From: Squalus acanthias
Lineage: Eukaryota
Assembly: GCA_030390025.1 (NCBI GenBank)
Contig: CM059432.1
Coordinates: 682,001 to 746,000 of the forward strand
Direction: 5' to 3'
Length of the DNA: 64,000 bases
The notes below the pieces were generated by a model. It saw only the letters and a list, made by a program, of their open reading frames with translations. It made no database searches and was not told where the DNA came from. Shown piece by piece: positions 1 through 64,000 of the stretch. Every line of letters starts with the position of its first letter. Positions within the stretch are counted from its first letter, which is position 1. A program made the translations under genes and the position numbers.

Positions 1-100
1 ATAGTACAGTACAACTTAAAGATTATTATTTGGTTCAGTACATTGACCTAACTCTGTGTATTTGTGAGGGATGGTGCTTAGAAAGTTGCATAGCATGTTT

Positions 101-141
101 TTTATTGAAATGCCGAAATAATATTTCAACACTCATTTATT
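101..141 (-). terminator. Candidate poly(A) signals of ANKRD29 (AATAAA x2)
   Basis: TTTATT on + at 101-106 and 136-141, about 450-480 nt past the stop codon in an AT-rich 3' UTR. Confidence 0.45.
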
Positions 142-585
142 AACTAATAGATTGGCTGTTGATAAAAGATTAGGTTTATGGCAGAAAAATTAACCATCAC
201 CAAGAGACATTGAGGGAAGCTTTCCTTCGTTTGCTATTTATAGCAAAAGTGTAAATGCGTTCTTTACTCTCATGTTGATAATTTCATCACCAACTGCAAA
301 TAAGAAGTCCTACCCATCAGCTCTTAATGGATCAAAAGCCAAGATCAATTAGGTTCCAGTAACAAGTTAAAATTACACACAATTGTTACTTTTAATTTAA
401 ATAAAATTAAAAAAAAAGGATGCACAATAAACCCTTTACATGGCTCAATAATTTTCATGTTACATCTTTACGACCACTCAACTGAATTGTGTCCCCAGTC
501 AGAAGCAGGTGCCTTTTTACAGTTCTCACTGTACTTTGATGTGTTTGTCAGAAGTGGGCCTTGTGCCTAGTGTGGTTCCACATCT

Positions 586-669
586 TCAGCTTTCTCCACT
601 TCTTTGTTTTGATTGAAGCTGTCTGATCAGACGATCATTCCTTGTAAGATCTGCTGGCAATTCTTCTTC
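586..669 (-). CDS. ANKRD29: ANKRD29 last coding exon (exon 10): EEELPADLTRNDRLIRQLQSKQRSGES*
   Basis: Acceptor ttatgtttcag|GAA; TGA at 588-586; resembles the recalled human C-terminus ANELPAELTKNERILRLLRSK. Confidence 0.93.
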   Translation of the reverse strand, partial: EEELPADLTRNDRLIRQLQSKQRSGES

Positions 670-1355
670 CTGAAACATAAAGTGCAAATTGAGACTTCCA
701 TTATATTTCAGTGTGGCTGATCTCCCAGGACGGGGCCAGATGTCGTGAAAGATTATACACAGAAGCCAGCACTGGTAATACATAGAAGTTACAACATGGG
801 AACAGGCCAGTCCGTGCCAGTGTTTACCCTCCACACGACCAAATAGTTCTGATCACGTGTACCCACCCTCCCACCCCCGTTCCCAAATCCCTTCAGCCCT
901 TTTTCCTTCATCCACCTGGTAAGCAGATTCTCAGAACTGGTAACACTTCAAGCAGTCGTCTACCACGTGGCATGTAGAATCATGCAGTACAGAAGGAGGC
1001 CATTTGGCCCATCATGCCTGTGCTGGCTCTTTGAAAGAACTATCCAATTAGTCTCACTCCCCTGCTCTTTCCCCATAGCCCTGCAAATTTTTTCCCTTCA
1101 AGTATATATCCAATTCGCTTTTGAAAACAAAATTAACAAAGTGCTTATTTCACAATGTGAAGCATCTCTACTGAACTATTCCTATCTATTTTAAAGTAAC
1201 CAGCAAATATAAATGTTTGACATTTTGCTGCATTAATAAGGAACTGAATTAACCGCCTCGATGAGCTTGTCTCCGAGAGCTCTGGTAGGTAACGGCACTG
1301 GTGATCGATGCCTCTCCTCCCCTTCTTCCTGCAATTCCTCCTCTTCTTGCTCCTC

Positions 1356-2286
1356 ATAGAATCATAGAAAGTTACAGCACGGAAGGAGGCCATTTCGGCC
1401 CATCGTGTCCGCGCCGGCCAACAAAGAGCTATCCAGCCTAATCCCACTTCCCAGCTTTTGGTCTGCAGCCCTGCAGGTTAGAGCATCCCAAGTGCACATC
1501 CAAGTACTTTTTAAATGTGGTTAGGGTTCCTGCCTCTACCACCCTTTCAGGCAGTGAGTTCCAGACCCCCACAACCCTCTGGGTGAAGAAATTTCCCCTC
1601 AAATCCCCTCTAAACCTTCCCCCAATTACTTTAAATCTGTGCCCCCTGGTTTTTCACCCCTTTGCTCAGGGAAATAGGTCCTTTCTATCCACTTTATCTA
1701 TGCCCCTCATAATTTTATACACCTCAATAAGGACTCCCCTCAGCCTCCTCTGTTCCAAGGAAAACAGACCCAGCCTATCCAGTCTTTCCTCATAGCTAAG
1801 ATTCTCGACTCCCGGCAACATCCTTGTAAATCTCCTCTGTACCCTCTCTAGTGCAATCACATCTTTCCTGTAATGTGACCAGATCTGCACGCAGTACTCT
1901 AGCTGAGGCCTAACTAGTGTTTTATACAGTTGAAGCATAACCCCCCTGCTCTTGTATTCTATGCCACGGCTAATAAAGGCAAGCATTCCGTATGCCTTCT
2001 TAACCACCTTATCTACCTGGCCTGCTACCTTCAGGGATCTGTGGACATGCACTCCAAGGTCCATTTGTTCCTCTACACTACTCAGTGTCCTACCATTTAA
2101 TGGGTATTCCCTTTCCTTGTTAGCCCTCCCCAAATGCATTACCTCACACTTCTCCGGATTGAATTCCATTTGCCACTGTTCTGCCCACCTGACCAATTTA
2201 TTGATATCTTCCTGCAGTCTACAGCTTCCTTCTTCAGTATCAACCACACAGCCGATTTTAGTATCATCTGCAAACTTCTTAATCAT
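1356..2286 (-). mobile_element. 5'-truncated CR1 LINE (RT C-terminus plus 3' UTR)
   Basis: ORF 1666-2286 KFADDTKIG...LYKTLVRPQLEYCVQ..ERVQRRFTRM; (TTCTATGA)n tail at 1356-1370. Confidence 0.95.
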
Positions 2287-2703
2287 ACCTCCTCCTGCAC
2301 TTGCTGCTGCCCAGGTGATGGTAAATGCTCAGGGGTGTACTGCAAAGCTCCCCGGAATGGTCCAGGCAGCGGAAGCATGATTCGATCACACCAATTGTTT
2401 GCTCGATAATGTTTCTCGTGACAGCATTGCTCTCGTTGTAGGCCTGCTGTGTGTGGGTTCCTGATGAGAATTATGAGCCATGTCTGAAGGGGATAGCCCT
2501 TGCCACCCAACAGCCATCCTGTAACTTGGCGGCCTGGTTGGAATAAAGGCAGCACAGAGGACTGGTGCAGAATGAAAGAGTCTAGACTGCTGCCAGGATA
2601 GCCGGTCCAGACCTGCGTGATGCACTGCCTATAGTCGCAAATCAGCGGTACATTGAGGAAGTGGAATTCCTTTCGCCAGGCTGGTGACAGGGGGCACACA
2701 ATG

Positions 2704-2912
2704 TGACGTAAGAAAACTACTAGGCACTTGGTCTAAGCGTTAAACAAAGCTTTAATCAACTGTTTTCCAACATGGAGATCTAGTTGTGACCTTCACTAGT
2801 TCCTGTTGAGGAATGTCCTAAGCAAGCTGGGCCCATGCCCGAGTATTTATACTCTCCCTGGACAGCGCCACCAGCAGGCCGCCCAGTATTACTTCAGACA
2901 AGATTCATGTCA
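2704..2912 (-). mobile_element. Solo LTR of the same family as the 48144-49984 element
   Basis: TG...CA ends; 5-bp TSD CAATG (2699-2703 and 2913-2917); near-identical to the LTRs at 48144 and 49756 apart from a 20-bp internal deletion. Confidence 0.95.
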
Positions 2913-3960
2913 CAATGTGTCTGCAGTCTATGGCTCCTTGCACCCAGGGAAAGCCTACCATGTGGGTGAAACATAGTGCTCTCTCATCCTGCTTCGCTTT
3001 GTCCACAGACAAGGAGATGTAGGTGTTCCTCCTGGCGTAGTCCGCCTCGACGATCTCCCTGATACATTGGTGTACTGCAAGCTGGGAGATGTCACCTGTT
3101 GCAGTCTGAAAGGAGCCCGTAGTGTAAAGGTTGAGGGCCATGGTGACCTTGACAGACACAGACCATGCTGTCCATGCTGTGGTTCGAGGCTCGAGTTGTG
3201 GCTGCAGCAGGTGACATAGCTCGGTGACAGGCTGCTTGGTGAAGCAGCTGCGTCTGAGACATTGCTCCTGAGTAAAGTTAATGTAGGAGAAGTGCTCCTT
3301 GAATACCCGCTGTGGGTATGGCCTCCTTCGCAGTGCCCTTCTCCTCCTCCTCCCTCTTGTGACAGCTGCTCCTGCTCTGTGGTGTCGGTGTCTTCCTTGC
3401 TGCTGCTCCTTATCCTCCAGCCCCTAAGGCAGCCCTATGAGACCATCCATGACTGCAACCAAACTATTTCTGAGGCAGCCAAGAACTGTGCAACGCCAGC
3501 AAAATCTTTCTCTGTTTACACAAAGTGAACTTTCCAGAGTGATTAAAACATACCAAAAAACACCCAGAAGTTAGCCTGAAATGAGAAACCAGCAACTAAC
3601 CTGTAAGTACTGCATGACCCCTTTAAATAGCACTGGTGAGGGGGTCTTCTTGCTGGTTAGCACGTAGCAAGTGAAGTGCTGGGGCGATCGAATATCTATA
3701 GCAGGTCCTGCAAGAAGCGCAGGACCCTAATTTGAATAAATGATTCCCCCTTTTAAATGTTACCAACATGCGCTCCTGATGGCAGTGTGACCACCTTCGC
3801 CAATATGGCGGGCGGCGCACTTCCAGCCGGAAATGTGTGCGTGCTTCCTGCCCCGCCATATTGGGACCTTGGTTGGCCAGTTAGTGCCCGAAAAACGAGT
3901 GCTGCACAGCTGAATTTCTCGGCCCTGGGCTTTACAAACATCAGGAAATAGAAGGCATAC

Positions 3961-4059
3961 CGTATTCCTTAGACTTGGATCTGCTCCAAAATCAATGAGA
4001 AGGGCCACTATTCTCGCACTGCCTCCTAAAACTGCAGCATGGAGAGCTGTTGTTCCATT
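3961..4059 (-). CDS. ANKRD29: ANKRD29 exon 9: NGTTALHAAVLGGSARIVALLIDFGADPSLRNT
   Basis: 99 nt, actaacag|...|gtatgc, ankyrin consensus. Confidence 0.95.
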
Positions 4060-4956
4060 CTGTTAGTGCAAACAAAAAGTGATTAATCGTCTCTCCATTG
4101 TTCAAGACACCTGCACTGCACCAATTAAATTATATATGACCTAATGCACCATAGCGATGTACATTTTAACTGCCCACCTGTTTCAGATAGGGTTAAAATC
4201 ACCACCAATGCTGCAAAGCAGTAGCTTGTTACCTGGTTGTCTTCTTGACTGGGGAAGTGGGGCATAGCACACAGGAAGGAGTTCAAAGAAGGGGGAAAAT
4301 TACTTAGAAATAAATTTTAAATGGGATTAAAGTAAAATTAAAAAGTTGAAAATAAAACAAAACATTCAGTACATCTGCTTATTTTATAGGATGCCAATCT
4401 AAAAGGAGTCATTTACAAGCCCATATTATCAGCCGAAACCTCATCCCACTGCCAGTTCAAATGAGAAAGTCAGGCACATGCTGCCCACAATTTTCCAACC
4501 ATTAATAGTTTTACAATTGCCCCTTCAGGGCCAAAAGCAGCTGGAGATGGTTCTGGGTTCACTAATCCTCTTTTTATGTTACATGGCTGCTTTTGATGGT
4601 GTTGTTAGATTAAACCAAGCATCAGAGGAAAAGGTATAAAAATACCTTCCTTGGAAACTAGATTCCCTGGGGCTTCCAACAGCACAAAGCAGCAGGCAGC
4701 AAAAGCAAATGGCTGCCCCTGGCAGCACAAACATTGGATCTACCACCTTGATTCCCCCCATCCAGACCACTCATGCAGCTTTGCCGTCTCCACATGGAGG
4801 AAAATTCCGCACCAGAAATGACTACGTTGAGAATGGTAGTGTCGTTACATTACAACAGTGACTACGCTTCAAAAAGTACTTCATTAGCTGTAAACCGCTT
4901 TGGGACATCCGGTGGTGGTGAAAGGCGCAATATAAATGCAAGTCTTTCTTTCTTTC

Positions 4957-5348
4957 GTGGTTATGTTACTGGACCTGTAATCCAGTGAACGTGAGTTCAA
5001 ATCCCACCATGGCAGTTTGAGAACTCAAATTGAATTTTTATAAAAACTGGTATCAGTAAAAGTGCCCATGAAGCTGTCAGATTGTCACAAAAACCCAACT
5101 GGTTCACTAATGTCCTTTAGGGAAGGAAACCTGCCGGCCTTACCCAGTCTGACCTGTATGTGACTCCAGTCCCACACCAGCATGGCTGACTCTTAACTGC
5201 CCTTTGAAGTGGCCTAGTAAGCCACTCAGTTGTATCAAAACCTCTACTCTGCACCAGTTCAAGAAGGCGGCTCGCCACTGCTTTCTCAGGGCAATAAATG
5301 CCGGCCTTGCCACCGTCACCCACATCCCAACAATGAATGGGAAAAAAA
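4957..5348 (+). mobile_element. tRNA-derived SINE with a 3' tail shared with the family-B LINE
   Basis: B-box GAGTTCAAATCC near 4993; body matches 31378-31622; tail ttcaagaaggcggctc...ggcaataaatgccggccttgcc matches the LINE 3' ends at 8325-8420 and 16370-16470. A Deu-SINE tail precedes it at about 4845-4955. Confidence 0.75.
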
Positions 5349-5627
5349 ATCGGTGAATCAATTCTGAAAATAGATTTTCATATAGTGCAGTTCATAGTAA
5401 CTCTGGTAAAGTTCTCCAAAAAGAATTGGAACATTTCACGATTCAATGGGGAGTAAAGGAGATGGATTTGGGAAAGGAAAATAGTTAGATTGGGTGAAGG
5501 AACACCTGGATAACAAAGCGAATTGAATAAACTAAATGGCCATTTCTAATTCCTAAATTGTTATCTTATGTACTAGATGGGACTGTTTTTCACACGAACA
5601 TTGCTATAATAATAATTGAGTTTTTAC

Positions 5628-5723
5628 CTTGAGAATTCCCAGTGAAGGAGAAAACGTCAGTAGCTCCAGAACAACTTCAGTAAAGCCTTTGTATGCAGCT
5701 TTGAATAAAGGTGTTGAGCCATC
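5628..5723 (-). CDS. ANKRD29: ANKRD29 exon 8: DGSTPLFKAAYKGFTEVVLELLTFSPSLGILK
   Basis: 96 nt, ccaaag|...|gtaaaa; resembles recalled human DGTTALLKAANKGYNDVIKELLKFSPTLGILK. Confidence 0.95.
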
Positions 5724-6632
5724 CTTTGGAAAGAATAATAATTATGAATTAACATGGGAATTCTGGTTTGTTAACTTATGAATGCTTTTTATAATCAGAA
5801 ATGTTCATTTTATGCATTGCTATTAAACAGACAGTTCAAGTTGTAATTCTTTTATATATGCACGTTAAACAAATTTTTTTTTTTACATTCTTCAAATTTA
5901 TGACATTCAAATGATAAATATTTTTCATGCAGTCTCATAAATTTGATAGTGATTTTTTATTGATTACTGCATATCCAAATATAATTAAGTTAACTTCAGT
6001 ATAGATGCAATCCTGTAATATGATGGTGATGGATTGTGTATATCGATGATGACAGTCTATGATTCTCGAATTAATACAGGCTGTGGGTTCTCATATAATT
6101 GTAAAGTCCAGTTTTTGGCTAGGAATGTTCTCCCACACACAGGACATTGGATGCCAGATTGACCGTATGGCTGAGTTTTCCTTGATTTTCTTTGAGCACT
6201 CTTTGGTGAGCTGGATACGACTTGTTTCAAACTTTGACGTGCCATCGTGAATCATTTTTTGCCACATTTTCCTATTACAAGCATCGTGCTCCCATGTATC
6301 AGTTGAAATGCCACGTTAATTTTAGATTGGTCATTAGGCAATCCTTATATCTTTTGAACTGACCACCACAAAAGGGTTTACCAAGCTTCTTGGGTAATCT
6401 AGTATCAGGCATACGGAATAAGTGACATAGGAACAGGAGTCAGCCATTCAGCCCCTCGAGCCTGTTCCGCCATTTAGTTAGATGATGGCTGAACTGTATC
6501 TTAACACCATCTACCTGCCTTGCTTCCGTAACTCTTAATACCTTTGCCTAACAAAACTCTGTCAATCTCAGTTTTTAAATTATAAATTGACCCCCAGCTT
6601 CAACAGCTTTTTGGGGGAGAGAATCCCAGATT

Positions 6633-6952
6633 TACAACAACAACTTGTATTTATATAGCGCCTTTAACGTAGTAAAATGTCCCAAGATGCTTTACAGGAG
6701 TATTATAAGACAAATAATTTGACACCAAGGAGAAATTAGGGCAGCTAGGTCAAAGAGGTTTTAAGGAGCGTCTTAAAGTAGGAAAGAGAGGCGGAGAGGT
6801 TTAGGCAGGGAATTCCAGAGCTTAGGGCCTAGGCAACAGAAGGCACGACCACCAATGGTTGAGCAATTATAATCAGGGATACTCAAGAGGGCAGAATTAG
6901 AGGAGCGCAGATATCTCGGGGTGTTGTGGGGCTGGAGGAGATTACAGAGATA
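6633..6952 (-). mobile_element. L2 LINE 3' end inserted into a CR1 3' end (about 6425-6632 and 6953-7095)
   Basis: YLCNLLQP..LRSS..GGRAFCCLGPKLWNSLP with a (TTG)n tail; CR1 3' sequence resumes on both sides. Confidence 0.8.
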
Positions 6953-7383
6953 CACTACCCTTTATGTGAAGAAGTGCTTCCTGACATCACCCCTGAATGG
7001 CCTAGTTTTAATTTTAAGGTTATACCCCTTGTTCTAGACTCCCCCCCACCAGAGGAAATAGTTTCTCTCTATCCACCCTAGCAAATCCTTTAACCAGCCC
7101 ACCTTAGCTGTGTCATTGTATCTACACCTGGCATATTTGCTCTTCTGAGGACTTCAGTGTCAGATTCTTATGCCACCATCAATTTTTCATGATCTTTTTG
7201 AGGCAACCTGGATGGAAGTGAATGAGTTTTCTGATGTGGCGACTGTAAGTGGTCCAGTTATCGCACACATACAGTAAGGATGTTATATCTATTGCCTTGT
7301 AGATCTTAAGTTTTGTGGTCAGTTTTATGACACTTTTATCCCATAACCTCACAGAGTCTTCCAAAAGCACTACTGGCTTTAAA

Positions 7384-8428
7384 CAATGGTTGTGGTGGTT
7401 GAAGGTCAATCATCACAGCACCAGGACATCGCTGCAGGGGTTCCTCAGGCAAGTGTCCTAGGCCCAACCATCTTCAGCTGCTTCATCATTGATCTTCCCT
7501 CCAACATAAGGTCAGAAATGGGGATGTTCGCTGATGACTGCACAGTGTTCAGCGCCATTCGCAACTTCTCAGATAATGAAGCAGTCCATGCCCACATGCA
7601 ACAAGTCCTGGATGATGTTCAGGCTTGGACTGATAAGTGGCAGGTAACATTCGCACCACAGAAGTGCCAGGCAATGACTATCTCCAACAAGCGAGTGTCT
7701 AACCACCTCCCCTTGACATTCAATGGCATTACCATCGCCGAATCCCCCGCCATCAACATCCTGGGGGTCATCATTGACCAGAAACTTAACTGGACCAGCC
7801 ACATAAATACTGTGGCAACAAGAGCAGGTCAGAGGCTCGGTATTCTGCGGCGAGTGTCTCACCTCCTGACTCCCCAAAGCCTTTCCACCATCTACAGGGC
7901 ACAAGTAAAGAGTGTGATGGAATACTCTCCACTTGCCTGGATGAGTGCAGCTCCAACAACACTCAAGAAGCTCGACACCATCCAGGACAAAGCAGCCCGT
8001 TTGATTGGCACCTCATCCACCACAAACATTCACTCCCTCCACCACCGGCGTACTGTGGCTGCAGTGTGTACCATCTACAAGATGCACTGCAGCAACTCGC
8101 CAAGGCTTCTTCGGCAGCACCTCCGAAACCCGCGACCTCTACCATCTAGAAGGACAAGTGCAGCAGGTGCATGGGAACACCACCACCTCCAAGTTCCCCT
8201 CCAAGTCACACCATCCTGACTTAAAAGTATATCGGCGATCCTTCATCGTCGCTGGGTCAAAATCCTGGAACTCCCTCCCTAACAGCACTGTGGGAGTACC
8301 TTCACCACACGGACTGCAGCGGTTCAAGAAGGCGGCTCACCACCACCTTCTCAAGAGCAATTAGGGATGGGCAATAAATGCTGGCCTTGCCAGCGATGCC
8401 CAGATCCCATAAGCAAATAAAACAAAAA
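7384..8428 (+). mobile_element. CR1-superfamily LINE ('family B'), 3' part
   Basis: ORF 7386-8219 GVPQASVLGPTIFSCFI..MFADD..; A-rich tail at about 8415-8428. Confidence 0.9.
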
Positions 8429-10234
8429 TCTATGGTTCACTTCATCATCTAGGAGCACATCACGTGACATGGTGCTTCCTAGGTAGGTGAAGATATCCAT
8501 TGCAGACAGTGTGTGCCCTTCGATGGTGATATTGGGTGGCACATAAGGCTTTCCAAGGGCAGACTGTAATATAGAACAGTACAGCACAGTACAGGCCCTT
8601 CGGCCCTTGATGTTGTGCCGAGCATTGTCCGAGACCAAGATCAAGCTATCACACTCCCTATCACTCTGGTGTGCTCCATGTGCTTATCCAATAACCGCTT
8701 GAAAGTTCCTAAAGTGTCCGACTCCACTATCACAGCAGGCAGTCCATTCTAACTAACTAACATAATCTAACTTACGTCTTCTTCAGATTAATAGTGAGGC
8801 CAAATTTCATACAAGCATCTGAGAAATGGGCTATGATGGCTTCGAGGTCCTCTTCTGTGTGGGCAACAATGGCACAGTCAGCAGCAAACAAGAGCTCCCA
8901 AACAAGTTCTTCAGAGGTTTTAGTTTTGGACTGCAGATGGCGAGATTGTACAATTTTTCATCCGTTCTGAAGGAAATGTACTCTCCTTTACCCAAGTTCT
9001 CAGGTTTAAGTAAGTATAGAAGCAAAGAAGGTACTAAACAAGATGAGAGCTAGAACACAATCCTGTTTGACTCCATTGGAGACAGGAAGGGGTTGAAAAC
9101 TTAACCATCTTCTATCACTCTGGACATCATGGAACTGGTGGATCATCTGGATAAACTTTTCGGGACAGCCAACTTTGGCCAGTAGTTTGCAGAGGCCATC
9201 TCTACTGACTGTATCAAAGGCCTTTGTGAGATCAATAAAGACACAGTGAAGGTCCAAATTTTGTTCTCAACACTTTTCCTGTCTGGTAGTAAAGACCTTA
9301 TCAGTAGTACCTCTGACTTTTCTGAATTCACTCTGGCTATCTGGCAAGATTATCTCAGCTGCATGCTCAATGCAACGATTTAAGATAGTTCCTAGCAAGG
9401 ATTTTCATTGTGGTGACAAGTAGGGAAATTTCTCTACGATTGTCACACACGTATCTACTGCCCATGTGTTTGAAAATATGGATAATGGATGCATCGCTAT
9501 GCTCTTGCAGGATGATTTCTTGTTGCCACATCAGCTGGAGGAGCTCAGTCAGAAAAAGCTAGTTGGTAACCTCCAGCTTTATATATCTCAGCAGGTATAG
9601 CATCGGAACCTTGTGTCTTGTCACTGTAATAATATATTATACTACAGATAAACTTTTGTTACGTTTGGGGCATATACACCCTTATTTTAGGATCGCCAAC
9701 TGTGGTTGGACATATTCCTGGAAGTTTCATCACAAGGCCTCCCACTTCCAATCACCCCAGCCAGTCAAACTGCCTTTTTTCCCCGTCTCGAATATTTTTA
9801 TAACTAATAAACAAAAGTGTTCAAAGAAAATGAAAAGAAAGCACACAATTATTTTTAATGCCCCCTAAGATTTTTCTCCCAGGTGTTGCTCGCAGCAGTG
9901 TCCAGGAGATTAATCTTTAAATCCTGGAGGGTTGGCAACTCTACCTTATTTAGATTTTGAACCAAAGGTCAAACTTTGCTTTGCAAGGACATCCAGTTGC
10001 AGCATGTGACCACTCAGAAGGATTCTGGCACCGCTATCCAACCCAACGTGAGAAGATTAACTAAGGAGGGGAAATTGGAAATGTAAAACTGAAAAAAGTA
10101 AAGTTTGCAATGAAATTACATTGTTCACTGCTCCAGCCAGTCCCATTTTACATAATTAACAATATGTTTTCCACTGAATTGCTTTGAAATACGTGCAAAC
10201 ATACATTTCTTTCTTTCACAAAGGGAGATCTGAC

Positions 10235-10333
10235 CTTGCGAGGAGTATCTGAATTAGCTCCACGTTGGAGCAGTAGCTTAACAATATCACTGTGACCCAT
10301 CTGTGCCGCTATCCACAATGGAGTAGTCAGATC
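10235..10333 (-). CDS. ANKRD29: ANKRD29 exon 7: DLTTPLWIAAQMGHSDIVKLLLQRGANSDTPRK
   Basis: 99 nt, ttttgtttag|...|gtcaga; resembles recalled human DGTAPLWIASQMGHSEVV. Confidence 0.95.
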
Positions 10334-10349
10334 CTAAACAAAAAAAAAT

Positions 10350-10765
10350 AAGGAGATTTTAGGACAGGAAGAGGTAGGTTTTAAGGAGTGTCTTAAGGGA
10401 GAAGAGAGAGGCGGAGAGGTTTAGGGAGGGAATTCCAGAGATTAGGGCCTAGACGGCTGAAGGGAATTGGGGATGCACAAGAGGTCAGAATTGGAGGAAC
10501 GCCGAGTTCTCGGAGGATTATAGGGCTGGAGGACGTTACAGAGATAGGGAGGGCGAGGCCATGGAGGGATTTGAATACAAGGATGAGATTTTAAATTTGT
10601 GGCGTTGCTGGACGGGGAGCCAATGTAGATCAGCGAAAACAGGGTGATGGCTGATGGGCCTTGGTGCGAGTTAGGATACAATCAGCAGAGTTTTGGATAA
10701 GCTCAAGTTTACTGAGGGTGGAAGAGCTGACCATGAGAGTATTGGAATGGTCTAGTCTGGAGGTT
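10350..10765 (-). mobile_element. L2 LINE 3' fragment
   Basis: TSRLDHSN..KLELIQNSA, PYLCNVLQPYNPPR..RSS; homologous to 42850-43290. Confidence 0.75.
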
Positions 10766-11726
10766 CCCAGACATGTAACAATGTTTTGTTGGGAGAGATC
10801 ATGAGCTAAATTGTAACCCCAGTGGGCTTTGGGTGGGCAGGTGGTGGGGCAAGTGCAAAACGTATTCATAATCTTAGGTTTGAGGCCTGGGTTATTTTAA
10901 CTTCTGGGCGTCACCTGCATCGTGCCAGTTAGTTGCCCACTCCAAAATGGTGGGAAAACGGCAGCCAGCCAGAGACAAGTTTGGGTGACCGGAGCGCGTT
11001 GGCCAGCACCAAACATAGGCTTGCCGGAAAGCAGGGAATTCACAGGGAGTGGGTTTTGGGAGGTCTCACGGGGGAGAGTCCGGGGCAGGGGGCACACTCA
11101 CTCCTGCTCCTCCTGGCCCCACAAGGTAAAGATTGACACTTACCTTGGAGGGGCCTCTTTGTACTTTGTACTCCTCACAGTGGCTTCCCCACTCGGGCTC
11201 GGGTTAAAATGCAATTGGGGTCCGATTGATGTCATGACATGAGACCCTATTTGCATTAATTCAGTGAGTTTTAATAGAGTAAATTAAGAAAACCTGTTTC
11301 CACCGGCAGGTGGGTCGGTAACCAGAGAAGCCATATTTAAGGTGATTGGCAAAAGAATCAGAGGCGACAGGAGGAGAATTGTTTTACGCAGCGAGTTGTT
11401 GTGATCTGGAATGCACTGCCTGAAAGGGTGGTGGAAGCAGATTCAATAGTAACATTCAAAAAGGGATTGAATACTTGATAAAAATTTGCAGGGCTCTGGG
11501 GCAAGGGCAGGGGGAGTGGAACTAATTGGATAGTTCTTTCAAAGAGCCAATACAGGCATGATGGGCCAAATGTGTGGTGCTTCAATTGATCAATGTTGAA
11601 TTTTTGTCCCCTTTGACTTTCAATACAGAGTTAAATTCAAGGTAACGATACAATGAACCAGTCAGGTTGTATGAGTTAAAATTAATTAATTCACATATTT
11701 CTTCAATTATAAAGCAGAATATATAC

Positions 11727-11825
11727 CTGTCTTGGCTGGTCAATCTTTGCCCCTGATGACAGTAGCAGGTCAACCACATTAAGATGGCCTCCTTGTGCCG
11801 CCAGAAAAAGTGAAGTAGCACCATC
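11727..11825 (-). CDS. ANKRD29: ANKRD29 exon 6: DGATSLFLAAQGGHLNVVDLLLSSGAKIDQPRQ
   Basis: 99 nt, gtttcag|...|gtatat; resembles recalled human DGATALFLAAQGGYLDV. Confidence 0.95.
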
Positions 11826-12094
11826 CTGAAACAAGGAAAGGAATAGAGTCTCTATCGCAATGTTCTTCAGTTGTTCAGTGAAATAGTTTAAGACTAGTTG
11901 CTTTGGAAAGTAAGAGAGTTAAGTTCCTGTCCACAAATTTGAACAAAAAGTAGTAACGTGTTAAAAAAGTAGAATTTCATCAGTTTGTATTCATGACTAA
12001 TTTTTTGATAAAATTAGTAAAGGCAGGAATTTCACCATCAACATTTTCTGTAGTGACCAATGAACATCACTCTCAATACTAAATTAGTGCAAGG

Positions 12095-12435
12095 TAACAA
12101 CAACAACTTGCATTTATATAGCACCTTTAACATAGTAAAACGCCCCAAGGCGCTTCACAGGAGCGTAATCAGACAAAATTTGACACCGAGCCACATAAAG
12201 CTATTAGGACAGGTGACCAAAAGCTTGGTCAAAGCAGTAGGTTTTAAGAAGCGTCTTAAAGGAGGAGGGAGAGGCGGAGATCTTCAGGGAGGGAATTTCA
12301 CAGCTTAGGGTCTAGACAGCTGAAGGCATGGCCACCAATGGTGGAGCGAATGAATTCAGGGATGCTCAAGAGGACAGAATTGGAGGAGCACAGAGTTCTT
12401 GGAGGGGCTTTACAATTGGAGCAGGTTACAGAGAT
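12095..12435 (-). mobile_element. L2 LINE 3' end
   Basis: (TTG)n tail and 3' UTR shared with 6633-6952 and 43200-43419. Confidence 0.75.
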
Positions 12436-13289
12436 AGCTATTCTGGATTTTGCTTGATTTGCCTTTTGGTGGTAGGGAGAAGCTTTGCAGAATCAATAAT
12501 AGTGTGGATTGTTCATGGCCTCTAGAAGTATTTGGCTTTATGGGTTGAATGGTCTTTTCCCATCCTTGTTTTCTTTAGTTCTTAATAACAAGATGGCCCT
12601 CATTTGTCAGCTAGAACTAAGCCCTTGTCAACTAACTACAAAGATTACTCCCCTCTCTTTCTCCTCTCTCTCCAAATTATTCCAATTAAAGCTGCCATCT
12701 AACCTGTCAACTATTTTTACCCTCCCTATATCTGTAACCTCCTCCAGCGCTACAGTGCCCCACCCGCTAAATTCTCCATTCCTCTGACTCCAGCCTCCCC
12801 ACTACTGCCCTCACCCCACCATCGACAGCCTAATCCCTCAAACTCTGCATCTCCCTCTCCTCTAACACCCTCCATAAAATCCATCTCTGGCCAAACTTTT
12901 AGTCATGCCTCCTAATAAAATAGCTCAATACCCATTTCTTCCTCATGCCTCAGTGAGATACTCTGGGCATTTTGCTACAGTAAAGGCGGTTTTCAAAAGG
13001 AAGTTATCGTTGTTTTAGAATTTACAAATTCGTACTCCAGAAAAGCCAGCGGAGTGCACTGCCCTCTGCGTCTGAATTCACAACATGCACGAACTCTGTG
13101 CTGGGAACATGAATTTGTAAAGCCTAACCTCTAGGGTTTATAAGAAAACAAAAATATTACACTAAAATCTATTCTGTCATTTTTTTAAATAAACATTGAA
13201 CAGATAAGATCTAAGTTCCTGAAACGATGTATTCTTCTGTTTTAATTTTGTTTTTCCCCTTTGGTTGCTTGTATCAGTTAAAATAAATA

Positions 13290-13675
13290 CTTGCATTTCT
13301 ATAGCTCATTTCATGACCCCAGGACGTCCCAAAGTGCTTTACAACCAATGAAGTGCTTTTGAAGTGTAGTCACTGTTGTAATGTGGGAAATGTGACAGTC
13401 AATTTACACACAGCAAGCTCCCAGCAATGTGATAATGACCAGATAATCAGTTTTAGTGATGTTGATTGAGGGATAAAAGTTGGTCAGGGGAGAACTCTGC
13501 ACTCTTCTTCGAATAGTGCCGTGGGATCCTTTACGTTCACCTGAAAGGGCAGACAGGGCCTCGGTTTAACGTCTCATTCCAAAGATGGCACCTCCGACAG
13601 TGCAGTACTCCTTCAGTACTGCACTGAAGTGTTAGCCTAGACTTTGTGCTTATGTCTCTGGAGTTGAACCCACAA
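13290..13675 (-). mobile_element. Deu-domain tRNA SINE (SacSINE1/AmnSINE1-like)
   Basis: Reverse-complement homolog of 14025-14458. Confidence 0.75.
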
Positions 13676-14024
13676 TCACAGTTGATCATTTTCAGCTTCC
13701 TTGATCAATAAAAAAGTTACCTAAATGTGAGAGACTATTAATATGTAAAATAAAACATTATTCATTCAGATAATAGCTGCCAATTCTCTGCCCATTTTAA
13801 GCAATCAATAATATAGATCTAACTACCTATTTGTGTGTAACATTAACCATTTCCATGCACTTAACAAGGTTTATCTTGTTAGTCCATGTGGTAATAACTA
13901 CGTAAATGCAGAATCCTGTTGTTATTGATTACTGAGAAAACCATATGGTGGGCTTTTCTTAGAAATCAAATTTAAATGTTTTGTTTTAAGAATGTGGTAC
14001 AAGGCTGCATTTATTACCTACAGA

Positions 14025-14458
14025 GAGTGTGGTAATATTCTCGCCTCTGAGTCAGAAGGTCGTGAGTTCATGTCCCACTCCAAAGACTTGAGCACTTAAT
14101 CTAGGCTGATGCTCCAGTTCAGTACTGAGTGTGTGCTGCACTGTCGGATGAGACGTTAAACCAAGGCCCCTGTCTGCCCTCTCAGGTAGACGTAAAAGAT
14201 CCCATGCCACTGCTCAAAGAAGAGCAGGGGAGTTATCCCGTGTCCTGGCCAATATTTGTCCCTCAACCAACATCACTAAAACAGAGTATCTGGTCATTAT
14301 CACATTGCTGTTTGTGGAACCTTGCTGTGCACAAATTGGCTGCTGCATTTCCTACAGTACAACAGTGACTACACTTCAAAAGTACTTCATTGGCTGCAAA
14401 GCGCTTTGGGACATCCTGAGGTTGTGAAAGGTCTGATATAAATGCAAGTCTTTCTTTA
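14025..14458 (+). mobile_element. Deu-domain tRNA SINE (SacSINE1/AmnSINE1-like)
   Basis: tRNA-like head (gcctctgagtcagaaggtcgtgagttc); core ggatgagacgttaaacc...aaagatcccatg...gtgtcctggccaa resembles the recalled Deu domain; L2-like tail. Confidence 0.75.
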
Positions 14459-14562
14459 GTTGCACTTAGAAGGTGCTGATGGGCCACCTTTTTGATCCTT
14501 TTTTTTTTACAATTGAGTTGCTTGCTTGTCCACTTAAGAAGGCTTCAGTGGTCAACCACATA

Positions 14563-14740
14563 GGGGGTGAATTTCCATGGGGATTTTCCCATTCTTCTGC
14601 TGTAACTTTGGTGGAAGACCCGCAGGAACCTCGGAAAAACGGCATAATGTCATTCGCACTATTTTTTCGGGGGCTTCCAGTGCTCTTCCAGCCGAACTTA
14701 TAGCAGACGAGCGGGATAATTCCCACGGAAATTCACCCAC
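14563..14740. mobile_element. Palindromic MITE
   Basis: gggtgaatttccatgggga...tcccacggaaattcaccc; imperfect fold-back; related copy at 29371-29512. Confidence 0.7.
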
Positions 14741-14774
14741 TCGGAAAAGAGAAAACCGAGGGGTGACCGGATAG

Positions 14775-15150
14775 AGGTATTTAAATTCTGAAGGAGTTCA
14801 ATAGGGTAGACGTAGAGAAGATGTTTCCACTTGTGTGAGAGACCAAAACCAGGGGCCATAAATATAAGACAGTCACTAATAAATCCAATAGGGAATTCAG
14901 AAGAAACTTCTTTACCCAGAGAGCGGTGAGAATGTGGAACTCGCTACCACAGGGAGTGGTTGACGCGAATAGACAGATGCATTTCAGGGGAAGCTTGATA
15001 AGTACATGAGGGAGAAAGGAATAGAAGGTTATGCTGATAGGGTGAGATGAATTAAGGTGGGCGGAGGCTCGTGTTGAGCATAAACACCAGCATGGACCAG
15101 TTGGGTTGAATGGCCTGTTTCTGTGCTGTAAAATGTTATGTAATTCTATA
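14775..15150 (+). mobile_element. CR1 LINE 3' end
   Basis: ..RNFFTQRAVRMWNSLP..; same subfamily as the 19060-19920 and 29556-29940 copies. Confidence 0.8.
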
Positions 15151-15316
15151 TAGTTAAGTCAGCCGGTTAAGGGCTAGCTGGTTCCCATCCCTTAAAGACA
15201 TTAGTGACCCAAGTGGATTGTTATGATAATGGTCATTTTTCTGGTGCTAGTTCACAAATCACCAGATTTTATTGAATTCAATTTCACAACTTGCTAAAAT
15301 AGGATCGGACTCTGCA

Positions 15317-15503
15317 GGGGGTGAAATTGGTCATGGGCAGAGACGCAATAGAGGTGGAATCGCATTTGCCACCCGTTATACAACACGCCCAATATTCACT
15401 TCTATTGAAGTCAACAGAACTGAATATCGGGCGGAGCGTATAACAGGCCAATGATGAGATAGGGCCCGTTTTGCATCTCCCGCCCATGACCAATTTCACA
15501 CCC
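15317..15503. mobile_element. Palindromic MITE
   Basis: TIR gggggtgaaattggtcatgggc / gcccatgaccaatttcacaccc, plus inner arms gttatac..cgccc..atattca / tgaatatcgggcg..gtataac. Confidence 0.85.
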
Positions 15504-15863
15504 ATGTCCTCCAGATGCCCAGTCCAGTACAATAACCAGTACACTACCGTACCCTGAACATAAGATATTGCTGATGCCTAGTTCAGTGGAACCTTTAGCA
15601 GGAGTTAAACCTGCACCTGTGTACACAGCACAGCTTGGGGCCGATAATGTGATCACAGCTGCACCATAATGTAAAGTCCGCTCATTATAATATTTACATG
15701 TTGTTCTCAGAAAGTAGTGTGTGATGCATTGAATGAACACTGAGCGTACGGGGCAGGATAAAAGGTAAGGTATGAAGGGTGGGCCTAGTGCAAATTCAGG
15801 GCCACACAAGAACATTTTTTTTATATTGAGCCTTTCCTTCGGTTCCCTTTGTTAACAGATACT

Positions 15864-15993
15864 GTGATGTGGAGATGCCGGTGTTGGACTGGGGTGGACA
15901 AATGTGAGAAGTCGCACAACACCAGGTTATAGTCCAACAGTTTTATTTGAAATCACAAGCTTTCGGAGCGCTGCTCCTTCGTCAGGTGAAGTC
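15864..15993 (-). mobile_element. Penelope-like solo pseudo-LTR/tail (130 bp)
   Basis: Perfect 10-bp TSD AACAGATACT (15854-15863 and 15994-16003); contains a hammerhead followed by AATAAA. Confidence 0.85.
15953..15989 (-). ncRNA. Minimal type I hammerhead ribozyme
   Basis: UCAC-CUGACGA-A-GGAGC-agc-GCUCC-GAAA-GCUU^GUGA: both core boxes, 5-bp stem II, 4-bp stem I, palindromic AGCU stem III. Confidence 0.85.
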
Positions 15994-16097
15994 AACAGAT
16001 ACTAATTGACTGGAGTGCCCCCGAGCATATGGGTTCAGCTGAAGCTGGAGTTCGTTGGATGAATAAAGAAACTAAAATTAAAATAAGACATAGATAG

Positions 16098-16477
16098 CAC
16101 CGTGGCTGCAGTGTGTACCATCTACAAGATGCACTGCAGCAACTCGCCAAGGCTTCTTCGACAGCGCTCCCAAACCCGCGACCTCTAGCACTAGAAGGAC
16201 AAGGGCAGCAGGCGCATGGGAACTCCATCACCTGCAAGTTTCCCTCCAAGTCACACACCATCCTGACTTGGAAATATATCGGCCGTTCCTTCATCGTCGC
16301 TGGGTCAAAATCCTGGAACTCCCTCCCTAGCAGCACTGTGGGAGCACCTTCACCACACGGACTGCAGCGGTTCAAGAAGGCGGCTCACCACCACCTTCTC
16401 AAGGGCAATTAGGGATGGACAATAAATGCTGGCCTTGCCAGTAACGCCCACAACCCATGAACGAATAAAAAAAAAAA
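16098..16477 (+). mobile_element. Family-B LINE 3' end with poly(A)
   Basis: Near-identical to 8050-8428; A-run at about 16467-16477. Confidence 0.9.
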
Positions 16478-16629
16478 TCTAGGTCAAATAATACAAAAAA
16501 AATCAAGCAGAGTTTAGAAAAGAGGAATTGGATATATACTTGAAAAGGAAAAATTTGCAGGGCATTGGGGAAAAAGCAGGGGAGTGGGACTAATTGGAGA
16601 GCTCTTTCAAAGAGCCGGCACAGGCTTGA

Positions 16630-17190
16630 TTTTTTTTTAATTCGTTTATGGGATGTGGGCGTCGCTGGCAAGGCCAGCATTTATTGCCCATCCCTAACTG
16701 CCCTTGAGAAGGTGGTGGTGAGCTGCCTTCTTGAACCGCTGCAGTCCGTGTGGTGAAGGTTCTCCCACAGTGCTGTTAGGGAGGGAGTTCCAGGATTTTG
16801 ACCCAGCGTCGATGAAGGATCAGCGATATACTTCTAAGTCAGGATGGTGTGTGACTTGGAGGGGAACTTGGAGGTGGTGGTGTTCCCATGCGCCTGCTAG
16901 GTGGAAGAGGTCGCAGGTTTTGGAGGTGCTGCCGAAGAAGCCTTGGCGAGTTGCTGCAGTGCATCTTGTAGATGGTACACACTGCAGCCACGGTACGCCG
17001 GTGGTGGAGGGAGTGAATGTTTAAGGTGGTGGATGGGGTGCCAATCAAGCGGGCTGCTTTGTCCTGGATGGTGTCGAGCATCTTGAGAGTTGTTGGAGCT
17101 GCACTCATTCAGGCAAGTGGAGAGTATTCCATCACACTCCTTACTTGTGCCTTGTAGATGGTGGAAAGGCTCTGGGGAGTCAGGAGGTGA
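16630..17190 (-). mobile_element. Family-B LINE 3' end (inverted relative to 16098-16477)
   Basis: ORF 16839-17108 MSAAPTTLKMLDTIQDKAARLIG; T-run at 16630. Confidence 0.9.
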
Positions 17191-17259
17191 TGGGCCGAAT
17201 GGCCTCGTTCTGTGCTGTAAGATTCTAGGAAGCAAATAAGATTGGAAAGGCTAGGATGG

Positions 17260-18090
17260 GAGATGAATAAAGAGTAGTAAGTAACATAAAGGAAAATAGT
17301 GAAGGATTTTATAAGCACATAAAAAGTAGAACAATAGTTAAAGAAAAGATAGGACTGATTACATACAAAGAGGAAGTCCCAGTAAAATAGAGGATGAAGG
17401 AATGGCAACTTTCGTTGCCTCTCATTTCACAAGTGCAATAGTGGAAATGAAAGGGTATAAAAGGGGGTGAAGGAGCAATTAAATAGGATAACTATGGATA
17501 ATGAAGTGATACTGAAAAAAATTGGTGGGACTCCAAATAGAGAAACCATCAGTTCCTGATGGCATGTGTCCTCAAATATTGAGGGGAAGTCAGAGAGGAA
17601 ATAGCAGAGACACTGATCGCAATGTTTCAAACATCCTTGGATACGCAAGTTGTGCCAGAGGACCAAAAAGTTGCCAATGTAACACCTCTGTTCAAGAAGG
17701 CAGCAAGAGACAAACCAGATAACTATAGAGCAGTCAGTTTAACATTGGTACTGAGGAAGCTTCTAGGTGCCATAATACAGAATAAAATTAATAATGACTT
17801 TGAAAAACATGGGTTAATTAAGGACAGGCAGCGCAGATTTGTAAAAGCCAAGTTGTTTCTGACAAATTCAACAGAGTTCTCTGAGGAAATAACAAAGAAT
17901 ATTGATAATGGAAGTGCAGTGGATATTGTGTAAATGAATTTTCAAAAGGTGTGCATAGAGAGCACACAGCATTAAAAGTGATGTGGTAGCATAAATAGCA
18001 AGTTGGCTAAAGGACAGAAAACAGAGACTTGTAGTTTTTAGAACTGGACGGATATAAATAGTGGTTTTCCATAGGGTTAAGGATTAGGAC
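17260..18090 (+). mobile_element. Old decayed CR1 ORF2 fragment
   Basis: ANVTPLFKK..DKPDNYRAVSLT..LTN..EF.EE.T..D.GSAVD. Confidence 0.8.
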
Positions 18091-18277
18091 AGAACTAAAA
18101 CCGGAAGTGGGCGGGTCCGGTTCCTGTTTCAGATTTTTAATTTTTTTAACCTCTGACCCAAACTAAACCCACCTGTTTTTGGGGGTTAAAATTACCAACA
18201 ATGATACAAGCAGCACCATAATAGCTTTTAAAAAGGAAATATCTGAGAAAGGAGATTTTTAAAGGGTATGGGTAAAT

Positions 18278-18770
18278 CATAGAATCATACAGCACAGAAT
18301 GAGGCCATTTGGCCCATCATGTCTGTGCCAGCTCTTTGAAAGATCTATTCAATTAGTCCCACTCCCCTGCTCTTTCCCCATCACCATGCAAATTTATCCC
18401 TTTCAAGTATTTATCCAATTCCCCTTTTGAAAGTTACTATTGAATCTGCTTCCACCGCCCTTTCAGGCAGCGCGTTCCAGATCACAACAACTCGCTGCAT
18501 AAACAAAATTCTCCTCATCTCCCCTCTAGTTCTTTTGCCAATTATCTTAAATCTGTACCCTCCGGTTATTGACCGTCCTGCCAGTGGAAACAGTTTCTCC
18601 TTATTTACTCTATCAAAAACCTTGATAATTTTGAGCACCTCGATTAAATTTCCCCTTAACCTTCTCTGCTCTAAGGAGAACAATCCCAGCTTCTTTAAGT
18701 CTCTCCACATAACTGGAGTTCCTCATTCCTGGTACCATTCTAGTAAATCTCCTCTGCACCCTCTCCAAGG
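18278..18770 (-). mobile_element. CR1 3' end
   Basis: LERVQRRFTRMVPG, LGLFSLEQRRLRG..WNALP. Confidence 0.85.
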
Positions 18771-19059
18771 AGTAAAGGCATGGGAATGGGACTACGGTGA
18801 CAGCTTTTTCGAAAGCCGCAATACCGTGATGGGCTGAGTATGCCACCTTATAGGATGCAAATTTCTATGGTTCTATGATTCTAGTGGCAGCTTCTACTGA
18901 ACAGACGTGGCTTTTTACATCTTATTGTTCACATTGCCTCTCAAAATTAGACCATGAAATTAATAAGTTTAGGGTTCATCTTTGCTGTAAGAGGCCCATA
19001 GACCTTCTGCTACCAAATCTTTTCAGTTACATCCTGATTAAATACAAGAGACTTTGATC

Positions 19060-19920
19060 TAGAACTACATGGAACTTACTGCACAGAAAAAAGCCATTCA
19101 GTCCAACTGATCTATGCTGGTGTTTATGCTCCACACAAGACTCCTCCCATCCTACATCATCTAACCCTATCAGCATATCCTTAGAATCATACAGCGCAGA
19201 AGGATGCCATTTGGCCCAACGTGCCTGTGTCAGCTCTTAGAAAGAGCTATGCAATTAGTCCCACTCTTCTCCCTCGTCCCCCGCTCCCATAGCCTTGCAA
19301 TTTTTTCCTTTTCAAGTATTTATCCAATTCTCTTTCGAAAGTTACTATTGAATCTGCTTCCACCGCCCTTTCAGGCAGCGCATTCCAGATCACAACAACT
19401 CGCTGCGCAAAAAAATGTCTCCTCATCTCCCCCTCTGGTTCTTTTGCCAATTACCTGAAACCTGTATCCTCTTTCTATTCCTTTCTCCCTCATGTACTTA
19501 TCTACCTTCCCCTTAAATGCAGCATCGCTATTGGCCTCAACCACTCCCTGTGGTAGCAAGCTCCACATTCTAAACACTCTCTGGGTAAAGAAGTTTCTCT
19601 TGAATTCTTTATTGGATTTATTAGTGACTATCTGATATTTATGGCCCCTTGCTTTGGTCTCCCCTACAAGTGCCAACATCTTCTCTACGTCTACCTTATC
19701 TAACCCTTTAGGTCACCCCTCAGCCTTCTCTTTTCTAGAGAAAAGAGCCCCAGCCTGTTCAGTCTTTCATGATAGTTATAACCTCTCAGTTCTGATATCA
19801 TCCTTGTAAATCTTTTCTGCACCTTCTCCAGTGCCTCTATATTTGTTTTATAATATGGAGACCAGAACTGTACACAGTACTCTAGGTGTGGTCTAACCAA
19901 GGTTCTATATAAGTTTATAT
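19060..19920 (-). mobile_element. CR1 3' part with a second CR1 tail nested at about 19185-19470
   Basis: [14 protein letters not shown]..., RNFFTQRV; a second 3' UTR lies inside the first. Confidence 0.85.
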
Positions 19921-19944
19921 GTACAGGATTCAGGTGCTGATTTC

Positions 19945-21050
19945 AAATGTTGACCTGGTATGGAAATTGGCTGAGCGGCAGGAGACAGAGAGTAGGGATA
20001 ATGGGCAGATACTCTAATTGGCAGGATGTGACTAGTGGTGTCCTGCAGGGATCTGTGTTGGGGCCTCAACTATTCACCGTATTTATTAACGACTTAGATG
20101 ATGGGACAGAAAGCCACATATCCAGATTTGCCGAAAGCACAAAGATAGGTGGCATTGTAGGCAGTGTAGATGAAAGCATAAAATTACAAAGGGATTTGAT
20201 AGACTAAGTGAATGGCCAAACCTGTGGCAAAGGCAAATGGACTTCAGTGTAGGCAAATGTGAGGTCATCCACTTTGAACCTAAAAAGGATAGAACAGGGT
20301 ACTTTCTAAATGGTGAAAAGCTAAAAACAGTGGATGTCCAAAGAGACTTGGGGGTCCAGGTACATAGATCATCAAGGTGTCATGAATAGGTACAGAAAAT
20401 AATCAAAAAGGCTAATGGAATGCTGGCCTTTATATCTAAAGGACTTGAATACAAGGGGGTAAAAGTTATGCTACAGCTATACAAAACCCTGGTTAGACCA
20501 CACCTGGAGCACTGTGAACAGTTCTGGGCACCACACCTTAGGAAGGATATATTGGCCTTGGAGGGAGTGCAGCGTAGGTTTACCAGAATGATACCCGGGC
20601 TCCAAAGGTAAAATTACAAAGAGAGATTACACAAATTAGGGATGTATTCCCTAGAATTTAGAAGGTTAAGGGGTGATTTGATCGAAGTTTTCAAGATATT
20701 AAGGAGAAGAGAGAGAGAGAAACTATTTCTGCTGGTTGGGGGAATCTAGGACTAGGGGGCATAGTCTAAAAATTAGAGCCAGACCTTTCAGGAGTGAAAT
20801 TAGGAAACACCTCTACACACAAAGCAAGGGTGGTGGTAGTTTGGAACTCTCTTCCGCAAACAGCAATCGATGCTGGATCAATTGTTAATTTTAAAATCTG
20901 AGATTGATAGATTTTTGTTAACCAAAGGTATTAGGGGATATGGGGCAAAGGCGGGTATATGGAGTGAGGTCGCAGATCAGCCATGATCTCACTGAATGGC
21001 GGAAGAGGCTCGTGGAGCTAAATGGCCTCCTCCTGTTCCTATGTTCCTAA
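19945..21050 (+). mobile_element. CR1 RT/3' part
   Basis: [44 protein letters not shown]; (TTCCTATG) tail. Confidence 0.9.
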
Positions 21051-21091
21051 ATGTGAGAAGATAGTGCCCTTCAGTCACACCAAGCTCTTAC

Positions 21092-21190
21092 CTGCAGCTG
21101 GATGTTAACGTTGCATCTTCTGTTGAGTAAAATCTCCACCACATTGCTATGCCCATACTGACTGGCAATTGAAAGGGGAGTAGCACCATC
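21092..21190 (-). CDS. ANKRD29: ANKRD29 exon 5: DGATPLSIASQYGHSNVVEILLNRRCNVNIQLQ
   Basis: 99 nt, tgtacag|...|gtaaga; resembles recalled human DGGTALLAASQYGH. Confidence 0.95.
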
Positions 21191-21964
21191 CTGTACAGGA
21201 AAAATACACAGAAGATTTATTTTATTTTCTTCACCAATTTTCTCGCCTTCCCTTATCTCTTGAAGGCACTCATTCTTTGTTAGGCCCCACTGGTCATGCT
21301 CTGGAACCTTGCTCGTTCTCCATGTGTGAGCCTTAACAGTGAGTAACAGTAAGCTCTTTGATTACAATAGGCTTCATAGTCAAATGCAATCCTGTCCTGA
21401 CCTGACATCTGCTTCCAACAGAGGCTTACTGGTTAATGATCATGAATGGAAACAAAACTAACCTTCCCCTTTCTAACACAGGACCACAGAGGCCAATTAG
21501 AGTGCTAATTCATTGTGGATTGGTGACCCTTTTTGCTCTAAATGGCTCCGCCGTTCACCAGATAAAGTTTGTGAGCCATCGGAGGAACAAATCGACAATT
21601 AAAAGAGACTGTACATGCTCCATGTTGGGAGTAGAGGTACTCAAATTTGCCTCAATATCCCAAATTAAGGAGCGCAAGATTAGCCTAGGCTCCCACTCCT
21701 GATTGCTGTCCAGTGACCTCTGGTGGAATTGCACATAAGTGGACAGGATCAAGCTTTCCTGTGATGCCCTGCCATGGTTGAATGGTCTGGCACCATTCAT
21801 TGTCCAAATTCACATGTGAAACATTTGGGAGGGTAGCCAGGACCTATGGTCCTGTCTACCAGCGAGGAGTCCAGTGAGGAAAGGAGGAAGGGAACAAAAG
21901 AAGCAATTCATTTCAAGTATTCCAATTATATCCAAAAGCAGCTTCCAGGAGATGTGAAGAAAGA

Positions 21965-22420
21965 AAAGAAAGACTTACATTTATATAGCACCTTTCAGAA
22001 CCACCGGACGTCTCAAAGCGTTTTACAGCCAATGAAGTACTTTTTTGGAGTTTAGTCACTGTTGCAATGTGGGAAACACAGCAGCCATTTGCACACAGCA
22101 AGCTCCCACAAACAGCAATGTGATAATGACCAGATGACCTGTTTTTGTTATGTTGATTGAGGGATAAATATTGACCAGCTCCCCTGCTCTTCTTTGAAGT
22201 AGTGCCATGGGATATTTTACATCCACCTGAGAGAGCAGACGGAGCCTCGGTTTAACGTCTCATCCGAAAGACGGCACCTCCGACAGTGCAGCACTCCCTC
22301 AGCACTGCACTGGAGTGTCAGCCTAGCTTTATGTGCTTCAAGTCCCTGGAGTGGGACTTAGAACCCTCAACCTTATGCCTCAGAGGCGAGTGTGCGACCC
22401 ACTGAGCCACAACTGACACT
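21965..22420 (-). mobile_element. Near full-length Deu-domain tRNA SINE
   Basis: Head gtggctcagtggg..gcctctgag..ggttctaagtcccactcc on minus; homolog of 14025-14458. Confidence 0.8.
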
Positions 22421-22869
22421 AATGAAGGGTAATTTAACAATTCGTGCTTAGGCACAGAAGCCAGTGGACCTATGGGGAAAGTGCAGGGGAGTGGGACTAA
22501 TTGGATAGCTCTTTCAAAGAACCGGCACAGGCCCGATTATCTGAATGGCCTCCTGTGCTGTATCATTCTATGAGTCTATGACCTCACAGGATCTTCTGTC
22601 CATTAAAATAAGAGAGCGCTAATTCGTAAATGGAGCCCGTTTGTAATTATCAATGGGAAATAATGCTGTCTGTTTAAATGTCCCTTTAATTTTAATAAGA
22701 CAAATGGGCCTTGTACTTCTCACAGGTCTGAAGAGGCTGCAATTCAAAACTACCAAAATTTAAAACTTAGAAGTCTTTATCCAGATCCAAAATTCTCATT
22801 AATTTAAAGAGGAAGGAAAGTGTAGGGGCGAGGACTTTTTACTCTTTTATAGCTTTTATAGAACATATT

Positions 22870-23430
22870 TTGTAGCCACGGCATTTATGTGGCTGGTCCA
22901 GTTGAGTTTCTGGTCAATGGTGACCCCCAGGATGTTGATGGTGTGGGATTCAGCAATGGTAATGTCATTGAATGTCAATGGGAGGTTTTGACCTGATGGG
23001 GGGAAGGTCATTGATGAAGCAGCTGAAGATGGTTGGGCCTAGGACACTGCCCCAAGGAACCCCTGCAGCGATATCCTGGGGCTGAGATGATTGGCCTCCA
23101 ACAACCACAGCTATCTTCATTTGTGTTAGGTATGACTCCAGCCACTGGAGAGATTTCTCCCTCATCCCCATTAACTTCAGTTTTACCGGTGCTCCTTGAT
23201 GCCACGCTTGGTCAAATGCTGCCTTGATTTCAAAGGCAGTCACTGTCACCTCACCTCTGGAATTCAGCTCTTTTGTCCATATATGGACCAAGGCTATAAT
23301 GAGGTCTGGAGCAGAGTGGTCCTGGCAGAACTCTAACTGATCATCAGTGAGCAGGTTATTGGTGAGTAAGTGCTGCTTGATAGCACTGTTGACGACACCT
23401 TCCATCACTTTGCTGATGATTGAGAGTAGG
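22870..23430 (-). mobile_element. Family-B LINE RT fragment
   Basis: ORF 22965-23441 LSIISKVMEGVV..IKAAFDQAWHQG..GSVLGPTIFSCFINDLP. Confidence 0.85.
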
Positions 23431-23859
23431 GGAAGGGTCAATGAGATATGAGCAGATCAAAACATTATTAATTCTTATACAGATATGATGGACAGGAAAT
23501 CATGAACAAATATGTAAATGCCAGATCGCAAGACATATTAAGGAGCCCAACATATTAAGAAAGTCTGTTGGAAGGTCCATGTCTATTGGAAAATGGTCCA
23601 ACTTTCAAACCCTTCTGTTACTTGTCATGGACATCAAGGATGCACCTGAGCAAATGCACCTGTGTTCTGGAATTCAAGGGCACATTCAACCAGCTAAAGA
23701 CTGCAGTCCTTTTTTAGTCTCGTATAATTAAAAAAAAAAGAAACTATAACCACATTAGAACTAAAATATACTGGATTTATAAAAATCCTGTTGTAAGTCA
23801 GTTTTAATCAAAACAAATGAGTCGTTTCTTCTTTTCCCACAGAGTAGTGAGCCTCTGCA

Positions 23860-24470
23860 ATACTGGAGTGGTGGGTGCTGACTCTGCACACTTTCAAGAG
23901 GGAGTGGGACCGGTTCCTGACTGGGGCAAAGATCGTATCATATAGAAGGTAATTGTCTTTATAGATAACACACGGCCTGTGTGATCTCCTGGACTGGTTT
24001 TGATCGCCTGAGGACATCGGAGAGGAATTTTGCAGAGTATTTTTCCCCTTATTGGCCTTGGGATTTTTCTCTTTTTTTGCATATCCCAGGGAATTACATA
24101 AGAACATAAGAAATAGGAGCAGGAATCGGCCATACAGCCCCTCGAGCCTGCTCCGCCATTCAATAAGATCATGGCAGATCATCGACCTCAACTCCACTTT
24201 CCTGCCCGATCCTCATAGCCCTTGATTCCCTTAGAGTCCAAAAATCTAGCGATCTCAGCCTTGAATATACTCAATGACTCAGCATCCACAGCCCTCTGGG
24301 GCAGAGAATTCCAAAGACAAGGTTGTGGGGGGGGGGGGGGGGGGGGGGTGGAGGGGGGTGGGGGGGGGGGGGGAGTGTTTAGTCATGATGCTCCGGCCAT
24401 CATGAGGTGTGGGGTAGGCTTGATGGACCAGCTGGTCTTTTCCTGCCCGTCAATTTTCTATTGGTATATA
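23860..24470 (+). mobile_element. CR1-like 3' end with long 3' UTR and G-tract, interrupted by another CR1 tail (about 24096-24318, minus)
   Basis: FKREWDRFL-like coding end; 3' UTR resembles 61685-62045 in reverse; G-run 24326-24373. Confidence 0.55.
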
Positions 24471-24490
24471 AGCTGGTGTGGTATAACAAT

Positions 24491-27400
24491 GGCCGCGATT
24501 TTACTAACCTCGGCGGGTCCGTGGCGGGCGATGTCGATGGCAGGTCCCGACCCCGCTGCTGGCTCCGGCCCGCTCTGTGAAATGAATTTACGTTGATGGG
24601 GCTTGTTAAGCCTGCCCAGCGCGTTTCCTGGCCAATTAGTGGAAGCGGGTCTGGTGACGTCATTTCATGACGCATCATCAGCCGGTTTCCTTAAAGGGAC
24701 CATGTCCAAATTTATTTTGACATTTGTGCTGTCAGTGTTCTACAGCATTGAGCAGCTGCAAACACTGACAATGACTGTACAGATGCACAGGGCTGCACCC
24801 AGGTTCTCCCATGCTTATGGAGGGAGTTAGAGCACGCAGGGAGGTCCTCTTCCCTTCCGATGGGCAGAAGAGACCTCCCCAGGAGACCTAAGCAGCCTGG
24901 TTGCACATTGCAGAGGAGGACACAAGCAGGGATGTGGTCAGGAGGACCTGGGTGCAGTGGCGCAAACCTTTCAATGATCTCAGTAGATCACGAAACGTTA
25001 GTACAAAGCTACACTCAACCTCATCCCGCTGTGCTTCTCATCACATCCCCATCACTCTGCCTTCCCTACCCTACTCCTGCACATCCTTACTAACACCAAC
25101 TTACCTTGCACCTCCACCCATCCCTCTCTTTCTCTATCTACATTATCATATCCCCATCTCAGTAGCCACCCCTCACACTCACCCTCATCCTAGTGCAATC
25201 ATACCAACTAACAACACACAAGGGTAGCCACTTGGGTGTTTTATCCAATGTTCATGTAAAGTTTCTGTTAATGTGCTGTCAAACATTGAAACCTTTATTT
25301 TCAACACTTTCCGTTCTTAGACAGATTTGTGTGCACCTTTGGAAGTGGCTTAGTGAGTTGCAGTGAATGGTGAGACATAACAATACCCCCCTCAATGGTG
25401 ATGAGTGTGAAAGAAATGGCTTGGGCATTGTAGGAATGGTGTTGGCATGGGGTGGTGCCAACCTGGCGCATCATGTGGCAGCCAGGGTGTACAGCGTCAA
25501 GTGAAGTATATCTGGCCATGGTGAGGCCATCGCTGGTGTCCCGGGCAGCAATGTGGTCGGGTGCTGATGCCCTGTGTCCTGTGCAGCATCAGTTGATTGC
25601 GGAAAAGGTTGGTGTTGTTGTTGGTGCTGCTGGTGTGCCCGGTGCTGCTGGTGTTGGGGCTGATCGTGGTGGGATTCTGAGGACCAAGGTGAGAGAGTAT
25701 AAAGGGCACCCATGCTGATGCTTGAATATTAAGGGAATCAAGGGATATAAGGATAGTTCAGGAAAGTGGAGTTGAGGTAGAAGATCAGCCATGATCTTAT
25801 TGAATGGCGGAGCAGGCTCGAAGGGCCAAATGGCCTACTCCTGCTCCTATTTCTTAAGTTCTTATGTTCTTATGATGGAATAGATGGCAGGTGAAGTAGA
25901 GATGACAGAAGCGATCTGTCAATGGTGAGAGAGGTAATGAGGTCAGACTGGATGGAGACTTGTGTAAAGACTTGCACCATGGTGAATCTGTTGTGGAAAT
26001 GCAGTGAGGAACAGCTTGTGGCTGAGGGAAGATATCTCTGTAAGGTGGGAGCTTTTACTTTATATTTACATAAGAAATAGGAGCAGGAATAGGCCACTTG
26101 GCCCCTCGAGCCTGCTCCGCCATTCAATAAGATCATGACTGATCTTGGGCTCAAAGCCACTTCCCTGCCCGCTCCCCATAACCCTTCACTCCCTTATCTT
26201 GCAAAAATTTGTCTATCTCCACTTTAAATGTATTTAATGACCCAGCCTCCACAGCTCTCTAGGGCAGAGAATTCCACAGATTTACGACCCTCTGAGAGAA
26301 GAAATTCCTCCTCATCTCAGTTCTAAAAGGGCGACCCTTTATTCTAAAACTGTGCCCCCGCGTTCTAGATTTCCCCACGAGGAGAAACATCCTCTCTGCA
26401 TCTACCTTGTCGTGCCCCCTCAGTATCTTATATGTTTCAATAAGATCACCTCTCATTCTTCTAAATTCCAATGAGTATAGGCCCAGCCTGCTCAACCTTT
26501 CCTCATAAGTCAAACCCCTCATCTCTGGAATTAACCTAGTGAACCGTCTCTGAACTGCCTCCAATGCAAGTATATCCTTCCTTAATTAAGGAGACCAAAA
26601 CTGTGCGCAGTACTCGAGGTGTGGTCTCACCAATACCCTGTACAGTTGTAGCAGGACTTCCCTGCTTTTATACTCCAACCCCTTTGAAATAAAGGCCAGC
26701 ATTCCATTTGCCTTTTTGATTACTTGCTGGACCTGCATGCTAACTTTTTGTGTTTCATGCACAAGGACCTCCAGGCCCCTCTGAACTGTAGCATTTTGTA
26801 ATCTCTCTCCATTTAAATAATAATTTGCTTTTTTATTTTTCCAGCCAAAGTGCATAACCTCGCACTTTCCCACATTATACTCCATCTGCCAAATGTTTGC
26901 CCACTCACTTAGCCTGTCTATATCCCTTTGCAGGTTCTTTGAGTCCTCTGCACAACTTGCTTTCCCACCCATCTTTGTATCATCCGCAAACTTGGCTACA
27001 TTACACTCGGTCCCTTCATCCAAGTCATTAATGTAGATTGTAAATAGTTGAGGCCCCAGCACCGATCCCTGTGGTGCCCCACTAGTTACCGTTTGCCAAG
27101 CGGAAAATTACCCATTTATCCCAACTCTCTGCTTTCTGTTCGTTAGCCAATTCTCCATCCGTGCTAATATATTACCCCCAATTCCGTGAGCTCTTATCTT
27201 ATGCAGTAACCTTTTACGTGGCACCTTATCGAATGCCTTCTGGAAATCCAAATACACCACATCCACTGGTTCACCTTTGTCCACCCTGCTTGTTACCTCC
27301 TCAAAGAACTCCAGCAAGTTTGTTAAACATGATTTCCCTTTCATAAAACCATGCTGACTCTGCTTGACTGCATTATGATTTTCCAAATGCCCTGCTACTG

Positions 27401-28340
27401 CTTCCTTAATGAAGGACTCCAGCATTTTCCCAACGACAGATGTTAGGCTAACTGGTCTATAGTTTCCTGCTTTCTGTCTCCCTCCTTTCTTAAATAGGGG
27501 TGTTACATTTGCGGTTTTCCAATCCGCTGGGATCTCTCCAGAGTCCAGGGAATTTTGGTATATTGCAACCAATGCATCCACTATCTCTGCAGCCACTTCT
27601 TTTAAGACCCTGGGATGCAGGCCATCTGGTCCAGGGGACTTATCATCTTTTAGTCTCATTATTTTACCAAGTACTATTTCCTTAGTGATAGTGATTGTCT
27701 TTAGTTGCCCCCTCCCTGTGGCCCCTTGATTATCCATTATTGGGATGTTGTTAGTGTCTTCTACCATGAAGACAGATACAAAATGTTTGTTCAGAGTCTC
27801 TGCCATTTCCCCGTTCCACATTATTAATTCCCCAGTCTCATCCTCGAAGGGACCAACGTTTACTTTAGCTACCCTCTTCCTTTTTATATATCTGGAGAAG
27901 CTCTTACTATCTGTTTTAATGTTTCTTGCCAGTTTACTCTCATAATTCATCTTCTCTCTATTTATTATTTTTTTAGTCATCCTTTGCTGTTTTTTTAAAA
28001 TTTCCCAATCCTCTGGTCTCCCACCAATCTTGGCAACATTTGAAGCTGTCAACTCAACAGCTGATTCAATGGCCAGTGAACTCCCGCCTCAGCTTGACAG
28101 ACGTGGTCCATGACCAGCGTGGACCCCGTGGGCGAGCTGTCAAATGCAGAAGGTAAGCTGAAAATCATTTTTAAGTGGCTCTAAACAAGCCACTAATTAC
28201 CTGAATTGGGTCCCCCGCCTCTGCGTGTCGGGTCTGCTCAGCGCTGACGGACCCGACATTGGACCCGCTGTGAAAAAAAAACACTTTCCCACCTGATCCA
28301 CCACCGATCGCGCCCACTGACCCTCCGCAAAATTCCGGCC
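24491..28340 (+). mobile_element. Harbinger-type element with Myb/SANT-like remnant, split by CR1 insertions
   Basis: Imperfect TIR ggccgcgatttt / aaaattccggcc; 3-bp TSD AAT (24488-24490 and 28341-28343); RAAPRFS...AWLHIAEEDTSRDVVRRTWVQWRKPFNDL at about 24790-24990. Confidence 0.75.
26068..28040 (-). mobile_element. 5'-truncated CR1 LINE (about 2 kb of ORF2)
   Basis: ORFs 27108-28052, 26586-27062 and 26259-26564 cover the RT domain with frameshifts; a separate + strand CR1 tail lies at about 25715-25873. Confidence 0.95.
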
Positions 28341-28534
28341 AATGTTTTTACAAACCAGGGCGGGCCATGTTGGCAGCATTAATCTGCAACATGCAGTTTT
28401 GTATTTTGTTTCTACTTTGAGCTCTAGATAAATTGCAAAAACAATAAACTAAGGTGTCAATCATCGCTGACTTCCAGTTATGTGCGATATATCGCTGCAG
28501 TTTCCATCTGATTACAGACAGTTAGTTTTCTTAC

Positions 28535-28633
28535 TTTAGTTGATAGTTCAGTGGAGGCTCCATACTCTAAAAGGAATTTCACGATTGTATCATTTCCTTG
28601 TTGAGCAGCAAAGTATAAAGCAGTAGAACCTGA
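28535..28633 (-). CDS. ANKRD29: ANKRD29 exon 4: SGSTALYFAAQQGNDTIVKFLLEYGASTELSTK
   Basis: 99 nt, ttcccccccag|...|gtaaga; resembles recalled human SGTTALFFAAQQGHNDVV..GASTEFRTK. Confidence 0.95.
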
Positions 28634-28699
28634 CTGGGGGGGAAAAAAAAGAGGACATTAATTCACTCAACACAAAACAGCTACTGGTCTCAAACAATA

Positions 28700-29258
28700 T
28701 AAGAATTAGGAGCAAGAGAAGGCCATACGGCCCCTCGAGCCTGCTCCGCCATTCAATAAGATCATGGCTGATCTTCGACCTCAACTCCATTTTCCCGCCT
28801 GATCCCCATATCCCTTGATTCCCCTGGAATCCAAAAATCTATCGATCTCAGCCTTGAATATACTCAACGACTGAGCCTCCACATTCCTCTGGGGTAGAGA
28901 ATTCCAAAGATTCACAACCCTCTGAGTAAATAAATTTCTCCTCGTCTCAGTCCTAAATGGCCGACCCTTTATCCTGAGACTGTGACCCCTGGTTCTAGAT
29001 TCTCCAGCCAGGGGAAACAGCCTCTCAGCGTCTATCCTGTCCAGGCCCCTCAGAATCTTGTATGTTTCAATGAGATCACCTCTCACTCTTCTAAACTCCA
29101 GAGGGTATAGGCCCATTCTACACAATCTCTCATCCCAGGGATCAATCTATTGAACCTTCGTTGCACCCCCTTCTAAGGCAAGTATATCCATCCTTAGGTA
29201 CGGAGATCAAAACTGTACACAGTACTCCAGGTGTGGTCTCACCAAAGCCCTGTACAAT
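28700..29258 (-). mobile_element. CR1 3' end
   Basis: ORF 28781-29125 LEFRRVRGDLIETYKIL..GYGDQAGKWS. Confidence 0.9.
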
Positions 29259-29370
29259 TAATTAGGTTAATTTTTACTGATTTAATTGATTGTCATTGTA
29301 CCTAATTGCAAATGTAAATTTGTTCCCACACTGACAGATGTTTTCCTCTGGCTTCGTTCAAGCCACATCA

Positions 29371-29512
29371 CTGGGAATTTCCTTGGGGGTTCTCCTGATC
29401 GGCCGCCATGATTTTGGCAGAAGCCCCGCATAGATGCAGTAACCAGAGTTTGTGCCGATCCTCCGCCGAAGTTACACCAGCTAATCGGATAAACTCCAGA
29501 GGAAATTCCCTG
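29371..29512. mobile_element. Palindromic MITE related to 14563-14740
   Basis: gggaatttcct...aggaaattccc termini; inner arms ttttggcagaag / ctccgccgaagtt. Confidence 0.6.
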
Positions 29513-29555
29513 TTTCAGAAAATCAAGGAGGAACAATAAAAGTGAGTTTTGAACT

Positions 29556-29940
29556 CATAGAATTACATAGAATTTACACCACAGAAACAGGCCACTCGTC
29601 CCAACTGGTCCATGCCGGTATTTATGCTCCACACGCGCCTCCTCCCACCCTACTTCATCTCACCCAATCAGCATAACCTCTGTTCCTTTCTCCCTCATGT
29701 GCTTATCTAGATTCCTCTTAAATACATCTATGCTATTCGCCTCAACCACTCTCTGAGTAAAGAAGTTACTCCTGAATTCCTTATTGGATTTATTAGTGAC
29801 TGTCTTATATTTATAGCCCCTAGTTTTGGTCTCCACCCACCCCCCCACAAGTGGAAACATCTTCTCTACGTCTACCCTATCGAAACCCCTTCATAATTTT
29901 GTAGGCCTCTATCAGGTCACCTCTCAATCTTCCCTTTTTC
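29556..29940 (-). mobile_element. CR1 3' end
   Basis: RLRGDLIEAYKIMKG; NFFTQRVV. Confidence 0.8.
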
Positions 29941-30096
29941 CAGCCCAACAAAACAAAAGAATCATTTGGCCGAGATGTCTTCGGACATCTCCTGAAGTTC
30001 AGCCTCATAAGACCTCCATCTTGCACAATAACTATCCCTGGATGGATAGTTCCCAGTTCACAGACAGCCATTGCAATAACGCTTGCTACGCATTAC

Positions 30097-30195
30097 CTCT
30101 CTCTGGATATTGATGTCGGCTCCTTGCAAAATCAGCTCTCGAACGCAATCCTTGTGATTGCAGAATGAAGCTACCATCAGAGCGGTGGTCCCAAG
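30097..30195 (-). CDS. ANKRD29: ANKRD29 exon 3: LGTTALMVASFCNHKDCVRELILQGADINIQRE
   Basis: 99 nt, ttggcag|...|gtaatg; resembles recalled human HGTTLLMVAAYAGHIDCVRELVLQGADINLQRE. Confidence 0.96.
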
Positions 30196-30423
30196 CTGCC
30201 AATAAGAAAATGTTAATGATAATCAAGGATTGGATGGTGGCAGGTTGGGATATTACTGAAATCACCCATGAGTCCAATGGAGATAGCACACAATGCATGC
30301 AGTTAAAAAAACCATGTAAAAATGTATTCCATTTTGAAAGCTTTGCTGTAACCCCTACCACATTGATTTATGGGAAAGGGGATGCACTTCAAGTGCTGTT
30401 GGCATGCATTCATTGACCCATAC

Positions 30424-30534
30424 ACTGTCTCTGCAGTCTGCATCCATTCGACCACTGTTTAAAAGCAGCCTCAGGAGAGTCACGTTTCCTTTTCGTGCAG
30501 TCCAGAATACAGCATTTGCAAGTGGCATTTCCCT
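30424..30534 (-). CDS. ANKRD29: ANKRD29 exon 2: REMPLANAVFWTARKGNVTLLRLLLNSGRMDADCRDS
   Basis: 111 nt, ctaacag|...|gtatgg; resembles recalled human KETPLANAAFWAARRGNLALLKLLLNSGRVDVDCRDS. Confidence 0.96.
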
Positions 30535-30797
30535 CTGTTAGAAAAATACAAGTTCAGTTTCAGCAGTGAAATATATCATCATCAAAATATGCAAGTGAAC
30601 TAAAATGGTTCTTAAACATCTTGCAGTTTTGTGTTGGAACCGAGGAAAGCGCAAGTTAATTTACGTCATCATTTTTTGTATCATCAGATCATTTGTTACA
30701 CAAATTCTGTATTCCAAGTGTGATGGTGGTTAGAAACATGCACAGTACTACACTAAGGGCCAGGGCTATCCCCTAAAAGAAAGACTTGCATTTGTAT

Positions 30798-31192
30798 CAT
30801 AGAATCATAGAATAGTACAGCACAGAAGGAGGCCATTCGGCCTATCGAGTTTGTGCCATCTTCTGCGAAGAGCAATCCAGTTAGTCCCACTCCCCTGCTC
30901 TTTCCCCATATCTCTGCAATTTTTCTCCTTCAAGTATTTATCCAATTCCCTTTTGAAGGCTACTATTGAATCTGTATCCACCACCCTATCAGGCAGTGCA
31001 TTCCAAATCCTAACCACTCGTTGTGTAAAAAAGTTTTTCCTCATGTCGCCTCTGGTTATTTTGCCAATCACGTCAAATCTGTGCTCTCTCGTTATCAGTC
31101 CTTCAGCCACTGGAAACAGTTTTTCTTTGTTTACTCTATCTAAACCCTTCATGATTTTAAACACCTCTATCAAATCTCCTCTTAGCCTTCTC
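30798..31192 (-). mobile_element. CR1 3' end
   Basis: ORF 30805-31173 IEVFKIMKGLDRV..NFFTQRVVRIWNALP. Confidence 0.85.
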
Positions 31193-31377
31193 CTAGGAGC
31201 AGAGAAGGCTAAGAGGAGAACGCCTCCATACAGCGCCTTTCACGACCGCAGGACATCCCAAAGCACTTTACAGCTAATGAAGTACTTTTGAAGTATAGTC
31301 ACTGTTGTAATGTAGGAAACGCAGCAGCCAATTTTCACACAGCAAGCTCCCACAAACAGCAATGTGATAATGACTAT

Positions 31378-34300
31378 GGGAACGGTAGCATAGTGGTAAT
31401 GTCACTGGGCTAGTCAATCCAGAGGCCTGGACTAATAATCTAGAGACGTGAGTTCAAATCCCACCACGGCAGCTGGGGAATTTAAATTCAGTTAATTAAA
31501 TAAATCTGGAATAATTACTAGTATCAGTAATGGTAACCGTGAAACTATCGGATTGTCGTGAAAACCCATCTGGTTCACTAATTAGGGAAAGAAATCTACC
31601 ATCCTTACCTGGTCTGGCCTATCTTCTTCTTCTTCTTAGGCAGTCCCTTGGAACCGAGGATGACTTGCTTCCACATTAAAAGTGAGTTCTCAGGTGACTG
31701 ATGAGTCCAATGCGGGACCTACAGGACGGACCACCCGGCATCGACCTCGGCTACGGACACGGCAACGGCATACCCAGCCCAGTCAACCCTGCAAAGTCCT
31801 CCTCACCAACATCTGGGGACTTGTGCCAAAATTGGGAGAGTTGTCCCACAGACTAGTCAAGCAACAGCCTGACATAGTCATACTCACAGAATCATACCTT
31901 TCAGCCAATGTCCCAAACTCGTCCATCACCATCCCTGGGTATGTCTCACTGGCAGGACAGACCCACCAGGGGTGGTGGCACAGTGGTATACAGTCGGGAA
32001 AGAGTGACCCTGGGAGTCCTCAACATTGACTCTGGACCCCATGAAGTCTCATGGCTTCAGGTCAAGCATGGGCAAGGAAACCTCCTGCTGATTACCACCT
32101 ACCGCCCTGTCTCAGCTGAAGAATCAGTACTCCTCCATGTTGAACACCACTTGGAAGAAGCACTAAGAGAAAAGAATGTACTCTGGGTGGGGGACTTCAA
32201 TGTCCATCACCAAGAGTGGCTCGGTAGCACCACTACTGGCCGAGTCCTGAAGGACATAACTGCCAGTCTGGGCCTGCAACAGGTGGTAAGAGAACCAACA
32301 CAAGGGGAAAAACCTACTTGACCTCGTCCTCACCAATCTACTTGTCGCAGATGCATCTGTCCATGACAGTATTGGTAGCAGTGACCACCGCACAGTCATT
32401 GTGGAGATGAAGTCCCGTCTTCACACTGAGGACACATTCCATCGTGTTGTGTGCCATTAGCACCTACCACCCTGTCTCAGCTGATGAATCAGTACTCCTC
32501 CATGTGTGGGACAGATTTAGCAGCTCAAAACTGGGCATCCATGAGGCGCTGTGGGAAATCAGCAGCAGCAGAATTGTATTCCACCACAATCTGTAACCTC
32601 ATGGCCTGACATATCCCTCACTCTACCATTACCATCAAGCCAGGGGACCAACCCTGGTTCAATAAGGAGTGTAGAAGAGCACGCCAGGAGCAGCAACAGG
32701 CGTACCTAAAAATGAGGTGCCAACCTGAGGAAGCTGCAACACAGGACTACATGCATGCTAAAAAGCGGAAGCAGCATGCTATAGACAGGGCTAAGCGATC
32801 CCACAATCAACGGATCAGATCAAAGCTCTGCAGTCCTGCCACATCCAGTCGTGAATGGTGGTGGACCATTAAACAACTAACGGGAGGAGGAGGCTCCATG
32901 AATATCCCCATCCTCAATGATATTTGAGCCCAGCACATGAGTGCAAAAGACAAGGCTGAAGCGTTTGCAACCATCTTCAGCCAGAAGTGCCTGAGTGGAT
33001 GATCCATATCAGCCGACTCCTGAGGTCCCCATCATCACAGGAGCCAGTCTTCAGCCAATTCGATTCACTCCACGTGATATCAAGAAACGGCTGAGCGCAC
33101 TGGATACAGCAAAGGCTATGGGCCCCGACAACATCCCGGCTATCGTGTTGAAGACTTGTGCTCCAGAACTAGCCGCGCCTCCAGCCAAGCTGTTCCAGTA
33201 CAGCTACAACATTGGCATCTATCTGACAATGTGGAAAACTGCCCAGGTATGTCCTGTCCACAAAAAGCAGGACAAATCCAATCCGGCCAATTACCGCCCC
33301 ATCAGTCTACTCTCAATAACAGCAAAGTGATGGAAGGTATCGTCGACAGTGCTACCAAACGACACTTACTCACCAAAAACCTGCTCACTGATGCTCAGTT
33401 TGGGTTCCGCCAAGACCACTCGGCTCCCGACCTCATTACAGCCTTGGTCCAAACATGGACAAAGGAGCTGAATTCCAGAGGTGAGGTGAGAGTGACTGCC
33501 CTTGACATCAAGGCAGCATTTGACTGAGTGTGGCATCAAGGAGCCCTAGTAAAACTGGTCAATGGGAATCGGGGGGAAAACGCTCCACTGGCTGGAGTCA
33601 TACCTAGCACAAAGGAAGATGGTTGTGGTGGTGGAAGGTCAATCATCACAGCCCCAGGCCATCGCTGCAGGAGTTCCTCAGGGCAGTGTCCTAGGTCCAA
33701 CCATCTTCAGCTGCTTCATCAATGACCTTCCCTCCAACATAAGGTAAGAAATGGGGATGTTCGCTGATGACTGCACAGTGTCCTAGGCCCATTCACAACT
33801 CCTCAGATAATGAAGCAGTCTATGCCCACATGCAACAAGACCTGGACGATGTTCAGGCTTGGGCTGATAAGTGGCAGGCAACATTCGCGCCACTAACGTG
33901 CCAGGCAATGACTATCTCCAACAAGCGAGAGTCTAACCATCTCCCCTTGACATTCAACAGCATTACTTTCGCCAAATCCCCCACCATCATAGAAACAGAG
34001 AAGATAGGAGCAGGAGTAGGCCATTCGGCCCCTCTAGCCTGCTCCGCCATTCAATGCGATCATGGCTGATCATCCAAATTCAGAACCCTGTCCCTGCTTT
34101 CTCCCCATATCCCTTGATCCCTTTAGCCTTAAGAAATATATCCAACTCCTTTTTGAATATATTTAATGAATTGGCCTCTACTGCCTTCTGTGGTAGAGAA
34201 TTCCACAGGTTCACCACTCTCTGGGTGAAGAAATTCCTCCTCATTTCTGTCCTAAATGGCTTACCCCTTATCCTTAGACTGTGACCCCTGGTTCTGGACT

Positions 34301-36962
34301 CCCCAACCATCGGGAACATCCTTCCTGCGTCTAATCTGTCTAGTCCTGTTAGAATTTTATAAGTTTCAATGAGACCCCCTCTCATTCTTCTAAACTCCAG
34401 TGAGTATAAGCCCAATCGACCCAATCTCTCCTCATAAGTCATTCCTGCCATCCCAGGTATCAGCCTGGTGAATCTTCGCTGAACTCCTTCCATGGCAAGA
34501 ACATCCTTCCTCAGATAAGGCGACCAAAACTGCACACAATACTCAAGATGTGGTCTCACCAAGGCCCTGTACAACTGCAGCAAGACATCCTTGTTCCTGT
34601 ACTCAAACCCTCTCGCTACGAAGGCCAACATACCATTTGCCTTCTTAACCGCCTGCTGCACCTGCATGCTTACCTTCAGCGACTGGTGCACAAGGACACC
34701 CAGGTCTCGTTGCACTTCCCCTTCTCCCAATCTATTGCCATTCAGATAATAATCTGCCTTCCTGTTTTTGACACCAAAGTGGATAACCTCGCATTTATCC
34801 ACGTATATTGCATCTGCCATGCTTCTGCCCAATCACCCAACCTGTCCAAATCATCCTGGAGTTTCTCGGCATCCTCCTCACAGCACACACGCCCATCCAG
34901 CTTTGTGTCGTCTGCAAACTTGGAGATATTACATCTGGTTCCCTTGTCTAGATCATTAATATATATTGTGAATAGCTGGGGTCCAAGGACCGATCCCTGC
35001 GGTACCCCACTAGTCACTGCCTGCCACTCGGAAAAAGACCCGTTTATTCCAACTCTTTGCTTTCAGTCTGCCAACCAGTTCTCTATCCAAGTCAGTACCT
35101 TGCCCCCAATCCCATGTGCCTTAACTTTACACACTAATCTCTTATGCGGGACCTTATCGAAAGCCTTTTGAAAGTCCAAATACACCACATCCACTGGTTC
35201 TCCCTTATCTATTTTCTCAGTTACATCCTCAAAAAATTCCAGTAGATTAGTCAAGCACGATTTACCTTTTGTAAATCCATGTTGACTTTGTCCGATCCTG
35301 TCACTGTTTTCCAAGTGCTCTGCTATTACATCTTTTATAATGGACTCCAGCATTTTCCCCACTACCGATGTCAGGCTTACCGGTCTGTAATTCCCCGTTT
35401 TCTCTCTACCACCTTTTTTGAATAGTGGGGTAACATTAGCTACCCTCCAATCCACGGGTATTGTTCCAGATTCCATCGAATGTTGGAAGATGATCAGCTT
35501 CCTTAAGTACCCTAGGATGTAGATTATCAGGCCCTGGGAATTTATCGGCCTTCAATCCCGTCAATTTCCCTAACACCATTTCCCTACAAATACTGATTTC
35601 TTTCAGTTCCTCCCTCTCATTAGACCCTATGTTCCCCCACATCTCTGGGAGGTTATTTGTGTCCTCCTTTGTGAAGACAGAACCAAAATATGTATTTAAT
35701 TGGTCAGCCATTTCTTTGTTCCCCATTATAAGTTCCCCTGATTCTGACTGCAAGGGACCTACGCTTGACTTCACCAATCTTTTTCTCTTCACATATCTAT
35801 AAAAGCTTTTACAGTCAGTTTTTATGTTCCCTGCAAGCTTCCTCTCATATTCTATTTTCCCCTTCTTAATTAATCACTTTGTCCTCCTTTATTGAATCCT
35901 AAACTGCTCCCAATCCTCAGGTTTACTGCTTTTTCTGGCCAATTTATATGTCCTCTCCTTGGATCTTATGCTATCCCTAATTTCCCTTGTTAGCCACGGT
36001 TGAGTTACCTTTGTTGTTGTATTCTTATGCCAAACTGGGATGAACAAATTCTGTAGTTCATCCATGCGGTCTTTGAATGTTTGCCATTGCCTATCCACCG
36101 TCAACCCTTTGAGTGACATTCCCCAATCAATCCTACCCAACTCGCGCCTCATACCATCGTAGTTTCCTTTATTTAAATTCAGGACCCTAGTCTCTGAGTC
36201 AACTACTTCACTCTCCATCTTAATGAAGAATTCTATCATATTATGATCACTCCGACCCAAGGGGCCTCGTACAACAAGATTGCTAATTAATCCTTTCTCA
36301 TTACATCAACATCCTGAAGGTCACCATTAACCAGAAACTTAACTGGACCAGCCACATAAATACTGTGGCAACAAGAGCAGGTCAGAGGCTAGGTATTCTG
36401 CGGCAAGTGTCTCACCTCCTGACTCCCCAAAGCCTTTCCACCATCTACAAGGCACAAGTAAGGAGTGTGATGGAATACTCTCCACTTGCCTGGATGAGTG
36501 CAGCTCCAACAACACTTAAGAAGCTCGACACCATCCAGGACAAAGCAGCACGCTTGATTGGCACCCCATCCACCACCTTAAACATTCACTCCCTCCACCA
36601 CCAGCGTACCGTGGCTGCAGTGTGTACCATCTACAAGATGCACTGCAGCAACTCGCCAAGGCTTCTTCGGCAGCACCTCCCAAACCCGCGACCTCTTCCA
36701 CCTAGAAGGACAAGGGCAGCAGGCGCATGGGAACACCACCACCTCCAAGTTCCCCTCCAAGTCACACACCATCCTGACTTAGAAGTATATTGCCGATCCT
36801 TCATCGTCGCTGGGTCAAAATCCTGGAACTCCCTCCCTAACAGCACTGTGGGAGTACCTTCACCACACGGACTACAGCGGTTCACCACCACCTTCTCAAG
36901 GGCAATTAGGGATGGGTAATAAATGCCGGCCTAGCCCACATTCCATAAACGAATAAAAAAAA
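31378..36962 (+). mobile_element. Near full-length decayed family-B LINE (APE+RT) preceded by a tRNA-like head; interrupted by a CR1 at 33988-36305
   Basis: A-box TAGCATAGTGG and B-box GAGTTCAAATCC near 31388-31462; endonuclease start VLLTNIWGL..PDIVILTESYL; WVGDFNVHH; RT motifs; A-rich tail at about 36955. Confidence 0.85.
33988..36305 (-). mobile_element. Young 5'-truncated CR1 (2.3 kb)
   Basis: ORFs 35889-36260, 35436-35792, 35063-35476 and 34080-34832; the host LINE sequence (ccaccatc|aacatcctg) resumes across it. Confidence 0.95.
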
Positions 36963-37640
36963 TAATCTGTTTTTCAGTGGTGTTAATTGAGGGATAAATA
37001 TTGGCCAGGACACCGGGGATAACTCCCCTGCTTTTCTTTGAAATAGTGCCATGCGATCTTTTACTTCCACCTGAGAGGGCAGACGGGGCCTTGGTTTAAC
37101 GTCTCATCCGGTCGACAGCCCCTCCGACAGTGTAGTGCTCCCTCAGTCCCTAGGAAGGTTACACAATGCAACAACAACTTACATTTATATAGCGCCTGTA
37201 ACGTAGTAAAACGGTCCAAGATGCTTCACAGGAGCGATTATCAAACAAAATTTGACACATATTAGGACAGGTGATCAAAAGCTTGGTTCAAGAGGTAGGT
37301 GTTAAGGAGCGTCTTAAAGGAGGAGAGAGAGGCAACAAGTAAAAAAACACTGAAGGCAATTTTGGTCTAGCAGCGGGAAACAGAAGGGAGCTGGAGAGGG
37401 CAATGGCTGTCTGGAGGACTCAGTTGGAGCTCTGTCCCAGTTTTCAGATGGCTCCTCTCATATGCATCGTTGAAGCAAACTGCTGGCACAAAACCTGCTC
37501 TCCATGGGCAGCTAACCATTTAGGAGGCAGCAAATTGGCTGCTGCTGCAGGTTCTTAAGAATCTGAAGCAACCAAAAACAGGGAAGCAACATTGCAGAGC
37601 TGCTGAAGATGTCTGCGGGCAACAAGAAATCTAGCAGTGT

Positions 37641-37856
37641 CCAAGGGGGTTTCAGATACAGCTGTGGAGATACTGTCGGAGTGAGTTCACAATAGAAATG
37701 AGGTCCTCCCCTCTATAGATGGTCAGCGGGTACCTAGGCAAATTAGTGAATATGCTTGGCGAGATCTGGCGCTACACGTGAATGCGATCAGCATTTTCTC
37801 CAGGACCTGACCTCAGTGTCAATATAAATTTAATGATCTCACCAGGAGTGCCAAGG
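37641..37856 (+). pseudogene. Harbinger Myb/SANT-like accessory-gene remnant
   Basis: Translates approximately as FSDTAVEILSE*VHNRNEVL..DGQR..AWRDLALHVNA...RT*PQCQYKFNDLTRSAK, then GTAAG; parallels 24790-24990; contains stops. Confidence 0.6.
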
Positions 37857-38164
37857 TAAGATTCCCCATCACATATCTCATACTATCTGCAGGATTCCTC
37901 CTTTGCCTCAGCACCATCAAGCCTTCCCTTTCCCTCTTGGCAGGGCTGTCCATAAGTCAGCAGGAAAGACTTCACTGCATCTCCTTTCTGCACTCGCCCC
38001 CGGAAAAGCTGTTACTGCCCTCACACCTACTCCTTCTTGGCCACACTTGCTGCTTCTTCCTATCATTGTGTATACTATGGTGAATTGGCTCAGTATTGTT
38101 GAAAACCTTTGCCCACTTCCACTCTTCTCGTGAGGGAAGCTGGCTCACAATCGGGGAAGACAAC

Positions 38165-39612
38165 CAGACTTGCATTTCTATAGCGCCTTTCACAACCTCA
38201 GGATATCCCAAAGCGCTTTACAACCAATGAAGTACTTTTACATCGAAACATAGAAACATAGAAGATAGGAGCAGGAGTAGGCCATTCAGTCCCTCGAGCC
38301 TGCTCCGCCATTCAATGAGATCATGGCTGATCATCCAAATTCAGTACCCTGTCACTGCCTTCTCTCCATATCCCTTGATCCCTTTAGTTTTAAGAAATAT
38401 ATCCAACTCCTTCTTGAATATATTTAATGAATTGGCCTCTACTGCCTTCTGTGGTAGAGAATTCCACAGGTTCACCACTCTCTGGGTGAAGAAATTCCTC
38501 CTCATCTCAGTCCTAAATGGCTTACCCCTTATCCTTAGACTGTGACCCCTGGTTCTGGACTCCCCGGCCATCGGGAACATCCTTCTCGCATCTAGTCTGT
38601 CTAGTCCTGTTAGAATTTTATAAGTTTCAATGAGATCCCCTCTCATTCTTCTAAACTCCAGTGAGTATAAGCCCAATCGACCCAATCTCTCCTCATACGC
38701 CATTCCTGCCATCCCGGGTATCAGCCTGGTGAATCTTCGCTGCACTCCCTCCATGGCAAGAACATCCTTCCTCAGATAAGGCGACCAAAGCTGCACACAA
38801 TACTCAAGATGTGGTCTCACCAAGGCCCTGTACAACTGCAGCAAGACATCCTTGTTCCTGTACTCGAATCCTTTCGCTACGAAGGCCAACATACCCTTTG
38901 CCTTCTTAACCGCCTGCTGCACCTGCATGCTTACCTTCAGCGATTGGTGCACAAGGACACCCAGGTCTCGTTGCACTTCCCCTTCTCCCAATCTATTGCC
39001 ATTCAGATAATAATCTGCCTTCCTGTTTTTGACACCAAAGTGGATAACCTCGCATTTATCCACATTATATTGCATCTGCCATGCTTCTGCCCAATCCCCC
39101 AACCTGTCCAAATCATACTGGAGTTTCTCGGCATCCTCCTCCCGGCACACACTCCCACCCAGCTTTGTGTCGTCTGCAAACTTGGAGATATTACATCCAA
39201 TTCCATCGTCCAGATCATTAATATATATTGTGAATAGCTGGGTGTAGTCACTTTGTAATGTAGGAAATGCGGCAGCCAATTGCACACAGCAAGGTCCCAC
39301 AAAACAGCAACGTGATAATGACCAGATAATCTGCTTTAGTGATGTTGATTGAGGGACAAATATTGGCCCCAGGACACTGGGGAGAACTCACCTGCTCTTC
39401 TTTGAAATAGTGCCATGGGATCTTTTACGTCTACCTGAGAGCGCAGACGGGGCCTAGGTTTGACGTCTCATCCGAAAGACGGCACCTCCAACAGTGCAGC
39501 ACTCCCTCAGTACTGCACTGGAGTGTCAGCCTAGATTTCTGTGGTCAAGTCTCTGGAGTGGGACTTGAATCCACAACCTTCTGACTCAGAGGCGAGAGTG
39601 CTGCCCACTGAG
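38165..39612 (-). mobile_element. Deu-domain SINE split by a CR1 insertion
   Basis: SINE tail 38165-38240; body and head 39243-39612. Confidence 0.75.
38241..39242 (-). mobile_element. Young 5'-truncated CR1
   Basis: Open ORF 38341-39240 QLFTIYINDLD..KFADDTKLGG..GYGEKAVTGY; (TTTCTATG)n tail. Confidence 0.95.
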
Positions 39613-40249
39613 GAGGTCTCGTCACACTGAAAACACTCAACCCTATAGGAAGACACACAGCAGTCAGAATCAGAGATGCCAAGGTTGGAGGACTGGCACA
39701 GCAGAGTGTGTTGGCATCTTCCTTTCCTATTCTCTTCCTACTAAACTCTTTCTGACACACATTCACACAATCGCACACCAAGTATGATCACCTGGTGGTG
39801 CATTGCATTGCCACTGATCTGCTAGTGCTTACACTCGCCAGTGCATCCTAACCCTTGTCCTTCGCCACATTTTTCTAGGTAAATCAGATGCCTCGGTCAC
39901 AAGTGCCAGACAGAGTGATGAGAAAAACCTTGATGACAGTGCATTGTCACTCACTCTTATCTTGACAAGCGACAGCATAGAAATCGGCATCCCACATGAT
40001 TCAGTGAGTTCGAGGGGACAGCAATGGGGATTCACCGAGCACAAGTGAGCAGGAGCAGGTGGAGCAGAGAGAAGGCCAAGGGAAAAGCTAACCGGAGGGC
40101 CAGCTCATGTCTTGCCTCTGCTTAAGCGGACAGGGATGCAGAATTCAGGGAACCAGGACTGAAACGAGAAATGACTTCTGTGCACCAGCAATTGCTGAAT
40201 GCATTCGACTGCCTGCCAAGCAGCTTCCAAAGCATGTTGGATAGTCTGG

Positions 40250-41795
40250 TGGGATCTAAAGTAGTGGACAGGGGAATGTCTATGGATGTTATTTATATGG
40301 ACTTTCAGAAGGCATTTGATAAAGTCCCACGTAAGCGACTGTTAACTAAGGTAGAAGCCCATGGAATTGAAGGCAAATTATTGACCTGGTTAGGGAATTG
40401 GCTGAGCGGCAGGAGACAGGCAGTAGGGATAGAAACATAGAAACATAGAAGATAGGAGCAGGAGTAGGCCATTCGGCCCCTCGAGCCTGCTCCGCCATTT
40501 AATGAGATCATGGCTGATCATCCAAATTCAGTACCCTGTCCCTGCTTTCTCCCCATATCCCTTGATCCCTTTAGCCTTAAGAAATATATCTAACTCCTTC
40601 TTGAATATATTTAATGAATTGGCCTCAACTGCCTTCTGTGGTAGAGAATTCCACAGGTTCACCACTCTCTGGGTAAAGAAATTCCTCCTCATCTCTGTCC
40701 TAAATGGCTTACCCCTTATCCTTAGACTGTGACCCCTGGTTCTGGACTCCCCCGCCATCGGGAACATCCTTCCTGCATCTAGTCTGTCTAGTCCTGTTAG
40801 AATTTTATAAGTTTCAATGAGATCCCCTCTCATTCTTCTAAACTCTAGCGAATACAAGCCCAATCGTCCCAATCTCTCTTCATACGTCATTCCTGCCATC
40901 CCAGGTATCAGTCTGGTGAATCTTCGCTGCACTCCCTCCATGGCAAGAACATCCTTCCTCAGATAAGGCGACCAAAACTGCACACAATACTCAAGGTGTG
41001 GTCTCACCAAGGCCCTGTACAACTGCAGCAAGACATCCTTGCTCCTGTACTCGAATCCTCTCGCTATGAAGGCCAACATACCATTTGCCTTCTTAACTGC
41101 CTGCTGCACCTGCATGCTTACCTTCAACGACTGGTGCACAAGGACTCCCAGGTCTCGTTGCACTTCCCCTTTTCCCAATCTATTGCCGTTCAGATAATAA
41201 TCTGCCTTCCTGTTTTTGCCACCAAAGTGGATAACCTCGCATTTATCCACATTATACTGCATCTGCCATGCACCTGCCCAATTACCCAACTTGTCCAAAT
41301 CATACTGGAGTTTCTCTGCATCCTCCTCACAACACACACGCCCACCCAGCTTTGTGTCGTCTGCAAACTTGATAATGGGTAGGTACTCAAATTGGCAGGA
41401 TGTGACTAGTGGTGTCCCGCAGGGATCTGTGTTGTGGCCTCAACTATTCACAGTATTTATTAACGACTTAGATGATGGCATAGAAAGTCATATATCCAAA
41501 TTTGCTGATGACACAAAGATAGGCGGCATTGTAGGCACTGTAGATGAAAGTATAAAATTACAAAGGGATATCGACAGTTTAAATGAATAGGCAAAACTGT
41601 GCAAATGGATTTCAATGTAGGCAAATGCAAGGTCATCCACTTCGAACCTAAAAATGATAGAACAGGGTACTTTCTAAATGGTGAAAAGCTAAAAACAGTG
41701 GCGGTCCAAAGAGACTTGAGGGTCCAGGTACATCGATCATTAAAATGTCATGAACAGGTACAGAAAATAATTTAAAAGGCTAATGGAATGCTGGC
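40250..41795 (+). mobile_element. CR1 RT fragment split by an antisense young CR1
   Basis: YMDFQKAFDKVP..WLSGRRQAVG| then |IMGRYSNWQDVTSGVPQGS; GATA duplicated at both junctions. Confidence 0.85.
40433..41370 (-). mobile_element. Young 5'-truncated CR1
   Basis: ORF 40528-41337, nearly identical to the 38341-39240 and 34080-34832 copies. Confidence 0.95.
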
Positions 41796-41914
41796 AGATT
41801 CAATAGTAACTTTCAAAAGGGAATTGGATAAATACTTGAAGGGAAAAATTTGCAGGGCTATGGTGAAAGGGCAGAGTGGACTAATTGGAGAGCTCTTTCA
41901 CAGGTATTCTCTCC

Positions 41915-43419
41915 ACAGGTTCTCTCTCCTCAGGTACTGTCCCCCTCTCCCTCAAATCTGCTGTCATCGCCCCTCCTCAAAAAAAACAACCCTTGACCCC
42001 TCCGTCCTTGCAAACTACCGCCCCATCTCCAACCTCCCTTCCTCTCCAAAGTCCTTGAACTTGTTGTCGCCTCCCAAATCCGTGCCCATCTTTCCCACAA
42101 TTTCATGTTTGAATCCCTCCAATCATGTTTCCGCCCTTGCCACAGTACCGAAACAGCTCTCATCAAAGTCACAAATGACATCCTTTGTGACTGTGACAAA
42201 GGTAAACTATCCCCCCTCGTCCTTCTTGACTTGTCTCCAGCCTTTGACACAGTTGACCACTCCATCCTTCTCCAACGCCTCTTCTCCATCGTGCAGCTGG
42301 GTGGAACTGCACTCGCCTGGTTCCATTCTTATCTATCTAATCGTAGCCATTGAATCACCTGCAACGGCTTCTCTTCCCGCTCCCGCATCATTACCTCTGG
42401 TGTCCCCCAAGGATCTATCCTTGGCCCCCTCCCATTTCTCATGTTGGCGACATCATCCGAAAACACAGCATCAGTTTCCACATGTACGCTGACGACACCC
42501 AGCTCTACCTCACTACCTCTTCTCTCGACCCCTCCACGGTCTCTAAATTGTCAGACTGCTTGTCCGACATACAGTTCTGGATGAGCAGAAATTTTCTCCA
42601 GTTAAATATTGGGAAGACCGAAGCCATTGTTTTCGGTCCCAGTCACAAACTCCGTTCCCTAGCCACTGACTCCATCCCTCTCCCTAACATCTGTCTGAGG
42701 CTGAACCACACTGTTCGCAACCTTGGTGTCAGCTTCCGACCACATATCCGCAGCATAACAAAGACCGCCTATTTCCACCTCCGTAACATCGTCCGTCTCC
42801 GCCCTTGCCTCATCTCATCCACTGCTGAAACCCTCATCCATGCCTTTGTTACCTCTAGACTTGACTATTCCAACGGTCTCCTGGCTGGCCTCCCACATTC
42901 TACCCTACATAAACTTGAGGTCATCCAAAACTAGGTTGCCCGTGTCCTAACTCGCACCAAATCCCGTTCGCCCATCACCCTCTGTGCTCGCTGACCTACA
43001 TTGGCTCCCAGTTAAACAGCATCCCGATTTCAAAATTCTCATCCTTGTTTTCAAATCCCTCCATGACCTCGCCCCTCCCTATCTCTGTAATCTCCTTCAG
43101 CCCCACAACTCCCCCCGAGATATCTGCGCTCCTCTAATTCTGCCCTCCTGAGCATCCTGATTATATTCGCTCAACCATTGGTGGCTGTGCCTTCTATTGC
43201 CTAGGCCCTAAGCTCTGGAATTCCCTGCCTAAACCTCTCCGCCTCGCTACCTCTCTTTCCTCCTTTAAGAAGCACCTTAAAACCTACCTGTCACCTGCCC
43301 TAATTTCTCCTTATGTGGCTCAGTGTCAAATATTTTGTCTTATAATACTCTGTGCAGCGCCTTGGGACGTTTTACTACGTTAAAGACGCTATATAAATAC
43401 AAGTTGTTGTTGTTGTTGT
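41915..43419 (+). mobile_element. L2 LINE (RT plus 3' end)
   Basis: LDPSVLANYRPISNL; STETALIKVTND..LLDLSPAFDTVDH; YADDTQLY; HAFVTSRLDYSN; (GTT)n tail. Confidence 0.93.
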
Positions 43420-44806
43420 ATGATGGGCCAAATGGTCTTCTTCTGTGCTGTATCATTATATAATATTTAAATGTTAATTTTAACTCACCTTGCCTACAAA
43501 GGAATGTTTTTAGCAATTACACATGGGCACAAGTTGGGCTCAAATGTGCATTTATTTGGCACCTGTACTGATAGATTGAGGAGGAAGATTGAGGCCACTG
43601 TTTCAGGGGCGATATTTGTGTTGTGGGGACCACGTGCAAAGGTTCGGTTTGGGGAATGGATAAGCTCAGGGCGCCTGACAATGCGACTGCCTGGTTTGCA
43701 CAGCCCTAACGCCGTCCCTGACTTCATTGATGCTGGATAAGATACATGCAGACTGGTCGTGGCAAAAAGTGAATTCATTAGAATAAGAGCTCAGCCCATC
43801 TGGACTGGCCAATGCTGCCGGTGGATGCTGCTTATAGGGACTGGAAGTGCTCAGGGGCTCCCGTGTAATTGCATGGCCCGAATGCCGGTCCTGCTTACTA
43901 GCATGGAACATCCGTAAGCTTCTCAGTCACCTTGTCCATTAGGGCAATGGTTGTAGGGTTATCCGGAGACAAGGGGGAAGAATCCCCAGTCCCCAATGAT
44001 GGGTCAATCCCTTCACAATAATGACAGGTCAATCTACAATAGTGCTCTAAAATCTATCACAAAGGGTGGAATTGTTTCCAATCTTCATCCAGTATGTCAT
44101 CTTGGCGCCAACTCAACTAACCGCACCTCATCTCCTTCCCTTCCAGCAGGTCCACAGCATAGAATGACATTGAATTTACAGCACAGAAACAGGCCAAGCA
44201 GCACCGGTCCATGCCGGTGTTTATGCTCCACAAGAGCCTCCTCCCACCTTACTTCATCTCGCCCTATCAGCATAACCTTCTATTCCTTTCCCCCCTCATG
44301 TACTTATCTAGCTTCCCATCCCTTAAATGCATCTATGATTAACCATACAGGTTATGGCAAGAGGTCACACTGCAAATATGGAGGAAACTGAAACACATGT
44401 CTACTGCTTCCAACCTTGCTTCTTTTCACAAAATATTCATTACAATTACAAGACCATAAACAGCTTTCCCCTGGTATCTGCAATGTGTGCAAGCGTCTTT
44501 CGGGGTACTAAGATTATGGGATACAACTGCCGTCTCTCCATTTAGTGGCACTGGGAGAAAATAGCAACATTTTGGCCAAATTGATCTTTGTGTTTTGCTT
44601 TTTAATTACATGCGGATAAATATACAGTAAAAGGTTGCAAACTATGAGAAGGGTCCACAATATGTCAGTGATTGATCCCACTTTAAACAGCATCCCATCC
44701 GTTATTTTTTTTTAAAACAAGATCTCCATTCATGCATCTCTTAGTAGTTCGCTTCTCTGCAATCATGCACAACCCCAGGATGGTCTGCATCAAATGGCAC
44801 CGTTAC

Positions 44807-44818
44807 CTTAAAAGACAT
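44807..44818 (-). CDS. ANKRD29: ANKRD29 exon 1 coding part: MSFK
   Basis: AGG ATG TCT TTT AAG|gtaacg matches the recalled human N-terminus (MCR)MSFK|K; phase 0 fits exon 2; lies next to the CpG-rich region. Confidence 0.8.
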
Positions 44819-44879
44819 CCTGCTGCAATTTCCCGAGAGGTGACATGAAACTAGAGGTGACCCGAGTCTTGCTGGCTGC

Positions 44880-45145
44880 TTTCCTCCTTTCACGGGGTTT
44901 AGGAACCGGGATCCGGGTAAATGGAGCGGTTCAGACCCGCAGAATGTCCCGCACCAATATCACTAATTAATAATAAACTGACCGCTCAATGATCAGTCTG
45001 GCACTGCGCGTTCCCGTGACCAGCCGGGGTCTGGCACTGCGCGTCCCCGCGATCCACCCTGCCACCGCGCGTCCCCGCGATCCGCCCTGCCACAGCGCGA
45101 ACCCGCGATCCGCCCTGCCACTTGTTTCTGCAGAACTGCGTGGCC
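44880..45145 (-). promoter_or_regulatory. CpG-rich promoter/5' region of ANKRD29 with GC-box tandem repeats
   Basis: Dense CpG; about 27-bp unit gcgcgtccccgcgatccgccctgccac x3 with CCGCCC boxes; immediately upstream of exon 1. Confidence 0.65.
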
Positions 45146-45365
45146 CTCTTCCAGCTCATTGGTCGCTGAATCATATAGAATCTTACAGCACAGAACATCG
45201 TGCCTGTGAAGGAGCTCTCCAATTAGTCCCACTCCCCGCTCTCTCCCCAGAGCCCTGCAATTTTCTCCTTTTCAAGCAAGGAAAGATGTTGCATTCATAT
45301 AGTGTGTTTCACAACCTCAGGAAGTCCCAAAGTGCTTTACAGCCAATGAAGTATTTTTGAAGTCA

Positions 45366-46251
45366 GGGGAAAAATGCAGTTGGTTGCGCCTCCCGTTAGC
45401 GCCTTAAGAGGGCGCTAATGGGGCGCAAAGCAACTACCGCCCGTGCGCGGCGATGTTTGCGCCGCTCGCGAAATTAACTAGACATTTTGTGGCGGCGCTA
45501 AACACTACCGTCACGATCTCCTGCGCGGCAGATCGTGACGTCAGTCGAGTGCGCAACGCCCCGGTAGCGCCCCGGAGCGGATATTGAGTGGCGCCCCCTG
45601 CCTTACCGCCTGCCGCTAGCAACGACAGGTTGAGGGGAGCGTTTTGCAGTCAGGAAGGGACTGGGGGAGCGCTATTTAAAGGCGACCGCTTCCTGCCTTT
45701 TTTTGTTGGTGACATTTTTGAACCACGCATTCTGAGAGAGAGAGAGACTTCTGGAGAGATTCAACGCTGTGTGAAGGAGTTTTGGGTACTGAGCAGCACT
45801 TTGCAGGTTCGTTTTGATTTGCCCTTCCTTGTATCGATTTAGAAGAGACTGTGGAGGCTGCACTCTGAGCTCTTTCACTGGTACTCTCCATTGTTCTTTC
45901 CAGCAGATTTGATGTACCGGTCTCTCCAGGCCGAGATTCAAGGCTGCAATGAGCAGGATGTGGATGGAGAGCAAGATCAACCCTCCCCTTTAAGAACTGG
46001 CCCGTGCCATTGTGTTTGTGTTCCATTGCTGACTGACATCACATGAGCTTCGCCAGCGCTCTGAGTTAGTGCCTCGCTCCTCGGCCTTTGCGCCTTAAGA
46101 CAGATGTGTAGCGCCTGATTTAGCGCTCCAATCACCTCCAGGGGCGATAAAAGTCAAGTTTGCAGTCGGAGGCGATATTTAGCGCTGGGCGCTAATCTTT
46201 GCGCCCAGCCGATAATTGCGCCCCAAATGTGGCGATACTGAATTTCTCCCC
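45366..46251 (+). mobile_element. Non-autonomous Harbinger-like element/MITE
   Basis: TIR ggggaaaaatgcagt / actgaatttctcccc; CpG-rich; inverted homolog at 60175-60886; sits inside a Deu SINE (45290-45365 and 46933-47007). Confidence 0.8.
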
Positions 46252-46932
46252 CATAGAGTCATAACGGCACAGAAGGAGGCCATTCGGCCCATCGATTCCG
46301 TGCCAGCTCTCTGTAGAGCAATCCAGTCAGTCCCATTCCCCCGCTCTATTCCCTTAGCCCTGCAAGTTTATTTCCCTCAAGTGCCTATCCAGTCTCCCCT
46401 TGAAAACATTGAGTGTCTCCGCTTCCACCACTTCCGTCAGCAGCAAGTTCCAGGTCATCACCACTCGCTGCGTAAAAAAGTTTTTCCTCACATCCCCCCT
46501 GTATCTCTTGCCCAAAACCTTAAATCTGTGTCCCCTAGTCCTTGTACCATCAACTAGTGGGAACAGCCTTTCCCCGTCTAGCCTATCCAAACCCGTCATA
46601 ATCTTGTACACCTCTATCAAATCACCCCTCAACCTCCTTTGCTCTAATGAAAACAAATCTAGCTTCTCCAACCTGTCCTTGTAGCTAAGATCCCCCATCC
46701 CCAGAACCATTCTGGTAAATCTCCTCTGCACCTTCGCAAGGGCCTTCACATCCTTCCTAAAGTGTGGTGACCAGAACTGGACGCAATACTCCAGTTGTGG
46801 CCTAACCAGCGCTTTATAAAGGTTCAGCATAACTTCTCTACTTTTGTACTCAATACCTCTATTTATGAAGCCCAAGATCCCATATGCTTTGTTAACCACT
46901 CTCTCAATATGTCCTGCCACCTTAAGGGACCT
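46252..46932 (-). mobile_element. CR1 3' part
   Basis: RSLKVAGHIERVVNKAYG..NFFTQRVVMTWN. Confidence 0.9.
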
Positions 46933-47004
46933 ATTGTTGTAATGTAGGAAACGCGGCAACAGTTTGCGCACAGCAAGGTCCCACAAACAGCAATCTGATA
47001 ATGA

Positions 47005-50000
47005 CCAAGCTGTTCCAGTACAACGACAACACTGGCATCTACCTAACAAAGTGGAAAATTGCCCAGGTATGTCCTGTCCCGGTATGTCCTGTCCACAAAA
47101 AGTTGGACAAATCCAATCCGGCCAATTACCACCCCATCAGTCAACTCTCAATCATCAGCAGAGTGAGGGAAGGTGTCGTCGCCAGTGCTATTAAGCGGCA
47201 CTTAATAACCAATAACCTGCTCACCAAAGCCCAGTTTGGGTTCTGCCAGGATCACTCAGCACCAGACCTCATTACAGCCTTGGTCCAAACATGGACAAAA
47301 CAGTTGAATTCTACTGGTGAGGGTAGCGTGACTGCCCTTGACATCAAGGCAGCATTTGACCGAGTGTGGCATCAAGGAGCCCATAAAAGGAAGATGGTTG
47401 TGGTTGCTGGAGGCCACTCATCTCAGCCCCAGGACATCGCTGCAGGAGTTCCTCAAGGCAGTGTCCTAGGCCCAACCATCTTCAGCTGCTTCATCAATGA
47501 CCTTCCCTCCATCATAAGGTCAGAAGTGGGGATGTTTGATGATGATTGCACAGTGTTCAGTTCCAATCGCAACTTCTCAGAGCAGTCCGTGCCCGCATGC
47601 AACAAGATCGAGACGACATTCAGGCTTGGGCTGATAAGTGGCAAATAACATTCGCGCCACACAAGTGCCAGGCAATGACTATCTCCAACAAGAAATATCT
47701 AACCACCTACCCTTGACATTTAACAGCATTACCATATCCCCCACCATCAACATCCTCGGGGTCACCATTGACCAGAAATTTAACTGGACCAGCCATATAA
47801 ATACTGTAGCCACAACAGCAGGTCAGAGGCTGGGTATTCTGCCTCGAGTGTTTCACCTCCTCACTCCCCAAAGCATTTCTACCATCTACAAGGCACAAGT
47901 CAGGAGTGTGATGGAATACTCTCCACTTGCCTGGATGAGTGCAGCTCCAACAACACTCAAGAAGCTCGGCACCATCCAAGACAAAGCAGCCCGCTTGATT
48001 GGCACCCCATCCCCCATCTTAAACATTCACTCCCTCCTCCACCGACGCACTGCAGCAACTCGCCAAGGCTTCTTCAACAGCACCTCCCAAACCCGTGACC
48101 TCTACCATCTAGAAGGACAAGGGCAGCAGACGCATGGGAACACTGACGTAAGAAAACTACTAGGCACTTGGTCTGAGTATTAAACAAGGCTTTAATCAAC
48201 TGTTTTTCAACATGGAGATCTAGTTGTGTCCTTCACTAGTTCCTGTTAAAGAATGTCCTGAGCAAGCTGGGCCCATGCCCGAGTAGTTATACTCTCCCTG
48301 GACAGCACCACCAGCAGGCCGCCCAGTATTATTTCATAAGTCATTTCCACATGAATGACAAGATTCATGTCATTCTTCCCGCCTGAAAGATTGGAAGTCC
48401 GGCGGCTTCCTTCTACCGAATTAATCGGACTAAGAATAGACGCAGTCGTTTGGATCTCCGTTGGAGGCCGGAAGGCACGTCCCCTCGGACCGTGTTTCGG
48501 TCCCTGGGTCGCTTGGTTTGTACCGGCGTGCTGGCAGAGTCCGTGTCGCCTTGATCGACCTGAGGGGGACTGGGGAGATCGTGGCTCCGGGTGCGGGTCC
48601 CCACCGGCGCAGAGCTGGCTTCATCCTGCTCAGTAGTCGGTGACTGACCGGCGTCCTGGCTTCGGGTGGCCATCCCGCGGGGAGTGCTCTGTTCCCCGGG
48701 TTGATCCGGTGGAATAGTTAGCAGATCCCTTGACATCCCGGGTGGGGCGTCATCCTCAGAGGAGCGCAGGGTATCGGCGTCATTAATACGGATCCCACTA
48801 TCGATTGGGTCCGTGGGACCGGTTGGGCAGGGAGCCAGATCCCGAAGTGACACCGTGGATTCCCAGCCATCAGGGTACCGCACATGCGCTTATGTGGGAT
48901 TGACATCTATCAGTTCCACTTTGTCGACGAGGGGATTACTCTTAGAGGATCGGACGAATCATCGGAGCAGCACGGGGCCAGGAGCTGCCAACCATGATGG
49001 TAAAGACGTCCCATGAGTGGAGCGACGCTGGAACCCGAAGAATCGTTCGTGAAGAGTAGCATTGGTGGATGTAGAAAGAAGAGACCTGATGGAATGCAAC
49101 GCGTCAGGGAGCATAGTTTCCCACTGCTGGTCTGGTAGGTTGTGCGACCTCAGTGCGAGACGAACAGCGTTCCAAACCAGTGTTGTATCTCTCAACCTGT
49201 CCGTTTCCAATAGGATGATACGGTGTTGATTTACTTGTGGCAATTCCGTTAATAAAAGAGTCACGAATTAATTCCTCCCGGTACTGCTCAGCTGAGACAG
49301 CCTTGAGATTACAATCTTTGCTGAGCCTGCAAAGCTTTTGAAGGAATTCGTCAAGTGATACCCCGGGTTGTTGTCGAGTTGTGGCCAGTAGATGCCGAGC
49401 AAAAATTTTGTTTGGGTCCTTAACATATAGTTGCTGTAGTATTCGGATAGCGGAGTCATAGTCGACACAGTCTTCGATATAGTCAAACACATAAGGGGAT
49501 ACATAATTGGCAAGTATCTCTAACTTATCAGGAACATTCTCACCACACACCCTGAGGTAGTTGCTGAAGGTACGATACCAGTGTTTCCATGCCTTAGCAG
49601 TTGTAGGTGAATTCGGGTCCAGGTCAAGACGGGCGGGTCGGAGTAGTTTCTCCATGATGGATTGATTACTACATCCGGTTCCTTTCTACCGTTTGAGTCG
49701 TAGCCGTCTGTTCCCAAAACCACTCAGAGCGTGGAGCAGGTCCAGTTGATTAAATTGACGTAAGAAAACTACTAGGCACTTGGTCTAAGCGTTAAACAAA
49801 GCTTTAATCAACGGTTTTTCAACATGGAGATCTAGTTGTGTCCTTCACTAGTTCCTGTTAAAGAATGTCCTGAGCAAGCTGGGCCCATGCCCGCGTATTT
49901 ATACTCTCCCTGGACAGCGCCACCAGCAGGCCGCCCAGTATTATTTCATAAGTCATTTCCACATGAATGACAAGATTCATGTCAAACACCATCACCTCCA

Positions 50001-50224
50001 AGTTCTCCTCCAAGTCACACACCATCCTGACTTTGAAATATATCGGCGTTCCTTCATCATCGCTGGGTCAAAATCCTGGAACTCCCTACCTAACAGCACA
50101 GTGGGAGTACCTTCACCACACAGACTGCAGCGGTTCAAGAAGGCGGCTCACCACCACCTTCTCAAGGGCAATTAGGGATAGGGTAATAAATGCTGGCCTT
50201 GCCAGCGATGCCCATATCCCATAA
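47005..50224 (+). mobile_element. Family-B LINE 3' half, split by an LTR element
   Basis: ORFs 47001-47648 and 47638-48143; sequence resumes at 49990 and runs to the 3' UTR. Confidence 0.9.
48144..49984 (-). mobile_element. Internally deleted Gypsy-type LTR retrotransposon (gag plus integrase C-terminal half)
   Basis: 229-bp LTRs 48144-48372 and 49756-49984 with TG..CA ends; TSD AACAC; purine tract caggcgggaagaa next to the 3' LTR; gag-like MEKLLRP..WKHW..IRDSFINGI; integrase TPYHPIGNGQVERYN, LPDALHSIRSLL. Confidence 0.93.
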
Positions 50225-51284
50225 ATGTCGTCCAGGTCTTGTTGCATGCGGGCATGGACTGCTTCATTATCTGAGGAGTTGTGAATGGCGCTGAACACTG
50301 TGCAGTCATCAGCGAACATCCCCATTTCTGACCTTATGTTGGAGGGAAGGTCATTGATGAAGCAGCTGAAGATGGTTGGGCCTAGGACACTGCCCTGAGG
50401 AACTCCTGCAGCGATGTCCTGGGAGCGTTTTCCCCCCGATTCCCATTGACCTCAGTTTTACTAGGGCTCCTTGATGCCACACTTGGTCAAATGCTGCCTT
50501 GATGTCAAGGGCAGTCACTCTCACCTCACCTCTGGAATTCAGCTCCTTTGTCCATGTTTGGACCAAAGCTGTAATGAGGCCGGGAGCCGAGTGGTCTTGG
50601 CGGAACCCAAACTGGGTATCAGTGAGCAGGTTATTGGTGAGTAAGTGCTGCTTGATAGCACTTTCGATGACACCTTCCATCATTTTGCTGATGATTGAGA
50701 GTAATTGGCTGGGTTGGATTTGTCCTGCTTTTTGTGGACAGGACATACCTGGGCAGTTTTCCACATTGTCGGATAGATGCCAGTGTTGTAGCTGCACTGG
50801 AACAGCTTGGCTAGAGGTGTGGCTAGTTCTGGAGCACAAGTCTTCAGCACGATAGCCAGGATGTTGTCGGGGCCCATAGCCTTTGCTGTATCCAGTGTGC
50901 TCAGCCGTTTCTTGATATCACGTGGAGTGAATCGAATTGGCTGAAGACTGGCTTCTGTGATGGTGGGGACCTCAGGAGTAGGCCGATATGGATCATCCAC
51001 TCAGCACTTCTCGCTGAAGATGGTTGCAAACGCTTCAGCCTTGTCTTTTGCACTCACGTGCTGGGCTCTACCATCATTGAGGATGGGGATATTCTTGGAG
51101 CCTCCTGCTCCCGTTAGTTGTTTAATAGTCCACCACCATTCACGACTGGATGTGGCAGGACTGCAGAGCTTTGATCTGATCCGTTGATTGTGGGATAGCT
51201 TAGCCCTATCTATAGCATGCTGCTTCCGCTTTTTAGCATGCATGTAGTCCTGTGTTGCAGCTTCCCCAGGCTGGCACCTCATTT
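50225..51284 (-). mobile_element. Family-B LINE internal fragment
   Basis: ORFs 51001-51321, 50680-51000 and 50351-50839, near-identical to 32712-33850. Confidence 0.9.
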
Positions 51285-51327
51285 TAATGGGGAATAAGGA
51301 AATGGCAGAGAAATTAAACAAATACTT

Positions 51328-52150
51328 TGGGCAGAATTTTCATTGACCCGTGGAGGCGGGTTTGGAGGCGTGTGGGGTGGGAAAATACCAGATTCGGGGG
51401 TCCCGAACCCATCCCGCCCCCAACCCGCCTCCATGCCAGTTTCACAGGAGGCGGGTACCCGACCTGTGCTGGGACCCGCCTCCCTGAGGCGGGAAGGGGA
51501 TTTGTGCCAATAAACTGCCTGTTAACAGGTAGTTAACAGGCAGTTTTTTGCCTAATACCTATTTTAGGCCCTGAAGTATGGGCTTCCTGACAGGTCTGAA
51601 CCACGCCGATTTAGCGAGGCGGACCGTCGGTCTGGAGGGCTTGGAGGGGTCGAGATGTCCGGTGTGCAGGTGAGTGATGGGTGCATGAGTGCAGAGGTAA
51701 GTGTGTTTGGTGTGTGTAATGATCTCATCGAATGGCGGAGCAGGCTCGAGGGACCGAATGGCCTACTCCTGCTCCTATCTTCTATGTTTCTATGTGAAGT
51801 GTTTTAAGAACTTGTACTTACCTTAACTTTGTCCTGCAGGCTAAGGTGTCGGGAGTCCCTCAGCTCACCGGCACAGAAAGCAGAATGGCCGCGGAGCTGT
51901 CAAAAGCTGCAGTCTCTGCTTTCTGTGCTGGATTGATTTCTAACTGAGTCTAAGTACAGGACTCACGTTAGAAATCATATTGTCAGTGTTTGACAGCTTC
52001 ACAGAGCTGTCAAATGCTGATATTTCATCTGTCAAAAGCTCTTGACAGATGAAATTTCTATGGCTGACGTCACCTGTATCCAAGGGACCCTTGATTGGCC
52101 TGCTAAGCCCGCTGGGCGGGCTTAACAAGGTCAATCAAGGGAAAATACAG
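51328..52150 (-). mobile_element. Harbinger-like non-autonomous fragment related to the 24491 element
   Basis: gggcagaatttt terminus; cgctgggcgggcttaacaagg is the reverse complement of about 24600-24622. Confidence 0.55.
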
Positions 52151-52199
52151 TGAGTTCAACAATTTTAGATCATAACCTCAGCTCCAATCACATTTATAT

Positions 52200-52556
52200 T
52201 TTATTTTTTCCACCCTTTTATTTGCCCCCCCCCCACCTTTTTTTCCCTCCGAGAAGCTGGCAGCTGTCCTTCATTCTGCCAGTGGATTTCACACTTCTTT
52301 CAGCCTTAATCTGTCACATTAACACCACCTCTAGCCTTGCATATCTCTTAATGTCTCTTAATGTCTCTTCATCTCCCCCTTTGTTCTTTTATCCCCTCCC
52401 CCTTTTCCCAGCTTTACTCTGGCCTAAAATCTATTTGATTTCCGGCTCTTCACAGTTCTGACGAAAGGTCATCGACCTGAAACGTTAACTCTCTTTCTCT
52501 CTCCACAGATGCTGCCTGGCCTGCTGAGTTTTTCCAGTGTTTTCTGTTGTTATTTG
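52200..52556 (+). mobile_element. Penelope-type 3' tail/pseudo-LTR
   Basis: Pyrimidine-rich stretch, then a hammerhead, then ctctccacagatgctgcctggcctgctgag..ccag..ttttctg. Confidence 0.6.
52454..52490 (+). ncRNA. Minimal type I hammerhead ribozyme
   Basis: AGUU-CUGACGA-A-AGGUC-auc-GACCU-GAAA-CGUU^AACU; palindromic ACGU stem III. Confidence 0.82.
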
Positions 52557-52652
52557 TAATACATAGATACATAGAAGATAGGAGCAGGAGTAGGCCATCC
52601 GGCCCTTCGAGCCTGCTCCGCCATTTAATGAGATCATGGCTGATCCTCCAAT

Positions 52653-55520
52653 TCAGTATCCCGTCCCCGCCTTCTCTCCGTAACCCTTAACCCCTTTTGC
52701 CTGTAGAAATATATCTAATTCCCTCTTAAATATATTTAATGAGCTGGCGTACACTGCCCTCTGTGGCAATGAGTTCCACAGGTTCACCACCCTCTGAGTG
52801 AAGAAATTCCCCCTCATTTCTGTCCTAAATGGTTTAGCCCTTATCCTTAAATTATGTCCTCTAGTTCTGTTCTCACCCGCCAAGGGAAACATTCCTTCTG
52901 CATCTAGTCTGTCTAGACCTGTCAGAATTTTATACACTTCTATGAGGTCCCCTCTCAATCTTCTAAACTCTAGTGTGTACATCCCTAAACTACATAGTCT
53001 CTCCTCATAGGTCAATCCCGCCATTCCTGGTATCAGCCTGGTGAATCGCCGCTGCACCCCCTCCATGGCAAGAACATCTTTCCTCAGATGAGGCGACCAA
53101 AACTGTACACAGTACTCGAGGTGTGGTCTCACCAGTGCCCTGTACAGCTGCAGCAAGGTATCCCTGTTCCTGTATTCCAACCCTTTTGCTATGAAGGCCA
53201 GCATACCGTTTGCCTTCTTGACCGCCTGTTGCACCTGCATGCTCGCCTTCAGTGACTGGTGTACAAGAACACCCAGGTCTCTCTGTACTTCCCCCTCTCC
53301 CAATTTATTGCCATTTAAATAATAATTTGCCCTCCCGTTCCTGCACCCAAGGTGGATAACTTCGCACTTGTCCACATTATAGTGCATCTGCCATTTATCC
53401 GCCCAATCACCCAGTCTGTCCAAATCGCTCTGGAGCTTCCTGGTCTCCTCCTCTGAGCCCACCCCCCCTCCTAGTTTAGTGTCGTCTGCAAATTTGGAAA
53501 TGCTGCATCCGACTCCCTGATCCAGGTCATTAATGTAAATTGTGAACAGCTGGGGACCCAGGACAGATCCCTGCGGTACCCCACTTGTTACTGCCTGCCA
53601 TTCAGAAAATGAGCCGTTTATTCCAACTCTCTGTTTTCTATCTGACAGCCAGTTCTCTATCCACGTCAATACTTTCCCCTTTATCCCATGAGCTTCAATT
53701 TTCCCTGCTAATCTTTTATGTGGGACCTTATCGAAGGCCTTTTGGAAGTCCAGGTACACCACATCTACTGGCTCTCCCCCATCTATTTTACCAGTTACTC
53801 CCTCAAAAAATTCCAATAGATTAGTCAAGCACGATTTACCCTTTGTAAATCCATGTTGACTCTGTCCTATCCTGTCCCCATTTGCTAAGTGCTCCGCTAT
53901 TTCATCCTTAATGATGGACTCCAGCATTTTGCCCACAACTGATGTAAGGCTTACAGGTCTGTAATTACCTGCTTTTTCCCTACCCCCCTTTTTGAATAGT
54001 GGGGTAACGTTAGCTACCCTCCAATCCATGGGCACTGTTCCCGAGTCTAATGAATTCTGAAAAATCATACTTAGTGCATCCGCTATCTCTAGGGCCACCT
54101 CCTTCAGCACCCTAGGATGCATGTTATCAGGCCCTGGGGATTTGTCCGCCTTCAATCCCTTTAGCTTCCTTAACACCATATCCTTAGAGATATTGATTTG
54201 CGTCAGTTCCTCCTTTGCAAATGTCCCTATTTTTCCCGATATCCCAGGGAGGTTTTTTGTGTCTTCCTTCGTAAAGACTGACCCAAAGTATGCATTTAGT
54301 TGGTCTGCCATTTCCTTATTTCCCGTTATATATTCCCCCGTATCTGACTGCAATGGGCCAACTTTGGTTTTCACCAGTCTTTTCCTCTTGATATACTTAT
54401 AAAAGCTTTTGGAGTTAGTTTTTATATTTTCCGCCAGCTTGCTTTCGTAAGCTATTTTGCCCCTCTTGATTAAGCCCTTTGTCCTCCTTTGCTCTATCTT
54501 AAACTGTTCCCAATCTTCCGCTCTGGCGCTTTTTTTGGCTATTTTATACGCCCTATCTTTGGATTTTATGCTGTCTCTAATTTCCCCTGTTATCCACGGT
54601 TGAGTCACCTTTTTAGATTTCCTTTTATGCCAGATTGGTATAAACAATTTTTGCAATTTTGTCATTCTATCTTTAAATGCTTGCCATTGTTTATCTACCT
54701 CCAGTCCTCCCAGGAACGTTGTCCAATCAGACCTACTCAGTTCCCGTCTAATGGCATCATAATTCCCCTTGTTTAAATTCAGGACCTTAGTATCTGAGTC
54801 AATTTCTTCGCTCTCCATTTCGAGTGAGATTTCGATCATGTTATGATCGCTCTGACCCAAGGGTCCCCGTACAACAAGATTACTAATTAGTCCCTTCTCA
54901 TTGCACAGTACCCAGTCCAATATAGCCTGTTCCCGAGTTGGTTCCTCGACATATTGATCCAGATAACCATCCCTTAAACACTCAAGGAATTCCTCCTCCT
55001 CATTATTTTTACTGATTAGGCTATTCCAATCTATATGTAAGTTAAAGTCACCTATGATGACAGCTGTGCTCTTATTGCACGCTTCTCTAATTTCCCTCGT
55101 GATGCCCTCCCCAACCTCTATTTTACTATTTGGAGGCCTATATACCACTCCTATTAATGTTTTTCGCCCCTCGCTATTTCTTAGCTCCACCCATATAGAT
55201 TCTGTATTAACTGAGTTAATATCCTTCCTTTCAATTGCATTTATCCCTTCTTTTACCAGCAATGCTACCCCTCCTCCCTTTCTTTTTTGTCGATCCTTCC
55301 TAAATACTGAATACCCCTGTATGTTAAGCTCCCAGCCCTGCTCACCCTGCAACCATGTTTCCGTAATCCCAATTAGATCATAATTATTAACCTCTATTTC
55401 CACAGCTAATTCATCTACCTTGTTCCTGATGCTTCTCGCATTAAGGTATAAAACCCTCAGGCTTTTTTTATGCTCACATTTTTTATGAATTAGTTTGGCC
55501 CTTTGTTTTTTGTTCCTCAC
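52653..55520 (-). CDS. CR1 ORF2: APE endonuclease plus reverse transcriptase (at least 955 aa, no N-terminal ATG)
   Basis: LYLNARSIRNK, GITETW, GDFN, SDHN, YLDFQKAFDKVPH, GVPQGSVLGP, KFADDTK; uninterrupted. Confidence 0.96.
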   Translation of the reverse strand: MRNKKQRAKLIHKKCEHKKSLRVLYLNARSIRNKVDELAVEIEVNNYDLIGITETWLQGEQGWELNIQGYSVFRKDRQKRKGGGVALLVKEGINAIERKDINSVNTESIWVELRNSEGRKTLIGVVYRPPNSKIEVGEGITREIREACNKSTAVIIGDFNLHIDWNSLISKNNEEEEFLECLRDGYLDQYVEEPTREQAILDWVLCNEKGLISNLVVRGPLGQSDHNMIEISLEMESEEIDSDTKVLNLNKGNYDAIRRELSRSDWTTFLGGLEVDKQWQAFKDRMTKLQKLFIPIWHKRKSKKVTQPWITGEIRDSIKSKDRAYKIAKKSARAEDWEQFKIEQRRTKGLIKRGKIAYESKLAENIKTNSKSFYKYIKRKRLVKTKVGPLQSDTGEYITGNKEMADQLNAYFGSVFTKEDTKNLPGISGKIGTFAKEELTQINISKDMVLRKLKGLKADKSPGPDNMHPRVLKEVALEIADALSMIFQNSLDSGTVPMDWRVANVTPLFKKGGREKAGNYRPVSLTSVVGKMLESIIKDEIAEHLANGDRIGQSQHGFTKGKSCLTNLLEFFEGVTGKIDGGEPVDVVYLDFQKAFDKVPHKRLAGKIEAHGIKGKVLTWIENWLSDRKQRVGINGSFSEWQAVTSGVPQGSVLGPQLFTIYINDLDQGVGCSISKFADDTKLGGGVGSEEETRKLQSDLDRLGDWADKWQMHYNVDKCEVIHLGCRNGRANYYLNGNKLGEGEVQRDLGVLVHQSLKASMQVQQAVKKANGMLAFIAKGLEYRNRDTLLQLYRALVRPHLEYCVQFWSPHLRKDVLAMEGVQRRFTRLIPGMAGLTYEERLCSLGMYTLEFRRLRGDLIEVYKILTGLDRLDAEGMFPLAGENRTRGHNLRIRAKPFRTEMRGNFFTQRVVNLWNSLPQRAVYASSLNIFKRELDIFLQAKGVKGYGEKAGTGY

Positions 55521-55594
55521 CCTTTTACCATTTATTTCTGTCTGCCTTTCACTTTCCTCTATTTCACTACATAGGTTTTTAGCCCCCTGCCATA

Positions 55595-56542
55595 CTAGTT
55601 TAAATGCTCCCGAACTGCTTTATCAAAAATTACCCCGAGAACATCAGTTCCATCTTTGCACAGGTGTAGACCGTCCCTTTTGTATAGGTCACACCTACCA
55701 CAAAACTGGTTCCAATGCCTCAAAAATTTAAAACCCTCCCTCTTACACCAATGCTCAAGCCACGTATTTAGCCTAACTATCCTGTTCTCTGTACTCTTAC
55801 TAGCACGTGGCACTGGTAGTAATCCAGAGATTACTACCTTCGAGGTCCTACTTTTTAGCTTGGCTCCTAACTCCCTAAATTCTACTTGTAGGACCTCTTC
55901 CCTTTTTTTAGCTACGTCGTTGGTACCAACATGTATCACGACAACTGGCTGTTCCCCCTCCCCCTCCAGAATGTTCTGCACCCGCGCCGAGACATCCTTG
56001 ACCCTTGCACCAGGGAGGCAACATACCATCCTGGAGTCTCGGTCGCGACCACAGAAACCCCTATCTATTCCCCTTACAATCGAATCCCCTATTACTATAG
56101 CCCTGCCACTCTTTTTCCCTCCCTTCTTTGCAACAGAGCCAGTCATGGTGCCATGAGCCTGGCTGCTGGTGCCTTCCCCCGATGAGTCATCCCCCCCGAC
56201 AACAGCACCTAAGGCGGTGAACCTGTTGCTAAGGGAGACAACCCCAGGGGATTTCTGCACTACCTTCCTGCCCTTGCTCTGCCTTTTGGTCACCCATGTA
56301 CTATCTACGCTGGCCTTAACCTGCGGTGTGACCAACTCACTAAATGTGTTATCCACAACCCTCTCAGAATCGTGGATGCTCCAAAGTGAGTCCATCCGCA
56401 GCTCAAGGGCCGTCATGCGGTCCCACATGAGCTGCAGCTGGACACACTTCCCGCACACATGGTTGTCAGGGACACAGGAAGCGTCCCTGATTTCCCACAT
56501 GTTACAGGAGGAGCATGACACAGGTCCGAGCTCTACTGCCAT
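55595..56542 (-). CDS. CR1 ORF1: zinc finger/coiled coil plus SGNH esterase-like domain (315 aa)
   Basis: CSSC..CGKC; VIGDSIVRG; HVGTND; DGLHL. Confidence 0.93.
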   Translation of the reverse strand: MAVELGPVSCSSCNMWEIRDASCVPDNHVCGKCVQLQLMWDRMTALELRMDSLWSIHDSERVVDNTFSELVTPQVKASVDSTWVTKRQSKGRKVVQKSPGVVSLSNRFTALGAVVGGDDSSGEGTSSQAHGTMTGSVAKKGGKKSGRAIVIGDSIVRGIDRGFCGRDRDSRMVCCLPGARVKDVSARVQNILEGEGEQPVVVIHVGTNDVAKKREEVLQVEFRELGAKLKSRTSKVVISGLLPVPRASKSTENRIVRLNTWLEHWCKREGFKFLRHWNQFCGRCDLYKRDGLHLCKDGTDVLGVIFDKAVREHLN

Positions 56543-56995
56543 GACTTAACCCTTATATTACTTTTTAATTTTCTAGTTTTAGTTTATTTATTGACTTTTG
56601 TTTTCCCGAAGCTTACTTAGACCAATGTATACTGTACTCCTCTTATTCCTTTTTAAACTAACCAAATCCCACTAGTTTTAGTTTTACTTTCTAGGAAGGT
56701 TTGAGGAAAGTACTTACCAGTTAGTCTTACCTCCCTGGTCTTCCGCTGACTTCCCGGTCTTGTGTCCCCTTGGTCCTACGCCGACTTCCCGCTCCTCCCG
56801 GTTCCTGCCCTGCTGAAAAGAAACTGAGACCAAAAAATTTGTGACCTCTGTTTTTAGACTGCTAAAAGACTAATAGGTTAGAGGAGGAGGGCGGGTGGGG
56901 GTTCCTACTCTGTAGGAACTCGGGTTTAAGCCACCACCCTCCTTAAATGCTGTTCACCTGGGTGCTTCCCACCTGGTCCGCTTCCGGTCTCGTCT

Positions 56996-57471
56996 CTCCC
57001 GACACTGGCCTCTGCAAAAAAAGCCCGCGAAAGTGAGTTTAAATACTCACTGTGCTGCTGCTCTCTCCGCTCCCGACACTGGCCTCTGCAAAAAAAGCCC
57101 GCGAAAGTGAGTTTAACTACTCACTGTGCTGCTGCTCTCTCCGCTCCCGACACTGGCCTCTGCAAAAAAAGCCCGCGAAAGTGAGTTTAACTACTCACTG
57201 TGCTGCTGCTCTCTCCGCTCCCGACACTGGCCTCTGCAAAAAAAGCCCGCGAAAGTGAGTTTAACTACTCACTGTGCTGCTGCTCTCTCCACTCCCGACA
57301 CTGGCCTCTGCAAAAAAAGCCCGCGAAAGTGAGTTTAACTACTCACTGTGCTGCTGCTCTCTCCGCTCCCGACACTGGCCTCTGCAAAAAAAGCCCGCGA
57401 AAGTGAGTTTAACTACTCACTGTGCTGCTGCTCTCTCCGCTCCCGACACTGGCCTCTGCAAAAAAAGCCCG
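56996..57471 (-). repeat. 74-bp tandem array (6 full units plus a 32-bp partial) at the CR1 5' end
   Basis: Units start at 56996, 57070, 57144, 57218, 57292, 57366 and 57440; near-identical. Confidence 0.97.
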
Positions 57472-59030
57472 AGTTTGCTGATGCTACAAAGCTGGGTGGG
57501 AATGTAAGTTGTGAGGAGGATGCAAGGAGGCTTCAAGGGGATATAGACAGGTATGTTGGCCTTCATAGCGAGAGGGTTTGAGTACAGGAACAAGGATGTC
57601 TTGCTGCAGTTATACAGGGCCTTGGTGAGACCACACCTTGAGTACTGTGTGCAGTTTTGGTCGCCTCATCTGAGGAAGGATGTTCTTGCCATGGAAGGAG
57701 TTCAGCGAAGATTCACAAGGCTGATACCTGGGATGGTAGGAATGATGTATGAAGAGAGATTGGGTCGATTGGGCTTATACTCGCTGGAGTTTTAAAGAAT
57801 GATAGGGGATCTCATTGAAACTTATAAAATTCTGACAGGACAGGATAAACTAGATGCAGGAAGGATGTTACCGATGGTCGGGGAGTCCAGAACCAGGGGT
57901 CACAGTCTAAGGATAAGGGGTAAGCCATTTAGGACAGAAATGAGGAGGAATTTCTTCACCCAGAGAGTGGTGAACCTGTGGAATTCTCTGCCACAGAAGG
58001 CAATAGAGGCCAATTCATTAAATAGATTCAAGAAGGAGTTGGATATATTTCTTAAGGCTAAAGGGATCAAGGGATATGGGGAGAAAGCAGGGACAGGGTA
58101 CTGAATTTGGATGATCAGCCACGATCGCATTGAATGGCGGGCAGGCTAGAAGGGCCGAATGGCCTACTCCTGCTCCTGTCTTCTATGATTCTATGATTCT
58201 AATGAGTGGGCAAGAACATGGCAAATGGAATATAATGTGGAGAAATGTGAAGTTATCCACTTTGGCAGGAAAAATAGAAAAGCAGAGTATTTTTTAAATG
58301 GTGAGAGATTGGGAAATGTTGGTGTTCAGAGGGACCTGGGTGTCCTTGTACATGAATCACTGAAAGTTAACATGCAGGTACAGCAAGCAATTAGGAAAGC
58401 AAATGGTATGTTGGCCTTTATTACAAGAGGATTTGAGTATAAGAGTAAAGACGTCTTACTGCAATTATATAGGGCCTGGTGAGACCACACCTGGAGTATT
58501 GTGTATAGTTTTGGTCTCCTTACCTAAGGAAGGATATACTTGCCATAGAGGGAGTGCAACGAAGGTTCACCAGACTGGTTCCTGGGATGGGGGGAATTGT
58601 CCTATGAGGAGAGATTGAGTAGACTAGGCTTATATTCTCTGGAGTTTAGAAGAATGAAAGGTGATCTCATTGAAACATACACAATTCTTACAGGGCTTGA
58701 CAGGGTAAATGCAGGGAGGATGTTTCCCCTGGCTGGGGAGTCTAGAACCAGGGGTCACAGTCTCAGAATAAGGGGTCGGCCATTTAGGACTGAGATGAGG
58801 AGAAATTTCTTCACTCAGAGGGTGGTGAATCTTTGGAATTCTCTACCCCAGAGGGCTGGGGAGGCTCAGTCATTGAGTATATTCAAGACAGAGATCGATA
58901 GATTTTTGAATATGGGGATAGTGCAGGAAAGTGGAGATAGAAGATCAGCCATGATCTTATTGAATGGCGGAGCAGGCGCGAAGGGCCTAATGGCCTACTC
59001 CTGCTCCTATTTCTTATGTTCTAATGTTCT
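57472..59030 (+). mobile_element. Older CR1 3' part with a young CR1 (about 57551-58198) nested inside
   Basis: FADATKLGG..RLQGDIDR| resumes |EWARTWQMEYNVEKC at about 58200; the insert ends GYGEKAGTGY plus a (TTCTATGA)n tail. Confidence 0.9.
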
Positions 59031-60174
59031 TAAAGTGTATTTACTCAAGGTTAACAAAAGGCACTGAGCCATGGGTGGTTAAAATGTTCGCTCTTTGACA
59101 TTGTTTCCCAATAGACTGTAAATAATTCATTAGCCTGTCTCAGCAATCGATAAACGCCTCTCATTCATTGCATTGGTCTCTTCTGGCATTGAATGCAGGG
59201 TGATAAGGAACAGAGACGGGGATGGGGGGCCGATTTTTAACTTTTGCCCAAAACGGGCACAAAAATTGGCAGGGTAACCACATCCCCTGCTCCGTGGATT
59301 TAGGGCAGGCCCGACTCTCAAAATGGTTCAGGCCTCATTCGAATCCACTCGACGAGCTGCTCGTTGTTCAATAAGCGCTAGTGGGCAGCTCACTGAACTG
59401 GGGATGGGAAAATCCGCTGGCTCCCATGGCTCTGCAAAACTTTCCCCCAAAAAATGTCCCAGGTCGTTTTTTGAGCAGTCTCTAGTGTTCCCTTTAGGAC
59501 TTTTCGTTGAGGCTTACAAAAAAAGCAGAAGGGAGATGAGCAAAATCTTTTTTACACGGCGAGTGGTTATGATCTGGAATGTACTGCCTGAAAGGGCGGT
59601 GGAAGCAGATTCAGTAGTAACTTTCACAAGAGAATTGGATAAATACTTGATAAATTCTGCGGCTCAGGAAACCCAGCAGGTGTAGGGAGGTGAGAACGGC
59701 TGGATGGAACAGGTAAGTGCTTTTCCAGTACTGCTTGTGGGCCAGGAGGAGCTGGAGTGCTTCTCCCCGGCCCCCCAAGCTACCCTGTAAACCACTCCGC
59801 GATCGGACCCCCTCGATCGGCCGCTTCCCCCCCCCACCCCACCCCTCGCAATCGGACCCCTGATGTCCAAGTCCTACCCTCCTACCCGGGCCTCACCCCC
59901 ATGTCCGACTCACCTCCGCTCCGCTCCCCGACTTGCCTACCAGCTAGCCAGCCTCTCCATCAATCTGGCTGCGGCCAGGAAACCGAATCGAAAAATTCGT
60001 CAGGACCTTCGAGAAACCTGTACTTTGGGGTTTCCCGGCTGCTAAATCTCCCCCCCGCCCCACCCCCCACCACCCCCACACCCTCCCCCTCACCCCGCTC
60101 CCTTCCTGCCTCACAGTTATTATTGGGGTCTCTGTCTCAGTAAGTGAGAAGGATTTGTTAATCTGAGACATTAT

Positions 60175-60886
60175 GGGGGAAAAATTAGGTCGCGCCCCAT
60201 TTGGGGCGCAAATATCGTCTGGACGCAAATATTAGCGCCTGGCGCTAATTATCGCCACTGACTGGAAACTTCACTTTTACCGCCCCGGGAGGTGAGTGGA
60301 GTGCTAAATCAGGCGCTGCACACCTGTCTTAAGGCGCAAAGGCCGAGCAGTGAGGCGCTAACTCAGCGCGCGAGCGCAGCGCAAGTGCTGCCAGTTAGCG
60401 AGGGAACACAGACACACTGGCGCCGGCCAGTTCTTAAAGCGGGGGGGGGCCAACTGTTAGGATCAGTAGGCAAAACTACCTCACAAAGCGTTGACTCAAT
60501 GCAGAAGTCTCTCTTTCTCTCTCTCCGAATCTCTCTCTCTCTCTCAGAACGAGTGGTGCAAAAATGTCAACCACAGAAAAAGACAGGAAGAGGCCCCCTT
60601 TAAATAGCGCCCCCCCCAGCCCCACAGCGATTGATAGCGTTCCAGTCTTCCGGTCGTTGGATGCGCCAGGCGGTAAGGCAGGGGGCGCCACTCAATTTCC
60701 ACTCCGGGGCGTCACAATCTGCGCGCGCAGGTGGTCGCAGCGGTAAGGTTTAGCGCCGCCGCACAATCTCTAGTTAAGTTCCCGAGCGGCGCAAACATCG
60801 CTGCGCCCGGGCGTTAGCGGCTTTGCGCCCCATTAGCGCCCTCTTAAGGCGCTAACGGGAGGCGCAACCAACTGAATTTTTACCCC
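60175..60886 (-). mobile_element. Non-autonomous Harbinger-like element/MITE (inverted copy of 45366-46251)
   Basis: gggggaaaaatt / aatttttacccc termini; 3-bp TSD TAT. Confidence 0.85.
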
Positions 60887-61684
60887 TATATCTCCTTTAG
60901 GGGGCGACGTGTGCTAATGTTACAAGACAGTCCAGCTTCTTTCTTGAGGTTTGCTTAGGAAGTGATTAACAGGGGTCTGTGCAGGTCTGCCTCTCTCTCA
61001 ATTTGGAAAAATCAGGACCACTTAAATTCATAAAATATCAGGACCTCTTAATAACTTTAAAATAAACCGGGCCTACTAACTGCTTAAAATTGGCACCACT
61101 TAAAATAATAACATTGATGATTGGTAATTTTTAATAAATCAGCACCTATTTTAACTGAGTTAATTTCTTCCCACCCCTCCCTCTCTGCCTCTTCCTTTCC
61201 TCCACTCTCCCTCCCCCTCCTCCCCCACCCATTCCCTTTCTCTGCCTTTTCCAATTATTCAACCACCCTCTAACTCTGCTCGACCTAAACAGCCCTTGGT
61301 CTTGACTATCCGCGGGACAGCGATTAGTAGACGCGTAATGAATCTTGCAGCACGGGAGGAGGCCATTTGGCCCATCATGCCGGCTTTTTGAAAGAGCTAT
61401 CCAATTAGTCCCACTCCCTGCTCTTTCCCCATAGCCCTGCATTTTTTTAAAAAGTTACAGGAACAGGAGTAGGCCATTCAGCTCCTCAAGCCTCTTTGGC
61501 CATTCAATTAGATCATGGCTGATCTATTCCTAAACCCCATTTATCCGCCTTTGCTCCATATCCCTTGATACCCTTACCCAACAAAAGTCTATCTAGTATT
61601 GGATTGGCCTAGGACAGGGTGGGAGAGTAAAATTATGTTATACTTAAAAAAAATAAAGGCTGGATGTTTGGGTTTGAAGGATTA

Positions 61685-62045
61685 CGAACATACGAAAAAG
61701 GACAGGACTGGTCCATCAAGCATATCCCAGCCCAACCATTAACCCCACCTGCCACCCCCCGCCCCCCACCCAAATTATACAATCTCGTGGGAGAGGCAAA
61801 AATGCCCCCAAATAACTGTGGGCCAATTTGGGAAGAATCTCTGGAAAATTCTGCGCAGATCCACTTACCTTTTATAATTTGAGATCTCTTCAGCTCACCG
61901 GAACCTTTAGAAGGCCTCACCACTTGTATTGGCAATGTATTACAGAGGTTGATGACTCTCTGGAAAAAGACGTACTTCCAGACACATAACCTAACTTTAT
62001 GCTTTCATAACTTATGCTGATGCTGTTGTGTCGTCCCCTCTCTAT
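61685..62045 (-). mobile_element. CR1-like 3' end with G-rich 3' UTR
   Basis: Resembles 23860-24470 (gcttgatggaccag near the end, G-tract upstream). Confidence 0.55.
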
Positions 62046-62048
62046 TTA

Positions 62049-62668
62049 CAACAGCAACTTATGATTATATAGCGCCTTTAACGTAGTAAAGCGTCTCAAG
62101 GCGCTTCACAGGAGCAATTATCAAACAAAATTTGTCACCGAGCCATGTAACGAGATATTAGGGCAGGTGACCAAAAGCTTGGTCAAAGAGGAAGGTTTTA
62201 AAGAGCAGCTTAAAGGAGGACAGAGAGGCGGAGAATTTAGGAAGGGAACTCCAGAGCTTCGGGTCTAGGCAGCTGAAGGCACGGCTGACAATGTTGGAGC
62301 GAAGGAAATCGGGGATGCGCAAGAGGCCAGAGTTGGAGGAACGGAAAGTTCTCAGAGGGTCAGGGGGCTGGAGGAGGTCACAGAGATAGGGAGGGGTGAG
62401 GCCAGGGAGGGATTTGAACACGTGGATGAGAATTTTAAAATCGAGGCCAATATAGGTCAGCGAGCACAGGGGGTGATGGGTGAACAGGGCATGGTGCAAG
62501 TTAGGATATGAGCAGCAGTGTTTTGGGTGAACTGAAGTTTATGGAGGATGCAAGGTAGGAGGCCAGCCAAGAGAGCCTTGGAATAGTCGAGTCTAGCGGT
62601 AACAAAGGCATGGTTGAGGGTTTCAGCAGCGCATGGGCTGAGGCAAGGGTGGAGATGGTAATGCCAGT
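62049..62668 (-). mobile_element. L2 3' part
   Basis: DFKILIHVFKSL.GL.PPYLCDLLQ..RAFSCL.PKLWSSLP. Confidence 0.85.
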
Positions 62669-62679
62669 TAGAACCCTAG

Positions 62680-63982
62680 AACCATAGAATGATACAGCAC
62701 AGAAAGAGGCCATTCGGCCCATTGTGCCTGTGCCAGCTCTTTGAAAGAGCTCTCCAATTAGTCTCACTCCCCTGCTCTTTCCCCATAGCCCTGCAAATTA
62801 TATTCCTTTTGAATCTGCTTCCACCACCCTTTCAGGCAGCGCATTCCAGATCATAACTCGCTGAGTAAAAAAATAAATTCCTCATGTCGCCTCTGGTTCT
62901 TTTGCCAATCACCTTCAATCTGTGTCCTCTGGTTACTGACCCTTCTGCCACTGGAAACAGTTTCTCTTTATCTACTCTATCAAAACCCTTCATGATTTTG
63001 AACATCTCTATCAAATCTCCTCTTAACCTTCTCTGCTCTAAGGCGAACAACCCCAGCTTCTCCAGTCTCTCCACATGACTGAAGTCCCTCATCCCTGGAA
63101 CCATTCTAATAAATCTCCTCTGCACCCTCTCTAAGACCTTGACATTCTTCCTAAAGTGCGGAGCCCAGAATAGGACACAATACTCCAGCTGAGGCCTAAC
63201 CAGTGTTTTATAAAGGTTTAGCATAACTTCCTTTGCTTTTGTACTCTATTCCTCTATTTATAAAGCCAAGGATTCTGTATACTTTTTTAACAGCCTTCTC
63301 AACTTGTCCTGCCACTTTGAAAGATTTGTGTACATACACCTCGAGGTCCCTCTTTTCCTGCACCCCTTTAAAATGGTATCATTTAGTTTATGTTGCCTCT
63401 CCTCAATCTTCCTACCAAAATGTATCACTTCACACTTCTCTGTGTTAAATTTCATCTGCCGTGGGTCTGCCCATTTTACCAGCCTGTCTATGACTTCCTG
63501 AAGTCTGATACTGTCCTCTTCATTGTTTACTACATTTCCGAGTTTCGTGCCATCTGCAAACTTTTAAATTATGTCCAGTATATCCAAGTCCAGGTCATTA
63601 ATATATATCAAAAAGAGCAGTGATCCTAATACTGACCCCTGGGGAACATCACTGTATACTTCCCTCCAGTCTGAAAAACAACCGCTCACCACTACTCTCT
63701 GCTTTCTGTCCCTTAGCCAGTTTTGTATCCAAGCTGCCACTGTTCCTTTGATCCATGGGCTTTAGTTTTACTAACAAGTCTATTATGTGGTACTTTGTCA
63801 AATGCTTTTTGAAAGTCTATATACGCAACTTCAACCGTACTACCCTCATCAGCCCTCTTCATTACTTCATCAAAGAACACAATCAAGTTAGTCAAACCCG
63901 ATTTGCCTTTAACAAATCCATGCTGGCTTTCATTTATGAGCCCACACTTTTCCAAGTGCCATTTAATTTTGTCCCAGATTAT
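62680..63982 (-). mobile_element. CR1 RT/3' part
   Basis: SQHGFVKGKS.LTNL..YIDFQKAFDKVPH; LYKTLVRPQLEYC. Confidence 0.9.
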
Positions 63983-64000
63983 TGGCCCGGATTTTGTGGT

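Follow-up and report, generated by a model that had tools for sequence, protein, structure and literature searches.

The locus described here raises the question of how ribosomes reach the second reading frame of a CR1 retrotransposon. Esterase-type CR1s are the dominant LINEs in most non-mammalian vertebrates, and in sharks, reptiles and birds no LINE is more abundant than CR1. How a bicistronic LINE RNA yields its ORF2 protein is still only partly understood, the worked examples being cases of reinitiation (L1, SART1). Within the 64,000-nucleotide stretch of DNA that was analysed (the window), a full-length CR1 LINE, most likely of shark or ray origin and intact in both frames, occupies positions 57471-52560 of the minus strand. 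All features given below lie on that strand. Many 5′-truncated CR1 copies are found near the element; no second ORF1 and no second ORF1-ORF2 junction was found in the window.

The element begins with a 74-bp tandem repeat (6.4 copies, 99% matches; 56996-57471), followed by the remainder of the 5′ UTR (56543-56995), and no ATG occurs between 57480 and 56543. ORF1 (55595-56542) encodes 315 amino acids, with a Cys-rich N-terminus, an SGNH/GDSL esterase domain at residues 150-298 (PF13472, E = 1e-10, above cut-off) and the C-terminus H-L-N-stop. ORF2 lies in the -1 frame and counts 983 codons from the putative slip site (52653-55604). It comprises a linker of about 50 residues, an APE endonuclease (54843-55442; PF03372, residues 60-259 of the stop-to-stop frame) and a reverse transcriptase (53352-53984; PF00078, E = 2e-31). 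The ORF2 matches to PF03372/PF14529 and PF00078 were all over the curated cut-offs. The short 3′ UTR (52560-52652) consists of an inverted repeat, a putative hairpin, and a simple-repeat tail of the TATG type, with neither poly(A) nor LTR. Judged by its domain order and its 3′ end, the element is a canonical CR1 LINE with an esterase ORF1, the only tree computed being that of the esterase of database proteins.

The first-pass annotation had drawn attention to a slippery heptamer at the end of ORF1, and reading of the minus strand bore this out. U_UUA_AAC (TTTAAAC, 55604-55598) occupies the last two ORF1 codons and is phased U UUA AAC, i.e. X XXY YYZ in the zero frame. The ORF1 stop TAG (55595-55597) abuts its 3′ side; there the -1 frame reads CTA G and, as had been claimed, runs open into ORF2, from the TTT of the heptamer down to 52653. 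On the upstream side, the -1 frame is shut by TGA TAA, said to lie a few codons away and located at 55625-55620, five codons before this TTT. The absence of an in-frame ORF2 ATG ahead of the S-D-H-N motif was likewise found: the first one (54837-54839) is codon 261, right behind S-D-H-N (257-260). The start chosen by the ORF caller is indeed a GTG, situated in the linker (55518-55520), and an in-frame CTG lies at 55460, also upstream of the endonuclease. One base past the ORF1 stop, an out-of-frame ATG opens a reading (55579-55593) that is closed after 4 codons and cannot start ORF2. The description of ORF2 as AUG-less is correct for this copy; it does not hold family-wide, since in some bird-type families the stop is closely followed by an in-frame AUG.

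The heptamer string is uninformative by itself, because its count in the window is no higher than in shuffles: TTTAAACTAG with at most one mismatch occurred 5 times in the window against a mean of 4.6 in shuffled sequences, i.e. without enrichment. In an ORF of such codon usage, the final two codons would form a canonical heptamer by chance with p of about 0.002. It is on position and conservation that the evidence for the candidate frameshift signal rests.

We propose that ORF2 of this element is reached by programmed -1 frameshifting, a reading to which we assign a probability of roughly 0.8. The predicted ORF1-ORF2 fusion would be 1296 amino acids long, close to the 1300 or so first estimated. 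From the observed anatomy and conservation we infer that a slip takes place and that it yields a fusion protein in a set ratio, as follows. Ribosomes would initiate at the ORF1 AUG (56542), and the majority would terminate at the UAG, releasing the 315-residue esterase protein. In a minority, the Leu-tRNA on UUA and the Asn-tRNA on AAC would re-pair one base back on UUU AAA. The shifted ribosomes would then pass the variable linker into the endonuclease and, further on, the reverse transcriptase. The fusion would be produced at a low fixed ratio, in the fashion of Gag-Pol.

The first-pass annotation had proposed, as a check, to look for conservation of the heptamer and of the -1 phase across CR1s. 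Both are conserved in bird-type DNA, in a second subfamily and in homologous proteins, which supports interpretation as a candidate -1 frameshift. TTTAAAC terminates ORF1 in 8 of 9 related bird-type CR1 loci spanning the junction, the ninth having lost that segment. The -1 frame starts F-K in all eight loci keeping the heptamer, and the ORF1 stop is TAG in 7 of 8 related loci. Over the 90 nt upstream of the heptamer, the six indel-free bird-type loci share just 63-80% mutual identity. The linker measures between 37 and 88 codons, and in each of the six sequences that reach the endonuclease motif it is free of stops and keeps the frame. The second CR1 subfamily (three public runs, all contigs of DNA or of unknown kind) diverges from position 55623 upward and has no listed change within 55580-55622; run X1 differs at 32 listed places, none of which falls in that interval. 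With the 55579 variant of this subfamily, the reading from the out-of-frame ATG still ends in a stop. When viral contigs, prokaryote genomes, plasmids and phages were scanned for relatives, none came up. The junction pattern did recur exactly eight times in viral contigs, hits that were attributed to chance, none being accompanied by a CR1 protein match.

At the protein level, all 41 close homologues whose ends are complete have Leu-Asn as the last two residues of ORF1; hosts named among the ORF1 homologues include sharks, rays and skates as well as an alligator, turtles and lizards. Among distant homologues with complete ends, 69 of 107 finish in a tripeptide compatible with an AAC-type heptamer, as compared to 0-4 of 107 at offsets 1-12, and 38 of 107 have no compatible terminal tripeptide. 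The search profile was derived from L-N-ending proteins, giving these counts a slight bias toward L-N ends. The compatible tripeptides are x-L-N, Q-G-N, which fits G_GGA_AAC, and S-K-N, which fits A_AAA_AAC; the last two classes are known as proteins only, with predicted codons. The Q-G-N proteins form one clade in the esterase tree of database proteins. In the negative control, made of distant, mostly teleost esterase ORF1s, a compatible end was found in 1 of 37. Four database proteins extend beyond the ORF1 end (P0035, P0060, P0192 and P0328), and their next residues are F-K-L. This sets ORF2 of rays in the -1 frame as well. The ORF2 N-termini of database proteins (45 of 120 inspected) reflect the start choice of the gene caller and were left out, except for P0328. 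Overall, CR1 elements between sharks and reptiles, bird-type copies included, have retained the putative frameshift signal, and distant relatives switch to other ends that would be compatible with a slippery heptamer.

What would stimulate the shift is the least certain part of the proposal. One candidate is the adjacent stop codon, which the first-pass annotation had suggested as a possible source of the pause; in three homologues with the compatible tripeptide at the usual place, the stop follows 10-11 codons later. The other is a downstream G-run, to which a protein might bind. In the window, this run of five G (55583-55587) begins 10 nt 3′ of the heptamer. It occupies the same position, with the same 10-nt spacer, in 8 of 8 sequences extending that far, and it also codes for a conserved Gly. 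The first-pass annotation had seen no obvious downstream pseudoknot, and folding agreed with this view (z-scores of +0.1 and +0.3). No stimulatory fold was found 3′ of the heptamer in 8 folds of 7 sequences, the z-scores ranging from -1.8 to +1.3. No stem downstream of the heptamer is shared across families, pseudoknots having been sought as simple stems only, and a 3-tier G-quadruplex motif is absent from all eight sequences. The site was not classed as a structure-stimulated signal because no significant or shared fold was found. Hairpins upstream of the heptamer, folded without shuffle control, differ from family to family. For base pairing with the C-rich 3′ UTR, the G-run ranked as the second-best site in the window, but the match was unspecific. 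Such long-range pairing was rejected because 5%, 40% and 16% of segments pair equally well with the 3′ UTR in three full-length elements.

Termination followed by reinitiation is the best placed of the other explanations, though we consider it improbable. Having stopped at the UAG, ribosomes would resume a short way further 3′ in the ORF2 frame, using an AUG if present or else any codon, to give a free ORF2p; the heptamer would then act as termination context or position the restart. The adjacency of the ORF1 stop to the ORF2 frame, the precedents of L1 and SART1 and the failure of folding to reveal a frameshift-stimulating structure are all consistent with this, as is an in-frame ATG located 2 nt past the ORF1 stop in 4 of 8 bird-type loci. 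However, the codon at that place varies freely (ATG in four loci, TCG, TGG, GTG and TCC in the others, and TGG instead of ATG in the window), whereas the heptamer is fixed. The window contains no in-frame start overlapping or directly following the ORF1 stop, of the SART1/L1 type, an observation that does not address the AUG-independent form of L1. Moreover, a restart makes an XXX YYY Z motif before the stop unnecessary and would not lead one to expect a concerted change to Q-G-N and S-K-N. Also against it, the compatible tripeptide sits at the same position in three homologues in which the stop comes 10-11 codons later. Reinitiation could nevertheless accompany frameshifting in the AUG-bearing families.

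It is very unlikely that the Leu-Asn carboxy terminus has been kept for the sake of the esterase protein, with the heptamer as a by-product and ORF2 starting at a non-AUG codon of the linker (GUG at 55520, CUG at 55460) or by internal entry. An in-frame GTG and an in-frame CTG do precede the endonuclease, and an unchanging dipeptide at the C-terminus might serve as a cap for the last helix. Constraint on the protein would, however, permit six Leu codons, two Asn codons and any prior base, yet TTTAAAC is invariant in the eight loci and in the window. TTA is scarce among Leu codons, with 0-3 of 13-16 per bird-type locus and 3 of 23 in the window. The residue preceding L can be encoded by a U-ending codon in 58 of 59 distant L-N ends. 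Indeed, E, K, Q, M or W is found just before L in 1 of 59 cases, whereas one and two positions further back these residues are frequent (16 of 59 and 18 of 59); this test is modest once similar tails are removed (1 of 29, p = 0.019). Gln precedes 9 of 9 G-N ends as compared to 0 of 59 L-N ends, the nine Q-G-N proteins not being independent because all belong to one clade, so that the Fisher value is inflated. The pattern of Gln and of U-ending codons is explained by codons, not by protein chemistry. Finally, distant, mostly teleost esterases do without the Leu-Asn ending. A change of frame at the RNA level is slightly less credible still: use of CTAG as a splice acceptor, with ORF2 made from spliced RNA, is favoured by the YAG at 55597-55595, by two GTAAG donor-like words seen by eye in the 5′ UTR and by an exon that would open on ORF2 in the four AUG-bearing loci, but an upstream pyrimidine tract is absent, this element has its next ATG in another frame and the F-K-L-N of the ray protein P0035 implies no AG there, while polymerase slippage would lack a homopolymer of sufficient length.

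Programmed -1 frameshifting may also be stated in a broader form, which we put forward tentatively and regard as rather doubtful. All esterase-type CR1s would make ORF2 as a -1 frameshift fusion without the help of any RNA fold. Stalling of the ribosome on the heptamer would come from a protein attached to the G-run, either a host G-run binder or ORF1p, which would then be autoregulatory. The signal would predate jawed vertebrates and would have switched among U_UUA_AAC, G_GGA_AAC and A_AAA_AAC. If frameshifting does occur, CR1 gains a Gag-Pol-like strategy with a fixed ratio of ORF1p to enzyme, and its enzyme would be tethered to a membrane-binding esterase. The annotation of CR1 ORF2 would change because the true product would begin at the ORF1 AUG. 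The junction would also offer a natural, apparently unstructured -1 site for study.

-1 frameshifting is best known from retroviruses and coronaviruses. Of the four heptamers that PMC5009743 names as most slippery on mammalian ribosomes, three are U_UUA_AAC, G_GGA_AAC and A_AAA_AAC. U_UUA_AAC is the -1 site in IBV (PMC5009743) and in human T-lymphotropic virus (bioRxiv 10.1101/469692), and CR1 has the same heptamer in the same phase. It differs from these viral sites in that no pseudoknot or stem-loop was found 3′ of the heptamer. As in Gag-Pol-type fusions, a structural protein would be joined to a polymerase encoded in the -1 frame; in contrast, the CR1 heptamer sits in a non-LTR element without a protease to free the enzyme. 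The protein-stimulated -2/-1 frameshifting of the arterivirus PRRSV (PMC4937337) offers another likeness: no fold is obvious, and a conserved short motif rich in one nucleotide follows after a 10-nt spacer. The viral motif is C-rich whereas that of CR1 is G-rich and has no known binding protein, which makes this an analogy only.

With canonical vertebrate CR1s (PMC13343379, PMC3905857, PMC4316615), the element has in common an SGNH esterase ORF1, an ORF2 with APE and RT domains, a short structured 3′ UTR with a simple-repeat tail and 5′-truncated copies. In the available parts of these three texts, the word 'frameshift' is absent and ORF2 translation is not addressed. Our literature search, which did not extend to the original CR1 papers (Kapitonov and Jurka 2003, Haas et al. 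1997), to Kajikawa et al. 1997 and 2012, to Repbase entries or to supplements, returned no published report of a CR1 frameshift. L1 ORF2 initiation is described as independent of its AUG (PMC5009743, PMC1965478) and SART1 ORF2 as translated by stop-start (PMC3708506). Mammalian L1 and SART1 resemble CR1 in having a bicistronic LINE RNA with ORF2 reached through an unconventional event at the end of ORF1. In L1 and SART1, as described there, the ORFs are separated or of the stop-start type and ORF2p is free, whereas in CR1 the frames overlap at a shifty heptamer. For zebrafish ZfL2-1, an L2-clade element with an esterase ORF1, Kajikawa et al. are said to have reported in 2012 that ORF2 is made probably by stop-codon suppression. 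For ZfL2-1 as for CR1, the prediction is that recoding joins the esterase ORF1 to ORF2, in ZfL2-1 probably by in-frame readthrough and in CR1, on our reading, by a -1 shift.

The minus strand of the window carries a full-length CR1 LINE, running from a 74-bp tandem repeat (57471-56996) to a simple-repeat tail near 52560. This element is an ordinary CR1. Its ORF1 (56542-55595, minus strand) encodes 315 aa with an SGNH esterase, the closest named homologues being from sharks and rays, and the downstream frame encodes an APE endonuclease and a reverse transcriptase. As read in the first-pass annotation, ORF1 ends with CAT TTA AAC TAG, and the slippery heptamer TTTAAAC (55604-55598, minus strand) lies there in X XXY YYZ phase. 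The -1 frame, said to be shut just upstream and open into ORF2, is indeed closed by TGA TAA (55625-55620, minus strand) and is open from the heptamer over 983 codons. The claimed absence of an in-frame ORF2 ATG before the SDHN motif at the end of the endonuclease was also borne out: the first ATG, at 54839, immediately follows SDHN, so that initiation there would drop the endonuclease. Another ATG, at 55593, belongs to a different frame, which is shut after four codons. The predicted ORF1-ORF2 fusion is 1296 aa long, close to the 1300 aa first estimated. The first-pass description of the junction proved accurate in all its details.

At the 5' end of the element, the repeat (56996-57471, minus strand) consists of 6.4 near-identical copies of the 74-bp unit and resembles the monomer promoters of other LINEs; the near-identity of the copies suggests a young element. 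Two splice-donor-like GTAAG words were spotted by eye in the 5' UTR, at about 56716 and 56617 (minus strand). The window copy differs from contigs of public sequence runs at 55579 and 55751, and neither difference shuts a frame. Between 1450 and 63982, both strands carry numerous LINE fragments, CR1-type and other, that are 5'-truncated and share about 65-83% DNA identity with the element; none reaches ORF1.

A canonical heptamer on the final two codons of ORF1 has a probability of about 0.002 given the codon usage of ORF1. When at most one mismatch is allowed, the window has 5 occurrences of the ten-base junction string for 4.6 expected, and ORF1 holds two further in-phase canonical heptamers on the minus strand, G_GGU_UUC (56060) and G_GGU_UUU (55736), the latter within a conserved E-G-F motif. 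One copy alone therefore proves little, and the case for a putative signal rests on conservation rather than on the single copy.

Conservation in DNA was examined by a metagenome scan using an ORF1 alignment, with patterns drawn from the core of the esterase rather than the C-terminus. Among the 27 loci obtained, 18 stop short of the ORF1 3' end and 9 span it; the latter are called bird-type after the similarity of their ORF2 starts to CR1 proteins of storks and cranes. TTTAAAC is found at the ORF1 end in 8 of these 9 loci, followed by TAG in 7, the whole segment being lost in the remaining locus. The -1 frame starts with F-K at the heptamer in 8/8 heptamer-bearing loci, so that heptamer and -1 phase, whose conservation the first-pass annotation had named as a check, are kept together in eight of nine. 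In the window and in the five loci reaching the endonuclease motif, a linker of 37 to 88 codons is open and in frame. The 90 nt upstream of the heptamer show 63-80% identity among the six indel-free bird-type loci, in whose ORF1 ends TTA accounts for only 0-3 of 13-16 Leu codons. The public runs with the window's CR1 family also contain a second subfamily. In one of them, X1, a list of 32 changed places, which leaves out at most three differences close to the ends of contigs, has none in 55580-55622 and 31 in 55623-55820.

At the protein level, a first search gave 120 homologues, 78 of them with a complete C-terminus (41 close, 37 distant). All 41 close homologues end with L-N, their named hosts including sharks, rays, skates, alligator, turtles and lizards; of the 37 distant ones, mostly from teleosts, a single one has a heptamer-compatible end. 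Four database proteins extending past the usual ORF1 end read on as F-K-L; the -1 relation is therefore present in rays too. One gene model from the ray Hypanus sabinus, P0328, continues directly from esterase to endonuclease by way of F-K-L, its source copy having apparently lost one base upstream.

When representatives at 50% identity were searched with a profile, 150 proteins were obtained, 107 with complete ends. With this profile, derived from L-N-ending proteins, 69 of the 107 end with a tripeptide compatible with an AAC-type heptamer, as compared to 0-4 when any one of twelve shifted positions is read instead; 38 do not fit. The compatible ends are 58 x-L-N (x codable as NNU), 9 Q-G-N and 2 S-K-N, the G-N and K-N classes being known here from protein sequences alone. 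Gln precedes 9/9 G-N ends and 0/59 L-N ends, the pattern that the codons demand: CAG GGA AAC is shifty, and a Gln codon cannot end in U. In three further proteins the matching position is occupied by R/T/S-K-N, and the stop follows 10-11 codons on. The three implied heptamers are among the four named in PMC5009743 as most shifty on mammalian ribosomes. In an esterase tree of 97 of the 107 proteins and 5 fish proteins, tails left out, G-N and K-N ends share a clade, inside which an L-N protein is nested. Heptamer switches would thus be few, perhaps two or three independent ones, and the end counts therefore overstate independence. Within the Q-G-N clade, P0204, P0233, P0272, P0218 and P0274 end with F-F-H, F-F-R or C-x-G and may use a different recoding signal. 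The teleost esterase ORF1s P0062-P0105 mostly end 25 residues past D-G-x-H with a tail that is not heptamer-compatible, and are candidates for stop-codon readthrough. CR1-type ORF1 and ORF2 proteins filed under Pseudomonas aeruginosa and Carnobacterium names (P0009, P0333) are probably animal DNA within bacterial assemblies.

Overall, the sequence comparisons indicate a genuine signal at the junction, conserved over great evolutionary depth and most likely driving a -1 frameshift. We give programmed -1 frameshifting at the CR1 ORF1-ORF2 junction a probability of about 0.8. Its main rival, unlikely in our view, is termination followed by reinitiation: an in-frame ATG lies two bases past the stop in 4/8 bird-type loci, and L1 restart is independent of its AUG according to PMC5009743 and PMC1965478. 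However, the codon at this place varies freely (ATG four times, TCG, TGG, GTG, TCC; TGG in the window), whereas the heptamer is invariant. Frameshifting and reinitiation could both be at work in AUG-bearing CR1 families. Retention of L-N at the protein level, with independent non-AUG initiation of ORF2, matches the codon pattern poorly and is improbable; splicing or RNA slippage, likewise a poor match to this pattern, is the least probable explanation.

If frameshifting operates, candidate stimulators are the adjacent stop and a run of five or six G, 10 nt past the heptamer, found in 8/8 sequences reaching it. This run encodes Gly in the -1 frame, yet its synonymous positions are also fixed. 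In the window, no fold 3' of the heptamer was better than those of shuffled sequence (z +0.1, +0.3), as anticipated by the earlier remark that no downstream pseudoknot was obvious. The 3' folds of six related loci gave z values of -1.8 to +1.3 with no structure common to all, and neither a common stem nor a 3-tier G-quadruplex motif was found 3' of the heptamer. Pairing of the junction with the 3' UTR was considered and rejected as not specific.

A related route to a fusion protein, suppression of a stop codon, is probably taken by zebrafish ZfL2-1. A full-text literature search returned no report of CR1 frameshifting within its coverage, which excludes the original CR1 descriptions and Repbase, where an overlap may be mentioned. 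'Frameshift' is absent from the available text of the CR1/esterase papers PMC3905857, PMC13343379, PMC4120745 and PMC4316615, a 2026 survey among them, and 'CR1' from the searched part of a frameshifting review that covers HeT-A, TART and L1. For the PRRSV signal, PMC4937337 describes no obvious structure and a motif, bound by a protein, at a spacer of 10 nt. The CR1 junction is similar, by analogy only, in combining no obvious structure with a motif at 10 nt.
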